Part shown: piece by piece, positions 1 through 64,000 of the stretch
Position numbering within the stretch: position 1 is the stretch's first letter
How the letters are laid out: each line of letters begins with the position of its first letter
Assembly: GCA_965208905.1 (NCBI GenBank)
Contig: OZ242365.1
Location: forward strand, 1,600,001-1,664,000
Source of the DNA: Nitrosopumilaceae archaeon
Lineage (GTDB): Archaea > Thermoproteota > Nitrososphaeria > Nitrososphaerales > Nitrosopumilaceae
Direction: 5' to 3'
Length of the DNA stretch: 64,000 nucleotides
Program-made: the position numbers and the translations under genes
Notes under the pieces: model-generated
The model's database searches: none
Told to the model about the DNA's origin: nothing
The model's input: only the letters and a program-made list of their open reading frames with translations

Positions 1-735
1 TGCCATCGGCCATGGTATCGTCAGTGTGCGTGTGTACTTTCGTATTATGTCAATTACAGCATCAACTTCATGTAACCCGTATTGGACCAACTCCAACGGA
101 TTACGGCTGACTGATGCGCGGAACATACCATGTTTGGTATGCTGGAATGTTAATACTGTGGCGCAATCTGTGCACAAAAGTAGTATGTGGTCACCCCGCA
201 CATGACATGCCACATGCTCGTGATTGCAATTTATGGAGTTCCACGTTTTTTCAAAGTCACGTTTGGTCTTGGCTGTCGTGGTGGCCCTGCGCAGGTCGAG
301 CTCCTCAATCATTATCCCGAGCATTATGTTGTCACGCTTCGGTGATTCACTTTCCGGGTCTGCACCACCTCTAGGCACAACCACAACAATTCCAATATCT
401 TTAATGAACTCTCTGACATCACTTGCCAGGACGCGCCCGACATACCGCTCAGAGTCCTCCAGAACAGACACATCAAATGTTCTGGGGTGCCCAAACTGTA
501 TTGAGAATTTTAACATCATACTGCCGTCAGCACGTCTTATCATGAAACATCGGCCATACAACCCACCAACCATGTTTCGGTGGTGTGGGTATTGCATAGC
601 AGACCAAAGATCCTTCAACACTGAATTATCAATAAAACATTCGGGATTCGTAGAACTATTCGGTGGCGCCCCAACATCTCTTATATCTCCACCATTCTGC
701 CGTTTTGTATATTGTATCTTTTCCCTACGCCCCAT
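1..735 (-). CDS. Hypothetical protein, runs off the left edge (MGRREKIQYTKRQ...)
   Basis: Hand-translated stop-free minus frame from ATG 735 to base 1; TTTTAA box ~29 nt upstream; the listed + ORF 224..802 is its antisense shadow. Confidence 0.65.
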   Translation of the reverse strand, partial: MGRREKIQYTKRQNGGDIRDVGAPPNSSTNPECFIDNSVLKDLWSAMQYPHHRNMVGGLYGRCFMIRRADGSMMLKFSIQFGHPRTFDVSVLEDSERYVGRVLASDVREFIKDIGIVVVVPRGGADPESESPKRDNIMLGIMIEELDLRRATTTAKTKRDFEKTWNSINCNHEHVACHVRGDHILLLCTDCATVLTFQHTKHGMFRASVSRNPLELVQYGLHEVDAVIDIIRKYTRTLTIPWPMA

Positions 736-1187
736 GTCATATATTGGAGCTCGGCGCCTTAAAAGGAGGATATTTACGGGGGATTGTCAAAAACTTGTGT
801 GATGGTATAGACTGTCAAATTTGTGGAGATGGGCGTACCTCATGTAGTGCAGTGAAATACCGGATTGAGAGTGAAATCATAATACCACGTTGAACTATAA
901 TAACATTATAGTTTCTTTCGGTATCTTCATGATAAGTGGAATTTCTGTGGAATGCTCGGTTTTGGATTTGCTATAAACTGTCCTGATATCGGCCCCAAAT
1001 GCCACAATCATATCACCAATCACAGCAATCCATTTTCCTAAATGCTTGGGCTGTGACGTTATGTGTGGTGCCGTACACGCGTTACACAGCTGCCAATCAA
1101 AGGTCTGCGCAACCCCCACAGTCTAGCATCTTTCACAATACGTACAATCCCAGACCACCCCCAACATACAATCACGTCCTTGATCGC

Positions 1188-3419
1188 TCAACTAATCATG
1201 GTAAGCCCGTTCTGCTTGGCAACCTGGTGTATGTTGTGTACCATCCCTTCCATCTCATTCTCATGTGATACAATGATGCACTGGCCAACCTTCAGTTCAT
1301 GCAGCACGTCCCTGAACGCGTGCATCTGCTGGCGTGAGAACCCTTCGGTAGGCTCATCCAGTATCAATATGTCTATGCCCTCCACCTGCTGATTCAGTGC
1401 CAGACGGTACGCCAGGGATACCGATGTACGCTCACCGCCAGAGAGATTTCTTACATTTTGTTATATGCCTGTCTGTGTTAACATGGGCTCAAACTTTTCG
1501 GATATATGCGATGTCTTTGTCGCATCATCTACCAGACGATTATACCAGTGCTTGTACTGTGTTGCAAACCTCTCACGTCTCTCATGCAGTATGTATTGTT
1601 CGATTGTCTCGCACGCGGGTATGAATTTGTCTACCAACCATGAGATTGAATCCTTGTGCTTTGTGTATGCTGCCTTATGTTTGGTCTGCTGTGCAATCTC
1701 GCCGCCCAGCCGTTCCTTCTCCTTGTTTAGATTCTCCAATCTCTCCTCATGCCTTGCCAACGAATCCCGCGCGGCCTGCAGGAGTTTGTTACTCTCATCC
1801 CGCTTTGCTCTTATCTGGGCTTCAACACCCCTGGCCTCATCCAACTCCCTGTGCAGGCCTGGCAGCTTCTGATGTTGTTCATTGTATTCGGCCATCTGCG
1901 TTTCTATCTCCTGCTTGCGCTTGTACAGCTCGGATATGCGCGCCGACACAATACTGATGGTCTTTTGCGCATCCCTATATGCGGTATAATCCCTGTCATA
2001 GTTGGCACGCCTGTCAATGTCGGCCCTCACTCCCTCTATGTTGGTCTGGGGCAGTGACTCCAACTGTACAGTACATTCCCGGCGCTTGGAGTTTAGCGTA
2101 TCGTACAATTCCTTGTTTGTATTATACGTGTTGAGTTCTGCCTTGTACCTGTCGAATAGTACCTTGTATTCATCATGTTTTACCTGTCGCGTATACAGTT
2201 CGTCCTCCGCACTCTGCAACTGGTCCGATATTGCCTGTATATTTGACTGGCGTTTGGATTTCAGTCCCTCCACATCATGTATCGTACCATCACAATACTC
2301 GCACTTTGCTCCCGTATTCTTTATGGACTCAAACAACTCCCTGGCGCGCTGCAGGTCTGCGCGCAGCCGGCCAACCTCCTCGGTATGCGCGGCTATATTC
2401 AGTGCCTCCATGTCTTTCTGTAGGGTGTTGCTTTCCGGCTTGCGCAGAGCGGGCATCTCATCAGTGTAGCGCCGTATCGCATCCTGTAGTGTGGTGTATC
2501 TGCTCTGTATGTTCTGCGCATCGTATAGGCGTTGCTGAAGTGTTTCGGCATCATCCACATCTATATCTGCGGGCTTTTTGCAACTCTCGGCCTGCTTTAG
2601 TTCCTCGGAATACTTGCGTATCCCATCCAGCGGGGATTCACCCTCCAGTTTTGATACATCCAGCGACTCTATCTGCCTTATCTCCATCTCAGACTCACGT
2701 ATGATGTCCTGTATCTGGGATAGGCGCGCATCATAGTTGTTGTTCTCGTATTGTATGATGGCTGTGCGCGTGGTACTACATACCTCCCCAAGGTTTAGTA
2801 TGTCTTTGCGTATTGTGCGTATTGTAGACTTGTTTGCATCCATATTTTCAAAGCGCGGAGCCAAGCCCACACACTCCTGTTTGAGATGTTTTATCATCTC
2901 CTTGGCGTTCTGTACGGCCGTTGAATAGTCCTGTATGCCAAAGGCTCGGCGTATCACCTCCTCGCGGCCCGTACCGTTTAGTATTGATTTTATCTCCTCC
3001 TGTGGGGTGTATATTGCGTAGCGGTACACCTTTGAGCGGCCGGTCTCACCAAAGCCCAGTATCTGCAGTATGCGGGTGTTGAGGTCCGATGCGGTCAGCA
3101 ACTCCGTTATGCCGTTGCATATGATGCATGTATCTGTCTGTGAGGCGTTGCCGCCCTTGATGCGTATGGTACGCTGTACCTCGTATGTGTCATCACCTAC
3201 CTTGAATTTCAGACTCACCTCTGCGCTGCTCTTGCCTTTTGAAACAAACCCATCAGATGATATGTATCCGAACCCAAACAAGGCAAACTCTATGCCCATC
3301 AGTATGGTAGTCTTGCCCGAACCCATGTCACCGCGATACAGCGTAATACCATCCTGGAAATCCAGCCTCGTATCCTGATGGGAGCGTATATTGTGCAGTT
3401 TCAATGATACCAGTCTCAT
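1188..3419 (-). pseudogene. rad50: Rad50 ABC-ATPase interrupted by an in-frame TAA at 1461-1463
   Basis: Walker A GDMGSGKT, Q-loop YTPQEE, coiled coil with CEYC zinc hook; after the TAA the same frame continues [12 protein letters not shown]...ILILDEPT...IIVSH (signature, Walker B, H-loop). Confidence 0.9.
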
Positions 3420-4495
3420 AATATGTCCACCCCGTCTCGTATGATGCGAGCCGCATAGTCACGCTTTGTCTCATTTTCGGGCTTCTCGTGGCGCAGCGTA
3501 TGTAGTAATGTGATGCCGCGTCTATCATCCCCCATGACTTCCTTCATGATGTCATCTTCCGTATCGTGCGGCGAACGCTCCGCATGCCGCGTGTTGTGTA
3601 GTGGGAGTGTTGTATCATCCTGTATCTTTGTGTATAGAGCGTCGGTCCTGATGCTTGATATATCCGGCGGGGTCGTAACCTCACCATGTATGCGCATGTA
3701 TAGTATCTTGCCTGGATACACAAAATCCCCATGTATGTCGTCCGGCGTGATGGACAGGTATTGGTATTGTGCCAGTTGTACCGGTATGAATTCCGGTTTG
3801 TAATCATCATATATGACATATCCGCGCTTCACCCCGCGCGCCGAATTATACATATCGTTGGGATGCCCGCCAAACAGCGTACCCGGATATATGATGTTTT
3901 TGTTATGCGTCTGGTAATCATGCATGTGGCCACCCAGGTATAGTTTGCAGTCGGCGGGCAGCATCTCTGCGCTCATCATATCATATGTGCCTGATATGTC
4001 CCCGTGAAACAGGAATATGTCCGGCTGGTTCTGTAGTATGTAATCTTTATCCAATATACGATATAGTTCCGCGTCCCGCCCGAGTTTCAACCCCGGCAGT
4101 CCCATTATGCAATACTCCCCTACATGTGTTGGTGTTGGACGCACCTTCCCTTCGTGTATCGTCGTATATGATAGCTTCTGCATCAAGCCTGCAGCCACCA
4201 GGACGTCTATGAAGGAGTTTGAGAGGGGTGAAAAGTCATGGGAACCGTATATCGTATACACCGGAATGTTGTTCTCCTTCAATCTCATCAGCTGTTTAAT
4301 CGCCAATTTTTGCACACGCACCTCGGGTATATTCACATGGAATGTATCCCCGCAGAACAGTACTACACCTACACCGCGCTGTATTATGTCTGATATCACA
4401 TACTCGAATGTCTCTGATTCCAGTTTTTGCAGCACTACATCTTTTTGGTATCCCAGATGCGTGTCTGCAAGGTGTGCTAGTGTAGCCGGTTTCAT
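3416..4495 (-). CDS. mre11: Mre11 nuclease
   Basis: Phosphoesterase motifs ADTHLG, GDTFH, GSHD, FHG, GHMH; start moved to 4495 (27 nt after CCTTAAAA); ATGA overlap with rad50. Confidence 0.92.
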   Translation of the reverse strand: MKPATLAHLADTHLGYQKDVVLQKLESETFEYVISDIIQRGVGVVLFCGDTFHVNIPEVRVQKLAIKQLMRLKENNIPVYTIYGSHDFSPLSNSFIDVLVAAGLMQKLSYTTIHEGKVRPTPTHVGEYCIMGLPGLKLGRDAELYRILDKDYILQNQPDIFLFHGDISGTYDMMSAEMLPADCKLYLGGHMHDYQTHNKNIIYPGTLFGGHPNDMYNSARGVKRGYVIYDDYKPEFIPVQLAQYQYLSITPDDIHGDFVYPGKILYMRIHGEVTTPPDISSIRTDALYTKIQDDTTLPLHNTRHAERSPHDTEDDIMKEVMGDDRRGITLLHTLRHEKPENETKRDYAARIIRDGVDIL

Positions 4496-4664
4496 ACCGT
4501 TATACTGCTTCATCGCTTTTAAGGAGGAAAGTGAGGTATTCGACTCAAAATATTACTTGATTGGTGGGAAGTAAAGTTCAGATTACTGGGTTCTCCCTAC
4601 AAAGTAGACTGGCCCATGACCATACCCCCCGCCTACGATGTATTTCTTACCTGGGCGTGTTACA

Positions 4665-5210
4665 TTATGGTGTGGGTTTTTTCTTGGCCTCTTCGATTAG
4701 TCTAAAAATACTTCTGCATAATAAGCCACCATGCCTATCCTTACCGAACTCTTCCACACAATCCCAATAGGCTGTTGCCATTCTGTCTAGATGTTCTTGC
4801 ATTCTCTTTTGTTTCCCTGATGGGTTGTTCCTGTTCATGGCTTTGAGCTCATCTATGATATACTCCATGGATTGTAACATGCCTTCCATTGCGTTTAATG
4901 TGGCATTTCGCTTATCTTTCCCCTTACGGACCTCAGCCCCCAAATATTGGTAATTGGCTATTGCGTGGCTTGCAATATCCAACATATGTGTATGTACATA
5001 TGGACTTTTCATGGGCCACACACCCATATTACACCGCAAATCGTCATCCACAAGTCGATAGTGGCCTTGTCCAACAGACAACATATACATCAACTCACCA
5101 ATTGGTTTACTAACATCATCATAGTGTGTTTTAGTGGCTAATTTCACCTGATTATCACCCACGCATGGGTTTTGAAAATATTTCCCAACCCTACGGGAAC
5201 ATTCTATCAC
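4665..5210 (-). CDS. Hypothetical protein inserted in the repair cluster
   Basis: 181-aa ORF, no recognisable motif. Confidence 0.55.
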   Translation of the reverse strand: MIECSRRVGKYFQNPCVGDNQVKLATKTHYDDVSKPIGELMYMLSVGQGHYRLVDDDLRCNMGVWPMKSPYVHTHMLDIASHAIANYQYLGAEVRKGKDKRNATLNAMEGMLQSMEYIIDELKAMNRNNPSGKQKRMQEHLDRMATAYWDCVEEFGKDRHGGLLCRSIFRLIEEAKKKPTP

Positions 5211-5502
5211 ACACGGCTATATACCACACCATCCTTGCCGCCCTCTCGGTATACGCACTCTCCATACACTCCTCCCAACTTGAAGACCCCTTCAATACTA
5301 ATCCTATATCTGGTGTTACCTCTACATCTGTCGTGGGGGTGTTTAAGAAAAGGAAACCGAGAGATATGATTATACCAACTATCAGTAACACAACACCGAG
5401 ACCCATCTTGGTACGGGGTAATACACAGAAAATCCCACCTGTTACGGTCATACATATTCCCAACATGAAGATGGGGGAGTGTATCAACAACTCAGTTGTC
5501 AT
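5191..5502 (-). CDS. Small membrane protein (2 TM)
   Basis: Two hydrophobic stretches; preceded by a G11 run on the coding strand. Confidence 0.5.
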   Translation of the reverse strand: MTTELLIHSPIFMLGICMTVTGGIFCVLPRTKMGLGVVLLIVGIIISLGFLFLNTPTTDVEVTPDIGLVLKGSSSWEECMESAYTERAARMVWYIAVCDRMFP

Positions 5503-5559
5503 TTAGAGTCCCCCCCCCCCAGTACCAGGATAGCCCACATCTTCAAACAAAAAATCCAA

Positions 5560-6982
5560 CTAACCTATCACCTTATAGTCTGCACGTTTTGACTCCCGCG
5601 CCTCAAATAGTGGAATTTTAATCGGTATGGCAAACGGCACGAACACGCTGGATATGATGGCCTCACCCTTGTCAAGTCCTGCGATATTCAGCATGTCTTT
5701 TGAGAGGTCTTGCGCAGCAGACTCTATTACGGCCTTGCGTTCCTGTATCATCTCGTTGCCGAGTATAATCTTCGTGCCCAGATTCGCCAGTATGTCCCGC
5801 GGTATCATGCTTGTAAGCTGGGTGATTGCCACCAGACCGACCTTGAACTTGCGTCCCTCACGCGCAATCGTACCGAACACATTGCCCTCACCCATGTCGT
5901 TTAGCACGCGCGGCGCCTCCTCAAGTATTATGGATGCTACCGGCAACTCGTGCAGTCTGCCTTCCCGCTGTGCCATACGGTAATGATACAGTATGCTATA
6001 CGCGAGCACAGAACCTATGAGCAACTCCTCCTTGTCGTCCAGCGTGGATGTATCTATCACAACCACCTCTCCCGCCGCAACAGCACCAACAATATCATGT
6101 ACGGTATTGCCGCCGTCCAGCGTAAATGTCTCCCCCCTTCCTATATTCAGGGCGCGCCCAATTTTTCTGCGCAGTACGAGTCGTGTCCTAAGCACGCGCG
6201 CATCCAAGCCCTCATCATCACTCTCATCGAATAATCTGGCAATCCAGTCTCTGCCGTGTCTGCTGTTCAACTCCCACACCATGTCTGACTGCGCATCAGA
6301 CAGTTCGACAACCCCCCCTTAGCTGTGAGGGATGTATGTGCTGCGTGCTTATCGCGAGGCTCTTCCCGTACTGTTTGAGATTCCTGCCGGCCTTTGGATG
6401 GCTATCCAGCGTATGATACTCGTTATGCGCATCCAGTACCAGCATGCCGACATCATTTGAGTCCAAAAGATTCCACAGTATGTTCTTTACCAGGTTTGAC
6501 TTGCCGCGGCCGGTCGTCGCGGGTATCAACACATGGTGCGAGAACACATCCTGAGCGTTGAGTTTCACATCAACCCCAAGCACCTTACTGCCGCTCCGTA
6601 TCATGCCCAGCGATAGATTGTTGCGCGGGTCGCCGGACAGAAACCTAAAGTCCTCATCTGACACATCATGTATCTCGCCAAGAAACTTGGGTAGTTTCTT
6701 TGTCTTGTGCACCTCGCCTCCCCGCACATCACACAGCGCCTTTACGGTACAGATGATATACTCTGTGTCTTCCCGCTCTATGAAGTCATCCATGTGCTGT
6801 ATAGACCCGGCCATCATGCCCCACAGGTTCATGTTGTTCTTGGGTGCGTACTGTATATCATATACCTGCAGTATGTTGTGTTTTGTCTTTAGCAGGTCGC
6901 CTATCTCTATATCATAGTCCTCGGCCTGCCGTATTATGATCTCATCAAACGCCCCACCCATTACGCGTCCCACAACAGTCAT
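5560..6982 (-). pseudogene. herA: HerA helicase/translocase split by a +1 frameshift in a G7 run (6312-6318)
   Basis: HAS barrel N-terminus, ATTGRGKS, LDAHNEY; second ORF has ILEEAP, IAREGRKF, AITQ; removing one G joins them (LRGVVELSDAQSDM). Confidence 0.9.
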
Positions 6983-7977
6983 CTGTTCACCTCGTTTAGT
7001 TTTTCATGCATCTCCATGTCGGCTATGTCGCGCTGTATGTCTTTGGAGAGGTTGTGCCGGATCTTCCACAATACAATCCTGCCCTCGTCCTTTCTTATCT
7101 TCGCCATATGGTCGGCGCGTATCAAACCCGTGGGATACCCGTACATGCGCACATCCTTTGAGTTGGCGCGTATGGTATTCACAATATCATGTATGTCTTG
7201 TGTGTCCAATGTATCATATGCCGCCTGATCTATATCCAGCAGGTATGGCCTGCTTTTTTCATGCAACATAACACCGAGTGTGGCAGCCGCATCGCGCACG
7301 TGCCCAATCCTGACAAACGCAGGTCCCCGTGAATGCATACTGCGCAGGTGTGATATCAGGGGCCTGCCGTTGTACATCGCGTTTGTGGTCTTTGCCAGGG
7401 CGCATACGACAACACCCTTGCGGTGTGCTGCATGGCATAATTCCGACATTAACTGACTCTCCTTCCCACCCCATGCGTTCAATGCCCCGTCCATGACCAG
7501 TATGTTTAGTCTGTCTTTACACTCCATCTCCTGAATGATTTTTGTTGCATATGTCCACTCCGAATATGAGCGCGCCATTGAATCATGTCTGTGCGTCTGC
7601 GGGGCGTGTATCAGGGCAGATGCATCGTTCAGTATACGCTCCGATACCAGATACCCGCGCTCGTCCCGGTGTATTGGATATATTGCATGTGTGATGGGAT
7701 CATACCGTATAAGCGAATAGAACGACACGCGCGGATACTCCCGTATACGGCTCATTCCATTGTACGTGGCGCCGAACAGCCGGTTTATCTCCAGGTGGCA
7801 GTACGGCGTGTGCAGTATGCTCATGTTGCCGCCATCCACAAATGTACAATCCAGTGTGGTGTTTGACTGGATTGGCTCAAAACCATCGTCTATCCTTACA
7901 CTACCGCCAATTCCATCAAACGGTATGCGGTTTATCTCCTGTATGACGGCCTGCCGTATAACAGATACTGTACTCAT
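6979..7977 (-). CDS. nurA: NurA nuclease
   Basis: FVDGG, MDGAL, LAKTT, GYPxxLxxAD motifs; directly upstream of herA; start MSTVSV 27 nt after CCTTATA. Confidence 0.85.
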   Translation of the reverse strand: MSTVSVIRQAVIQEINRIPFDGIGGSVRIDDGFEPIQSNTTLDCTFVDGGNMSILHTPYCHLEINRLFGATYNGMSRIREYPRVSFYSLIRYDPITHAIYPIHRDERGYLVSERILNDASALIHAPQTHRHDSMARSYSEWTYATKIIQEMECKDRLNILVMDGALNAWGGKESQLMSELCHAAHRKGVVVCALAKTTNAMYNGRPLISHLRSMHSRGPAFVRIGHVRDAAATLGVMLHEKSRPYLLDIDQAAYDTLDTQDIHDIVNTIRANSKDVRMYGYPTGLIRADHMAKIRKDEGRIVLWKIRHNLSKDIQRDIADMEMHEKLNEVNR

Positions 7978-7998
7978 ACCCTCCTGATGCACGATACA

Positions 7999-8046
7999 AT
8001 ATAAGGCGCAATATGGCATTTTCCACACCCATATAGCGCCTTAAAT
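7999..8046. promoter_or_regulatory. Back-to-back promoters for nurA-herA and radA
   Basis: CATATAGCGCCTTAAA (+) and CATATTGCGCCTTATA (-), 28 and 27 nt from the respective ATGs. Confidence 0.8.
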
Positions 8047-8068
8047 GGAACGACACTTTACACTGCCA

Positions 8069-9043
8069 ATGGAAGATATACAACTTGACAGTCTGGAGGG
8101 CGTCGGACCGGTAACCGCACGCAAACTGGCTGAAGCAGGCATACACAACATCATGGATTTGGTAGTGCGGGGGCCCATTGAGATCTCCAACATCACAAGC
8201 ATGGAGAAGGAGGCTGCCGAAAAGCTGGTCACCAAGGCCAGAAAACATCTATCCGAAAGCGGGCAACTGGCAAAAGAGTTTGTCAGTGCGGCAGAAATCT
8301 ACAAACGTCGACAAGAGATAGGAAAGATATCCACCGGAACCGACTGCCTCGACACGCTGTTTGGCGGAGGCGTTGAGACGCAGGCCCTTACCGAGGTATA
8401 TGGTGAGTTTGGCTGCGGTAAGACCCAATTCTGCCACACCCTATGCGTCATGGTACAAAAGAGCATACAGGACGGCGGCCTTGGGGGCGGCGTGCTGTAT
8501 ATGGACTCTGAGAATACCTTCAGGCCTGAAAGAATAGCCTCTATTGCCAAGGCCAATGGCATGGACCCACAGCGCATACTGGAGAACATCATAGTGGCCC
8601 GTGCATACAACAGTGCCCATCAGATACTCATACTTGAGGAGGCCGGTGCGATAATACGTGAGAATAACATCAAGCTACTGGTGGCAGATTCGGCAGTCGG
8701 TCTGTTCAGATCCGAGTATCTGGGACGCGGCACACTGTCCGAGAGGCAGCAGAGATTAAACCACTTTGTGCACCTGTTGGTGCGCATAGCCGAGACGTAC
8801 AATGTTGCCGCGGTGGCCACCAACCAAGTGATGTCATCCCCGGATTCGTTCTTTGGGGATCCGACAAAGCCCATTGGAGGCAATGTGGTGGCTCATACCA
8901 GCACGTACAGGGTTTACTTTAAAAAGTCCGGCAAAAAGAGGATAGCCCGCATGGTGGACAGTCCGCACCATCCCGAGGAGGAGACGATGTTCGCCATAAG
9001 CGAGGCGGGCATAATCGACCCCGTAGAGCCAAAAACCAAGTAA
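8069..9043 (+). CDS. radA: Archaeal RadA recombinase
   Basis: HhH N-terminus LEGVGP, GEFGCGKT, TFRPERI, GRGTLSERQQ, PIGGNVVAH; start MEDIQL 28 nt after TTAAA; T-rich terminator 9044-9055. Confidence 0.97.
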   Translation: MEDIQLDSLEGVGPVTARKLAEAGIHNIMDLVVRGPIEISNITSMEKEAAEKLVTKARKHLSESGQLAKEFVSAAEIYKRRQEIGKISTGTDCLDTLFGGGVETQALTEVYGEFGCGKTQFCHTLCVMVQKSIQDGGLGGGVLYMDSENTFRPERIASIAKANGMDPQRILENIIVARAYNSAHQILILEEAGAIIRENNIKLLVADSAVGLFRSEYLGRGTLSERQQRLNHFVHLLVRIAETYNVAAVATNQVMSSPDSFFGDPTKPIGGNVVAHTSTYRVYFKKSGKKRIARMVDSPHHPEEETMFAISEAGIIDPVEPKTK

Positions 9044-9060
9044 TTTTTTTGTTTTATTTG

Positions 9061-9170
9061 ACCGGGGATCACCCCCCGGCAAGGTTTGCCGTGTAGGCAA
9101 ACCAGCAACATACAGCAGGGGCGCCGGACACTGACCCACGTGTGTGCTAGGACGTAAAGTCTCGCCCGGC
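9061..9170 (-). ncRNA. Structured small RNA: GCCGGGC pseudoknot plus two 3' hairpins, the last CRISPR-repeat-like
   Basis: Starts exactly 28 nt after GCGCCTTATA; GCCGGGC pairs with GUCCGGC; GGUUUGCC/GGCAAACC and CCGGGG/CCCCGG stems; no credible ORF. Confidence 0.7.
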
Positions 9171-9224
9171 CCTATGGATGCTGCGTGGCACAATATAAGG
9201 CGCTATGTGGCTTTGGGTCGAAAT

Positions 9225-9506
9225 TATTCAGTCGTATCTACAAGAGCATTCGGCGTGGTCAGGGGTTGACTGTAGCCGTTCCACGGAACCGTCCGTCATT
9301 GTTTTGGCGATGTCATGTGTATGGTGAAGTTATGGACATCCTACCACGCCTGCCTTTCGGCCAACCGAGGCTGTCCAGTGTACAGAAGTCATGTGTTTGT
9401 TGATGTTACGAAATAGTACGAGTACTACTGCTAGATGTTGTGACATGCATCGAGTGACAGTCCTCGGGCTTATTGTATGCCGTCTGTGTCGATGATGTGG
9501 CTTCAT
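9225..9506 (-). ncRNA. ~280-nt highly structured RNA candidate
   Basis: Own promoter (CCCTTAAACG, 28 nt); long-range stems 9456-9467/9365-9375 and 9340-9350/9252-9263, GCC-GAAA-GGC hairpin 9352-9361; a weak 58-codon ORF (9506-9330) is the alternative. Confidence 0.55.
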
Positions 9507-9590
9507 GCCAAGGTAGCAGATCGGTTACGTTTAAGGGAGTATATGGCTTTGGACTGATGGTGACTATAGTCCCACAACATCATAAAATTT

Positions 9591-9670
9591 AACCGGGGGC
9601 TTTGGGCCCCCGGCAAGGTCTGGGGGACTACCGCCCCCGACCTAGGCGCATACGCCGGCACCTACCATAA
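9591..9670 (-). ncRNA. Three-hairpin small RNA ending in a CRISPR-repeat-like stem-loop
   Basis: CCTTTAAA box ~30 nt upstream; stems UAGGUGC/GCGCCUA, GGUC-GGGGGC/GUCCCC-GACC (bulged), CCGGGGGC/GCCCCCGG; same ACCUUGCCGGGGG junction as the 9061 RNA. Confidence 0.6.
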
Positions 9671-9704
9671 GACGGTATGATACATATCGATTGCATTTAA
9701 AGGA

Positions 9705-11141
9705 CTATGTGGCTTTTGTACCCGAGCCGCCACCGGCCTTGCCCATGGCTGCGCCGGCAGCCCCGGCAGGCTTTGCACCAGCACCCATGCTACCCATGCC
9801 AAGTCTTCCCGCGCCCGCGCCAACTGCACCCTGCGCAGTCTGTATCATGCTGGTGAACGAGCCGGTAACCTGCTGTATAATCGTAGCAAATGCGCCCAGC
9901 GATACAATGGGTATGGCTATTGCCATCGACATTATGCCCGTGCCGAACATCCATACAACCAGTACGTCATTCCCATAGTCGGACAACAGCAGCCCGACCA
10001 TCAGCTCTGATGATATGCTGAACAGTATGGCCATCTCTATTGGGTATAGTATGGCGGCCGCCAGTGATGCGGGGCCGTATGTTGTCAGCACCTGCTTTAT
10101 CCTTCCGCCGCCGTGCATATGCTCCCAGGGCATCAGCATAAGCAGAAGGTATGCCGGCACAAACACGAGCATTGTGGCTGTTGCCACATCCACTGCGACG
10201 TTTGATATAATCATGCCCGTACCGGTCATTATTACGGCCTGCGCCTTTATCATGCCGAACAGTATGTTCACGATAAACTCGCCAAAGCCCCTGTACATCC
10301 AGTCGGCCGCATTGTCCCAGTGTGAGGTAATGGTCTCCCAGAAGGAGCCGGATACATCAACGGGTGGCGGTATGGCCTTTGTATTGCCGCCCCACTGCTC
10401 CAGCATGTATCGGACGCGCAGTTCCGGCTGGCACATCGCATCCAGTTTACCGGTCTTGTCCTGCATGAGCAAATACCGTGTTGCATGATAGTGTTTCTGC
10501 AGGGCCTCGTTGTCCGTATCCAGCACGCCGTTTGTATACCACTGCGGGGGGCACGGATACTCCCTGTTGCCGGAGTATGCGTTGTTTAGTATCTTTGTCG
10601 ATACCCACTCCGAACCGTCTATCGAATAATCCCATATGGGCGGTAGTATGAACAGTATCACAATGCACAGTACGCACCTTGATGGCAGGCTTGACATCCA
10701 CACGTATGCCCAGTGTGACCCGCGCGGGTCTGCGCCAAACCCCACCGTACCATAGTTTTCCCCCCGCCGCATCATGGTTTTTTTGGGCCTCATCATCGGA
10801 TGTACGCCGTCTGTGACCTCCTGTGTATGTTCGCCCTCCATTACATATGATGCCCTGTGTCCGAAACGGCCGGTTATCAGCCAGGCTATCGCGCCCAGGC
10901 CTATTATACCATACAGGACGGCCTCGCGCTGCTGCTTGAATACATGAAACAGCATGTTGCCGTTCTCCCCCGTGTGATCCAGACTGTACTCGAAGTCCGG
11001 CATGTCTATCAGTATATCTACCAGGTTTTCGACCAGAAAGTCCTTGATGATACCGGATATCGTGATTATGGTTACCACAAGCGCCAGTATGATTGCCAGG
11101 TCAAGCACGATCTGCACGACAAAGAGGATTGGCAGCGCCAT
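9705..11141 (-). CDS. VirB6/TrbL-like polytopic membrane protein (paralog 1)
   Basis: Many TM segments, Gly/Ala-rich tail; shares PPIWD and CxPxLRVxY with 58518..61202. Confidence 0.65.
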   Translation of the reverse strand: MALPILFVVQIVLDLAIILALVVTIITISGIIKDFLVENLVDILIDMPDFEYSLDHTGENGNMLFHVFKQQREAVLYGIIGLGAIAWLITGRFGHRASYVMEGEHTQEVTDGVHPMMRPKKTMMRRGENYGTVGFGADPRGSHWAYVWMSSLPSRCVLCIVILFILPPIWDYSIDGSEWVSTKILNNAYSGNREYPCPPQWYTNGVLDTDNEALQKHYHATRYLLMQDKTGKLDAMCQPELRVRYMLEQWGGNTKAIPPPVDVSGSFWETITSHWDNAADWMYRGFGEFIVNILFGMIKAQAVIMTGTGMIISNVAVDVATATMLVFVPAYLLLMLMPWEHMHGGGRIKQVLTTYGPASLAAAILYPIEMAILFSISSELMVGLLLSDYGNDVLVVWMFGTGIMSMAIAIPIVSLGAFATIIQQVTGSFTSMIQTAQGAVGAGAGRLGMGSMGAGAKPAGAAGAAMGKAGGGSGTKAT

Positions 11142-11416
11142 ACCGTATCACATATGGTTGATCCGTTTTTGGGTTACTAAAAATTAGTTCTTTTGGAGTT
11201 TGTTGTTTGTCAAGTCTGCGCAATCTCTACACATCACAGGATTCACACCTCAATAATCGGCATACCGTGAAAGGGTGGTTTATCAGTCCCAAAAGTGGGT
11301 CCCACTAACATATAATCCGTGAAGGGCCTATAGTTTGATGCTGCCAGGTGGCCATCCAAGAGTCGCGCAGTTGGCTTTTTCGCGCTCCTTTGGTCCACGC
11401 GCCTTCACCCCTAACG

Positions 11417-12052
11417 CTAACTGGAATGCTCAAGATTCTTGCCACTGACCTGCGTCAGAGCACGAAGGAATCCCATAGTTTGCCGCATGTCCTTAGCATA
11501 CTCCGGGTGTGTATCACTTGCTATCCAGTGACGAACCTTTCGGTTGACATAGATGAGACCGAATCCTGTAAGCGAGAGTAGTCGCAACGCCCAAGCTGGC
11601 CTCACTATATACTTGTTTAATAGCCGTTCATATTCACCAATGGTTCTTGCTGTTCGCTTCTCCAACCATTTGGCCATATAATTAATCAGTGCAGCATTCT
11701 CTTCCTGGGTTCGATCTAGATTTTGGGCAACATCTACCATAAATCGAATGGTATTCGGTGGTACAACTATGTAATAGTCATTTTCCGTAAGGAAGAGGTA
11801 CACAGTAAGTAATGCTGTCCTCTTGTTGCCGTCAGGAAAGGGGTGGAGTCGAATAATGCCCTCCATCAGTGACGCAGCCTGTTTGAATATCGTGTCATGT
11901 ACGGACTGACCATATACGGTGAGAAATGCTGTCTGTACTATGCCTTCGACCGCCTGACGATTTATGTGTCCATCAGTAACGCGTTTGGGAAACATCTTCC
12001 GAATCTCACTATGAAATAACAACACATCGTCGGCGGTTATATGATCTGTCAA
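11417..12052 (-). CDS. Fic/Doc family toxin
   Basis: HPFPDGNKRTA motif; TTG start overlapping upstream stop. Confidence 0.9.
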   Translation of the reverse strand: MTDHITADDVLLFHSEIRKMFPKRVTDGHINRQAVEGIVQTAFLTVYGQSVHDTIFKQAASLMEGIIRLHPFPDGNKRTALLTVYLFLTENDYYIVVPPNTIRFMVDVAQNLDRTQEENAALINYMAKWLEKRTARTIGEYERLLNKYIVRPAWALRLLSLTGFGLIYVNRKVRHWIASDTHPEYAKDMRQTMGFLRALTQVSGKNLEHSS

Positions 12053-12156
12053 ATCTCGGCCAAGCGGTCAAAGACAATCTTGTTGTCCTTTATGCAATTC
12101 CTTGCGAGCTTACTCAACCTTGTCTTCCTTTCTGTCGTGTTTGATCTGCTGTCCAT
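12049..12156 (-). CDS. Probable small antitoxin (35 aa)
   Basis: Overlaps toxin start; ends IVFDRLAEI like Doc-partner helices; TTTTATA box ~29 nt upstream. Confidence 0.6.
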   Translation of the reverse strand: MDSRSNTTERKTRLSKLARNCIKDNKIVFDRLAEI

Positions 12157-12281
12157 GTATCTTATACTTCCTAGAAATATAAAAAGATAGGGTGCGTCCC
12201 ACGGGGGCTTATCCCTGTAACTACAACCTAGGGAATTATATCCATAAGTAAACATTACCCGTGCCTTTTCCTAGAGCCTTA

Positions 12282-12494
12282 CTAGAGAATGCGTTCACCC
12301 CCACACTTGATTAGTTGTAGTAGTTTTTCAGGCGTACGTATGATGTCAAACCCCGTACCATTCCTTTTGCCAAAATCCAAAAGTTCTAACTCGTCTACAT
12401 GCCGCTTAACCTCGTAGAGTCTGCCATCATACGCCAACACTATCTCCACCTCCACTCCGTCCAAGGATATGGAATTTACCTCAATAGCAATCAT
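12282..12494 (-). CDS. Hypothetical protein
   Basis: ATG 28 nt after GCTTAAACG. Confidence 0.6.
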   Translation of the reverse strand: MIAIEVNSISLDGVEVEIVLAYDGRLYEVKRHVDELELLDFGKRNGTGFDIIRTPEKLLQLIKCGGERIL

Positions 12495-12518
12495 TGTTGA
12501 ATAACATCTCCATCACGT

Positions 12519-12794
12519 TTAAGCAGGTGGTTGGTTGTTTACCCAGCCGGTCTTGCCGACCAGGTTGCTGCAATCCCTGCAATCCACACAGTCTACACAA
12601 CTAGTGCAGTGCTCACACCTTTGACACCGGACGCAGTTTTTGCAGTTCGCACAACAAACACAATGTATACATTCCTCACAATCCCTGCAACTGGTGCACT
12701 CCTCACACTCCCAGCAATTCCTGCAGTCTGTACAGTTGCTGCATGTGCGACATTCCCCACACCCCGAACAATCATCACAATACATGTTTGACAT
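12519..12794 (-). CDS. Cys-rich (CxxC)n repeat protein, copy 1
   Basis: Cys at every third residue over ~75 aa; ends LVGKTGWVNNQPPA; paralog of 31588..31953. Confidence 0.8.
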   Translation of the reverse strand: MSNMYCDDCSGCGECRTCSNCTDCRNCWECEECTSCRDCEECIHCVCCANCKNCVRCQRCEHCTSCVDCVDCRDCSNLVGKTGWVNNQPPA

Positions 12795-12847
12795 CATTAT
12801 AGTGGGTCCATTCCGTTTAAGCGGAGTTCCGCCCGCACCTGTTAAAG

Positions 12848-13591
12848 TCAGGTAGCATCTTTGATAGCCTTGGCCAGGTCCTGTCTGCGCAGCCTGACCG
12901 AGACGGTCGAGACTGCGGCCGCATCGGCAATCTCCTGCTGCGTTACCCCACAGTTGTGTGCAGCACATACGGTATACAGGGCCGCCGCAGCCAAGGTAGC
13001 GGGGTCTTTGCCTGACATCTGCGACATCACCGACTGCAATAGTTCAACCGCCTTGCGCAGTATTGTCTCCGGCACCTTACAGGATGTGGCAATACTACTG
13101 ATGAATGCTGCCGGGTCCGGGGGCGGCACGGACAGCGACAGGCCATTGACCAGAACGCCATAAATGCGCTTTACCTGCCCGGGTTTTACGGCCGCCACCT
13201 CGCAGATCGACTTTGTAGTACGGGGTACGCCTTCCAGCCTGCATGCCAGTGTAACCAGCGCGGCTGCAAAAGCTCCACGATGCCAGCCGCGGTTCAGCCC
13301 GTGCGCGTTGGCATTTGTGTTTAAGGAAACTGCCCTCCTATATGCGATATCGGGCACGCCACACTTTGTACATATTGATTCAATTACGCCTATCATTGCC
13401 CAGTTGGGACGGCTTATCTTCCTGTCCAGTTTGTGCAACCTCCACTTCCCCTCGAACGTCTTGGTACGGCCCATCTCCGACCATATCTGGGTGAGTGTTG
13501 GCGCGGCCCTGCGAACCTCCCCGCACTTCGTACACACCAGTTCACCATCATCCTCAAGTATACGACCTCCGCATCGACATGTCAGCACCAC
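12848..13591 (-). CDS. tfb: Divergent transcription factor B
   Basis: Zn ribbon CRCGG...VCTKCGEV, two cyclin folds (LNRGW...AAALVTLACR; GKDPATLAAAALY), C-terminal HTH; GTG start 13591 or 13588. Confidence 0.88.
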   Translation of the reverse strand: MVLTCRCGGRILEDDGELVCTKCGEVRRAAPTLTQIWSEMGRTKTFEGKWRLHKLDRKISRPNWAMIGVIESICTKCGVPDIAYRRAVSLNTNANAHGLNRGWHRGAFAAALVTLACRLEGVPRTTKSICEVAAVKPGQVKRIYGVLVNGLSLSVPPPDPAAFISSIATSCKVPETILRKAVELLQSVMSQMSGKDPATLAAAALYTVCAAHNCGVTQQEIADAAAVSTVSVRLRRQDLAKAIKDAT

Positions 13592-15219
13592 ACATTCCAA
13601 CCCCCGTCGAACTTGGTAAGGCCGCAATCCGCCCGGCTCACCCCACCGTGCCGTATCATGGCCGCGTTGACCGGCTCTGCCATGCCGCACCATATCACCC
13701 CCGTCCTTGATACGGGGGGAGGAATCGCCAGGCCGGTATCCCATGCGGTCGGCCCATCAGCGCTTATCGTGTATCGCATGGCATCACCCACATGCTGTAT
13801 TGTAGCAGTCACCACATCGTGATACGTGGATGATACAAGCGGCTCCAAAACCATGCCGTCCGCCATATATGTGACATTTCCGGTCATCGCCGGCATCCTT
13901 AATGTGATTGCCGCCGGCTCTCCCGTTGCGTCTACATGTATTGTGGAGCCCTCCCGTGTAATATCAACATCAAGTACCGACTCGTATGTGGTCGCATAGG
14001 GTATTACGAGCGGCGCATATGATGAGTGCATAACATCAAAGTCTACAGTTACAATGCTGCCAGGCGGACATATTGCGGCAGCCATATTGTCCGGGTCGCC
14101 AGACACCAGACTCATGCGTACGGCTCCATGGAAGCCGTTCCCATATACTATGCCGGTCGCGCCATCCCATGCGCGAACCACCATGTCCTGTATGCAATCA
14201 CCAGTACACATGTCATTGGGTATGGAGTGTATTGTTATCATATCAGATGTATTATGCGGTATTGTTGCCGACAATACGCCGCCTACCACATCATATGTGG
14301 CGTCCAACATTGTATTCCCCTGCCAGAATGTAAAAGTCCCGCCGAATGCCGGCATGACTATATGCAGCATGCCTCCACCATCGGATACGCCGCGTATTGC
14401 GGCCGTATTGTATGATCTTGATATGCTCTGAACCTGATATGTATCCGATGACCATGACACGCCCGACAGCGTTCCTGCGCGCATCACATTATCCGGGCCC
14501 GATACATCAACGCTTACCCCGTCCTGTATGCCGTACAGCATATCCATGTATCTCTTCTCAGAGTAGAACCAAAAAGAGTTCTGTATGTGTGGGTCGTATC
14601 GGTCGGCCACATACACGCCTGCCAACGGTATTGGCCTGTCCATATCTACCAAAAACCTGGCACTACCCTCGCCCACATACTGTATTATGTATAACCCGTC
14701 CACACTCTCCATGACGGCCACATCTCCCCATACCTCCCCCACACGTACGACCCCGGGCCCGTCAAGAAAGTCGTTTATGCCAAACAATACGTCATTTAGC
14801 GAGTCTGCAACCGTTCTTGAGTAGTCTACAAAGGGCGTATACATCATGTCATTATACAACAGCACGTATGTTCTTGTCGGTATGCCCGGAGGGGCCGAAT
14901 CATCAAGCAGGGGTATGTCGTGTATAGGGTCGCCCGTAATCTCAAAGGCCGTATCCGGTGAGAATACCACGTCTGGGGGCATTTCCGTTGGCAGGCCGGC
15001 CAGTATGGTGTGGTCGGCTCGTACCACCCAGTACGGAGTCTGATTATGCAACACCGGCGCGATGAACTCCAGCTCAGCATAATAGCAGTATTGCCGCAGT
15101 GTATCGCATATCGTGTATGCGTGGGTTTCGGGCGCGGCGTCCATGCCCGGCTCCCAGTATGCGCCATGTGCAGCAAGGGGCATGCATATGCCAATTACCA
15201 CCAACAGTACATACTGCAT
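13582..15219 (-). CDS. Exported protein with degenerate thermonuclease(SNase)-like C-terminal region
   Basis: Signal peptide MQYVLLVVIG...; VVRAWDGAT, CPPGSIVTVDFD, GVIWC...VNAAMIRHG recall thaumarchaeal SNase-like proteins. Confidence 0.6.
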   Translation of the reverse strand: MQYVLLVVIGICMPLAAHGAYWEPGMDAAPETHAYTICDTLRQYCYYAELEFIAPVLHNQTPYWVVRADHTILAGLPTEMPPDVVFSPDTAFEITGDPIHDIPLLDDSAPPGIPTRTYVLLYNDMMYTPFVDYSRTVADSLNDVLFGINDFLDGPGVVRVGEVWGDVAVMESVDGLYIIQYVGEGSARFLVDMDRPIPLAGVYVADRYDPHIQNSFWFYSEKRYMDMLYGIQDGVSVDVSGPDNVMRAGTLSGVSWSSDTYQVQSISRSYNTAAIRGVSDGGGMLHIVMPAFGGTFTFWQGNTMLDATYDVVGGVLSATIPHNTSDMITIHSIPNDMCTGDCIQDMVVRAWDGATGIVYGNGFHGAVRMSLVSGDPDNMAAAICPPGSIVTVDFDVMHSSYAPLVIPYATTYESVLDVDITREGSTIHVDATGEPAAITLRMPAMTGNVTYMADGMVLEPLVSSTYHDVVTATIQHVGDAMRYTISADGPTAWDTGLAIPPPVSRTGVIWCGMAEPVNAAMIRHGGVSRADCGLTKFDGGWNVWC

Positions 15220-15253
15220 AGTAACGTATGCTATGAGAACCGTAAATAGGTTA

Positions 15254-15320
15254 CAGTGGTGGCGGGTATGCCGGGCCCCAACCACCAAGTGTGAAAACGG
15301 GATACCCTACCCCGCCCGGC
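15254..15320 (-). ncRNA. GCCGGGC pseudoknot small RNA
   Basis: Starts 28 nt after GCGCCTTAAA; GCCGGGC pairs with GCCCGGC in the loop of the UGGUGG-U-UGGG/CCCG-CCACCA hairpin. Confidence 0.72.
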
Positions 15321-15366
15321 TGGTTATACAAAGCATGGTTGCATTTAAGGCGCCATATGGCCAGGC

Positions 15367-16062
15367 TTATTCATTTTTGCGGGCGGACCTCTTGTCCCGC
15401 GGACTCTTGCGCAGCTGCCCGCCACAACACCCACACCGCTTCACATCAGCAGGAACGTCCTCATATACTACGACACACTGCATGCAGTATGCCCGACCGG
15501 GCCCGGCCCTGAACTTTTTTGAGCCTTTTCCATGCCGCCCGCAACACCTGGATCCGGTTTTCTCCGAATCCTCGCATTTGGTGTATTTTGGTACGGGCTT
15601 GCCATTGTATTTGGCCTGTCCCTCGGCTATCTTGAGCGGCCTGTCCCCGGGCGCCACACCCTCCACCGCCAGACGCCTCCACTCCAGATACTCAGCGTGG
15701 TATGGTTTGTCAGGTGGAATCTTGGAGCGGCTTTGCTTCTTTGGCGGCTTGCCCTTAAATGCCACGTACCGCCTGTACTCGTTGGCCATGGCCCTCTCCT
15801 GTTCGGTAGGCTCCACACCCTCGCGTATCTTGCGGCTGAATATTGCGTGAGCCTCCCGCAACTCTTTGGGTATGTAGTCGTGCTTTGGCTTCCGGGTGGT
15901 GGACTTGGCCTGCGGCTTGCCCTTGTGGTACAGCCAAGATTTGTACTCGTTTGACTTTTTACGTATATCATCAGGTATTGGCTTGCCCTCCCTGCGCAGT
16001 CTGTTGGCCTCGGAACAGGCAGCCCTCAGTTCCTCAGGTATATAGAGTAGCTTGCTTTTCAT
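15367..16062 (-). CDS. Basic protein with internal repeats and C-terminal Zn ribbon, probably nucleic-acid binding
   Basis: YIPxELRxA...REG...NEY...KGKP twice; CMQC/CGCC; ATG 28 nt after CCTTAAA. Confidence 0.7.
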   Translation of the reverse strand: MKSKLLYIPEELRAACSEANRLRREGKPIPDDIRKKSNEYKSWLYHKGKPQAKSTTRKPKHDYIPKELREAHAIFSRKIREGVEPTEQERAMANEYRRYVAFKGKPPKKQSRSKIPPDKPYHAEYLEWRRLAVEGVAPGDRPLKIAEGQAKYNGKPVPKYTKCEDSEKTGSRCCGRHGKGSKKFRAGPGRAYCMQCVVVYEDVPADVKRCGCCGGQLRKSPRDKRSARKNE

Positions 16063-16143
16063 ATATAGTATACGTGGTGAGGATATTTAAGGCGTCCCTC
16101 ATGCCATATAGCGCCTTATAACATACCGTGTAGTTCGACGGGC

Positions 16144-17433
16144 ATGAAAACAGCAATCATTGCGGCAGCATGTCTGGTATTTGCTGCCGCGTACAATGCA
16201 GACGCGCACTACACATATGCGGAAGAATCCGTGCCATGGTTCTTTGCGCAGACGGTGCATATACAGAGCGGAGGCAACACGCAAGCAGGCATAATATGGG
16301 ACGCAAATACAATAGTAACATCCAGTCATGGTATCGTGAACAACACAATCCACATAACAGACGCATACGGCAATCACATACCCGGCACATTGCTCATCGC
16401 AGACCCGTACTCTGATGTCGCAGTAATACTGGCATACACGGGCGAAGAGCCGGTTAGAGGAGAGTTAGATGCAATACCTGGCCAGTGGGTTTATGCGGTC
16501 GGCCATCCAAAAGACCGGCCATACGCGGTAACATTTGGCATAATATCCAGCACTCATCGCAGCGTACCGGTATCAATACAACACGATGCCGTGGTGTCGA
16601 CCGGCAATTCCGGCGGACCGCTATTCACTCTGGATGGTAGATTGGTCGGCATGACCGTTGCCTCTGATGATTTGGCGTTTGCCGTTCCCTATGAGATACT
16701 AGATGCGGTAGTACAATCCATACATGAAACCGGTACGTACGCACCTGGCTGCATCGGCATAGTACTGGATGACAACACGATAAGGACCGTACGAGACGAG
16801 GTAGCGGGCATATTGCACCCCGGTGATGTTATTATGTCTATAGACGGAAAACCTCCCTACGAGCTGCAGTATGATCGTTCCGCAGGCGAGTATGTTGTCG
16901 TGGTATTGGAGGACAGAACGGTGCAGGTACAACTAGGCTACATGGGAGAGTGGTTTGGCATACACAGATGCATGGACTCGCCAACCAGCCTGGACAGACT
17001 GATGGTACGGAATCTGATGGCATACACAGGTGGAGACAGGGTTGTCGTGGCCGGTGATATACACAATATTGGCAGCACCGAACTAACCTCTTTGACACTC
17101 GATAGGCTAGCCATACATGACCTGATAATCACACAGGATGATACAACCGGCGATATGTCGTTGTACTATAACGGGACAGATTATGGGGTATATTCAGCCG
17201 CTGCAGGGTATACGACGTTTCACTTTGGTGAGACATTTGATATTGATCTGACCGGCCTGACAGTACATGACACAATACAGCACGGCCTGTACCCAATGAC
17301 ATCAAACCCATTCAGGGTTGTTATAACCGGTGATATGCACATACCATCTGGATCAACCATGCACGTAATCATATCCGGTACTGACGGCAACACGACAATG
17401 TTCTCTGATGTGCAATCCACTATTGTGCAGTAA
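16144..17433 (+). CDS. Exported HtrA/trypsin-like serine protease with PDZ-like and extra C-terminal domains
   Basis: Signal peptide; triad TSSH, SDVAV, GNSGGPL. Confidence 0.88.
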   Translation: MKTAIIAAACLVFAAAYNADAHYTYAEESVPWFFAQTVHIQSGGNTQAGIIWDANTIVTSSHGIVNNTIHITDAYGNHIPGTLLIADPYSDVAVILAYTGEEPVRGELDAIPGQWVYAVGHPKDRPYAVTFGIISSTHRSVPVSIQHDAVVSTGNSGGPLFTLDGRLVGMTVASDDLAFAVPYEILDAVVQSIHETGTYAPGCIGIVLDDNTIRTVRDEVAGILHPGDVIMSIDGKPPYELQYDRSAGEYVVVVLEDRTVQVQLGYMGEWFGIHRCMDSPTSLDRLMVRNLMAYTGGDRVVVAGDIHNIGSTELTSLTLDRLAIHDLIITQDDTTGDMSLYYNGTDYGVYSAAAGYTTFHFGETFDIDLTGLTVHDTIQHGLYPMTSNPFRVVITGDMHIPSGSTMHVIISGTDGNTTMFSDVQSTIVQ

Positions 17434-17444
17434 TTTTTTTCTTT

Positions 17445-17549
17445 TTATTTATCTGCGCAACCGACACAATACTCGGCATCTGCCATGGCACTCTCTGGAA
17501 ATTCCTTCCCACACTTCACACAATCATACATGTCTTCTATCTTACCCAT
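17445..17549 (-). CDS. 34-aa Zn-finger microprotein MGKIEDMYDCVKCGKEFPESAMADAEYCVGCADK
   Basis: Hand-translated; two CxxC; ATG 28 nt after GCCTTAAACG. Confidence 0.75.
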   Translation of the reverse strand: MGKIEDMYDCVKCGKEFPESAMADAEYCVGCADK

Positions 17550-17635
17550 ACTGGTGGTTGTGTACCATTGCGTTTAAGGCTGTCTGGGAATGTACAAAAG
17601 TTCTCCTTTAACGTGAACAATACGCATACAATATA

Positions 17636-18169
17636 ATGGAATCCATTATCGACAACGTAAACATCACAATGCATGACAAGCTAATAGAACGGCTTGCCGG
17701 TGCACACACATTGGACATTGCAGTTGGGTATTTTCATGTCAGCGGGTTCAACGAGTTAATCAGACACATGAACGGTGTGCGGATGCGTCTGGTAATGGGT
17801 AACGAGACGGATGCCGATACGGCAGCCCACCTGCGCAAAGGCCACAAGCCAAAGACCAAGTGCAAGCCGGTGCCAACCGAATTATACGAATTCATAAAAT
17901 CCGGCAGGCTCAAAGTCCGAATATACACGCACAGTAAGTTTCACGCCAAGGCGTACATTATACAGGATAGTTGTGCGTTTGTCGGCTCCTCAAATTTGTC
18001 AAAGGCAGGCCTTGGCCGGGGAAGCAGCAACCTGGAACTAAATTTGATGGTGTCAAGTATAGATGAGTTGTCAGCATGGTATGAAAACATCTGGAATGAG
18101 TCTGTACATTATAATTCCAAACTCATCAAGGTTCACCGGCGCAGATACAGACGCTCAAGGAGGCTGTAA
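17636..18169 (+). CDS. Stand-alone PLD (HKD) nuclease domain
   Basis: IAVGYF, FHAKAYIIQD, GSSNLS, NLELN. Confidence 0.85.
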   Translation: MESIIDNVNITMHDKLIERLAGAHTLDIAVGYFHVSGFNELIRHMNGVRMRLVMGNETDADTAAHLRKGHKPKTKCKPVPTELYEFIKSGRLKVRIYTHSKFHAKAYIIQDSCAFVGSSNLSKAGLGRGSSNLELNLMVSSIDELSAWYENIWNESVHYNSKLIKVHRRRYRRSRRL

Positions 18170-18187
18170 AATTAACGATGTTTATCG

Positions 18188-18574
18188 TTAGTCTATGAGT
18201 TTATTCCATGTTATCTGCGTCGCACCATGTGTAGCCCTGCCGCGTATGTTGATTGACACCTGTACCGGTTCGCCATCCCACAAATAGTGGTATTCGGCCT
18301 TTCTGCCGAACCGCGCAGAGAGTATTGTATAACCCGTATACTTTGGAAAAGATTCGGCTACATCCATGCATCGCTCTATCTGATGCGCAGGTATCCGTAC
18401 AGTATCACGTATGGTGGTCTTGAGTTCATGTACATGTATCCTGTCTGTTCCAACGGCAAGTATGTCTGGCAGGCCGTTTGATGATGCTCCCAGTCTCCAT
18501 GCGCGCCATCCACATCGTACATACCGTTTGGCTAGGTCGTTCTCGAATCTGTATCCCCTTGTACGGCCACTCAC
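18188..18574 (-). CDS. hjc: Hjc-like Holliday junction resolvase
   Basis: GYRFE, LPDILA, HELK PD-(D/E)xK motifs; GTG start 28 nt after CCTTTAACG. Confidence 0.8.
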   Translation of the reverse strand: MSGRTRGYRFENDLAKRYVRCGWRAWRLGASSNGLPDILAVGTDRIHVHELKTTIRDTVRIPAHQIERCMDVAESFPKYTGYTILSARFGRKAEYHYLWDGEPVQVSINIRGRATHGATQITWNKLID

Positions 18575-18797
18575 TGTATGGTAGCGTATCGGGTGCGTTA
18601 AAGGGCGGTGTTGGGTTTTGCACTCCTTAAAAGGCTCTGATGTGCTACCACAACATGCAATTATGTCCAATATGCGAACGCAAGGCCAGGCAGGTGGACT
18701 TTAACCACGATGCCAACTATCGGGAGTTCGTTTGCCATACATGCAAGATAAGATTCAGAACACGGTTTTGGTAACCAAAAGGTTGGCCAGATTGCGC

Positions 18798-19208
18798 CTA
18801 TGGTCCCACCTTGGCTAACAACTCCTCATAGGTCATCATGTCCGGTTGTGTGGTATTTGATGGTGGCTGCGCACACTGTATTGTAGCGTTGTATATCTGC
18901 GCGTTTGCAGGCGTACCAGGTACGGGACTCACCCAGGCTACGGACAATACGGGACACCTGGGAGCGTCATCTGATACATATATCAAATCATTTCCAGCTG
19001 CCAGCATCCCCAGTATTGCATTTGGTGTTGTGCCGGATACTGCGGGTTCGATCCCACCAATAAATGAGTCATTGAGCCACACACGTACAGTAACAGGGTA
19101 GTATTCGGATGTTCCGCCATACCCGCCGCCACCTATTATGTATGCGGATACGCCACACATGACTGCAACGCCCATAATGCATAACCCTACGCGCAGAACG
19201 CGGTTCAT
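18798..19208 (-). CDS. N-terminally anchored membrane/exported protein
   Basis: Hydrophobic N-terminus; ATGA overlap with peptidase stop. Confidence 0.55.
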   Translation of the reverse strand: MNRVLRVGLCIMGVAVMCGVSAYIIGGGGYGGTSEYYPVTVRVWLNDSFIGGIEPAVSGTTPNAILGMLAAGNDLIYVSDDAPRCPVLSVAWVSPVPGTPANAQIYNATIQCAQPPSNTTQPDMMTYEELLAKVGP

Positions 19209-19735
19209 AAAAGCAGGCCCACTACAATACCGGCAAAGACAATCGATGTGACCATTGGAAGTCCGGGATACACTATCGCGCCCGCAGGCACGGAATCCAT
19301 TCTGCCGGTTGCAGGATCCACACAGAATCTGTCGCCTTCGCGCTTCTGATACCTGTATAGTCTGAGGGGAAATCCAAGTCCGGGCCGCCGTACACACAAT
19401 ACAACATGACTGCACATCAGGGGCACCATACCGCCGACTATACAATACACTACCGCCATCGGATGTATTGTACATATGGCCATCGATATGCCTGCAACGA
19501 ACCACCAGTCGCCACTCCCCATCATCCGCCTAAATACGAATGCCACACCACCCACACTCCCCCCCATTATGCCGCTGGTGACGACCTCCTGCATGCTGCC
19601 TGTCAGTGCATGCATGATGAATACCGCGCAGCCGACTACAAGTGCAGCTACACATGATTCCAGTGATACGGTTCTGTATTTTGCATCAGATATGGCTGCC
19701 GGTATCATGCACAACAAAGCCAGAAGCCATTCCAT
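19205..19735 (-). CDS. Prepilin peptidase (A24, FlaK/PibD-like)
   Basis: SDxKYRTV, MGSGD, PGLPMV, multiple TMs. Confidence 0.8.
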   Translation of the reverse strand: MEWLLALLCMIPAAISDAKYRTVSLESCVAALVVGCAVFIMHALTGSMQEVVTSGIMGGSVGGVAFVFRRMMGSGDWWFVAGISMAICTIHPMAVVYCIVGGMVPLMCSHVVLCVRRPGLGFPLRLYRYQKREGDRFCVDPATGRMDSVPAGAIVYPGLPMVTSIVFAGIVVGLLL

Positions 19736-19746
19736 GCACGGTAGAA

Positions 19747-20100
19747 TTATTCATTACGTTTAAGCGGCGATATGACATCATGCTCAAAGTGCAGCAACAT
19801 CCTGTTCATGTACAGGGAGATATGCACCCTGTCGCCCTTCCGTATCATACCCGACAGTTTTTTTGGGAGTGATATCACCCAGTAATATCTATACATTATG
19901 CCGCATAACTCCCGTATCTTTACTATGCGTATTGGTATGCCGTCCACATTGTCTATGCGGAATGTATCAGAATTATGTATGTTGATGTATGCATCCTCAC
20001 CGTTTTGTTCAATGTATTTTTTGGCCTGTTTGAACGGCAATCGCAGCCGGTAATATGGTGTGCCATCTATATACTGCATCTGCACACGCCTCACCTTCAT
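19747..20100 (-). CDS. Possible tandem AbrB/SpoVT-like regulator
   Basis: YRLRLP.K and VISLPKK...KGDRVHISL; start MKVRRV. Confidence 0.5.
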   Translation of the reverse strand: MKVRRVQMQYIDGTPYYRLRLPFKQAKKYIEQNGEDAYINIHNSDTFRIDNVDGIPIRIVKIRELCGIMYRYYWVISLPKKLSGMIRKGDRVHISLYMNRMLLHFEHDVISPLKRNE

Positions 20101-20167
20101 ACCGTATAATGCATTTGGGGTTCGCAAAAAGGTTAACATTTTTGCGTTTGTGCGCGCATTATATGTC

Positions 20168-21163
20168 ATGTGGTGCAGCATACGACTGGTCGAACACCAA
20201 CAAGAGAAGCGAAAGGAGTTGGTGCAGTCGATACTCTCCTATGTGAGACTTGCGGCATTCCTCACGTACAGGGATGTAGAGGGCTTCGTACGGTATTCAA
20301 TCTGGTTTGAGGACCAGTATCTGAGTTATGTGCTGGGGCTGCATGCGGCCAAGCCAGATCTGGGAGGTGTTGAGATTACACCGACTGATACGCCATCCAT
20401 ATTGGAGAACTGCATGATTGCCCAGGAGATGGAGATGCGTGGGTACGGGGCTGCCGAACTACCGCTTGATACGGGCATACGCTCGGCGACCGCCGCACTG
20501 GGTACGCAGATTACCGACACAGCATACAGGCTGCTGATATGCCACAGGGTTGAACGGTCTGATTTGATCGACGGGTACGTAAACAGTGGAGGCAGGCCGA
20601 CATCAATGTACAGGAAGGTGGCGGGCATGGCTGCGCGCGAGGCCATGGGATTCTTTGACAGCTCGCCCAGGCCTGCGGCTGAAAAACCCACCATCGATGC
20701 CAAAAAACCGCCATACACGCATACGCGCATCATACTGGGGGCGAATACCGAAGAGCACATAACAATACTTCGTGACTCATTTCCCGCCGGCAGTCTGAAG
20801 AGACTGAACCGCATACCGCCCGTACAAGTGGCCGCGCAGGCATGTATAATACCAAAGGTGCGGACAAGCATGATTCACTTTCCCGTGTTCAATGATGCCG
20901 AACTGGAGAGTCTGGAGATCCTGCCGACCAATGTGACCGAAGTTCCCATGGAGTACGGACGCGCCATCACATCCACAACGCAGCCCCCCACCGTATTTAT
21001 GGATTTGATAAACGACATAATACATACATCCATGCCCAGGCGCGTCCCGCTATATCTGGACATATCCGAAGAGCCCGACGACGCATCAATGCAGCCTGAG
21101 TTTCCAGTACAAATCATAGGCGGTGAACCCGAGTTTCCCATCAGTATGATTCCACACGCCTGA
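20168..21163 (+). CDS. Hypothetical protein, possibly transfer-associated
   Basis: Long ORF; start 29 nt after the box in palindromic CGCAAAAAGGTTAACATTTTTGCG. Confidence 0.6.
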   Translation: MWCSIRLVEHQQEKRKELVQSILSYVRLAAFLTYRDVEGFVRYSIWFEDQYLSYVLGLHAAKPDLGGVEITPTDTPSILENCMIAQEMEMRGYGAAELPLDTGIRSATAALGTQITDTAYRLLICHRVERSDLIDGYVNSGGRPTSMYRKVAGMAAREAMGFFDSSPRPAAEKPTIDAKKPPYTHTRIILGANTEEHITILRDSFPAGSLKRLNRIPPVQVAAQACIIPKVRTSMIHFPVFNDAELESLEILPTNVTEVPMEYGRAITSTTQPPTVFMDLINDIIHTSMPRRVPLYLDISEEPDDASMQPEFPVQIIGGEPEFPISMIPHA

Positions 21164-21196
21164 CGTGTGGCAGTGTGTCAACAAGCTCCGCCCGGC
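21152..21196 (-). ncRNA. Possible minimal member of the GCCGGGC pseudoknot family
   Basis: GCCGGGC 28-29 nt after TTTAA; CCACAC/GUGUGG hairpin with loop GUCAGGC (6/7 complementary to 5' end). Confidence 0.4.
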
Positions 21197-21288
21197 CACA
21201 CCATATATTGCATGATTGTGTTAAAGACGCATTGTGGGATTAACGATGCCCATGCGCGTACAACCGGCCTTACCGGCCAACCAATAAT

Positions 21289-21504
21289 ATGGATGCGCTC
21301 GTACAATCTAGCATTCTGCACAACCTCCTCACACTCTTACTAACAGATACAGTAATGTGGACTATTGGATCACTTGCAATTCTCTTTGGGGCGACAATAA
21401 TAATCACTGTTGTGATAACCAGTGTTGGATATGAGTTATATTTTGCAAGTTCACAAGTTGTTATATGGGTTTGGATATACCAAACACTGAGAAATATCGT
21501 GTAA
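21289..21504 (+). CDS. Small membrane protein
   Basis: Highly hydrophobic 71-aa ORF. Confidence 0.4.
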   Translation: MDALVQSSILHNLLTLLLTDTVMWTIGSLAILFGATIIITVVITSVGYELYFASSQVVIWVWIYQTLRNIV

Positions 21505-24161
21505 AGGCAGCCAGATTTGTGGAGCGCTGGCGCGGTGAGACATATGAGCGAGGTGAATCACAGACGTTCTGGAATGAGTTCTTTGATATATTCAGTAAGG
21601 ACAGACGTCTGGTGGCCCTCTTTGAGAGACGGGCCCGCCGATTAAAGGGACGTGGTTTTGTGGATTTGTTCTGGCCGGGTAAACTAATTGTAGAACAAAA
21701 AAGTGCTGGCCGTTCCATACAGGATGCCATGAAGCAGGCAGAGGAGTATACCATCAAACTACCTGAAAATGAGATACCGCGATATCTGCTAGCGTGTGAC
21801 TTTGCCAACTTTTTACTAGGAGACCTTGAGGATGATACAGAGGAAGAGTTTACCTTAGAGGAGTTACCAGACAAACTACACCTATTTGGATTCATGACTG
21901 ATGATGCAAGGAGTGGTCCTGATGTTGACCCTGTAAACCAAAAAGCTACCGGTATAATGGGTAAGATATACGATGGGTTGGTGCGAAACAACTACCCCAT
22001 ACAAGACAGTGGGAAGATGCTAACACGGCTCGCATTCTGCATGTTTGCCGATGATGCAGGCATATTCGAGCATGGTACATTCAGACGATTGTTTGGAAAG
22101 TATGATGTGGAGTCTACGGGTGGAGCCATTACGCATATGTTTGAGATATTGAATACGCCCAAGGAGAAGCGCCAACATACACTACGTGATGAGTTGGCCG
22201 CATTTCCACACGTAAACGGTGACCTGTTCGCTGAAAACATAACATCTGTTAGTCTAGACATGGAGTTAAGAAAATTTTTACTTGAGGCCGATGGTTATGA
22301 ATGGTCCAATGTAAACCCGGCCATATTTGGCGGGATGTTCCAGTCGGTGATGGACGCTGGTGAGCGGCGCCATATGGGAGCACATTATACGACTGAAGAG
22401 AACATACTGAAGGTGATCAACCCCTTGTTCATGGATGAGTTGAGGTCTCAATTCGAGAAGATTAATTCAGAGAATGTTAACCAACGCGCACGACTTGAGG
22501 AGTTTCAGGAACATTTAGCATCACTAAAATTCTTTGATCCAGCCTGTGGAAGTGGCAACTTCCTGTCAATCGCGTACAGAGAGTTGCGCAAATTGGAGTT
22601 GAAGGTTATTGAACTATTGCATGATAAGAGGGTAAAGCGGCTTGATGTCACAGGACTATCAAAGGTTGACGTTCACCAGTTCTACGGAATTGAGATAATG
22701 CCATTCTCAGCCCAAATTGCCGAGATCTCACTTTGGATGACCGACCATCTAATGAATAAGGAGTTGGGTAGAATGTATGGGATAGCATACGCCCGCATAC
22801 CGCTCAAAAAATCGCCCAACATAGTATGTAATGATGCACTGGAGATGGACTGGAATGACATACTACCTGCACATGAATGCAATTACATTCTAGGCAATCC
22901 TCCATATGAGGGCTCCAAAGTCATGACTTCACAACAGCGTGAGCAGGTCCGGCGGATAGCCAACCTAGGCAGGTCCGGCGGCACTTTAGACTATGTGGCT
23001 GCATGGTGTATAAAGGCGGCCCGGTATACACAGGACAATCGTCATACACGTATCGGATTTGTCGCAACTAATTCAATAACGCAGGGGGAACAGGTAGGGC
23101 AACTTTGGCCTACACTATACAGTATGGGTCTAGACATTGAGTTCGCTTACAAATCATTCAAGTGGGATAGTGAGGCGCCCGGTATGGCTCATGTACATGT
23201 GGTGATAATCGGACTCGGAAGAGATGTGAGATGTCGTAGACTATTCCATACTGGTGAATATGAGCATATAGATGACAGTCCGCCAAGGATATCGCCATAT
23301 TTGTTGGGCGCCAACCGGGTGCGTGTAGTGCATGAGTCATACAAACCACTGAATGGTTTGTCGGACATGAGGATGGGTTCCAAGCCGATCGACGGTGGCC
23401 ATTACATATTTACCGATACCGAAAGGGAAATGTTTCTTCAAACAGAACCCAAAGCCAATCAATTGATAAGGCAGTATGTGGATGCTCGGGGATTTCTTCA
23501 CGGCAAACGCCGTTGGATATTGGCGCTACAAGAGGCTGAGCCAAACGTACTGAGAATGCTACCACGCGTAACAGAACGAATAAACCTAGTGAAGGCGCAT
23601 AGACTAGCAAGTAAGGCTCCATCTACAAGGGATTTGGCTGGTACACCAACATTATACCACCTTAACGTGTTACCGGAGAAACCTTTTCTGGCTATCCCGG
23701 AAGTGAGTTCGGAGAAACGCAAGTATGTGCCCATTGGGTATATCGAGCCTCCAGCAATACCGAGCAATCGCCTCATGGTTGTGTTAGATGCAAGTCTTGG
23801 ACTCTTTGGACTGCTTACATCCAAGATGCATATGACTTGGCTGAATTATGTAGGTGGTCGGTTGGAGACGAGATATACGTATTCAAAAGGCGTAGTGTAT
23901 AACACATTTCCCGTCCCGGACTCACCACTGAATGTCTTGGAGCCTTATGCTCAGGCAGTACTAGATGCACGTGCTGCACACCCAAAATCCACTCTGGCAG
24001 ACCTGTATGATCCTGATATAATGCCGCCGGATTTGTTCAAGGCGCATCGTAGACTTGATAAACATGTTGACAGATTATACCGGAAGGAACCATTCAGGTC
24101 TGATGATGGACGGATGGAGTTCCTATTGGCGCGGTACGAGGACATGATTCATGCTTCATGA
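21465..24161 (+). CDS. MmeI-family (type IIG/IIL) restriction-modification enzyme
   Basis: FWNEFF, VDLFWPG...EQKS nuclease; DPACGSGNF, GNPPY; C-terminal YNTFPVP...TLADLYDP. Confidence 0.92.
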   Translation: MGLDIPNTEKYRVKAARFVERWRGETYERGESQTFWNEFFDIFSKDRRLVALFERRARRLKGRGFVDLFWPGKLIVEQKSAGRSIQDAMKQAEEYTIKLPENEIPRYLLACDFANFLLGDLEDDTEEEFTLEELPDKLHLFGFMTDDARSGPDVDPVNQKATGIMGKIYDGLVRNNYPIQDSGKMLTRLAFCMFADDAGIFEHGTFRRLFGKYDVESTGGAITHMFEILNTPKEKRQHTLRDELAAFPHVNGDLFAENITSVSLDMELRKFLLEADGYEWSNVNPAIFGGMFQSVMDAGERRHMGAHYTTEENILKVINPLFMDELRSQFEKINSENVNQRARLEEFQEHLASLKFFDPACGSGNFLSIAYRELRKLELKVIELLHDKRVKRLDVTGLSKVDVHQFYGIEIMPFSAQIAEISLWMTDHLMNKELGRMYGIAYARIPLKKSPNIVCNDALEMDWNDILPAHECNYILGNPPYEGSKVMTSQQREQVRRIANLGRSGGTLDYVAAWCIKAARYTQDNRHTRIGFVATNSITQGEQVGQLWPTLYSMGLDIEFAYKSFKWDSEAPGMAHVHVVIIGLGRDVRCRRLFHTGEYEHIDDSPPRISPYLLGANRVRVVHESYKPLNGLSDMRMGSKPIDGGHYIFTDTEREMFLQTEPKANQLIRQYVDARGFLHGKRRWILALQEAEPNVLRMLPRVTERINLVKAHRLASKAPSTRDLAGTPTLYHLNVLPEKPFLAIPEVSSEKRKYVPIGYIEPPAIPSNRLMVVLDASLGLFGLLTSKMHMTWLNYVGGRLETRYTYSKGVVYNTFPVPDSPLNVLEPYAQAVLDARAAHPKSTLADLYDPDIMPPDLFKAHRRLDKHVDRLYRKEPFRSDDGRMEFLLARYEDMIHAS

Positions 24162-24630
24162 TATCCTAGTACCTGTCATAGTCGGCCTAGGTGGAGGTAT
24201 ACTAGGTGGTGTGATCGGTGTTCTTGGTAGTATGCGTCTGGCCCAGAAACAAACACAAAGACAGAAGGCTGAAGAGCGTCGAAAACGCATCCAAGACCAG
24301 TTGGTGACATACGACACGTTGTGGCGGTTCCTAAAGGAGCGCAACAGTAGGTGGCAGTCACATCCTGCATCCACTAAAATAAAGCAGTATACACATTGGT
24401 TTACGCTGGACTCCTACGAATGGCTGCGTAAGCACTTTGAGCAATCAGGTAATTTGCTGACGAGTGAGACATTCTCCATATATCTTGATTTGTTAAAGAA
24501 GGACACATTGGGCATGTCTGCGTTGGCAAGTGGTAAGCCAAACCCATTCATCATGGCAAACTACATGAAACTACAAGATGATGCAGAACAGATGTGCGCC
24601 AACCTAAAAAAGACATTGGATAATTTTTGA
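24151..24630 (+). CDS. Membrane-anchored hypothetical protein
   Basis: N-terminal Gly-rich TM; overlaps RM gene end. Confidence 0.65.
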   Translation: MLHDILVPVIVGLGGGILGGVIGVLGSMRLAQKQTQRQKAEERRKRIQDQLVTYDTLWRFLKERNSRWQSHPASTKIKQYTHWFTLDSYEWLRKHFEQSGNLLTSETFSIYLDLLKKDTLGMSALASGKPNPFIMANYMKLQDDAEQMCANLKKTLDNF

Positions 24631-24661
24631 GTGGTGGGGCATATTTACAATCCCCGCCACA

Positions 24662-27286
24662 CTATCGCACATCTATACTGAACGTCTTGAAGATAAACTG
24701 CGCAACAACACTCTCAAACTCCGTACTGGTGCATAATGGTGTGAAAGTGCCGGTTACACTTTGTATTGAAAGACGCACCTCAACAGGTATGTGCTCGCCC
24801 TGATGCGCCGGCACGGCAATAGTCCTTACCGTATAGCCTGAATCATCCGGCATACTGACGAACCTCCCGTAGCACCTATCGCTATATTTGGCGTACTCTT
24901 CCTGCTGCACATCATACGTATCAACCGTCCAACTGCCAAGACTGGTAACGGACTGGCCTACCCACACCTCACCGGTTGCGGTGAGTGTCCCATTATACCA
25001 TTTGCTGATGTTTCCCGTCCAGCCGGTATTATCCCCCATACCCAGAGCGGCAACCGACACGCCAATACTGGTAGTTATGTCCAGAGACAGCACGCCATCA
25101 CGCGGGGACTGCACCCCTCCCCTATACACGTATGTGCCCACGGACCCCGCATTAAATCCCCTATCCAGGGGCGCAACACCCTCCCCACCACCAAGTGATA
25201 AATATGAACTGCCAAACGGCAGGCCGTACAGCAAATACTGCGACTCCAGGATGTTGGGGGCTATCACCGTGCACAGATATGGGCGGTTTCCCAGTATCGG
25301 CACGTGTATGCTGTCACCGGCAACATAATCTCCATCCAGATAGTCCAAGTATGTGCGGCTGGCCTTGTATGCATTCTGCATTAGCATATTATGTTCAATG
25401 CCGCCTGTCGTGTTTGGGGCAAACAACAAAACCCCCAACATGTCTAGATCATACCCACCTGAACCATACGCTTCAAGTACTACACCCCTCAAATCCCCAG
25501 CCGTCACTGTTGACTCCGTGGGGCCGCACGGCAGGCTGGATAGATACGTACCGGATATACGGGTCGGTTTTACGACTGGTATTGTAGCATACATGTCTAC
25601 AATGACAAAACCATCTCTTGGCAACTCCACACCGTACAACTCCCAGAATGGATTCTTCTCTATGGCCATCCACGGTTCTATGTACGGCATGGGCAGATGC
25701 GTACCATCCCAGAATTTGAACATACCTATGTCGGTGCGCAGCATCTTGTGGTTCCGTATATCGTATATTTCAGACGACATGAGATTGCTTCTGTCTGATG
25801 CGCCGAGCAGTCTGAATTTGTCGGCAGCCGAATAATTAAACCCGTAGAAGTGTGGCTCAAACGGATCAAACGATGCAGAAGAGGGAGCCCACATAAAGTT
25901 AGTTCTGTTGGAATCGACAAACCTCACCTTGTAAGGCTTCCAATCAGTGGACGTATCATCATACAGGAACCCATGATATATCGGGTCGCCCGTATTGCTG
26001 TGCGCAATCCACCTGGTAGTTGTGTTTGTCATTTGGTTTATTTCATTTCGTACGGTCTGCATCTCGCGCAGTACGGGATGGTCTGCCGGTATCTCGCCCC
26101 TGCCGGGTATTATGAGCAGGTGTCGGTCGGCATTGTGTATTACGGCGGGCTTGTTTGCACGGTTGTAGATGCCGCCGTCAAACGCATGGCAGCACTCAGT
26201 GGCCCCACTGAGACGAACCTGCAGCTTGGCATCCACACCGGGGCTCGTAACTACTATCGCGCTGTTTTGTTCGGCGCTGTATATGGCATTCCAGCCCGGG
26301 TATAATGGCTGCCATGCCCTGGACTGGACGGCGCCAGTCTGCAGAGGGTCGGCGCCGCCACCCGTGCAGGCACCCACTATACTGTTGCCCGATATGGCCA
26401 GGTTGGGTGTGCAACCCCCGCCGTCCTGCCAGTATCCTATGTAATCACTCCGCGCGTTGGGCAGTGTGGAGTGCGACTCATGTATGCTGTCCCATGCAAG
26501 TCCTGTTAGGTTGCCCGCACGAAACACGTATGGTACGGCGGGTGTTACCGCCCAGGAACTGGTATGCCTGTACCCCAGAGTCTCAAAACTTCTCAGGGGC
26601 TCCACGTATGTGGCATGTGATGTATCGCGGCATTCGGGGCATGTAAACATAACCTCAAGCGTTGAGGTACTATTCGGCAGTCTCATGTGTATTATGGTGC
26701 GGCCATCAACAGGGAGATCCAACACGTGTCCGTACTGTGTGGTATTGGCGATGTACAGTGTGCTGTTTCGGAAGTTGTCCACACACCTTGTGCCGCCTAG
26801 ATGATTGCAGCTTCCCAGTATGTCTATTGAGGGGTGGGGGCCAACACGTGCAGTGGCCATATACGGCACGACGCCATGCCTTGCAATTTCGCCGACCGGC
26901 ATGTTTGCGTATAGATACTGTGATGCGCCGCCCCACTCGCTTATTATATCCGCCCGCATGTATGTTCGGGTTTTGTCATATGGCGGTAGTGGGTTTACGG
27001 TACCGGCCTCATCAAAATGTATTGTGGGCCCGGTGGTGGACGTCCTGCCGGCTGCCACTGCAATCATGGAATCCAGCGGCTCCATGTTCAGAAACGGCGC
27101 TGAATCGAATCCGGGCGGCCGCTCCGGGGGCGGTCCTATTATTGGGTATACGTTGCCCAAATCCGTAACAACCCAGAACTGTGTTATGTTCTGCGCCGTT
27201 TGTCCAAAGACGGCCGGCAGTATGCCGGCAGACAGTATTATTGCCATAACGCCAGCATACATGATGATGAAGGACCAACCTGCCAT
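24662..27286 (-). CDS. Large exported/surface protein (874 aa)
   Basis: Signal peptide; Gly/Thr/aromatic-rich. Confidence 0.75.
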   Translation of the reverse strand: MAGWSFIIMYAGVMAIILSAGILPAVFGQTAQNITQFWVVTDLGNVYPIIGPPPERPPGFDSAPFLNMEPLDSMIAVAAGRTSTTGPTIHFDEAGTVNPLPPYDKTRTYMRADIISEWGGASQYLYANMPVGEIARHGVVPYMATARVGPHPSIDILGSCNHLGGTRCVDNFRNSTLYIANTTQYGHVLDLPVDGRTIIHMRLPNSTSTLEVMFTCPECRDTSHATYVEPLRSFETLGYRHTSSWAVTPAVPYVFRAGNLTGLAWDSIHESHSTLPNARSDYIGYWQDGGGCTPNLAISGNSIVGACTGGGADPLQTGAVQSRAWQPLYPGWNAIYSAEQNSAIVVTSPGVDAKLQVRLSGATECCHAFDGGIYNRANKPAVIHNADRHLLIIPGRGEIPADHPVLREMQTVRNEINQMTNTTTRWIAHSNTGDPIYHGFLYDDTSTDWKPYKVRFVDSNRTNFMWAPSSASFDPFEPHFYGFNYSAADKFRLLGASDRSNLMSSEIYDIRNHKMLRTDIGMFKFWDGTHLPMPYIEPWMAIEKNPFWELYGVELPRDGFVIVDMYATIPVVKPTRISGTYLSSLPCGPTESTVTAGDLRGVVLEAYGSGGYDLDMLGVLLFAPNTTGGIEHNMLMQNAYKASRTYLDYLDGDYVAGDSIHVPILGNRPYLCTVIAPNILESQYLLYGLPFGSSYLSLGGGEGVAPLDRGFNAGSVGTYVYRGGVQSPRDGVLSLDITTSIGVSVAALGMGDNTGWTGNISKWYNGTLTATGEVWVGQSVTSLGSWTVDTYDVQQEEYAKYSDRCYGRFVSMPDDSGYTVRTIAVPAHQGEHIPVEVRLSIQSVTGTFTPLCTSTEFESVVAQFIFKTFSIDVR

Positions 27287-27400
27287 GCTATTATTATACG
27301 GCGGAGACGTTTTTGGATTATAGTCAGGGTGATGGCAAACCAGTGTACAAACTGGAATTCAGGTGCTACGCCCAGGCGGTCATCCGTGGCAGGAAAAACG

Positions 27401-27622
27401 TCAAGATTCGTTGAAAGTACTAGAATTTGAGAGAAGGTTCATCAATTCTTCTTTTTCAACTGGATCGGTGATTTCACCAGTTATCTCATAGCAGGGCTTC
27501 TGGGTCAGGCTCTGGCTTACTAGTTCAGCAGTGGTTATATCATACTCGGCGCAGATTGTATCCCAGTCCACATAGTGTACCTTGCGCTCAGTAGGAATTG
27601 GGCTTTCTTTGTCTTCTGTCAC
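27401..27622 (-). CDS. Small acidic hypothetical protein
   Basis: GTG start 29 nt after CCTTAAA. Confidence 0.5.
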   Translation of the reverse strand: MTEDKESPIPTERKVHYVDWDTICAEYDITTAELVSQSLTQKPCYEITGEITDPVEKEELMNLLSNSSTFNES

Positions 27623-27680
27623 AGTTATAGAGAAGCCGAATAGATATTTAAGGTCGGTGTTTGCATGTAACTGGTGAAGT

Positions 27681-27929
27681 GTGATGTATGAAGACCGAAT
27701 ATTACGTCTATTAGAACAAAACCCAACAACCTTATACACAGAGGAAGATATACAAGTAACACTTATTGGTAAAAATCCTTACTTATATCGTCAACATACC
27801 CCATTTGTGGTTCAGAATGAACGTGATAAACTCAGTAAGGCTTTAGAGAATTTAGTACAACAGGGCAAGATATACAAAAATGAAACTGAAGACAAAGTAT
27901 TGTATGGTGTCCAACAATGGTTCTCGTAG
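27681..27929 (+). CDS. Winged-helix-like DNA-binding protein
   Basis: ILRLL...LSKALENLVQQGKI...LY pattern; directly upstream of the GTTAC repeats. Confidence 0.55.
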   Translation: MMYEDRILRLLEQNPTTLYTEEDIQVTLIGKNPYLYRQHTPFVVQNERDKLSKALENLVQQGKIYKNETEDKVLYGVQQWFS

Positions 27930-27946
27930 TTTGACACAAGGCATTG

Positions 27947-28072
27947 TTGGAAAATGTGTTTTAGGTTACGCGTGTTACACCATGATACAGGTTACGTAGA
28001 TGTTACGGTTACTTGGAAAGTGTGTTTTAGGTTACCCGTGCTACACTATACATCAGGTTACGTAGATGTTAC
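27947..28072. repeat. Two ~60-bp direct repeats (period 66) rich in GTTAC
   Basis: TTGGAAAnTGTGTTTTAGGTTAC...CAGGTTACGTAGATGTTAC at 27947-28006 and 28013-28072. Confidence 0.9.
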
Positions 28073-28148
28073 AAAATCTATCATTAGGGTTTCACAGATT
28101 CTCCTCCCAACCCATATAGCGCCTTAAATTGTATCGTACGGTTAACCT

Positions 28149-28787
28149 ATGATGCAACTTGTGTTGGAGAAGGACTGTTTGCACCACCTCGCGGCGATGT
28201 TGGGTGAGATGGACGAGGTGGTAGTCAGCCCAAAGCGCGGTGCGCTGGTTGCGTATGATATGGCCAGAACGCGGCGCATCTCGTATATCATACCGGAGAG
28301 TGATGAGGATGACACTGGCCTGCAGGGTATTATATTCGCCAAGATAGCAAAGCGGATACGCGATACATGTGATGTAAGCATTACACGGGATGGATGTATT
28401 CTACGGTCGGGCAGCACAACATACAAAATACGCCCGTTTATGGCGTCCGAATATCTGCCTACACCGGCTGCGGATCACACAGGCCAGGTTACGGTACGGG
28501 CAGAGGATGTGAAGGAGGCCCTCAAGGACATCCAAATATCAGGCTCAGGCGCCGTCGTAATATCAATACATGATAATATGGTGCGGTTTAGCGGCGTGGG
28601 GGCATTCGACGCGGAAATAGAGATACAGTCCACACATCATACGGGCATGGGATATTCCCGCCTGGACTGCGAGTTGCTGATGCTGTGCGCGCAGCACATG
28701 TACGGGGATATCACACTGCATCTATCGCCAAAGAAACCCACGGCAATCAAGTTTGGCGGTTTCACGTACCATCAGGCGGCGATGTGA
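28149..28787 (+). CDS. pcn: Divergent PCNA-like sliding clamp
   Basis: DEV, AYDMART, VKEALKDI, ITLHLSPKKP pattern; coupled to MCM; promoter identical over 19 bp to radA promoter. Confidence 0.7.
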   Translation: MMQLVLEKDCLHHLAAMLGEMDEVVVSPKRGALVAYDMARTRRISYIIPESDEDDTGLQGIIFAKIAKRIRDTCDVSITRDGCILRSGSTTYKIRPFMASEYLPTPAADHTGQVTVRAEDVKEALKDIQISGSGAVVISIHDNMVRFSGVGAFDAEIEIQSTHHTGMGYSRLDCELLMLCAQHMYGDITLHLSPKKPTAIKFGGFTYHQAAM

Positions 28788-30574
28788 TGATACCTGACAT
28801 ACACAAGACGCTCTCCGAGCGATACGTTGCCATTCCACATGCCGACCTGCCCGACGGCTTTACCGACAATCCCGAACCCGTGCTTTGGAAACTAATCGAC
28901 GAGTATAAGGAGTGTGTGTTCCGTACATCTCCCGAGCTGGTGCAGAGGCACAATGACTGGTCCGTGCGCATAGGGGTGGACGCAGACAACACCATACCCG
29001 TAAAGGATGTGGGCGTATCGCAGACAGGCAGGTATGTGCAGATACGCGGCATGGCGGCGCGCATAGGCCAGCCAACCCCGCGCGTTCTGGAGATAGCATG
29101 GGTGTGCCAGAAGTGCGAAAATGTGACGCGCAAGCCGCCGTCGGCGGGAAAGCCCGTGTGCTCGTGCGGTTCGCAGAACTTTAAGGTTGATCAGGACGGA
29201 TCAACCTTTGTTGACTCGCAGACAGTCATACTGGCCGAGAGGTTTGAGGAGATAACCGGCTCTAGGCCCCCAAGACTGCTGAGCTGCAGGCTGGACGGAA
29301 CGTTGATTCAGATACTCAACCCCGGAGATCGGTGCGTGGTGGGCGGCATACTCCGGATACTTGAGACCAAGCATGGATATGAGTATGAGTTGCAGGCCAA
29401 CAACGTCACACCATATAGGGAAAAGACGGTGGAGCCGCCACAACTGGAGGGTGACATACTTGAGAAGCTGGCAAAGTCGTTCGCGCCCCGCATATACGGC
29501 CATGAGATGCTAAAAAAGTCCATCATACTGTTGCTTGTAGGCGGCTCGGGTGCGATGGGTGGCCGCACAAACATAAACATGCTGCTTGTGGGGGATCCCG
29601 GGATTGCAAAGTCCTCACTTCTGCAGGATGCAGCGGACGTGGCGCCGCTGGGCAGATATACATCGGGACGCGGCGCGACCGCAGCGGGTTTGACGGCCGG
29701 CGTGGCGCGAGATAAGGACGGTGTGATGTATCTGGAGGCTGGAGCCGTCGTCTTGACCGATGGTGGTACTGTGTGTATTGATGAGTTTGACAAGACGGCG
29801 AAGGCAGACCGTACAGCCTTACACGAGGTCATGGAGCAGCAGACCGTCAGCATAACAAAGATTGGCACGATTGTCACACTGAAGGCTCGCGTATCCATAC
29901 TGGCGGCCGCCAACCCCAAAAAGTCTTTCTGGGACGACTCACTGTCGTTGGCTGAGAATATCAGTCTGCCCGACAGCCTCCTGACCAGGTTTGACTTGAT
30001 ATATGTCCTCCGGGACAAACGTGATGCGGATACGGACCGGAAGGTTGCGCGCCACATACTGCGCGGCGGGAGTGGGGATATTATGCAGCCTGCGGAGATT
30101 ACCGCGTATCTGGATTCGGTGCGCGGTCTTGCACCTGAGATGTCCGAGGAGGCGGCCGCGGCCCTTGAAGACTACTATACAATTGAGCGCCAAAAGTCCG
30201 TTGAGATAAGTATTACAGCGCGCCAACTGGAGGCTGCGCGCCGTCTTGCAGGTGCGCGGGCCAAAATATACCGGCGCGATGCAATAACCACAGATGACGT
30301 AAAGCATGCACTATACCTGCTGAAGAACATGATACAATACACACTGATTGATCCTGAGACTGGCAGACCCGACTACCTCAAGGCCACAACAGGGAAATCG
30401 CGCTCCGTTGTGCGCACCATAGACGAGGCGGTATCGTCTATGGGTGGGGACTTTACGGCCACTGATCTGGATGTACAGATGCCGTTTCTGGACATAGAGC
30501 GCGCTCTGGAGAAACTGCACCAGCAGGGCATACTGATGGAGTCCAAGCCGGGCATATACCGTGTGGTGCGTTAA
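28787..30574 (+). CDS. mcm: MCM helicase (N-terminally shortened)
   Basis: CQKC..CSC Zn motif, GDPGIAKS, TAAGLTA, IDEFDK, HEVMEQQ, AAANP, LLTRFDL. Confidence 0.95.
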   Translation: MIPDIHKTLSERYVAIPHADLPDGFTDNPEPVLWKLIDEYKECVFRTSPELVQRHNDWSVRIGVDADNTIPVKDVGVSQTGRYVQIRGMAARIGQPTPRVLEIAWVCQKCENVTRKPPSAGKPVCSCGSQNFKVDQDGSTFVDSQTVILAERFEEITGSRPPRLLSCRLDGTLIQILNPGDRCVVGGILRILETKHGYEYELQANNVTPYREKTVEPPQLEGDILEKLAKSFAPRIYGHEMLKKSIILLLVGGSGAMGGRTNINMLLVGDPGIAKSSLLQDAADVAPLGRYTSGRGATAAGLTAGVARDKDGVMYLEAGAVVLTDGGTVCIDEFDKTAKADRTALHEVMEQQTVSITKIGTIVTLKARVSILAAANPKKSFWDDSLSLAENISLPDSLLTRFDLIYVLRDKRDADTDRKVARHILRGGSGDIMQPAEITAYLDSVRGLAPEMSEEAAAALEDYYTIERQKSVEISITARQLEAARRLAGARAKIYRRDAITTDDVKHALYLLKNMIQYTLIDPETGRPDYLKATTGKSRSVVRTIDEAVSSMGGDFTATDLDVQMPFLDIERALEKLHQQGILMESKPGIYRVVR

Positions 30575-30616
30575 AGCCATGATGTGGCTTAAACGTCTTC
30601 GACCTGTATGTATTCC

Positions 30617-30826
30617 ATGAGATTTGACAATGCCGCCAAAATAGTAGCGCAGTCAACATTGATGACTGCAATAGTCCAAAGATATGGGGAGAATTGGCAG
30701 AACATTGGGTGGATACGCACGATGCTTGCCGGGTATCTCGGCGCCCTTGAGGGTACCACATCACCTGATGAGGTGCTAGACGAGATGGATGATATGGCAC
30801 GGCGTCTCGGCATGGTGGCAAACTGA
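30617..30826 (+). CDS. Hypothetical protein
   Basis: ATG 28 nt after GCTTAAACG. Confidence 0.6.
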   Translation: MRFDNAAKIVAQSTLMTAIVQRYGENWQNIGWIRTMLAGYLGALEGTTSPDEVLDEMDDMARRLGMVAN

Positions 30827-30857
30827 CTCCTTAAAAGGGATGGGTATGTAATACCGC

Positions 30858-31376
30858 ATGAAAGGTACTATACGGGTGCAAAACATCATGGCACTCGCCA
30901 GCACGGGCCAAAAACTGGATCTAAAACATATAGCCGGACATATACCTGATGCCGTATATACAGATGACTTTCCAGGCATACGGTACCGCATACACGAGTT
31001 GAACTCCAGTGTGTTGTTGTTCCGCTCGGGCAACATAGTCTGCGCGGGGGCCAAGTCCGAAGAACATGTACACAGGGTATATGAGCATATATGCGATATA
31101 CTACGCAGACTCGGCTATGACACACAACAACCAAACATCACAATAACCAACATCGTGGCAACTGCAAACATCGGCCGCGGGCTGGACATGCAGTATGTCT
31201 CCGACCTGCTGCCCGGAGCAAGGTATGAGCCGGAGATGTATGCAGGCGTTACGTATCATGCCAAAAACAGGGTAGTCGCGCGCATACATGCATCAGGCAA
31301 GATAATCTTTGTCGGCGCCCGCTCCATGCAGGACATCGTAGATGCATACAACAACATACGCTCACTGCTGGCATAA
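30858..31376 (+). CDS. tbp: Divergent TATA-binding protein
   Basis: Two repeats: QNIMA..LDL..DFPG..LFRSGNIVCAGAKS and TNIVAT..YEPEMYAG..IHASGKIIFVGARS. Confidence 0.92.
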   Translation: MKGTIRVQNIMALASTGQKLDLKHIAGHIPDAVYTDDFPGIRYRIHELNSSVLLFRSGNIVCAGAKSEEHVHRVYEHICDILRRLGYDTQQPNITITNIVATANIGRGLDMQYVSDLLPGARYEPEMYAGVTYHAKNRVVARIHASGKIIFVGARSMQDIVDAYNNIRSLLA

Positions 31377-31587
31377 ACCACATGCCGCCTTTTTGGGTTT
31401 CTTCCGCAAAGACACGTACTAAACACGTCCTGTAGATAGCTTGTGTCTGTAACTGTACACGGACCTGCAAAGCGGGGTAAATTTGCTTAAATATTATGAT
31501 GTTTAGTACCGTATAATGGCGTCCGAGCGGCAAACCAGGGTAGTCACACGACCGTACAACAAGGATGTCTTTGCGGGAGGAACCTAA

Positions 31588-31953
31588 ATGTCAAACATAG
31601 AGTGTTTCAAATGCACAGATTGCACTGGATGTTATGACAACTACAAGTGCAAGGATTGCTCAGGCTGTACTGGATGTGTTGAGTGTGGGTGGTGTAAAGA
31701 TTGCTCGGATTGTTGGAGGTGCTATCATAGCACGAACTGCAAGGACTGCCACATAGCGAACGACTGTATTAAATGTGTGGGCTGTGAAAAATCTATGGGT
31801 TGTGTGGACTGTCATTACTGTGAGGGTTGCCTGAATTGTAAAAACTGCCTTCAATGTGTGAATTGCACCAACTGTGTGAATTGCACGGATTGTAAGGATT
31901 GTGAGGGTCTGGTCGGCAAGACCGGCTGGCGAAACAACCAGCCACCTGCTTAA
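31588..31953 (+). CDS. Cys-rich (CxxC)n repeat protein, copy 2
   Basis: 3-residue Cys periodicity; ends LVGKTGWRNNQPPA. Confidence 0.82.
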   Translation: MSNIECFKCTDCTGCYDNYKCKDCSGCTGCVECGWCKDCSDCWRCYHSTNCKDCHIANDCIKCVGCEKSMGCVDCHYCEGCLNCKNCLQCVNCTNCVNCTDCKDCEGLVGKTGWRNNQPPA

Positions 31954-31978
31954 ACGTGATGATGCGGTATGATAGTAA

Positions 31979-32180
31979 ATGGACTGTATGTTTTGCGGTG
32001 GCGAAGTTGGGGTTGAAAACCAAGAGGGGGATGTACATGATGCCTGCTATGATGAATTATGGAGACGGTGGAGGGGAGACCTCTATTTTTTGTGGCGAAG
32101 AATCAGTGGTGTGGGATGCACAGGCCTGTGAACAATGCCAGGCTAATCAGGTGTATGTAGGCTACTCGGGTGGTACATGA
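31979..32180 (+). pseudogene. Frameshifted Zn-finger paralog of 32177..32383
   Basis: MDCMFCGGEVG.EN...HDAC in one frame, IFCGEE...CEQC...YSGGT in another; shift near 32082. Confidence 0.65.
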
Positions 32181-32383
32181 TGGATGTATGCCGATATTGT
32201 GGTGGAGAGATTGGGCCTGAAAACCTTGGCAACAGTGCGCATGACGCATGTTTGTCCGAATATTCCCGGCGGAAGGATTCCGGCCTTTGTGTGTCGTGCG
32301 GTGAAGAGACTGATGGTTATCAGTGCGAGGAATGCCATGGGCGCGGCGGGATGGAGTATGACAACTACCCGGGCGGTACATGA
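32177..32383 (+). CDS. Small double Zn-finger protein
   Basis: CRYC, HDAC, CVSC, CEEC. Confidence 0.75.
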   Translation: MMDVCRYCGGEIGPENLGNSAHDACLSEYSRRKDSGLCVSCGEETDGYQCEECHGRGGMEYDNYPGGT

Positions 32384-32451
32384 TGGTATGCATGTTTGTG
32401 GTGGGGAGACATCTCTGTAACCCTAAAACGAATCCTACCACATAACATATT

Positions 32452-34287
32452 ATGGATTTAAAGTCATTTCTTTCGGCCAAGTCAAAGAAAAGCACGCCCA
32501 TCACATATCAGGTGAACGGCATAAACTACAGAGCACTGTCACCGGACGACCAGCGCGAGCAGGAGGAGGCATTCCTTACGATACTGCGCTCTCTGGAGAA
32601 ACCCGTCGAGATAGCGCGCGCACCGCAGGGTGGTGTACTGTATGACGGCACCGAATACTCGCAGTACATGATATACTTTACATCCGAGCAGGACCTGGAG
32701 GTTCCGCTTCGCCGCGCAGGGTACTCACCCGTTCGGCTGGACAGGCCGTTCACGCACAATGTCAAACAGGAGTATGCAGACCACCTGCAACTGGCCGATG
32801 ACTCGCGCGTGCGCGTATACAACATATACGGTCTAAGGCACGGGCTGAACGAGACGGCCTGGATTATCAACCTGCCCTCGCACGAGATAATCACGCGCAT
32901 ATATCCCATGGAGCCATCAAAGGCAAGAAGCGAACTGACAAAGTTCATCAATGTGGGCGCCTCAAGGATGAACGACCCCACAATAAATTATGATGTGCAG
33001 GAGGCAATACAACTGCGCACGGCCATAAACAATGACGAGACCGGCATGGTGGAGGTATCGATACACGCACTGCAGTACGGCTTTGACGCAAAACATCTGC
33101 GGGAGGAGTGCAGAAACATGGAGCGCACATGCAGGCTCCAACAACTGCGATACACGACCGTGCGCGGCCTGCAGAGAAGGTTGCTTGAGGGGTGGGGCAA
33201 CTCGTTCATATTCGAGATTGGCTCGGCAGCGCTGGCATTCTTTCCGTTTAATTCCGCAGACTTGGTAGAGCCGGGCGGCGTCATACTTGGATACAACAAC
33301 ATGACCGAGACTCCGGTGGTGTATGATTATACGCGCAGGGTAAACTCAAACGTAACGTTTGTCGGTGAATCCGGCAAGGGCAAGTCCACGACCACAAAAA
33401 CATACCTGGACAACTTTCTGTCCCGCTCCACGCAAAACACGATGGTCACCATAATAGACCCGCACGGCGAGTATGTTGCACTCGCAGAGAGGTGGAACTG
33501 CGAGGTGCGCGATCTGGCCAAGCGTGACAATATGGGCCTGGATCCGTTCAGGATATTGGACAATCCATCCAACGCGGTCGGACTTTTGGCAGAGTGTACC
33601 GGCATGGATGATGCCGCAAAGTCCGTCTGCATATCCCAATGTGAAGGCATACAGTCCGTACACGACATGCATAAGACATTGGATACATCAGACTACCAGA
33701 AGGATGTATCAAGACGTGCGGCGGCATATCTTGCGCAGTTCACGTCATCCGATATCGCGGGGATATTTGAGGGAGATCCCACCGCCCCGCAGCGTGTAAT
33801 ATACACACTGCGCGGGGAGGACAAGACCAGGCTGAACGCGATGCTTGTATCGATGGTGATGGCGCGCGCCTGGCGCTCGATGCGCGAGGCCGAGACGCAT
33901 ACGCCAAAACTTTTCGTGATAGACGAGGGGTGGTACGTATCATCGATGGATGCGACCGGAGCAATACTTTCGGATATAGCCCGTTCGGGCCGCAAGGAGA
34001 ACGTGCATCTGCTGTTTTTGACCCAAGAGCCGGACGACATACTGAACAACCAGTACGGCAAGGATGTGCTGATGAACTCCGATACTACGTTTTTGCTGGG
34101 CCTGAAGCCCGCACTGGCCGACCAGCTGCAGTCGGTACTACATTTGTCGGATACCGAGAAGAAGGATGTCGAACGACTGGGTCTGGGTGATTGCATTCTG
34201 CGGGCCGGAGCCAACCGCATATACATGCACTGTACGCCCACTGCGCAACAGATGACGGCATTTACGACCAAGCCTGGTGATGTGTAA
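32452..34287 (+). CDS. VirB4-like conjugation/secretion ATPase
   Basis: GESGKGKS, IDPHGEY, FVIDEGW, RSGRK, TQEP. Confidence 0.85.
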   Translation: MDLKSFLSAKSKKSTPITYQVNGINYRALSPDDQREQEEAFLTILRSLEKPVEIARAPQGGVLYDGTEYSQYMIYFTSEQDLEVPLRRAGYSPVRLDRPFTHNVKQEYADHLQLADDSRVRVYNIYGLRHGLNETAWIINLPSHEIITRIYPMEPSKARSELTKFINVGASRMNDPTINYDVQEAIQLRTAINNDETGMVEVSIHALQYGFDAKHLREECRNMERTCRLQQLRYTTVRGLQRRLLEGWGNSFIFEIGSAALAFFPFNSADLVEPGGVILGYNNMTETPVVYDYTRRVNSNVTFVGESGKGKSTTTKTYLDNFLSRSTQNTMVTIIDPHGEYVALAERWNCEVRDLAKRDNMGLDPFRILDNPSNAVGLLAECTGMDDAAKSVCISQCEGIQSVHDMHKTLDTSDYQKDVSRRAAAYLAQFTSSDIAGIFEGDPTAPQRVIYTLRGEDKTRLNAMLVSMVMARAWRSMREAETHTPKLFVIDEGWYVSSMDATGAILSDIARSGRKENVHLLFLTQEPDDILNNQYGKDVLMNSDTTFLLGLKPALADQLQSVLHLSDTEKKDVERLGLGDCILRAGANRIYMHCTPTAQQMTAFTTKPGDV

Positions 34288-34523
34288 TGTCGAAGGTTCT
34301 TGCGCAGCGTACTGTACAGGCATCCGGGAATAATATAACATGTGAGATCATTGCTACCGGGAACGGACCTGCACTCAAGGTAGAGGATTGTCCTCTTGTG
34401 CCGCTATCATTGGCGGAGACGCATAAACTGCTGTATAGGTTCGCGCGTGCAACACCTGGTGATGGGGAGGGGCTTACGCCGGCCGGTGAACGGCTGGCGG
34501 CAGTATTGGGGGAGTTGGTATGA
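34287..34523 (+). CDS. Hypothetical protein
   Basis: Translationally coupled between VirB4 and SSB. Confidence 0.6.
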   Translation: MSKVLAQRTVQASGNNITCEIIATGNGPALKVEDCPLVPLSLAETHKLLYRFARATPGDGEGLTPAGERLAAVLGELV

Positions 34524-34801
34524 AGCAGTACGACAACCTCAAGTATGCGCAGCGCGCCGGCTCAGATATTACTTTACGCTGTACAATACATGCAGTATAC
34601 CCCATAGAGAAGCGGGGAGGGGTTGATGTGCGCAGACTGGACATAACAGATGGTACAATGACGGCAAAACTCGTGGTGTTTGGCAATCAAGCCCAAATGC
34701 CGTACAAAAAGGAGCATAGTATAGTTGCCGGGCCCGTATATTATAGCGACCAGTACCAGAACTTTTCACTAAAGCGCGGCGGCTTCATACACATTCAGTA
34801 G
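34520..34801 (+). CDS. OB-fold ssDNA-binding protein
   Basis: LDITDGTMTAKLVVFG...SLKRGG resembles archaeal SSB/RPA OB fold. Confidence 0.65.
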   Translation: MKQYDNLKYAQRAGSDITLRCTIHAVYPIEKRGGVDVRRLDITDGTMTAKLVVFGNQAQMPYKKEHSIVAGPVYYSDQYQNFSLKRGGFIHIQ

Positions 34802-35586
34802 AGACCCGCGGCCTTGTCCTTCTCGTGCTGTTGTACAACACTCTCAAATGTTACGTCCGGCTCCTTGGCCTCCCAAAATCCCTCGGGCGCGCCTGCCCAC
34901 TCCTCACCGCAGAATATGCAGTTGCTGAATTTGGGGTACTTGTTGTAATACTCTCCATATGAGTAGTGTATCATACATTCGTGCTGGCCTCCCTCCGGAC
35001 ACGTACCACATCGCACCCGGCCAATCGCAGTATATGTGTCCACCAAATCCAGATACCTCAATGTGTCTTTCTTGAATGGCGCTATACGCATGGAGTCCAA
35101 CTCCTTCTTGGTGGCGCACCTTGGCTTCTCCCAGGGTTCGTCCCACGGTATCTTCTCCGGCCTTATGTTATCACAGCTGTTCATCGTACTCCCGCAGTAA
35201 ATGCAGTTGCACTCTACTTTGTCCGGCGTCACAGTAACGATATACGCATGGTGCTTTAGATTTACATCATAGTTTATCTCTTCATGGCGAAGTTTGTCTC
35301 CCAGTCCGTGTATCCTCATCTCCATCCTTGTTCTGTCATCACTATCCCCGAAAAGCGTCTTGGTATCGTCATCCTTGATGGTATCACACCTGCCAAAATT
35401 GTACCGCCCTACAAACATTTTGGGGCCTACGCGATCCATGTAATCCCAATCCTCTCCTGCCCCCTTCATGTCTAGGCGGACAAACTTCTCCCATGCTGTC
35501 TGCCTGGCGCGCCGTGTACGAACGCCTGCATCAGTTGGCTTGTAGTTGGGATTGGTCATATCGACCTCCCGTTTTGGCTCTGCCAT
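34795..35586 (-). CDS. Hypothetical Cys/His-containing protein
   Basis: 263-aa ORF with CxCxxC and CxxC motifs. Confidence 0.7.
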   Translation of the reverse strand: MAEPKREVDMTNPNYKPTDAGVRTRRARQTAWEKFVRLDMKGAGEDWDYMDRVGPKMFVGRYNFGRCDTIKDDDTKTLFGDSDDRTRMEMRIHGLGDKLRHEEINYDVNLKHHAYIVTVTPDKVECNCIYCGSTMNSCDNIRPEKIPWDEPWEKPRCATKKELDSMRIAPFKKDTLRYLDLVDTYTAIGRVRCGTCPEGGQHECMIHYSYGEYYNKYPKFSNCIFCGEEWAGAPEGFWEAKEPDVTFESVVQQHEKDKAAGLY

Positions 35587-35676
35587 ACTGAGTATTGTAT
35601 TGGTGGCATAAAAGGGGTGGGGGCGTCAAGAAACGCAGACTATACAAAACCATCAACGTTGTGGGTTTAAGGGGAA

Positions 35677-35745
35677 GGGTGGCGGGTGTGCCGGGCCCGC
35701 ACCACCCAGACATGATACAACGAGGGAGAATAAACCCCGCCCGGC
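35677..35745 (-). ncRNA. GCCGGGC pseudoknot small RNA
   Basis: Starts 28 nt after GGCCTTAAA; promoter plus 5' end (~41 bp) identical to 15310-15351; hairpin GGGUGG-UG-CGG/CCG-CCACCC with GCCCGGC in loop. Confidence 0.72.
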
Positions 35746-35815
35746 TGGTTATACAAAGCATGGTTGCATTTAAGGCCACATATGACGTTAAACGTGGTGG
35801 CACCGTAAGTTAACC

Positions 35816-36622
35816 ATGAGTGCACAATTCCAGGTGAGCAGCGGCAGAAATCAGTACCATCTAATCCCGTATGTTGGCAACAAGTCTGGATTCTCCCACA
35901 TATTTGACAGTCTTATCCCGAATTCAATACGGGGGAAGAATATATTTGATCTGTTCGGTGGCGGGGGGTCGTTCTCCATATACTGTTCGTACAGGTTTGG
36001 CGCCAAATACGTCACGTATAACGACAATAATCCAATAATCACCAATTTTATCGACTGGGTCAGGAGAGATCCAAGGGAACTGGCAGCAGAATACAACACA
36101 CACAGGGAAAAATCAGACAATCAATACTATCTGGGTATACGCGACATGTCGCTGGATGATGGTGTGGTTGGGGCGGGGAGATTCCTGTATCTGGCAAAGA
36201 ACGCATTCTCAGGCAAGATTCGCTTCAACAAACACAATAAATTCAACTCGCCCATGAGGAAAGACTCCAAATGCCCGAATCTGGATGTCGGGCAGTTTAT
36301 GCGCATAAGTGATGCAATACGGGAGATGACAATAACAAATGAGAGTTTTGAGCATTATGTTGATGTTCATGACGGGTTTGTCTATCTGGATCCCCCATAC
36401 ATGGAGAATCCAAACAACCACTACAACGGTGTACCCGATACCGAAGATTTCATCGACTTTGTCAGGAGGGTGGGCAAGCATAACCTGGTGATGATATCCG
36501 AGCAGAATAGGGTTGAACTGCCTGCATCATTTCAAATACATCGCATATTACTGAGGCGTTCACTTCAATACAGAACGCAGACAGACAGTAGGGAGATAAT
36601 CGCCATTAATTACCGCACATGA
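35816..36622 (+). CDS. Dam/D12-class adenine methyltransferase, no adjacent cognate nuclease
   Basis: PYVGNK, DLFGGGGS, DPPY. Confidence 0.9.
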   Translation: MSAQFQVSSGRNQYHLIPYVGNKSGFSHIFDSLIPNSIRGKNIFDLFGGGGSFSIYCSYRFGAKYVTYNDNNPIITNFIDWVRRDPRELAAEYNTHREKSDNQYYLGIRDMSLDDGVVGAGRFLYLAKNAFSGKIRFNKHNKFNSPMRKDSKCPNLDVGQFMRISDAIREMTITNESFEHYVDVHDGFVYLDPPYMENPNNHYNGVPDTEDFIDFVRRVGKHNLVMISEQNRVELPASFQIHRILLRRSLQYRTQTDSREIIAINYRT

Positions 36623-36795
36623 TGGGGGGCTGGTAAGAAACGCTGACCTAATCGTCGTTGTTAGTTGGTGGGTGTGCGTTGCTTTTGAGCAGACCGCCGA
36701 ATGATACCAAGCAGACTACCAACAACCATGATGTAGGTCACATCTATCTGTCACGCCGAACAGTACTACAAGCAGCATGGTAGTGAGTAACCCCA

Positions 36796-36900
36796 GGAAG
36801 ACTTGGCATGGGTGCTGGTGCAAAGCCTGCCGGGGCTGCCGGCGCAGCCGTGGGTAAGGCTGGTGGCGGCCCAGGTACAAAAGCCACATAGCGCCTTAAA
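36796..36900 (+). repeat. Copy of the 3' end of the VirB6-like gene (9705-9809) plus its downstream promoter
   Basis: ~96 bp match with a 9-bp deletion and 5 substitutions. Confidence 0.9.
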
Positions 36901-36923
36901 CGTAACCGGTATGATTACGGGGC

Positions 36924-37037
36924 ATGCCGTTCAAGTGCGATTGGTGTGGGGAGATATGCGATGACAGCCTCCGTACAGCAATTCCCAATACATGTCGATA
37001 TTGTGAGGATACGGCTACTGACTTTTCACGGGAATAG
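36924..37037 (+). CDS. 37-aa Zn-finger microprotein MPFKCDWCGEICDDSLRTAIPNTCRYCEDTATDFSRE
   Basis: Hand-translated; two CxxC; ATG 28 nt after GCGCCTTAAA. Confidence 0.75.
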   Translation: MPFKCDWCGEICDDSLRTAIPNTCRYCEDTATDFSRE

Positions 37038-37236
37038 TTTCATACATGAATAAACACTACTCATGCCTTTTTTGGAGCCATGTATTGTACCCTGCGCAGC
37101 GCTGGTTTGTTGCCGCCGTGCCAGAGTGCCAGTTTTGCGGATACGAGATATACAACGGGACAGTCCACAAATTATTGTAATGGGTCAGGAGTCAGGATGT
37201 GTTGCACGTAGATTATCCGGCCTTGCGCAGTACCTT

Positions 37237-37770
37237 TTATCTGTTCTCCAGTTCCATTAGTAGTTGTCGTTTCTTCTGAATGGCATCCAAAAGATGGTTG
37301 GAGTACCACGGGCTTATATGCTCATTGCGCTTGGCTATCTCTTCGTATCGGTCCAGCGGCCCACGGTCACTTAATATCCGCACACATGCATCCATACATT
37401 CCAGTTCAGCATATTCTTTCTGGAGTTTAACCAATTCACGCCCGTCTGCGCGACCGATCTTCTCCTTGACGGCGCGCATCTCTGCCTCATAAAAACACGG
37501 TCTGTCCAAAACTCTCAACTGTTCCACCGACCTCATGAGGGCGCCAGCGAACCAGGGAGATGCGTGTTCGGCGCGCTTGGCTATCTCTTCGTATCGGTCC
37601 AGCGGCCCACGGTCACTTAATATCCGCACACATGCATCCATACATTCCAGTTCAGCATACTCATCTTGGAGTTTGGTTATAATGGTATGATTGCCATTTT
37701 GTTCTGCTCGTCTGATGTCATCAAGTTTGCTTTTCATCTGCGTTGCCCAGTAACCTTCCATACATACCAT
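37237..37770 (-). CDS. Helical protein with internal duplication
   Basis: 87-bp perfect repeat 37327-37413 / 37573-37659. Confidence 0.7.
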   Translation of the reverse strand: MVCMEGYWATQMKSKLDDIRRAEQNGNHTIITKLQDEYAELECMDACVRILSDRGPLDRYEEIAKRAEHASPWFAGALMRSVEQLRVLDRPCFYEAEMRAVKEKIGRADGRELVKLQKEYAELECMDACVRILSDRGPLDRYEEIAKRNEHISPWYSNHLLDAIQKKRQLLMELENR

Positions 37771-37810
37771 ATACCAACTATGTTTTTAAACGTGGTGCGT
37801 GTAGGAATGT

Positions 37811-37999
37811 GTGTCACCTGAAACCGAATACAACGATCTTATGGATGAAAAAATAAGATTGGGTAAATTTATAGCAGTAGTGGAAAATGAAATATCTCGC
37901 TTCGAAGTTGAGATTGAGGTGGGTAAACTACGCATATCAGAAGCAGAAGATAGAATTACCGAGATTGATGTACGGTTGGCCGAAATTCAGGGCACTTAA
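37811..37999 (+). CDS. Small acidic coiled-coil protein
   Basis: Heptad pattern; shares bidirectional TTTTTAAA box. Confidence 0.6.
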   Translation: MSPETEYNDLMDEKIRLGKFIAVVENEISRFEVEIEVGKLRISEAEDRITEIDVRLAEIQGT

Positions 38000-38095
38000 T
38001 GGTTGGGACTGGTAAGTTAGCGTGAGATACCAGCCTGCGTTTCCACATATGTTGGCGCCGGGTTTCATCAGCACCACCGTACCCCAATCATCAAG

Positions 38096-40012
38096 ATGCA
38101 CCAGTTCCTTGAAGTCGGTACACTTATTTATACATACCAGATCTGGAGTTTGAAAATGATGCCTGACTACGCGGACCTAGAAATGAAGGTGGAACTCACC
38201 GTTATAGAGGATCTTGGCATGAACCTGTACGGCAAGCTCCCTTCAGTCATATCAGAGCTGGTGGCCAACGCGTGGGATGCCGACGCAACCACGGTCAAGA
38301 TAACGCTGGACGAGGGCGAAGTTAACGAGAGCACCAAAATCGTTGTTGAGGATGACGGGTACGGTATGTCGTACGACGACATTCAGGACAAGTATCTGCG
38401 GGTTGGGCGAAAGCGACGCGACGAAGAACGCGAGATAACCCCCAAAGGAAGAAAGGTCATGGGCAGAAAAGGCATAGGCAAGCTGTCGGTGTTTGGAGTG
38501 GCGACCGACACCAAGATCAAAACCGTCATGCAAGGCAAGATGACCGTATTTCAAATGAATGTCGACAATATGATCAAGATGGCCAGGGAAAACCGAAAGT
38601 ACTACCCAGACACAAAATGCCAAAATAGTATGACTGATGAGGTGCAGGGTACCACCATCACGCTCACTAACCTGAAACGAAAGAGCGACATAGATGCCGA
38701 AGCGATTCGGAGAAGCATCGCTAGACATTTTTCCGTAATAGGTGAGGAGTTTACGGTATCGGTAAACGGACGTGACGTTTCGCCCTCCGACAAGATCAAC
38801 AAGTCCGCATTAAAAGAGGATGTGTGGGAGTTTGACGAGTTTGTTGACGATAAGCGCAAATGGCGCGTGTCTGGCTGGATCGGCGCGACGGAGAGTACGC
38901 TGGACGAGGAAGATCTCGGCGTTACGATAATGGCCAGGGGGAAGATGATCCAGAGGTCCACCATGTTTGACGTTAAGAGCGGAAACAGGTTTTACTATTC
39001 GTATATTACGGGACAGATTGACGCAGAATTCTTTGATGCGGAGTTGGATCTCATGTCCACGAACAGACAGTCCGTAATATGGGATACGCCCCAGGGGGAT
39101 ATGTTGAAGAAGTGGGGTGCGGGCAAGATTCGCGAAATATCGGGAAAGTTGGCTGAAACACGAAGAACCCGAAGCGAAGAAATTCTGATGAGCGAGCCGG
39201 AATTTGACGTCTGGCGCAAGGGACTTGAGAGAAGGGAAAGACAGAAGGCAGACAAAATCATATGCATTCTAACTGCAAAAGAGAATATGAGCGATGAGAG
39301 ACGGAAGGAAATCATGCAGCACATCATAACCGTGTTCGAGCAGAACGTGTTTCAGGATCTGTTGGCAGAGCTTGAAAAAAATGAGGATCCGGCTACCCTG
39401 CTGAGCGTATTTGAGCAGTGGGACATAGTAGAAGCGCGCGAGATCGAAAGGGTGGTCAAAGGCAGGCTCAAAACCATAGAAATGTTAAGAGAACATATCG
39501 AGAAACGCTCCACAGAAGTACCAAAACTACACAACTATTTCAAAAAATGGCCTTGGATGCTGGATCCTACTTGGACGAAGTGGCGCCATGAGGTCCACTA
39601 TTCCGAGATTCTACGGCATAATTTTCCAGAAAAACGGCTAAATGAGGGTAATCGCCGCTTGGACTTTATTGCAGTGGGTACGGGTGACACGATACACGTA
39701 GTGGAACTGAAAAGACCAGGATACGCAATAACCGAGAAAGATATGATACAATTGATCAACTACGTGGAATTCGTCAGAGAGAAATTGGGGAACGACGATG
39801 AGAGGGGCTACAGCGCTGTTGCCGGATACATTGTTGCGGGAAAGATACCGCGCTCCCGTACCGTGCGAAAACTGATTGAGGAGGGAAAGCCGTCCAGGCG
39901 CTACGTCAGAACGTACGACGGCTTACTCACGACGGCTAAAACTCTTCATGCCGCATTTGAAGAAAAACTGGCCGAATTCAGTCATTCCACAAGAGACGAT
40001 AAAGATGACTAA
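38096..40012 (+). CDS. GHKL (MutL/MORC-like) ATPase fused to a PD-(D/E)xK nuclease
   Basis: ELVANAWDA, EDDGYGM, GRKGIGK, GTTI; C-terminal RLDF...VVELK; true start probably ~38156. Confidence 0.85.
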   Translation: MHQFLEVGTLIYTYQIWSLKMMPDYADLEMKVELTVIEDLGMNLYGKLPSVISELVANAWDADATTVKITLDEGEVNESTKIVVEDDGYGMSYDDIQDKYLRVGRKRRDEEREITPKGRKVMGRKGIGKLSVFGVATDTKIKTVMQGKMTVFQMNVDNMIKMARENRKYYPDTKCQNSMTDEVQGTTITLTNLKRKSDIDAEAIRRSIARHFSVIGEEFTVSVNGRDVSPSDKINKSALKEDVWEFDEFVDDKRKWRVSGWIGATESTLDEEDLGVTIMARGKMIQRSTMFDVKSGNRFYYSYITGQIDAEFFDAELDLMSTNRQSVIWDTPQGDMLKKWGAGKIREISGKLAETRRTRSEEILMSEPEFDVWRKGLERRERQKADKIICILTAKENMSDERRKEIMQHIITVFEQNVFQDLLAELEKNEDPATLLSVFEQWDIVEAREIERVVKGRLKTIEMLREHIEKRSTEVPKLHNYFKKWPWMLDPTWTKWRHEVHYSEILRHNFPEKRLNEGNRRLDFIAVGTGDTIHVVELKRPGYAITEKDMIQLINYVEFVREKLGNDDERGYSAVAGYIVAGKIPRSRTVRKLIEEGKPSRRYVRTYDGLLTTAKTLHAAFEEKLAEFSHSTRDDKDD

Positions 40013-40114
40013 CAGATTGGATGAAAACCTCTGGAGGAAAAGGTAGGTCTGGTTTGATGTCAAGGCGTTTGAATGCCAGATGCGTGTTTGTCAATCGAAA
40101 ATGCATTGGTCGGA

Positions 40115-41116
40115 TCAAGCAGTTGCATGAACAACTATCGCCTCGCCCAACGCCTTGGCCATGAGCGGCGGTACCGCGTTGCCTATGTGAGCGGCATTTC
40201 TGGTCATGCAGGAGTAAAATACGTAATCGTCACCGAACGACTGGAGAGCCGCCGCCTCGCGTACCGATATTGCCCTATGCTGTTCGGGATGACCGAACCT
40301 CCCGTTGCTAAAACTTATGCACTTGCAGGTAAGAGTCGGAGCGGGTGCGTCCCAGCGCATCCTTCCGTAGGTATCGGTGTGGCCCGTATGATTCAAGTGG
40401 CACCCTGTCCACATACTCCTTTCGGTATCGGTCCTCGATCCGCCGTTTATGGGCGTACGTTTTATCCGTTCTAGGAGTCGATTCGACAGACGGGGCGCAA
40501 CGTGATTTTTCACGTCCGGTACGCTCTGACCCACCTTCATTTCCGGAAAGTGGGATATTGCGTGTCGAACGGTTTTGATCTCGTCGTTGCCGTCGGGTAT
40601 GGATATGCGCCCTTTTCTGGAGGCGAGCAGAACGTAGCGCCGTCGGGTCTGCGGCACCCCGTAGCGTTTGGCGTTGACTACGCGTTCGTCCACAACGTAT
40701 CCGTTATCGTTCAACGTTTTCCGAAAGGCGGTTTTAAACGGGTTGTTCTTGCGGAATCCGGGCACGTTTTCGATCAATATATAGTCCGGTAAAACGTCCT
40801 TGACGATATCCCCTACGCATCCTATCAGGGACCTGCGCTCGTCGTCGGCTCCACGTGGGGCGTGTTGGGAAAACGGTTGGCAGGGGGCGCATCCGGCCAA
40901 CAGCAACCCCTCGTCGCGATTCACCCCGTCTATCACATCGTCCGAAGAGATATCGCGTATGTTTGCGTGAACGAACTCGGCGCCCGGATTGTTTCGTTCG
41001 TAGGTTTCCTTGACGGCTTTGTCCGCGTCTATGCCTCGAACTACTCGTACGCCAGCGTCCAGCAAGCCGCGCGTGAGGCCGCCCGCACCGCAGAATATGT
41101 CGACGCAGTACACCAT
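40115..41116 (-). CDS. dcm: C5 cytosine methyltransferase
   Basis: DIFCGAGG, PCQPFS, ENVPG, PQTRRR, IGNAVPP. Confidence 0.95.
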   Translation of the reverse strand: MVYCVDIFCGAGGLTRGLLDAGVRVVRGIDADKAVKETYERNNPGAEFVHANIRDISSDDVIDGVNRDEGLLLAGCAPCQPFSQHAPRGADDERRSLIGCVGDIVKDVLPDYILIENVPGFRKNNPFKTAFRKTLNDNGYVVDERVVNAKRYGVPQTRRRYVLLASRKGRISIPDGNDEIKTVRHAISHFPEMKVGQSVPDVKNHVAPRLSNRLLERIKRTPINGGSRTDTERSMWTGCHLNHTGHTDTYGRMRWDAPAPTLTCKCISFSNGRFGHPEQHRAISVREAAALQSFGDDYVFYSCMTRNAAHIGNAVPPLMAKALGEAIVVHATA

Positions 41117-41117
41117 G

Positions 41118-41543
41118 TTACGATACCTCCGCCCCGCTATTTATTTTTAGTAAAACCGATTCGGGATCGTTCGCCTCGTGCTCCCATATCTCGACCACGG
41201 CAAATCCCAAAGACTCCAATTCGATTTTTACTTTGTCGCGCCGTCTTCGATTACCTTCTATCTTGGAGCGCCAAAAATCGACGTTGGTTTGGGGCAAGGT
41301 GCGACACGTTGGGCATCCGTGCCAAAAGCAACCGTCCACGAATATCGCCATTCGTTTACTCTTGTTGGATATGTCGGGCGTTCCCGGTAGCGTTCTGTCG
41401 TGTATCCTGTACCGAAAACCGGCCCTCCACAATATTCGACGAACCGAGAGTTCGGGTTTCGTGTTCTTTGACCGTACGCTGGACATTATCCTGCTACGCG
41501 CCTCCGCCGAAACCCGGTCCGTCATTGCTGACGTCTGGTCCAT
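41118..41543 (-). CDS. vsr: Very-short-patch repair endonuclease
   Basis: RSRIMS..NTKPE, PGTPD, FVDGCFWHGC, IWE. Confidence 0.95.
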   Translation of the reverse strand: MDQTSAMTDRVSAEARSRIMSSVRSKNTKPELSVRRILWRAGFRYRIHDRTLPGTPDISNKSKRMAIFVDGCFWHGCPTCRTLPQTNVDFWRSKIEGNRRRRDKVKIELESLGFAVVEIWEHEANDPESVLLKINSGAEVS

Positions 41544-42013
41544 GCGGTATTAAACTGTTAAATCTGAAGGGGACCGGTAAGAAATGCTGACTTATACGCG
41601 ACTGGGAAAGTACGGACCTGGAGTCTAGGCGTGTGGAGCGGAAACATACGTAGATCACAAACCCCTCCCGGCCGCCACAACTTTCCCACCCAGCCCAGAT
41701 TAACGACACATACCGTTAATCATACTGAAAAAAATTATTCGGGTGGTTGGTTGTTTACCCAGCCGGTCTGCCATACATGCGGCCTGCGCCAACCGCCGCT
41801 TCTGTATGGCTTCCCGGCCAATGCCAGGTGGCTTACAGGGGCGTGCACGCCTCCAAGGCAGCGTGGTGGCGCGCGGGTAACAATCCGAATCAGACCCAAT
41901 CTGGCGCCCGCCACGCCGTCCCGACCGCTAGAACCATGCACGAGGAGAATCTGGTCTGAACTATTTCGTCCACGTTTACTCATATTTGTGTGAGCTGTGT
42001 AATAATCGGCGCT

Positions 42014-44109
42014 GTAACATGTCACCTCCCCCACTTTCTGTAGTCATGGCATCTATCAAACAGGCGTCATTATCTATGCCAAGATGATGTGTTAAACGGC
42101 AACGAGAGCCAATATGTTGTGCTTAAATAGCGATGTTACGATCTTCTCATGATCACTACAAAATGAGAAGACAGCAACATCACCAACAAACACTTGCAAA
42201 AAGCATATTTAACGATAATCGGTCAATAGGAGATGAACGTGACGCCCTGATAACACAACAGATGGATGAGATAGCACGTCTAAAGGCAGACATCAAGCAT
42301 AATTCCCAAATGTATGATGAAAAGGATGCAGTGTATGTAAAGATAGACAGTAGTGTATGTAAAATCACCGAGCGCTGCAATATGCTCTTCACGAAGGGAA
42401 AATATGACGCAACAGCCAGAGAGCAGATACTGTTGGACCTGTCACGTTCCACTGTAGAATATGCAGACCACAAAAGCCGGGAAACAAAGGAGATAATGAA
42501 AAGACTTGCCGCCATGGCCGGTGAGGTGGAGGATCTCAAGGCAAGGATGAAGGACGTTGAGCGCAGGGACGCTGCAAACGACTCGGGATCGACGCCGCCC
42601 TCACACGGCACCATAACACGGCAGCAGATAAGGGCGCGGCACCAGCAAGAAAACGAACAGGCCGCAACCCCGGCCAAGATGGGCCCGCCAAAGGGTCACA
42701 CGGGCCATGCACGCTCATATGATGTGGATGACAGGGTGGACCTTTCACTTGACACATGTCCTGACTGCGGCCGGCCGCTTGTACGGCTGGACCGATACTC
42801 CAAGGTGGCACTTGAGCTTGAGAAAATCGGAGTTACAGAGAAGCTGTACGACGTGTATCTTTACATGTGCGGCACGTGCGGTCCCATATCAACCGAGCCC
42901 GACTGGATGCTTAACGGCACCAGCATAGGCAAGAAGTGGTTGATCAAAATTATCAGATTGTCTCACACCAACAAGAGCATGTCGGAGTTAAGCGAGACAA
43001 TCGAGATAGCATACGGCAAAAGGCTGTGCCGCGATACACTCAAGAAGGCATTGGAGACAAGCCAAGCCCCGTTGCGGCCGGAGATCGATACAATACAGGC
43101 CAATATCGCAAAATCCGAGTCGGGTCACCTTTATGATACGGTCATGCCCCTTGGCCGGGACAGGAACACATATGACTGCAAGACCCGTGATAGGGCAGGC
43201 GGTAATGGCAATGATGATAACCGGGGCAGGGCAGGCAAAGACGGCCGTATGTGGGTCATGGTCGGGGACAGAAATTGGGTCAGGTACATGGCCGCCCAGA
43301 CACGCACCAAAGCCGAGATGATGGCGAATTTTCCGTATCCAGACCTGCCGATACACTGTGATGCGTATCCCGCACACAATTATTTTCAGGTACGCCAGCT
43401 GTGCTGGGCACATGTCAAGACCAAGGTTGAAAACGGGGTCATCAAGAACGACGCCCCTACAGGACAGTATCTTTATCACCGGCTCATGAACATATACCAT
43501 CATGTCAAGGATCTGCTGCCTGACACGCCAATACAATACATACAACACATCATATCCGAAACAGAGACAATAGGCCGACTCCTCTTGCAGGAGGGCATAA
43601 ATGCCGGAACCTGCGTGCGCAACTGTGCACCATACCTGTTCACGGCAGTCACCCACACGTCCATGGAGTTTACAAACAACCTTGCCGAGCGTCTGCTGCG
43701 CAGGTACGTGATTCGGCGCAAGGTGACATACAGATTTGCCACGCTGCGTGGGGCGCAAAGATACTGCACTATTGCAAGCTGCCTTGAGACGTGGAAGCTT
43801 CAGGGCAGAAACGCCCAGACAGAGCTTGAGCGGCTCTTTGGAATATGACTTGAATCCCTGTACATGCAGGGCCGTAGGAAAACACCAGCCCGCAGAGGGA
43901 CGCACAAGGCTGCGCACATCATTTTGATATCACATATGTGGCAACGGCCCATACCGCACAACAAACCAATTCACGTCAAATCCGCAACAGCCTGTGGACG
44001 TACACTTGCATGACATGGTCATAATACACATCCCATTACCGATTCCGGTGTGATTTTGCACGATGTTCATGCCTGTGCCTAAACAGGTTGGGGGGAGGTG
44101 ACATGTTAC
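42014..44109 (+). mobile_element. IS66-family element (single-ORF, ISBst12-like), 2096 bp
   Basis: 19-bp TIR GTAACATGTCACCTCCCCC at both ends; 8-bp TSD TCGGCGCT at 42006-42013 and 44110-44117. Confidence 0.95.
42133..43848 (+). CDS. IS66 transposase
   Basis: Coiled coil, SGSTPPS, CPDCG..CGTCG, QLCWAH, TNNLAER. Confidence 0.92.
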   Translation: MLRSSHDHYKMRRQQHHQQTLAKSIFNDNRSIGDERDALITQQMDEIARLKADIKHNSQMYDEKDAVYVKIDSSVCKITERCNMLFTKGKYDATAREQILLDLSRSTVEYADHKSRETKEIMKRLAAMAGEVEDLKARMKDVERRDAANDSGSTPPSHGTITRQQIRARHQQENEQAATPAKMGPPKGHTGHARSYDVDDRVDLSLDTCPDCGRPLVRLDRYSKVALELEKIGVTEKLYDVYLYMCGTCGPISTEPDWMLNGTSIGKKWLIKIIRLSHTNKSMSELSETIEIAYGKRLCRDTLKKALETSQAPLRPEIDTIQANIAKSESGHLYDTVMPLGRDRNTYDCKTRDRAGGNGNDDNRGRAGKDGRMWVMVGDRNWVRYMAAQTRTKAEMMANFPYPDLPIHCDAYPAHNYFQVRQLCWAHVKTKVENGVIKNDAPTGQYLYHRLMNIYHHVKDLLPDTPIQYIQHIISETETIGRLLLQEGINAGTCVRNCAPYLFTAVTHTSMEFTNNLAERLLRRYVIRRKVTYRFATLRGAQRYCTIASCLETWKLQGRNAQTELERLFGI

Positions 44110-44271
44110 TCGGCGCTTGAAAAGTCCATGTGAGATTTACAATATTTTTTCAGAAAGATGTGATTTTTACATTTTACCTAATCTGATGAGGTGTTGCGCA
44201 GCCTGATCCCCACATAGTCTTGTACGGTAGGACCTCTATGATTGTCGGTAGTCAAGGTGTGTCGAGCTCGA

Positions 44272-45741
44272 TCAATTCGGACAGTCTCCTCGTATAGTTG
44301 TGTCAACACGTGTCAGCGCGGTACTGGCAATACTTCCCAACATTCTACTCAGTTCCAACTCATACTCGCGGGTTACGTCTTCGGCCCCACTAGTTGCATG
44401 GGCCGCCTCGTGGAGCAGTACACCGGCATACTCACTGAGACTGGATAGTGTCGTTCTCTTGACTGTGATATACTCCCCATCCCATATGCCGTCCACGTCA
44501 AACTGCCCCGGTCTCATGGTCTCAGAGATGCGTACGCCTCCCGCTAGATGCCGCGCGCCAACCAACTCTAGAATAGATTCAGTCCTGTCCCATATACCAC
44601 TCTCGGCCGGGCCGAGGTCAGCAGGGTCCACGAACCGGAACTCAAAGCGCTCATTGAGATCAGTCACGTACTGTGTCATGTCGTGTACCATACCGCCGGC
44701 CTCATCTTTGGCACCGGCCAGCTTGCTCCATATACTGTCGGTAACTGTAACAATAGTCCTACCCTCACACCGCGCGTCATCCATGACAGCAGCCATCTCG
44801 CGCTGCTCACCGGCAGTTGCAAATATGACCGGGTTGTCACCCGCGTTGAGCAACTTACATGCCCTGACGGCGACATCGACCCATTTTGTTTCGTCACGTT
44901 GCTGTCCAGTCTCATGCTCGCCGATGTCGGCAGCCAGCATGACTGCAACATTGGTGCTTTTTGCCTCCAATAGAATTGACTTTACGCGCTCTGTGTACGC
45001 CTGGCGTCCGACGTTGGCCCGCTCCCGGTTGAGCATGCTCCTCATCTTCTTCGTTGGTTTGGTTATATCATACGAGAATAGAAAGTTGTCCTCGGTGGAT
45101 ACCAACACGCCGTTCACGTATATACGGCTGGGTCCGCTAACTGGCCTCCTAATGATGTCCCCAAACTTGGTGGACTCCAAGTCCTCCTCTCTACTGAACC
45201 TCCTGAACAGGGACTTTGCTCCCTCTATCTCATCTGGCTGTACGTTCTCCAGTATCACCTCCGTTCCAACCATCTCAGCATCATCCGGCGGACTGACCAG
45301 CGCATGGAGTGTAGTGATGTCCTCGAACCCGTGCTTTTCAGCCAGCTTTGTGGTGAGTGTGCAATGCCGTGAGGATATTCGTACATTCACGCCGCGCCTG
45401 TCAAATACCGCCAAGGCATCCTTCAGGCCAACCCCGAACCTCCCTATGACTGGAGCCTTTCCGGATGTCTTTTCGTCATCTTCGTTCTGCGTGAGATGCT
45501 CCGGCTTGATACCGCGTCCCCAGTCCCGGACGACGAACGACTTTTTGGCGGTCTTTCGTATCTCAATATCTTTGGTACTGGTCAGTAACTGTTCGTCCAG
45601 CGCGTTGGCTATTATCTCGCGGATGGCGTGCTTCACTTCCCAATCGTCCAGAACCTCCTCTATGTTCAGATCAAACTTGCACTCTTCCGTGGTTGATTCC
45701 CGTTTGCTCCTGTATTTGATCCCAAACAAACCCATGATCAA
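44272..45741 (-). CDS. GHKL ATPase with C-terminal HExxH motif
   Basis: REIIANALDE, DWGRG, GRFGVGLK, GTEV; LLHEAAH. Confidence 0.8.
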   Translation of the reverse strand: MIMGLFGIKYRSKRESTTEECKFDLNIEEVLDDWEVKHAIREIIANALDEQLLTSTKDIEIRKTAKKSFVVRDWGRGIKPEHLTQNEDDEKTSGKAPVIGRFGVGLKDALAVFDRRGVNVRISSRHCTLTTKLAEKHGFEDITTLHALVSPPDDAEMVGTEVILENVQPDEIEGAKSLFRRFSREEDLESTKFGDIIRRPVSGPSRIYVNGVLVSTEDNFLFSYDITKPTKKMRSMLNRERANVGRQAYTERVKSILLEAKSTNVAVMLAADIGEHETGQQRDETKWVDVAVRACKLLNAGDNPVIFATAGEQREMAAVMDDARCEGRTIVTVTDSIWSKLAGAKDEAGGMVHDMTQYVTDLNERFEFRFVDPADLGPAESGIWDRTESILELVGARHLAGGVRISETMRPGQFDVDGIWDGEYITVKRTTLSSLSEYAGVLLHEAAHATSGAEDVTREYELELSRMLGSIASTALTRVDTTIRGDCPN

Positions 45742-45878
45742 AAATAAGTTATAATGTATTTAAACCCCACACACAGAAAACTATAATGTTGTCCGAGAGT
45801 GACGCTTGCATCGTCCCCCAGTCACACTACAACTTCGATACAACCACGTTTAGATATATCCGGCATCATTGATCATGT

Positions 45879-46187
45879 ATGGCTTGGTCAATCTTCACCG
45901 TCATCGTGATTGCTGTAGTATTATTCTTGGTTTGGAATTATACAGTAGACAACCCAGAGATACTGGAGGATATTGACGATGCAGTCCTGATACGCTGCAC
46001 GATAAGCGATATGCTGTACGAGAGATTGGTTGATGTTGGTTTAAACCGGGACCAAATACTTGTACTGGATGCCATGCTACAGGGTGAGAGAGTGTTGGCC
46101 GGAGACATACGCGACATAGCCAAACATGCCAAAGAAGTGAGCAAGTCAGTTGCGTGGAATGCCATATGTTATACTGCGGACAGTTAA
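45879..46187 (+). CDS. Membrane-anchored hypothetical protein
   Basis: N-terminal TM. Confidence 0.6.
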   Translation: MAWSIFTVIVIAVVLFLVWNYTVDNPEILEDIDDAVLIRCTISDMLYERLVDVGLNRDQILVLDAMLQGERVLAGDIRDIAKHAKEVSKSVAWNAICYTADS

Positions 46188-46398
46188 ATCTGGGAGCCGC
46201 ATATTCTTGAGCATGCGCTCGAACCACCACATAGTAAACCATTTACTATGCCCCAGACGGGTCTGAACTGTATAATAATCGGCGCTTGAAACACCTATAC
46301 AAGATTCCCAAAAAGGTGTAATTCCCGCATTCACCCAAACCCCGTCATACCTGCACATCTTGTGATAACCTTAAAACGTATCTGGCGAAAATAATAAC

Positions 46399-48861
46399 AT
46401 GAAGCCATTTCACAAGCTCCTCGAAGTCAGACCTGACGTGCGCGACGGGACGCTGGACCTGTCTGTATATGCGGCCAACCTCGGAGACGTAGTATCCAAG
46501 ATAGACAAGCCTGCCGCCAGAGAGTACCGCGACCCTGTACTGTTTAGAGAGATGACATACGAGACTGAAGGAATGCGCAAGGCATTGAACGATATTCGTG
46601 TACGATTACAGGAAGGCAGGGGGAACGGAGTGCGCCAGTTGGAGACTAGTTTTGGCGGCGGAAAGACGCACGCCATGATAGCAATGTACCACAAGTGCAC
46701 GGAGTGGAACGCAACACGTATAGCGATAGATTGCCAGTTTCTAGACACAGCCTATACGATATGGGGGGAGATGGAGCGCCAGTTAGACGGCACAATAACC
46801 AAGATGACTGGTCAGGTTGCGCCCTCCGGAGACAGAATCTACGAGCTGCTGTCAAACAGGGACAAACCCGTACTAATATTGATGGATGAGATATTCAACT
46901 ACATAAAGAGGGCGATTGCCGTAACGATTGGCAACTCTGATCTGGCGGCCCAGACAACCACATTCATGCAGAACCTCAACGGTCAGCTTGGCAGTCTGCC
47001 AAACGTATGCCTGGTGATGTCATTATCCAACCGCGATGATGTCCTCAAGGCGGACAACAAGACTGCGCGAACGGAGAACGAATATTACGAGAAACTACAA
47101 CGCATAGCCGGACGGCACCTACAACCTGTAACCATATCTGAGGATAATGACATATCCCATATTATACGCCGTAGGCTCTTCAAGACCGACGAGGGTATAA
47201 TATCAGACCGCGCACAGGACACAATACAGTATTGTATGGACAAGATGAAGGAGGGCGGCCTCATATCTGCCGATGATGTAAAGTCATACACCACGCGATT
47301 CAGCAACACATACCCCTTCACGCCAGACGTAATAGACATACTGAACAACAGGTGGGGGTCGTACCCAACCTTTCAAAGGACACGTGGTGTGTTGCGGCTA
47401 TTGTCGCTGGTTGTACACTCAATGCTGAAATCCAAAAGAGGGTGGATTGCACCAGGCGACATAGACCTTTCTGTATCCGCGATACGGGGAGAGTTGCTCA
47501 AACATTCAGGAGACAATACCGCGAGTGTGGTTGACGCAGACATAGTTGGAAGTAGTGCGTGGGCTAGGAAAGCGGACGGGGATACGGGCGTGCGCTGTGC
47601 AACAAGCATATTCATGTACTCGTTTCCACCCAAGATAGGTCATGGCGCAACACTTGAGGAGGTAAAGCGCGCCTCGTTCACGGACCAAACATCACACTGG
47701 GTTGCGGGTGACTCGGTGGGCAAACTAAAACGGCGCTGCTTCTATCTGGAAGAGACTGATGAGGGAATGTTGTACTTTGACATTAACCCCGGCATCAACC
47801 ACATGATAGACCAGGCCAAGCGGAACGTAACTGACGCTGCCGTACATGATGCGGAGCGACATCTGTTGGACGGGGCGAGGGATGGCGGCAGGTTTGTCAA
47901 CATACACATATGGCCTGATGAGACCGAGGCGTACAATATACCGGACAGGCCGGTTTTACAGTTGATAATATGCAAGAAGAACAACCCGGAGTGGTGCAAG
48001 AGGGTGGTAGACGGAACGAACAAGTCACGCCGCACAAACATGAACGGTCTGATATTTGTGCTTCCCACGGATGGAATTGTGCTAAATGACATGTTACGTT
48101 TACAGTTGGGCGCAGAGTCCGTACACTCACACATGAAAAATACGACAGAATATACATCCGCACGACGCTCATACGTAAACTCGGAGATTAATCGGGCTAG
48201 GGAGGTGATGGGTGATGAGTTGTGCAAAAAGTACTCGGTGGTGTATGTACCGGACAGGGAGGAGGGCGTAATCAAGTTTAATGAATACCTGTTTAATCCC
48301 CGTCAGGATAGTAACATATCGCTGGATGTTCTGTTGTGGGAGCGTCTCGTACGGGACAACCAGATAGCGGAAAATATAGCTCCGGATATAGCCAGAGAGC
48401 ACGGGAGTGACGCCGATAGCGTATATGATACAATGATACGCATACCGGGCAATGCGATGCCTGCATCCTTGGAGGTTGTACGAAGGGCGTTTGAGACTGA
48501 AGAGGTGGAAGATGGGCCTGAACCGGAACCCACCACACCCGCAACGGGTGGTTCAATCTGGGGTGGATTTTCGCCTGGTGAGAGGCCTGTTGAGCCGGAA
48601 CCTCCCGAGTCAGAGGCGACGCATGAAAGGATGGTATACACAGATGTGCTTGATGCAGTAGGAGTGGCTGATATTCGTAGCATACTTTGGGCGCCACAAA
48701 AACTATCTCTTAATGGATTTACCTGTAATATAGACAAGCGTCCTGATGGAATGTATGATGTGCGTCTGGAGATGAGCGGGAAGATACCTGATAGTTTTGT
48801 ATCTACCATAAGGCCCACCAACCGGGGAAATGTGGAGATAGATGGCGGCTGGGACGAATAG
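46399..48861 (+). CDS. DUF499 AAA+ ATPase
   Basis: YAANL, FGGGKTH, LILMDE, IIRRRLF, YPF, FQRTRGVLR. Confidence 0.9.
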   Translation: MKPFHKLLEVRPDVRDGTLDLSVYAANLGDVVSKIDKPAAREYRDPVLFREMTYETEGMRKALNDIRVRLQEGRGNGVRQLETSFGGGKTHAMIAMYHKCTEWNATRIAIDCQFLDTAYTIWGEMERQLDGTITKMTGQVAPSGDRIYELLSNRDKPVLILMDEIFNYIKRAIAVTIGNSDLAAQTTTFMQNLNGQLGSLPNVCLVMSLSNRDDVLKADNKTARTENEYYEKLQRIAGRHLQPVTISEDNDISHIIRRRLFKTDEGIISDRAQDTIQYCMDKMKEGGLISADDVKSYTTRFSNTYPFTPDVIDILNNRWGSYPTFQRTRGVLRLLSLVVHSMLKSKRGWIAPGDIDLSVSAIRGELLKHSGDNTASVVDADIVGSSAWARKADGDTGVRCATSIFMYSFPPKIGHGATLEEVKRASFTDQTSHWVAGDSVGKLKRRCFYLEETDEGMLYFDINPGINHMIDQAKRNVTDAAVHDAERHLLDGARDGGRFVNIHIWPDETEAYNIPDRPVLQLIICKKNNPEWCKRVVDGTNKSRRTNMNGLIFVLPTDGIVLNDMLRLQLGAESVHSHMKNTTEYTSARRSYVNSEINRAREVMGDELCKKYSVVYVPDREEGVIKFNEYLFNPRQDSNISLDVLLWERLVRDNQIAENIAPDIAREHGSDADSVYDTMIRIPGNAMPASLEVVRRAFETEEVEDGPEPEPTTPATGGSIWGGFSPGERPVEPEPPESEATHERMVYTDVLDAVGVADIRSILWAPQKLSLNGFTCNIDKRPDGMYDVRLEMSGKIPDSFVSTIRPTNRGNVEIDGGWDE

Positions 48862-51484
48862 ACTCATTGGTACGATAATACCAATAAACGAGATATCAAA
48901 GGGTGGAGCCGCAGAGAAGAACAAAAGTCGTAATAGAATCAACAACTTACATCGGTGGTGGGCTTCGCGGCCCACCACAGTATCCCGCGTAACGGCATAT
49001 GCGGCGCTTGTAGACCCACCAATAGAGGAGCATAGAGAAATGATACGAAACATGTGCGATTATGATAATACAACCAAACCTGATCGTATACTAGTACGGG
49101 ATGCCGCGCGCAAGCGAATCAAAGAGAAATGGAAAACCCCACCAAAGGTGTTGGACCCGTTCGGCGGCACGGGAGCATTACCATTTAGCGCCGCATGGTT
49201 GGGCTGTGACTCTCATTCTATAGATTACAATCCGGTTGCTGTACTTATACAGAAATGCGCATTGGAATATCCACCAAAATATGGACAGAAGTTAAAGGAA
49301 GATGTCATACAATATGCCAAAAAGGTTGGAGACATGTTGAGGGAGCGCACTGCACAATACTACCCAAGCAGCGACCACTACGGATACATCTGGTGTCGCA
49401 CTGTTCAATGTAATTGTGGATACATAATACCACTTGTACACAACTATATGCTCTCAAAGAGGCAGGGGGTTCACTTCAGGCCAGCAGCCAAGGGCGGCGA
49501 GATCAGGTTTACGGTTCACGGTAAGGGTGAGGTACCTCACCCACAAGTGGGCGGCAATCGCGGCATGTGCATGAGTTGTGGCCGCCCATACACCTACCTT
49601 GAATTGCGGGACATGATATGGGAGCATGGCTCTGCAATGATGTGTGTCGCAGTGTCGGCTCCAAAACGCGGTAAGGGTAAGACCTTTAGACCGGCGAACG
49701 CAGACGACGCGGCGCTGTACGAATCGTGCTCGGCACAACTTGCAGAGCGGCGCGAGTGGTTCCGCAAAAAGCATGGTGTGGATCCAATACCGGACATGCC
49801 AATCCACACGCCGGATGAAAGGGAGTATAGGCGCGGCGGGCCTGCGTGGCATGTGCTAGGTGTGGTCACCTATGGGCAGACGCGATGGTCACACCTCTTC
49901 AATGACCGCCAACCACTCTGCATGACAATACTATTGGAGATATTGCGCGAGGTCGAGTCGGACGTAGTCGCGCAGCATGGTCGTGAACGCGGCACCGCAA
50001 TCGTGACTTACCTCGGACTGATTATGGACAAGGTACTGGAAAACTACTGCCGGCTATCTCGATGGCGATCAGACAGTAGTGCGATTGTGGACTGCTTTGC
50101 GCAGCAGAACATAGACAAAAAGTGGGACTATGCGGAGGCGGCGCCGCACATATTCTGGCAAAACACCACTGAGTCGCTCCTGGGGGGCATGGGGGCCGCG
50201 CTTTCTAGTGACGTGGTCTGCGACGTACAGCGCGCCTCGGCGACCAAATTACCCTACGAAGACGATATGTTCGACGCGGTCTGCACTGACCCGCCTTACT
50301 ACGACTCCATGCAATACTCTCGCCTAGCTGACTTTTTCTACGTCTGGCTAAAGTGCTCTGTCGGCCATCTACACCCTGAACTTTTCCGGGGTGCACATAC
50401 GCCAAAAAAACACGAGGTGGTAGAGAATGAGGGCAACGCCATAGGCGCGACTACGGACTGCGAGGTGCGCGACAGTGACGGCTACCTAAAATTGATGTCA
50501 CAGTCACTACGCGAGATGCATCGTGTGCTGAAGCCTGGCGGCGTACTCGTACTTGTATACGCGCACAAGACCACCGAAGGATGGGAGACTCTCATCAAGT
50601 CAATACTGGACGCGGGCTTTACAATAACAGCGGCCTGGCCCATTGACACAGAGAACACATCGCGGATGGGGTCCCGCGTTGGCGGGCAGGGCACCGCGTC
50701 ACTCGCCTCATCAATATACATGGTGGGTCGCAAGTGGGAGCGCAGGCCACCAGCCGAGTGGCGTATAGTACAGCGTGAATTCCGCGAGCACACATGCGCG
50801 ATACTGGATAAGTTAATCAAGGCCAACATAACCGGCTCGGACTTTTACATCGCGGCCATCGGCTCCGCTCTGGAGATATTCGGCAAGTATAAGGCGGTGC
50901 GAATGATAGACGGTGAGACAATCGATGTGGGCTTTATTCTAGATGAGATACGCAAATTGTGCTCGGAGTTCATAGTAAAGACACTCACGACTGGTAAGGG
51001 TGGAAACATAGACAATCTCACCAAACTATACATTGTATGGAGATGGTCATATGGTAACCAAAAAGTACCATACGATGATGCGCGCAAACTCTTCACCGGT
51101 GTGGGACTGAACCTGGATGACTATACAGGTAAGGGTGGTATCGTAAAGATAAAGAAAACGAAATCGAAAAGTGAGGTACACTTACTAACGCACCAGGAGC
51201 GCGACGATGAGATACAGATTAAAGGCAGTATAGACGTAACACATCAGGCAATACGTCTACTAAATGCAAACAAACGTGATGAGATGAAGGAATTACTCCT
51301 CAGTACAGGTAATACGGGTGATGAGTTCAACGCAGTCTGTAAGGCAATCGTACAGGCGGGCCGCTCGCAGGGCGGACAGACGGACGAATCAAGGGAGATT
51401 GAACAGTTCTGGTCTGGGCGGCAGGGAGAGGTATACGAATCAACGCCGGGACAGCAAAGGATGACTGATTATAATGAAGTTTGA
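48842..51484 (+). CDS. DUF1156 adenine methyltransferase
   Basis: LHRWWASRP, DPFGGTG, TDPPYYD, ITAAWP. Confidence 0.9.
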   Translation: MAAGTNRLIGTIIPINEISKGGAAEKNKSRNRINNLHRWWASRPTTVSRVTAYAALVDPPIEEHREMIRNMCDYDNTTKPDRILVRDAARKRIKEKWKTPPKVLDPFGGTGALPFSAAWLGCDSHSIDYNPVAVLIQKCALEYPPKYGQKLKEDVIQYAKKVGDMLRERTAQYYPSSDHYGYIWCRTVQCNCGYIIPLVHNYMLSKRQGVHFRPAAKGGEIRFTVHGKGEVPHPQVGGNRGMCMSCGRPYTYLELRDMIWEHGSAMMCVAVSAPKRGKGKTFRPANADDAALYESCSAQLAERREWFRKKHGVDPIPDMPIHTPDEREYRRGGPAWHVLGVVTYGQTRWSHLFNDRQPLCMTILLEILREVESDVVAQHGRERGTAIVTYLGLIMDKVLENYCRLSRWRSDSSAIVDCFAQQNIDKKWDYAEAAPHIFWQNTTESLLGGMGAALSSDVVCDVQRASATKLPYEDDMFDAVCTDPPYYDSMQYSRLADFFYVWLKCSVGHLHPELFRGAHTPKKHEVVENEGNAIGATTDCEVRDSDGYLKLMSQSLREMHRVLKPGGVLVLVYAHKTTEGWETLIKSILDAGFTITAAWPIDTENTSRMGSRVGGQGTASLASSIYMVGRKWERRPPAEWRIVQREFREHTCAILDKLIKANITGSDFYIAAIGSALEIFGKYKAVRMIDGETIDVGFILDEIRKLCSEFIVKTLTTGKGGNIDNLTKLYIVWRWSYGNQKVPYDDARKLFTGVGLNLDDYTGKGGIVKIKKTKSKSEVHLLTHQERDDEIQIKGSIDVTHQAIRLLNANKRDEMKELLLSTGNTGDEFNAVCKAIVQAGRSQGGQTDESREIEQFWSGRQGEVYESTPGQQRMTDYNEV

Positions 51485-54400
51485 AGACCTGAAAACAGGC
51501 ATAATGATAGAAGGTCCACAGTGGGATGGACCGGTCACATTGGAGAAGTTTGAGAGCATAGGCGAGCGTACAAAATTAACAACACGACGCGATGACGGTA
51601 ACACAAGAACGGTACGTGTAAATCTCAAAGATATACACATGTATAATACACAACACGGTACACCGTGGCGTACAAGGGCCGCCGTTGATATGCTACGCCA
51701 CAAATATGCAAGGGGTAGTGGGGCAGATTATGGCCGGATGGACCCCCTTCCGCACCAGATACAGTCCATATACCATATAACCGGCCAGTATGATGACATA
51801 AGATTCCTACTGGCAGATGAGCCTGGTGCAGGCAAGACCGCAGTAGCAAGCAGTGTAATACGCGAGTTGCAGCTACAGGGACGCGCAGACCGCACACTGA
51901 TAGTTACACCCGCACACCTCAAATACCAGTGGAAGGAAGAGTTAAAGCGCTTTGTAGGCTTGAAATCACATATAATTGAGGGCAGTACTGCTGACCCATC
52001 AGACCCGTGGCCAGACGACCACAATATTCTGATAACATCAGTTGACTATGCTAAACGGGACAAAAGACTCGCCACTCTACAACATACGGACTTTGACTTG
52101 GTGGTTGTGGATGAGGCTCACCACATGAACTCATCAGGCAAGACTGTAAGCACCAGATACAAGTTGGAAAGGGTGCTCTCGACAAGAACCACACACATGA
52201 TATTCCTGACGGCAACTCCGCACCGCGGCAAGTCTGAGAACTTCCGTTTGTTATTAAACCTGTTAAAGCCAGAACTATTCCACGATGGTCTTACACCCGA
52301 AGAGGTGGCAGTCCGCAAGGAACCGATGTTTCTGCGCCACCTCAAAACAGATATGACAGATATGGAGGGTAGGCCAATATTCAAGGCCCGTACAGTGAAA
52401 TCTCTCAAATACGAGATGTCCATACCCGAGCAGGGAATGTACAGGATGGTGAGTAACTATGTGCGCATACAGCATCAAAGATTGGTAGCGCAGGGAGAGA
52501 AGCTCGCACCATTCGTATTACTACTGATACAGAAGCGTATGGCATCAAGCACATATTCACTTCAAAAGACATTGGAGAGACGCAGGGACAAGCTCAAGGA
52601 CTATCTGGAGAGGGACGTATTCCCAAGACCCAATCTGGAGTACGAAGAAGTGGACGACGAGTACGACGAGGATGACCCCGAGCATGAGAGGCGGGATGAC
52701 GAATTAAGTGGAATAACCGCATCGCGCACACCAGAGCAACTAGAGGAAGAGATATCTGAACTGGATGACTTAGTCAAGGCCGCAAACGAGGCCGCAACCA
52801 CCAAGCCAGACAAGAAGCTCGAAAAACTACTCGATATTGTAAATAATCTTGGTGGAGACAAACTGCTGATATTCAGTGAGTACAAGGATACCATAGAATA
52901 CCTGGAGAAGAATATTGGTGAAGATACATGTCGTATTGACGGTGATATGAAGCAGGAGCAGCGCGACAGGGCCGTGCAGGAGTTCAAAGACAAATACCGC
53001 ATAATGTTGGCCACAGACGCCGCGCGTGAGGGAATGAACATGCAGTTCTGCAATGTGATGGTGAACTATGACTTGCCTTGGAGCCCCATAGTACTGGAGC
53101 AACGCATGGGCCGTCTGCACAGATACGGACAGAAGAAGGATGTCATGATACACAATATGATAGCAGACAATACAATAGAGGGGGATGTACTTGAAAGACT
53201 GTCTGATAAAATCATGGAGATTCAAAAACAGTACAAGGCAGTAGATGTTATCGGCACGATACTATCGGAGGTCAACATGAAGGATATTATGATAAAGTCG
53301 ATAGAGGGACGCGCTGCTACCGGTGTGGATGATCAGGTACAACAGGCCAAGAAACAATTGGAACAGGCACAAAAGATGCTGGAGCACACACCCGTAGACC
53401 GGGACGCGGCACTACGTGCAAAGGAAGAGATTGACGCGAAGCGTGTAGATGGTGAGTATCTAAAGAAGATGATGTATGGGATATTTGAGGGGCTTGGTGG
53501 GAAGATAAAATCCACCAATACAAAGACCACACTACAAGTACCTGATGAGTTGCGCGGTGGGCCGTTCAGGCGCAAATCCGAATCACTCGTCGGGCCGATA
53601 CAACAGATACTGTCAAGAGGCACAAAACATTACAAGCATGTAGAGTCTTGGGTTTTGGATAACTGTAAGGGAGATTTGTTAGGTGGGTCCGTGTTTGCTG
53701 GTAAGCACGCGGGACATATAGTATTTCATACGACTGAATTGAAGGATCGCGCAGGCAAGACCGTCGAGGTGTTGGTGCAGGCACATCACATTCACACGGA
53801 TGGTACAGTGCAATCCGTACATCCGGATATATTGAGTGAGTTGGAAGATGTTGGCGGTGATGCCGGGAGTAAGCCGGAGGCTAACGTGGTTGATGCGGCA
53901 TACAACGACGCGCAGGTGAGGGCAAACCAACTAAACGAAGATGAAAGGGAGTTTTGGAGGCGTAGAATCGAGACAGTGGATATCAGTAGTGGTTTGGAGA
54001 ATCTACGAATGGAGATGGGGGAGGTTATGAATGGAACGCCTGAATGGAGGGAGATGGATGAAAGAAGAAAGAGGTTGGAAGAATGGGAGGATAGCATGGA
54101 GAGGCGCGCCAGCACGGACAAGTTGTATGTGGAGGAGCCCGTTTTGATAGGATGGGTAAAGGTTGTAAAAAACAAGGAAACACAGGATACGGAGATGCGC
54201 GGCATGAACCGCAGTATGGAGATAGAACGCAAAGAGGGTTTCATACCCGAGGATGTCTCAAACAAGCGCGGCCTTGGATACGACATACTGTCAAAACATC
54301 CGGATGGCCGGGAGCGTCATATAGAGGTGAAGGCGCGGTGTTCATTTACAGGCATACAGTTTACACCCAACGAGGAGAAGGCGCGTCTTAACGACCCACA

Positions 54401-54584
54401 CTACATGCTACACGTACATGTGTTTGATGGCCAGGAATGCCGCACGCGTAGAGTCAAAGACCCATCCAAGTTAAAGACAAAGAAAGAGACAGTGTTTACC
54501 ACACCAAACTCTGAGATTGACCGTCTTGGTGAGGAATACCTTGTAGAATCGGATGTTATGAGGGGAGGTGCGCAGTTCATATAA
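51474..54584 (+). CDS. SNF2 helicase with C-terminal DUF3883-like nuclease
   Basis: LLADEPGAGKT, DEAHH, TATP, EQRMGR; GYDILS...IEVK. Confidence 0.92.
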   Translation: MKFEDLKTGIMIEGPQWDGPVTLEKFESIGERTKLTTRRDDGNTRTVRVNLKDIHMYNTQHGTPWRTRAAVDMLRHKYARGSGADYGRMDPLPHQIQSIYHITGQYDDIRFLLADEPGAGKTAVASSVIRELQLQGRADRTLIVTPAHLKYQWKEELKRFVGLKSHIIEGSTADPSDPWPDDHNILITSVDYAKRDKRLATLQHTDFDLVVVDEAHHMNSSGKTVSTRYKLERVLSTRTTHMIFLTATPHRGKSENFRLLLNLLKPELFHDGLTPEEVAVRKEPMFLRHLKTDMTDMEGRPIFKARTVKSLKYEMSIPEQGMYRMVSNYVRIQHQRLVAQGEKLAPFVLLLIQKRMASSTYSLQKTLERRRDKLKDYLERDVFPRPNLEYEEVDDEYDEDDPEHERRDDELSGITASRTPEQLEEEISELDDLVKAANEAATTKPDKKLEKLLDIVNNLGGDKLLIFSEYKDTIEYLEKNIGEDTCRIDGDMKQEQRDRAVQEFKDKYRIMLATDAAREGMNMQFCNVMVNYDLPWSPIVLEQRMGRLHRYGQKKDVMIHNMIADNTIEGDVLERLSDKIMEIQKQYKAVDVIGTILSEVNMKDIMIKSIEGRAATGVDDQVQQAKKQLEQAQKMLEHTPVDRDAALRAKEEIDAKRVDGEYLKKMMYGIFEGLGGKIKSTNTKTTLQVPDELRGGPFRRKSESLVGPIQQILSRGTKHYKHVESWVLDNCKGDLLGGSVFAGKHAGHIVFHTTELKDRAGKTVEVLVQAHHIHTDGTVQSVHPDILSELEDVGGDAGSKPEANVVDAAYNDAQVRANQLNEDEREFWRRRIETVDISSGLENLRMEMGEVMNGTPEWREMDERRKRLEEWEDSMERRASTDKLYVEEPVLIGWVKVVKNKETQDTEMRGMNRSMEIERKEGFIPEDVSNKRGLGYDILSKHPDGRERHIEVKARCSFTGIQFTPNEEKARLNDPHYMLHVHVFDGQECRTRRVKDPSKLKTKKETVFTTPNSEIDRLGEEYLVESDVMRGGAQFI

Positions 54585-54786
54585 TGCGAGTTCCACAGGT
54601 GGACATAAATCCACACAAATCAATTCGGGTTCCCCACTACCAATTGTGGAGGAATTGAGTATGCACGCGGTAGACTTATCATTCCCTTAAATAACGCCGC
54701 GTCCCATATACGGGAATGAACAAGTCAACAATGAAAAAGGTTGAAGAAGAATCTCGCTGCGGGCATGACTCCCCCGCAATCAGCGA

Positions 54787-56891
54787 ATGAACAAACCAAC
54801 AATGAAAGAGGTTGAAGAAGAGTGGAATAGAATATTCATGCTTGTTAGGGGTGAAAAGCCGACGGTTCGCCTAACATGCCTCGTAAAGTCCAAGTGGCCC
54901 AAACTGCACAAGAAGATGTGCATTTCGTGGGGGTTCGCGTGGCAGGCAATCGTAACGGGTCTACTTGACCAAAGTGAGGTAGATGTGATTGGTGCGGAAC
55001 GTGATTGTGACTGTATCGAGTGTATAGGTAAAGACCAAAATGATCGCCCGCACGATGTAGACGCACTGGTTAAGCTGAGAGGATATGAAGTGCCGATACA
55101 GATTGGTATGTTTGAAGGGGCGCTGATACATGATTCTGATGTGGTGGACAAAGAGTATGGCGCCGTGGACACCAAATGCATCCACAAGAGGGACACCGAA
55201 CTTATACGTCGCAAAATCCGACAAACACCACCGGACGGCATTACGCTGATTTATACCAACATCGTGGTATCACCAGGTGGTGGTTTTGGGGCATTTAGTT
55301 ACGACGCGGGGTCTCCGGATGATGACTGGTGGTATGAGGGTGTGAGAGACAGGTGCATCATACTATGGCGGAAGCAGAGTGATAAGGTATACCATGTGGT
55401 CAATGAGGATAGTGCGGACAGAAGACTTGTACTGGCACGGAGTGGAACGTGTTCGATATACTATGGTGTGGGAGGCTGTGTGGATGCGGCCAAGGAATTG
55501 TGCGGTGTGTTGGGCTACGAGCGCATCATTCCACAAGTGATAAAACCGCGCCATTCACCAAAAATCCCCAAAGATACACCTCCAATGCCATTCTGTCCGA
55601 GAACGGTGGCCGGCTTAAAAGAAGCAGTAAGTGCAGAACCCAAAAAATGGACCGGTAGCCCTGACAGTGTGATAGCGGCGCTGTACTATCCCGATTATGC
55701 GCGCGCGTATTTCGAGGCGTTGGGGGGCGCCGATAAGGATGTACAAACTAACGGTTTGGTACCCGTACTGCGACATGTGGTGGAGCGGCATGGAGAGTCG
55801 GTGAGGGAGGGTGCCGTTGACGAGGAAAAGTGGCGCCGTTCTGTGTCGGCCGCGTTGTCAACGCTTAAGGTACTAGCCGAAACCAACGACACCAAATTCG
55901 AGCAAAATACATTGGTTGAAATATGCCGCATCTTGCAGGATATCGCGTCTGGACGGCACGAGGATTATGTATGCAAGATGTTGCATCTAGGTGAGATTAA
56001 CAAAAGGTTACACCTTGAGGCGTTGTTTTGCCTTACATATATGGTGATTTACAGACTGGGTGACAGGACACCGCCAGAAGTTTTGGAGACACTAACCACC
56101 GCCGCAAAGGTAGACGGGCAAGATGGAAAAGGGCGCCGTATCGTACTTGGCTATGCATTGCTGATGGGCTCCAACGGGAGATACCTGATTGGTACACCGA
56201 GAACGAATCACTACTCTTCGGCAATGATTCACCCAATGGCATGAACTCGGTTTTGATGCGCGTCTACCTGCGCGACAGACTACCAGACAAGCAAACCATG
56301 GAGAAGTATAACACACTCGTGTTGGAGGCATTGACTGAGGAGATGTTGGATATGAGAGTGTTGGAATCCAAAACCGGAAACCGGGTGAAGATAAACGGCC
56401 CTGTTAGGCATTTCATGATTAGTGTATTGTATGACTGGCGCGGTTATGGAATAGAGGATTCGGTTCGGAATTTGGCCCGCATCGGGCCGGATGCGGTGTG
56501 TATGGCCGGCCACGAGTGCGGACATCTCATTCATGACGAAAACACTGAGAAAAAAATCGTGGATCGCGGCGTGCAGTTCTGGGAGGCGGTTCTAGACTCA
56601 TCGCCGGAGCCGGAGGCGCTGTATGGCTTTGGATGGTGGGCATTGACCAAGTCCATCGACCAAAACACATGGGAACGGTTGATGCTGCGCACATGTGAGA
56701 TTGCCAAGGGTATTGTGGAGAATCCAACTTGGGTGATTGAACGCGCATCATCCGGTTGCAACCCCACAGCTGATGGGATCCAGATTATTGAATCAATACT
56801 ACGCGCCGACAGAAGTATTTCCTCAGACCTTGCCATAAAATGTGATATCATCAAGATGCGGGAGAATAATGTACTGACAGATATCGAATGA
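54787..56891 (+). CDS. Hypothetical protein(s): ORFs 54787..56244 and 56241..56891, perhaps one frameshifted gene
   Basis: Downstream frame is open and protein-like upstream of its ATG (EIPDWYTENESLLFG). Confidence 0.55.
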
Positions 56892-57083
56892 TCTGAACCC
56901 AGACCTTTAATGCGCAAATCTTACCTGAGCTGGAAACCAGTGCCGTCCACTTCCAATCCACACACCTAATGTATGATGTACAACTTTGGGTCACGGATTT
57001 CCCAACCGTACACTAGGTCACCATGTTTTCCCACCTCCGGCTTTTCACAACTCTTATAGCACCCAAGTCTGCGCAGGCCACCT

Positions 57084-57776
57084 ATGGACGGATCCATGAA
57101 GAAACCAGACATGACGAACATCTCCGACGCGGCAAAGCAGGCGGCCGGCGAAGCCGAGATGTCGGGCCGCGCCCAAGTGTTCCTTGACTACGACCCCGAC
57201 TACAGGCAGGCAAAGATTACCGTGGGGAGCAACTTCCAAGTGCGGCATCCCAAGGGCACCGAAACGTACTGCGCCGAGTACACCAGGCGCGCGGTGCCGC
57301 TGACTGCCGTATACCGGCACGAGGTGGTTCACAAGGAGCCGCGGCGCAACACTGACGTTGCCAAAGACAAGATAATCGAGGCGCTGGAAAACGAGTGGGA
57401 TCTGTACGTTGGGTACCACACCCCGGAGCCGGAAGTCATACCCCGGTCAATGGAGGACTTTAACTGGGCAGCCAGAACCGCCCATGGCATCCACGGAAAG
57501 CGAACCGTGTCGCTTTGGAGGGAGTGCAGGCTGAAGCGCGAGGACGAACTGTACTTCTTGTGGGTGAGCGCCGACATGGTCAAGAGGGATCCGCCTGGAG
57601 CCGTACAGGTGACAGACCTCTGCTCGTTCGAGGGCGACTACGACTACAAGGAGATGGTAGGCGTGATTGGAAAGGCTGTCCGCGAGTATATGGTAGTGGA
57701 GGATCTGAACCCGCTGTGGTCGCACGACTGCTTCCTGCATCACATGCAGTATAAGTGCCCTCCCGGAACGTCGTGA
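57084..57776 (+). CDS. Hypothetical protein
   Basis: 230-aa ORF with strong third-position GC bias. Confidence 0.7.
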   Translation: MDGSMKKPDMTNISDAAKQAAGEAEMSGRAQVFLDYDPDYRQAKITVGSNFQVRHPKGTETYCAEYTRRAVPLTAVYRHEVVHKEPRRNTDVAKDKIIEALENEWDLYVGYHTPEPEVIPRSMEDFNWAARTAHGIHGKRTVSLWRECRLKREDELYFLWVSADMVKRDPPGAVQVTDLCSFEGDYDYKEMVGVIGKAVREYMVVEDLNPLWSHDCFLHHMQYKCPPGTS

Positions 57777-58138
57777 GCCGATAACAGCGTGCTAAGATTG
57801 TATACTACCGTGCTCTTGTAACTGGGTTCTGTCAAAAACTAGGTACATAATGTATAGTGTCAAAAAAGATACATGACATCAAGAATGAAACAAAACTCAT
57901 ACCTCTGATTCTGGTTTAGTTACTATGATTCCGCCATACTGTCGGACTTGCGCATATATCACAATTTTGTGATACCACATCAAGGGTTGCCAAACCAAAT
58001 GACGCCCGCTGAGGCCGCAGGTATCCAGATAGAGGGCGCCAACAAATGGATGACACTCATTCAGGCTGCGGCCAAGGCCAAGCAAAAATAAGTAGTATAT
58101 TTTTCATCTTTTATTCAGCATCAGGGCAGTTCATGTCT

Positions 58139-58359
58139 GGAGTGGAAACATTGGTCAAATTAGCGGAGTGGAAATTGGGGTCGGAGTGGAAATCTAGGTC
58201 AGGTCAGCACTTCTTCCCACTTCAGGTCAGCACTTTCCCTGGGTCAGCATTTCTTCCCAATTCCGTTGGAGAGGAACTGTCCCATTAACGACACCTGTCC
58301 CAAAGTGGCGCTTGGAATGGAAACGGAGGTCCTGTACGATCAGGCGTTCGGAATGGAAA
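58139..58359 (+). repeat. Cluster of GGARTGGAAA (x5) and GGTCAGCAYTT (x3) boxes next to an AT-rich tract
   Basis: Boxes at 58139, 58165, 58183, 58314, 58350 and 58202, 58225, 58242; AT-rich 58084-58116. Confidence 0.8.
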
Positions 58360-58361
58360 TT

Positions 58362-58460
58362 GTACATCTGAGATGAAACCCCCCAGCCCCATTGAAGTAG
58401 AACATAATTCATAAACTATGTACGCTGTTGAGTGTACCAGTAGTGAACGCCCACTCTCCA
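58362..58460 (+). CRISPR. Degenerate solitary repeat-spacer unit
   Basis: 37-nt repeat-like ending CCCCATTGAAGT, then a segment nearly identical to the reverse complement of 61879-61903. Confidence 0.6.
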
Positions 58461-58517
58461 AGACAACCGGGCCTACGGGCGGTAACCCAAAAACGGGGCG
58501 CCACACAATACTACAGT

Positions 58518-61202
58518 ATGACTGAGATGTACGTCGTAGGGAGTAGTGGGGCGCCCCGCGCCAGTGGCTTTGCCATGGCATCGATCATGATGTTGCTGCC
58601 GATGATTGCGGGCGTGGTGGCAACGCTGGTAGTATCGTGGGGCGGCTTTATAGAGACCGCCTTCATGGACATGACGCTGAGCCTGGAGGGGTTTGACTAC
58701 AAGTTTGGCCCAGCCAAATGCAACGGCGAGTGGAAGGAGTGCGGCAACGCCACATTTGACGTATACGTGCAGTCAAGAAATCTGTCCATCATGCTGTTTA
58801 TTCTGGCGCTGGTGTTTGTGGCAATAAAGGACATGCTGAGCGCCGGCTTTGACGGCAATATCAGCATGGATGTGGCGGACAACAAAAGCCTCCCCGAACT
58901 TCTCAAGTATTCGGTATTGGTCTTTGTCGTGCTGTTTATCTTCCCGCCCATATGGGATGTTGCGGCAGGTACGATGAACAACGTAGGCGTTTGGATTCTA
59001 AACCCCCACTATAATATTGCGGGGAGCGGCGGTTCGTACACACCCGGCCAGACGCAGGATGCGATGTGCACCGGTATAATTACCTTTGAGGATCTGGCCG
59101 CGCTGGCGCCGGTCGTGCGCAATGCGGACGAGTGGGCCGTATACCAGAACGGGGATGCCGGCCCGCTCGACAACGGCGCTACCGTACCGCACAGGTTCGC
59201 CACAAACATGATTATACAGAAGGGGGAGGTGTTGTCCAACCAGTGCCTGAACCAGGGCATGGACTGTCCAAGTACAATATCCAACCGGCCCCCCGACAAG
59301 CAGTTGGGCGACATACTGTGCAATCCCGACCTGCGCGTAAAGTACGTATTCCAGCAGGCACTCAGCGTAACGGAGACCGAGCCCGCCAATGCCGAGGAGA
59401 TACTGGGCTCGGTAACGGGCAACATCGGCGATGATATTCTCGTAGGGATATTTACGCAGTTCCTAAAGGGTTCAGTGACGATACAGGTGATTATGGTGAC
59501 GTTTATGGTGGGGGTGATGGTGGATGTCGTTACCGCGTTTGCGCTTGCTATCTTGCCGGTGGTGTTCTTTTACCGCTTCCTGCCGATGTCGGGCAAGATA
59601 AAGCTCGGCGATTATTCTGGCGCGGCCTTTGCATTGTTGGCGATGCCGATGATTGCATCCATCATACTGGTTGCGGGTTCTGGTGCGGTTGCGGTCATGG
59701 CCGCCGAGCATCAGGACTTTGCGTCGTTCTTTGTGTGGCTGGCGGCCTTGTCGGTAGTATTGCTTGTGATTGGCATACCGTCTACGATGGTTCCCCTGAT
59801 AGGCGCGGCAACCGCGCAGGCCACGGCTGCAGTTCAGACCGGCGTGCAGACCGCGCAGTTTGCGGTGACTGCCGCGGGCGCGGCCGCAAGCGGGGCGATA
59901 CGGGGACGTGCGCAGTACAGGGCGGGCATGGGAGACTATGCAGGCCTGAAGGGAATGGATAGAAGCAAGATGAGCGCGGCGCAGGTGGCAAGGCTTGATC
60001 AGCTCAAGAAGGAGGGGCATGGCGGCAGGTTTGGCGCGGCGCGCGCGGCGTTTGGCGGCGCTTCGGGCGGACTGCGGGGCGAGATATATGACGACAAGGG
60101 GCAGTTCAGGAAGGAGTTCAGGAATGTCGGGATGCCCGATACGGGCAAACTGCAGGAGGGGTCATTGAGAGGTCTGGGAATGAACGTGGATTCGGGAGCT
60201 CTCCGGGACTCTGCGGCACTTACTACTACTGCGATGCAGGCAAGCCAGGCAGTCGGGCAAAGTGCTATACAGCAGGCATCGGATGCCAAGTGGGATAAGG
60301 AGAAGGAGGCGGCAAAACGACAGGAGGAGGCAAGGCAGGCCGAGGGAAGGGTCAAGACGTCGCAACATATGCAGGATACCACGCATCAGGTTGTCCGGGA
60401 GGCATATGAGTCAGATGATCGTACCAAGACGCTTGTGCAGCAGTCGGAGGTGATTGACGGCCACAAGGCTCGGCTGGAGGGTGCGCAGAAGAATGACAAA
60501 AATCTTATCAGGGGGTGGCAGAGGGCTGTCGGCGAGCACGCGGAGGTCAAAGGACAGCACGAGGCCGCCTGGGGCGAGGTAAAACCTGAGGATGCGGCCG
60601 CGTACAGGAATCTGAAGGATGATGTTGCTGTCAGGGAATCCCGGATTGCACAGATGGGTGCAGAACACAAGGCCGAGATGGAGCAGATGAAAGACGAAGG
60701 CGCTTCACTTGGTGATATTGCACTTCGGCAGGAGGATATGAGTGCCCAGATAGAGAATCTCCGGACTGAGCATGCCAACACTCAGGGTGAGTTGAAGACG
60801 ATGCTGCGGGAGAACGAGAATCTGGGCAAGGCTGCCGGGCTGGACGACTCGCTTGCGCAGTCAGAGGAAGCGATGGAGAAGGCCAAAAAGACCATGGACA
60901 ATAACCAGGCGAATATTGCAAAATTGAATGGTATGTTGGGGGAGCAACGGGCCGAGTACGGACGGTCTTTGCATTACATGGCCGGTATGGCCGGCGCGCT
61001 ATCACCCCAAGTTGCGAATGCCGTGCTGTCGGAGCGGGCGACCTGGGATGCGCTGCAGGAGGCTGAGGCTGATTATAATACTAAATCACTGGTCAGTGAG
61101 TATACACGAGAGGGTGTAATCTTGGATCAGGGAGCTAACCAGCCGGGTGAGTCAAAGAATAAGGAGGGGGATAAGCCGAAACGCCGATTTGTACAGAGGT
61201 GA
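58518..61202 (+). CDS. VirB6/TrbL-like membrane protein with long coiled-coil tail (paralog 2)
   Basis: Multiple TMs, PPIWD, LCNPDLRVKY, Ala/Gly linker, coiled coil; start 29 nt after the A-tract box. Confidence 0.7.
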   Translation: MTEMYVVGSSGAPRASGFAMASIMMLLPMIAGVVATLVVSWGGFIETAFMDMTLSLEGFDYKFGPAKCNGEWKECGNATFDVYVQSRNLSIMLFILALVFVAIKDMLSAGFDGNISMDVADNKSLPELLKYSVLVFVVLFIFPPIWDVAAGTMNNVGVWILNPHYNIAGSGGSYTPGQTQDAMCTGIITFEDLAALAPVVRNADEWAVYQNGDAGPLDNGATVPHRFATNMIIQKGEVLSNQCLNQGMDCPSTISNRPPDKQLGDILCNPDLRVKYVFQQALSVTETEPANAEEILGSVTGNIGDDILVGIFTQFLKGSVTIQVIMVTFMVGVMVDVVTAFALAILPVVFFYRFLPMSGKIKLGDYSGAAFALLAMPMIASIILVAGSGAVAVMAAEHQDFASFFVWLAALSVVLLVIGIPSTMVPLIGAATAQATAAVQTGVQTAQFAVTAAGAAASGAIRGRAQYRAGMGDYAGLKGMDRSKMSAAQVARLDQLKKEGHGGRFGAARAAFGGASGGLRGEIYDDKGQFRKEFRNVGMPDTGKLQEGSLRGLGMNVDSGALRDSAALTTTAMQASQAVGQSAIQQASDAKWDKEKEAAKRQEEARQAEGRVKTSQHMQDTTHQVVREAYESDDRTKTLVQQSEVIDGHKARLEGAQKNDKNLIRGWQRAVGEHAEVKGQHEAAWGEVKPEDAAAYRNLKDDVAVRESRIAQMGAEHKAEMEQMKDEGASLGDIALRQEDMSAQIENLRTEHANTQGELKTMLRENENLGKAAGLDDSLAQSEEAMEKAKKTMDNNQANIAKLNGMLGEQRAEYGRSLHYMAGMAGALSPQVANAVLSERATWDALQEAEADYNTKSLVSEYTREGVILDQGANQPGESKNKEGDKPKRRFVQR

Positions 61203-61221
61203 TAGTCAACTCCAACAGAAA

Positions 61222-61596
61222 TCAGGTGTGCTTGAAAACCATGTCCGGCATTCCAAACCCGTACACGTATCCCGGCAGCGGCTTCTCTTCCATATTCGTC
61301 TCAAGTTTGTTGTGATTGTGGATGTAGCCCTCATTGCCAGTGTAGAGTATCTTATACCATTCACGCACATCAATCCCTAACTCCTTTGCATTTTTTTGGT
61401 TTTCTGGGTCATGGCACCATCCATTGTAGTTGAGGATATCCCGGTATTTGCCTGGTATTTTTTCAAGCTCTGCTTCAAACCGCTTACCTTCCTCATCCGT
61501 CCAGTCCTCGGGGTTTTTTCCCTTCAGGTGCGCCCTCTCGACTGTAATGTCAAACATCTTTAACGACTTGATATGTTCTTCTTCGCTTGGGTACAT
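61222..61596 (-). CDS. Hypothetical protein (MYPSEEEHIK...)
   Basis: ATG 28 nt after CCTTATA; the listed upstream extension runs through the repeats. Confidence 0.7.
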   Translation of the reverse strand: MYPSEEEHIKSLKMFDITVERAHLKGKNPEDWTDEEGKRFEAELEKIPGKYRDILNYNGWCHDPENQKNAKELGIDVREWYKILYTGNEGYIHNHNKLETNMEEKPLPGYVYGFGMPDMVFKHT

Positions 61597-61631
61597 GTTG
61601 TTGTTTAGTACCCATCCCATATAAGGGACTA

Positions 61632-61967
61632 ATTTCAATGGGCCGGGGGCTTTTGCCCCCAGAAAGGATGAAGAAGTCACACGAGGCCGAGATTGAGAAG
61701 ATACTTCAATGGGGCCGGAGGTTTTCACCCCCGGAAAGACTGTGAATACTTCCATCATCCTGTTGTTCACCCCGTCCAACATAGTAATCATCACGTTTAA
61801 GGTTCCATATAACAACGTACATAATGTATGAATCATGGTCTACTTCAATGGGGCCGGGGACGTTCACCCCAGACACCCTCAACAACGTACATAGTTTATG
61901 AATCTCATTTCAATCTGGTCGGGGGTTTCACTCCCAACATACTCAACAACGTACATAAGATATGAAT
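61632..61967 (-). CRISPR. Orphan degenerate CRISPR mini-array with type I-G-like repeats
   Basis: Repeats 61632-61668, 61703-61740, 61842-61877, 61907-61942 (best GTCTTTCCGGGGGTGAAAACCTCCGGCCCCATTGAAGT); 34-nt spacer 61669-61702; no cas genes in window. Confidence 0.75.
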
Positions 61968-62030
61968 GGTGGTTCGCCGCCAACATCTGTTGTACTGGGC
62001 GCAAGCCCAACTGTACAACAGGCTGGCATC

Positions 62031-62918
62031 TTACGTTAACTTACCGGTTCCCTTACGCTTTGCTCGGTCTAGTGGCTGAAGTTTAGAGCGTAGGATGTTC
62101 TCAAACTCATGGCGTTTTATACGTTCGGCTGCAAGCAGTTTGGTGGTTGAGTCTTCCAGGGGCAACACTTCCCAATGCCGTACCTCAAGATTGCGTTTCT
62201 CTGACACGCCAACCACCAACCATATAATGTCGCCCTCGTTAATGTCATGAGATGGTTTGTTGCTAGCTCCACCAACAGCCTCAAAAAAGTTCTCGTCCAT
62301 AGCCACGGCCATCTTGGTCCCCCATTGTCGTAGCATGGGAACCTTTGTTTGGAGTTGCGGCATGAGCCGCTTTGCGCCGGATGAGCGCCAGTCGGGGCGA
62401 CGGAGTCTGTTTGGATATGGTGGTTTGTTCTGATTATCCTGTTCAAGAATCTCAAACTCTATTGACATGTTAGGGCCTGAGAAGTAAACTGCTTGTATTT
62501 CCAATCCATACCACTTGGGTCCGTCCTTGCCATCGGCCAGCACTAAATCTATGAGGCCCGCCGCCTTGTTTGTTGTTGGCGACCGCATGAATGGCACCTC
62601 ACGCGCTATGAACGACTTTGACTTATCAAATTTCACCACGCTTGCTAGATGTTTTAGAATTGTATCATCCTGATCGAATCTCTGCGGGCATAATATGACC
62701 GGGCTTCCTACTGGCTTGCCTAGACGGTCACCGTCCTGTTCGTATTCTTGAAATGAACAGACGCCTCCCCTTTTCCCACAAGCAACACTACCAGCCTGAA
62801 ACGGGCACTTGGGCGGGGTTGCCTTCTGTGAAACAATTTTTGCCAGTTCTTGGCGACGTTTCGGAGGCATTACGGCGAACGGTTCCCCAAACCACTCCAT
62901 TATTCCATAGCGCGTCAT
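62031..62918 (-). CDS. NotI-family restriction endonuclease
   Basis: EWFG, CPF..C.K.GGVCS, CPQRF Cys cluster, IDLVL, LEIQAVYFSG, RPDW. Confidence 0.8.
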   Translation of the reverse strand: MTRYGIMEWFGEPFAVMPPKRRQELAKIVSQKATPPKCPFQAGSVACGKRGGVCSFQEYEQDGDRLGKPVGSPVILCPQRFDQDDTILKHLASVVKFDKSKSFIAREVPFMRSPTTNKAAGLIDLVLADGKDGPKWYGLEIQAVYFSGPNMSIEFEILEQDNQNKPPYPNRLRRPDWRSSGAKRLMPQLQTKVPMLRQWGTKMAVAMDENFFEAVGGASNKPSHDINEGDIIWLVVGVSEKRNLEVRHWEVLPLEDSTTKLLAAERIKRHEFENILRSKLQPLDRAKRKGTGKLT

Positions 62919-63811
62919 TGGAACAATGGCTCCCTAGTTATCACAAGCTCCGGTATCGTGTTGTGGTGGGCGTTGTGCATGAACACACATACCGCATGGA
63001 ATCGATGTTCCCGCACGAGGTCGGCAATTTCGGGAGAGCAATCATAGGTCATGAGGAAGTTCATGTCCGAATCTGCCAGCAGGTCAAAGAGTCTCAGGTG
63101 GTCTATCTCACTATGGGCATACAGGCGACTACCCGCCCGTTTGCCCCCGGCGGTGTACGGCGGGTCTAGGAACAATGCCTCGTTATCGTTTCTGTGTACC
63201 AATGATTCGATAGTATGCATCCCGTCACCCTCCCGGAATACAATTCGGTCAGCATGGTTGGATATGTCGGACAAACGCCGGATCAATGTTTCTGGGTACC
63301 ATCTGGACTGTATTCCCTTTCCATTCTCCCCATGCTTCACAAACGACGCGCCCGGCGCCAATATGCCGGAGTTCCGTGTCCTGTTGAGTACCAGCGTCCT
63401 AAACCCACTGGTTTCTTGTAGCTCGATTGTGGACACATTCTCCAATGTGGGTTGAAACTGCGAGATAAACTGAATCAGGGCATCCGTACTATACAGGGCA
63501 TCCCGCCAGAATGCGGCCACGTCCCGATCAAGCTCTACCATGACGCAGTGTTCAACCAACCCCTCCATGATTGCGGTAAGCGGCACTATGCCGCCTCCAA
63601 CAAATGGATCCACCAACATGTGTGGTTTCGTCTTATCTAACCACTCTCGGATGTGTGGTATGAGCCACGTCTTCCCTCCCGGGTATCGTAGTGGACTTCG
63701 TTGTGGTATGGTGGAGACGTTGACGGCCGGAAACCGTGAGATCGGGAATTCCATGCTTATGGCCATACATATCTTCTTGGTGTTCCTTTTTTTAAGGTTT
63801 GACGGCCTCAT
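62915..63811 (-). CDS. D12-class DNA methyltransferase
   Basis: SPLRYPGGK, DPFVGGG, DPPY; coupled to nuclease. Confidence 0.9.
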   Translation of the reverse strand: MRPSNLKKRNTKKICMAISMEFPISRFPAVNVSTIPQRSPLRYPGGKTWLIPHIREWLDKTKPHMLVDPFVGGGIVPLTAIMEGLVEHCVMVELDRDVAAFWRDALYSTDALIQFISQFQPTLENVSTIELQETSGFRTLVLNRTRNSGILAPGASFVKHGENGKGIQSRWYPETLIRRLSDISNHADRIVFREGDGMHTIESLVHRNDNEALFLDPPYTAGGKRAGSRLYAHSEIDHLRLFDLLADSDMNFLMTYDCSPEIADLVREHRFHAVCVFMHNAHHNTIPELVITREPLFQ

Positions 63812-64000
63812 TTTCTCTCTCGAATTGTGATACTCTGCTTCTCTGCCCGTACCTCGCGCTTGGCCCCATATTCTGTACGCTTATTGGGACTGAGTTTGTA
63901 TGGCACAGTCGAGATGGCGGACGGGTCTGACTTGGCGTCTATAATCCACCGCAGTTTGTCTCTGGCCCGAAATTCACACAGCCCAACCACTATCTCCTGT
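63808..64000 (-). CDS. 3' end of an unidentified gene entering from the right edge
   Basis: Open frame with ATGA overlap onto the methyltransferase. Confidence 0.5.
   Translation of the reverse strand, partial: QEIVVGLCEFRARDKLRWIIDAKSDPSAISTVPYKLSPNKRTEYGAKREVRAEKQSITIRERK

Follow-up and report, generated by a model that had tools for sequence, protein, structure and literature searches.

Within an archaeal island that resembles a conjugative element we identified a CRISPR array on the minus strand that comprises a repeat (R3), a single spacer and a second repeat (R4), in that order, and that lacks cas genes of its own. The repeats can be assigned to the type I-G family of the genus, and the spacer most probably stems from a rival allele of the neighboring VirB6/TrbL-like gene, which is the new aspect of this array. 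We consider it probable, at roughly 0.6, that the island employs the Cascade complex of its host through this array against sister elements. The window analyzed here is the whole stretch of 64,000 nucleotides, corresponding to positions 1,600,001–1,664,000 of a single 2.21-Mb contig, and all coordinates below 64,000 refer to it.

The borders of R3, spacer and R4 were set by the repeat frame of the host's main array; both repeats lie on one strand, and exactly 36 nt separate the end of R3 from the start of R4 (Table 1). This anatomy confirms the pair of hairpin repeats, with unique sequence separating them, that a first-pass annotation of this DNA had reported on the minus strand; the spacer it described likewise exists, but its length had to be redrawn from 34 to 36 nt by the addition of 2 nt. 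A spacer of 36 nt is typical for the host, as 46 of the 127 spacers in its main array have the same length. The hairpin units at 61980–61630 (minus strand) terminate in CC(C)ATTGAA(G/A)T, and in the predicted 148-nt transcript both hairpins of the array are part of the minimum free energy fold (z = −3.29). The first-pass annotation had overlooked two further units (R2 and R1), a decayed unit (Rx), a partial protospacer within the window and the host's own type I-G locus.

Table 1 Features of the one-spacer array and its surroundings (positions within the window).
Feature	Position	Strand	Description
Repeat-like unit	58363-58398	plus	Degenerate, upstream of the P0001 gene
P0001 gene	58518-61202	plus	Large membrane protein with coiled-coil tail; ~2.7 kb
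Own mismatched protospacer copy	60688-60653	minus	Inside P0001; 5'-TTC flank at 60691-60689
Small ORF	61596-61222	minus	124 aa, ATG at 61596; no family match
CCTTATA box	61626-61620	minus	Directly after R4, exactly 30 nt before ATG 61596
R4	61666-61632	minus	35 nt, degenerate terminal repeat; 8-bp stem, one C fewer, tail ATTGAAAT, AAAT at end
Spacer	61702-61667	minus	36 nt
R3	61738-61703	minus	36 nt, near-canonical type I-G repeat; 7-bp stem, next CCCC, next 8-nt handle ATTGAAGT
Rx	~61783-61748	minus	Decayed unit within the predicted leader, read by eye
Promoter-like box ACCTTAAACG	61803-61794	minus	Core CCTTAAA at 61802-61796
~29-nt motif ATTCATA...TATGTACGTTGTT	61811-61973	minus	Three copies: before R1, before R2 and after R2
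R2	61877-61842	minus	Degenerate solitary unit; covariance model and strict hairpin scan
R1	61942-61907	minus	More degenerate unit; strict hairpin scan

The island itself has a mobile-looking gene content. From ~16 kb on, the window contains an MCM gene, a VirB4/HerA-like ATPase, an IS66 transposase, MmeI-type and NotI restriction-modification systems together with two standalone DNA methylases, and a DUF499-DUF1156-helicase operon. In the 56 kb following the window we found three more TFIIB homologues, TadC-like and primase-like genes, TnpB as well as IS110 and rve transposases. A PF00589 integrase was found nowhere in the genome. Judged by its annotated genes, the island appears conjugative-element-like and its gene content resembles that of thaumarchaeal integrative and conjugative elements (ICEs).

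We compared the repeats with those of the host and of its relatives. The host repeat and R3 have the 5' TTTCCG, a 7-bp stem and the 3' CGGCCCCATTGAAG in common, and differ in the inner stem and the loop, where the changes in the stem compensate each other. Further variants of this design are present in arrays of sister species, the design of the genus being a 36-nt unit of TTTCCG, a 7-bp stem-loop and CGGCCCC plus ATTGAAGC, into which R3 fits. A covariance model based only on seven genuine array repeats from six sister species, run unfiltered over the whole window, yielded six matches at E ≤ 10. The best of these was R3 with 39.6 bits (E = 1.9e-8), followed by R2 with 16.8 bits (E = 0.039), whereas R4 (13.2 bits, E = 0.39) is weak by itself, similar to a unit at 58364–58398 (13.2 bits, E = 0.4); R1 was not found by this model in the window at E ≤ 10. 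A strict hairpin-plus-tail scan of the 2.2-Mb genome minus the main array returned four units, all of them in this cluster, and none in the reversed-genome control. In an alignment of ten units, four of the seven stem pairs change on both sides, and the covariation score of 0.444, compared to 0.26 for shuffles, was attained by 1 of 500 shuffles; some rows of this alignment are one column off, so that the paired share goes down to 77%. R3 and R4 are identical at 29 of 36 positions. Scanning 200 other genomes of the family for R3-type arrays gave matches to the arrays of the sister species G009 and G001 only, at ≤86%, and searches of the window against Rfam and for tRNAs gave no match. These comparisons place R3 and R4 in the type I-G repeat family of the genus, and the type I-G-like character assigned to them at first pass is thus borne out by the score of R3 with the genus array model and by the presence of type I-G cas genes elsewhere in this genome.

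The host genome harbors a complete type I-G system. A k-mer scan of the genome detected one large CRISPR array at 981,218–990,483 with 128 repeats, of which 127 are identical, and spacers of 34–40 nt (37 nt in 45 cases, besides the 46 of 36 nt). Its leader side is flanked by Cas4g/Cas1g (725 bits) and Cas2, and its other side by Cas3g (605 bits), a Cas8g2-like protein (100.8 bits, under its cut-off of 125), Cas7g/Csb1 and a Csb2 of 686 aa with two Cas6-like matches. Related repeats, looked for in the host, are therefore found in this array, which has the same repeat design. Since whole-genome family searches returned a single Cas1, a single Csb2 and a single Cas7g, all located at 979–997 kb, the mini-array is an orphan, lying ~665 kb from the sole cas locus of the genome. 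Consistently, a cas family was detected neither in the window, where 35 large ORFs were examined, nor in the 42 ORFs of the following 56 kb, so that both the absence of cas genes from the window and the orphan status proposed at first pass hold.

How well this resident machinery fits the mini-array can be estimated from the repeats. R3 agrees with the resident repeat at 24/36 positions and with the repeat of G009 at 30/36, with corresponding values of 21/36 and 26/36 for R4; with so limited an identity to the resident repeat, the use of this particular host's Cascade is something that we infer. Processing in this host is uncertain because, in addition to the divergence of the repeats, the resident Csb2 is distant from the type found in G009 and G001, to which it is ~30% identical over the Cas6-like part. 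The invariant base of the stem and both of its flanks are unchanged across all repeat variants, rendering cross-processing of the diverged repeats by Csb2 plausible.

The origin of the spacer could be traced by reading it on the plus strand in the frame of the adjacent gene P0001, where it encodes MKKSHEAEIEK, whereas the island's own gene reads MGAEHKAEMEQ at the matching site. We took ATG 58518 as the start of P0001 because its homologue P0003 begins there. The protein has no Pfam family, and for its amino-terminal membrane part the ESM Atlas gave TrbL_4/VirB6-like clusters at 0.86–0.89, which we treat as a lead only. At the nucleotide level, spacer nucleotides 1–24 match the own copy at 60688–60665, 1 kb from the spacer, in 21 of 24 positions, no other site in the genome reaching this value; over the full length the match is 25/36, with mismatches at spacer positions 5, 9, 20 and 25–32. 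The window, in which no protospacer had been seen at first pass, hence does contain a partial one. As a control, we asked how many of the 127 host spacers have any genome match of at least 21/24, which was the case for four of them, and we estimate that a spacer match this near is unlikely to arise by chance (order of 1e-4 or less).

A considerably closer counterpart is provided by P0003, the only non-self homologue of the carboxy-terminal part of P0001 in a search of 5.8 billion proteins with 8000 scored candidates. The two proteins are identical at 724 of 894 positions (81%), and P0003, which carries an 11-residue insertion, reads ...DIKKSHEAEIERVK... at exactly the spacer site. Nine consecutive residues, KKSHEAEIE, are common to P0003 and the spacer reading, differing from GAEHKAEME in the own gene; counted from the codons of the protein, P0003 can match the spacer at 32 of 36 positions at most. 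In addition, we compared Logan contigs of four public runs with the region 58400–62050. Contig record 16 of run X7 (721 nt) aligns to 60222–60331 and 60398–60685 and subsequently to the spacer from 61667 onward, in the same orientation and over 33 aligned letters, a figure which is not an identity count and for which the bin depths fit 27 + 6 nt; some 3 nt at the PAM-proximal end of the spacer appear not to be covered by this piece. In run X5, 141 letters stand in place of 75 (60690–60766), corresponding to a gain of 66 nt. P0003, X7 and X5 together show that other samples contain sister alleles in which a segment resembles the spacer. No sequenced allele can be claimed as a perfect target, because P0003 reaches at most 32/36 and the X7 piece seems to end ~3 nt short. 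As a side observation, the 66 nt gained in X5 correspond in size to two insertions of 11 residues each, as present in P0003.

The flanks of the site were inspected for a protospacer-adjacent motif. A conserved lysine codon (AAR) follows the site in the own gene as well as in P0003, so that on the guide-like strand the protospacer is directly preceded by 5'-TTN, in the own copy by TTC. This agrees with the PAM published for type I-G systems, which is TTN, or GAA when given for the opposite strand. At its PAM-proximal end the spacer adjoins the handle of R3, as expected of type I adaptation. On these alignments, the adjacent gene, in its sister allele, is the origin of the spacer, PAM and orientation both being correct. 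Of the two targets envisaged at first pass, a rival element or a host gene, the former is supported by the matching sister allele, while the latter finds no support, the genome holding no other full-length match to the spacer at ≤10 mismatches. A comparison of 129 array spacers of G006, G001 and G009 with this genome and three sister loci gave one 18/18 partial match, which we took as chance, and thus no empirical PAM was derived here.

Wider searches did not extend the set of related alleles. The exact 36-nt spacer had no match in viral, metagenome and genome contig collections, and at ≤3 mismatches it was absent from 400 other genomes of the order, a draw that included four of the nine genus relatives, as well as from all nine of these relatives. 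In pursuit of the P0003 contig, a search for related loci likewise gave no relative in the viral, metagenome and genome contig collections, and a search for shorter protein fragments gave none. Homologues of P0001 in G009 (two loci) and G003 are 48–58% identical and lack the spacer-like site, with 14–15 mismatches of 36 at best.

Upstream of the array, we could verify the box reported at first pass, whose CCTTAAA core is located 64 nt upstream of R3. Genome-wide, 36 of 208 CCTTAAA boxes have the ATG of an ORF of at least 80 aa exactly 30–31 nt downstream, against a mean of 1.8 ORF starts per offset over the 50 offsets tested. By this peak, CCTTAAA behaves like a promoter element of leaderless genes throughout the genome. 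The predicted transcript start lies near 61772, 34 nt before R3. By eye, no leader resembling those of the host and G009 arrays is visible upstream of R3. The metatranscriptome run X6, available as contigs, covers 61180–61654 only, from a library that may hold DNA.

Based on these data, the following sequence of events would account for the array. The CCTTAAA promoter would start a transcript ~34 nt before R3, and the host Csb2, a Cas5-Cas6 fusion, would bind the hairpins of R3 and R4 and cut 4 nt past each stem, thereby releasing a 72-nt guide consisting of the 8-nt handle AUUGAAGU, the 36-nt spacer and a 28-nt hairpin part of R4. Having entered the host type I-G Cascade, the guide would pair with a tandemly duplicated, variable stretch of the VirB6/TrbL-like gene in sister elements, within the part encoding the coiled-coil tail, and with a TTN PAM before the site Cas3g would destroy the incoming sister element. 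The island's own allele would be spared, as it differs at 11 of 36 positions, the seed positions 5 and 9 among them. All steps of this sequence, from transcription through cleavage by the resident Csb2 to loading and interference, are ones that we infer.

The proposed geometry can be compared with the type I-G system of Thioalkalivibrio sulfidiphilus, for which a 36-nt repeat with a 7-bp stem and a TTN PAM are described, Csb2 cutting 4 nt beyond the stem so that processed units have 72 nt and an 8-nt 5' handle (PMC9638904). The geometry here is the same, R3, spacer and R4 adding up to a potential 8 + 36 + 28 = 72 nt, and the TTN PAM as well as the Cas5-Cas6 fusion in Csb2 are in common. In contrast to that system, the mini-array lies far from the cas genes, the large subunit of the host is of the Cas8g2 type and its Csb2 has 686 aa.

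The most serious alternative, though in our view an unlikely one, is that the array is a relic in decay, acquired by recombination as part of a type I-G array with G009-like repeats and neither processed nor used any longer in this host. The degeneration of R4, R2 and R1, evident from their E values of 0.39 and 0.039 and from the failure of the model to find R1, would be expected of a relic, and so would the difference between these repeats and those of the resident, whose Csb2 is distant from the G009 type. The array is also absent upstream of the small ORF at the two G009 loci with the same gene pair and at the G003 locus, the syntenic G009 loci thus lacking it, and no perfect target was present in any collection searched. 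Decay does not readily explain, however, why both stems are kept by compensating changes next to an intact handle, nor why a promoter box is positioned at a sensible distance. Furthermore, the own allele differs from the spacer and sister alleles resemble it, a pattern that fits ongoing selection.

Additional repeat-like units surround the array and need to be considered for the remaining alternatives. Rx, found by no model, shares TATGTTGG...GGGGTGAAC...GGAAGT with R1 and R2. Versions of the ~29-nt motif (ATTCATA...TATGTACGTTGTTGAG) are found before R1 and on both sides of R2, and also after the unit at 58363–58398, there as ATTCATA...TGTACGCTGTTGAG. Each copy of this motif holds a TATA-like TTCATA box, and genome-wide the ORF starts downstream of TTCATAA peak at +31 (10 against a mean of 1.7), so that from TTCATAA transcripts would begin with the first stem base of the hairpin that follows. 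Elsewhere in the genome, two more units are located at 2,130,860–2,130,895 (plus strand) and 2,104,281–2,104,316 (minus strand). A model including all units gave 135 matches genome-wide, namely the 128 array repeats and 7 seed units, and nothing further. A 22-aa frame after the unit at 2130860–2130895 turned out not to be homologous to the small ORF. The solitary units could be Csb2 decoys, relics of tandem duplication or recombination points. A contig of run X8 bridges 58452 to 61227 over the whole P0001 gene, with 21 repeat-tail-like letters in between.

If decoys were combined with the guide proposed above, the ~350-nt cluster would form a counter-immunity module with two activities, in which promoter-driven, diverged hairpins titrate Csb2 and shield the island, and one pair guides Cascade against sister islands. 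The diverged repeats of such a module might let it work across the type I-G variants of the genus while being invisible to the resident adaptation machinery; we regard this proposal as a whole as improbable. Slightly less probable still is that the units serve as RNA decoys alone, where R1, R2, Rx, R3, R4 and the unit at 58363–58398 would be transcribed and titrate Csb2 and Cas7g, shielding the island from the host array with its 127 spacers and leaving the 36 nt between R3 and R4 incidental. Several solitary, degenerate units do cluster here, each ~30 nt downstream of a TATA-like box, Csb2 of another type I-G system is described as staying tightly bound to the cleaved hairpin (PMC9638904), and inhibition by solitary repeat units is known from viruses (PMC10651486, PMC11656645). 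A decoy would, however, require neither a host-typical spacer length between R3 and R4 nor a source that can be traced and has the right orientation and PAM, all of which are observed here. Compared with the own genome, the 127 host spacers gave no match beyond chance (best 22/24), the host array gave only repeat-driven matches in the genus genomes, and as none of the 127 spacers matches the island there is no visible pressure for a decoy.

A further reading assigns the array a self-regulatory role akin to CreA or crRNA-like guides, with the host Cascade sitting on the island's own VirB6/TrbL-like gene without Cas3 and damping this conjugation gene. Degenerate repeats are a trait of such regulators, as in CreTA. 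The own site indeed combines a proper PAM with a near-match of 21/24 in the PAM-proximal part and an unmatched distal third, and degenerate repeats are described as typical of these regulators (bioRxiv 10.1101/2024.10.29.618823). We nevertheless judge this reading very unlikely. The mismatches include seed positions 5 and 9, and the site is located ~2.2 kb inside the coding region rather than at a promoter; a CreA-like guide would show a partial PAM-proximal match to a repressed promoter, whereas the match to the own gene is intragenic. Neither this guide nor six other candidate guides had a seed match to the host cas locus, and the sister allele accounts for the whole 36 nt much better. Least credible of all, to the point of being negligible, is that the repeats belong to a protein of 204 aa starting at 61836, whose frame is open through R3, spacer and R4 into the small ORF, since the G009 homologues of the small ORF align only to residues 91–199 of this frame and a CCTTATA box precedes the internal ATG 61596 by exactly 30 nt, arguing that the array region is not coding, and in addition the open stretch has no family match while R3 matches the CRISPR repeat model at E = 1.9e-8.

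With its use against sister elements as the preferred reading, the array can be related to known element-borne arrays. The portogloboviruses SPV1 and SPV2 of Saccharolobus are reported to carry mini-arrays targeting a nearby gene of close relatives, the carrier's own locus being mutated or deleted (Medvedeva et al. 2019, PMC6858448), and according to a survey cited there the pattern of element-borne mini-arrays also occurs in phages. As far as described in that report, these arrays share with the present one the 1–2 spacers, the lack of cas genes, a promoter before the array, a targeted relative with the site near the array and an altered own locus by which the carrier escapes. Here, a related element is matched by the KKSHEAEIE stretch of P0003 and ~33 nt in X7, and the own locus is altered to 25/36. 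Unlike SPV1 and SPV2, the carrier in our case is an integrated, conjugative-element-like island with a type I-G array in a mesophilic archaeon, its repeats are only 58–67% identical to those of the resident and no host-like leader was seen. Mini-array repeats are characterized in a review as identical or nearly so to those of the host array (PMC11656645), which R3 and R4 with 24/36 and 21/36 are not. In its overall pattern the array corresponds to the mini-arrays known from mobile elements and directed at their sister elements, with repeats that are unusually unlike those of the resident host.

Among thaumarchaeal ICEs, NCAV2-E1 and NitIsl-E1 are described to contain cas-less arrays of 69–96 spacers with type I-B repeats identical to the host array and no identified sister-element target (Krupovic et al. 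2019, PMC6563490). The island resembles them in its TFIIB, VirB4-, VirB6- and TadC-like genes and in a cas-less array that would rely on a chromosomal system, and differs from them in having one spacer, diverged type I-G repeats and an identified source gene. With the RNA anti-CRISPRs (Camara-Wilpert et al. 2023, PMC10651486) it has repeat mimics on an apparently mobile element in common, several of them solitary and degenerate, whereas the R3-R4 pair encloses a genuine spacer; a type I-G case was not seen in the literature examined on RNA anti-CRISPRs.

Mini-arrays against competitors have been documented mainly for viruses of the Sulfolobales and for phages, and the present case, if true, would widen the range of this strategy by a system type (I-G), a kind of carrier (a conjugative-type island) and an archaeon whose relatives are represented by sequences from marine and sponge metagenomes. 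As target site, a fast-varying stretch with tandem duplication can be named, located in the tail part of the VirB6/TrbL-like gene. As the repeats are not those of the resident host, a concrete question of cross-species processing is raised, namely how much repeat divergence the Cas5-Cas6 fusion Csb2 tolerates and whether such modules could work across species. In practical terms, a defined guide, PAM and target are at hand for reconstituting a little-studied type I-G variant.

The VirB6/TrbL-like gene, a sister allele of which is the source of the mini-array spacer, is flanked on both sides, by a repeat-like unit upstream and by a decayed, repeat-tail-like string past its stop codon (table below). 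In one contig of X8, a public sequencing run compared with this region, window position 58452 is joined to 61227 with 21 repeat-tail-like letters in between, so that the entire gene is absent. Rearranged joints were likewise observed at the same flanking sites in contigs from two further runs (X5 and X7), and together these joins suggest that the flanking units are marks of recombination or cassette borders. A 36-nt palindrome located directly past the NotI-like gene, with about eight other partial copies dispersed genome-wide, also has borders that coincide with break points of contigs from other runs; its appearance is that of a terminator or an element of the REP/MITE type.

Two X8 contigs on R3, the first repeat of the mini-array (window 61704), run on into ~37 letters different from the mini-array spacer, and the X8 depth peaks over R3. 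This divergence and the depth maximum suggest that the X8 sample holds arrays of R3-type repeats with different spacers. Two solitary degenerate type I-G-like repeat units lie beyond the window. The plus-strand unit is followed by a CCTTAAA box, the same layout as that of R4, the second repeat, with its CCTTATA box, and the minus-strand unit adjoins a 21-residue fragment resembling the carboxy-terminus of the small ORF.

Across the whole genome, ORF-opening ATGs exhibit a sharp peak at +30/+31 after CCTTAAA, and likewise after TTTATAT and TTCATAA. Accordingly, the box would act as the TATA element, and many genes of the host genome appear to lack a leader.

Features in and around the window (C1, whole-genome contig)
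Feature	Location	Strand	Remark
Stretch with repeat-like unit	window 58363-58452		upstream of VirB6/TrbL-like gene
Decayed repeat-tail-like string	window 61203-61227		CCAACAGAAAT
Palindrome	window 61985-62020		TGTTGTAC...GTACAACA
Promoter-like boxes	window 63797, 61802, 61626	minus	
Solitary repeat unit	C1:2130860-2130895	plus	
Solitary repeat unit	C1:2104281-2104316	minus	
Defence-type genes	window 21465-54584		MmeI-type enzyme, two GHKL/HATPase proteins, C5 methylase, D12 methylase, DUF499-DUF1156 methylase-SNF2 helicase/NOV_C operon, IS66 transposase
tRNA-Ser, tRNA-Arg (TCG)	C1:1664528-1664679		ARAGORN
tRNA-Met	C1:1672832-1672904		ARAGORN
Csb2	C1:995026-997086		L002:5026-7086

The closely packed defence-type genes are neighboured by an MCM helicase and a VirB4/HerA-like ATPase. 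Two neighbouring tRNA genes lie 0.5 kb past the window end, with tRNA-Met another 8 kb on, and these could represent an island border or element-borne tRNAs. The ACT anticodon of the predicted tRNA-Ser is odd. The tyrosine recombinase family PF00589 yielded no match at E<=0.001 in the whole genome (99.6% complete); a match is present in all 14 of 14 control genomes.

For the host Csb2 (686 aa), the Cas5-Cas6 fusion protein of the type I-G system, the carboxy-terminal, Cas6-like half of the family model matches twice (995860-996357 and 996397-997065), suggesting a duplication of the Cas6-like domain.
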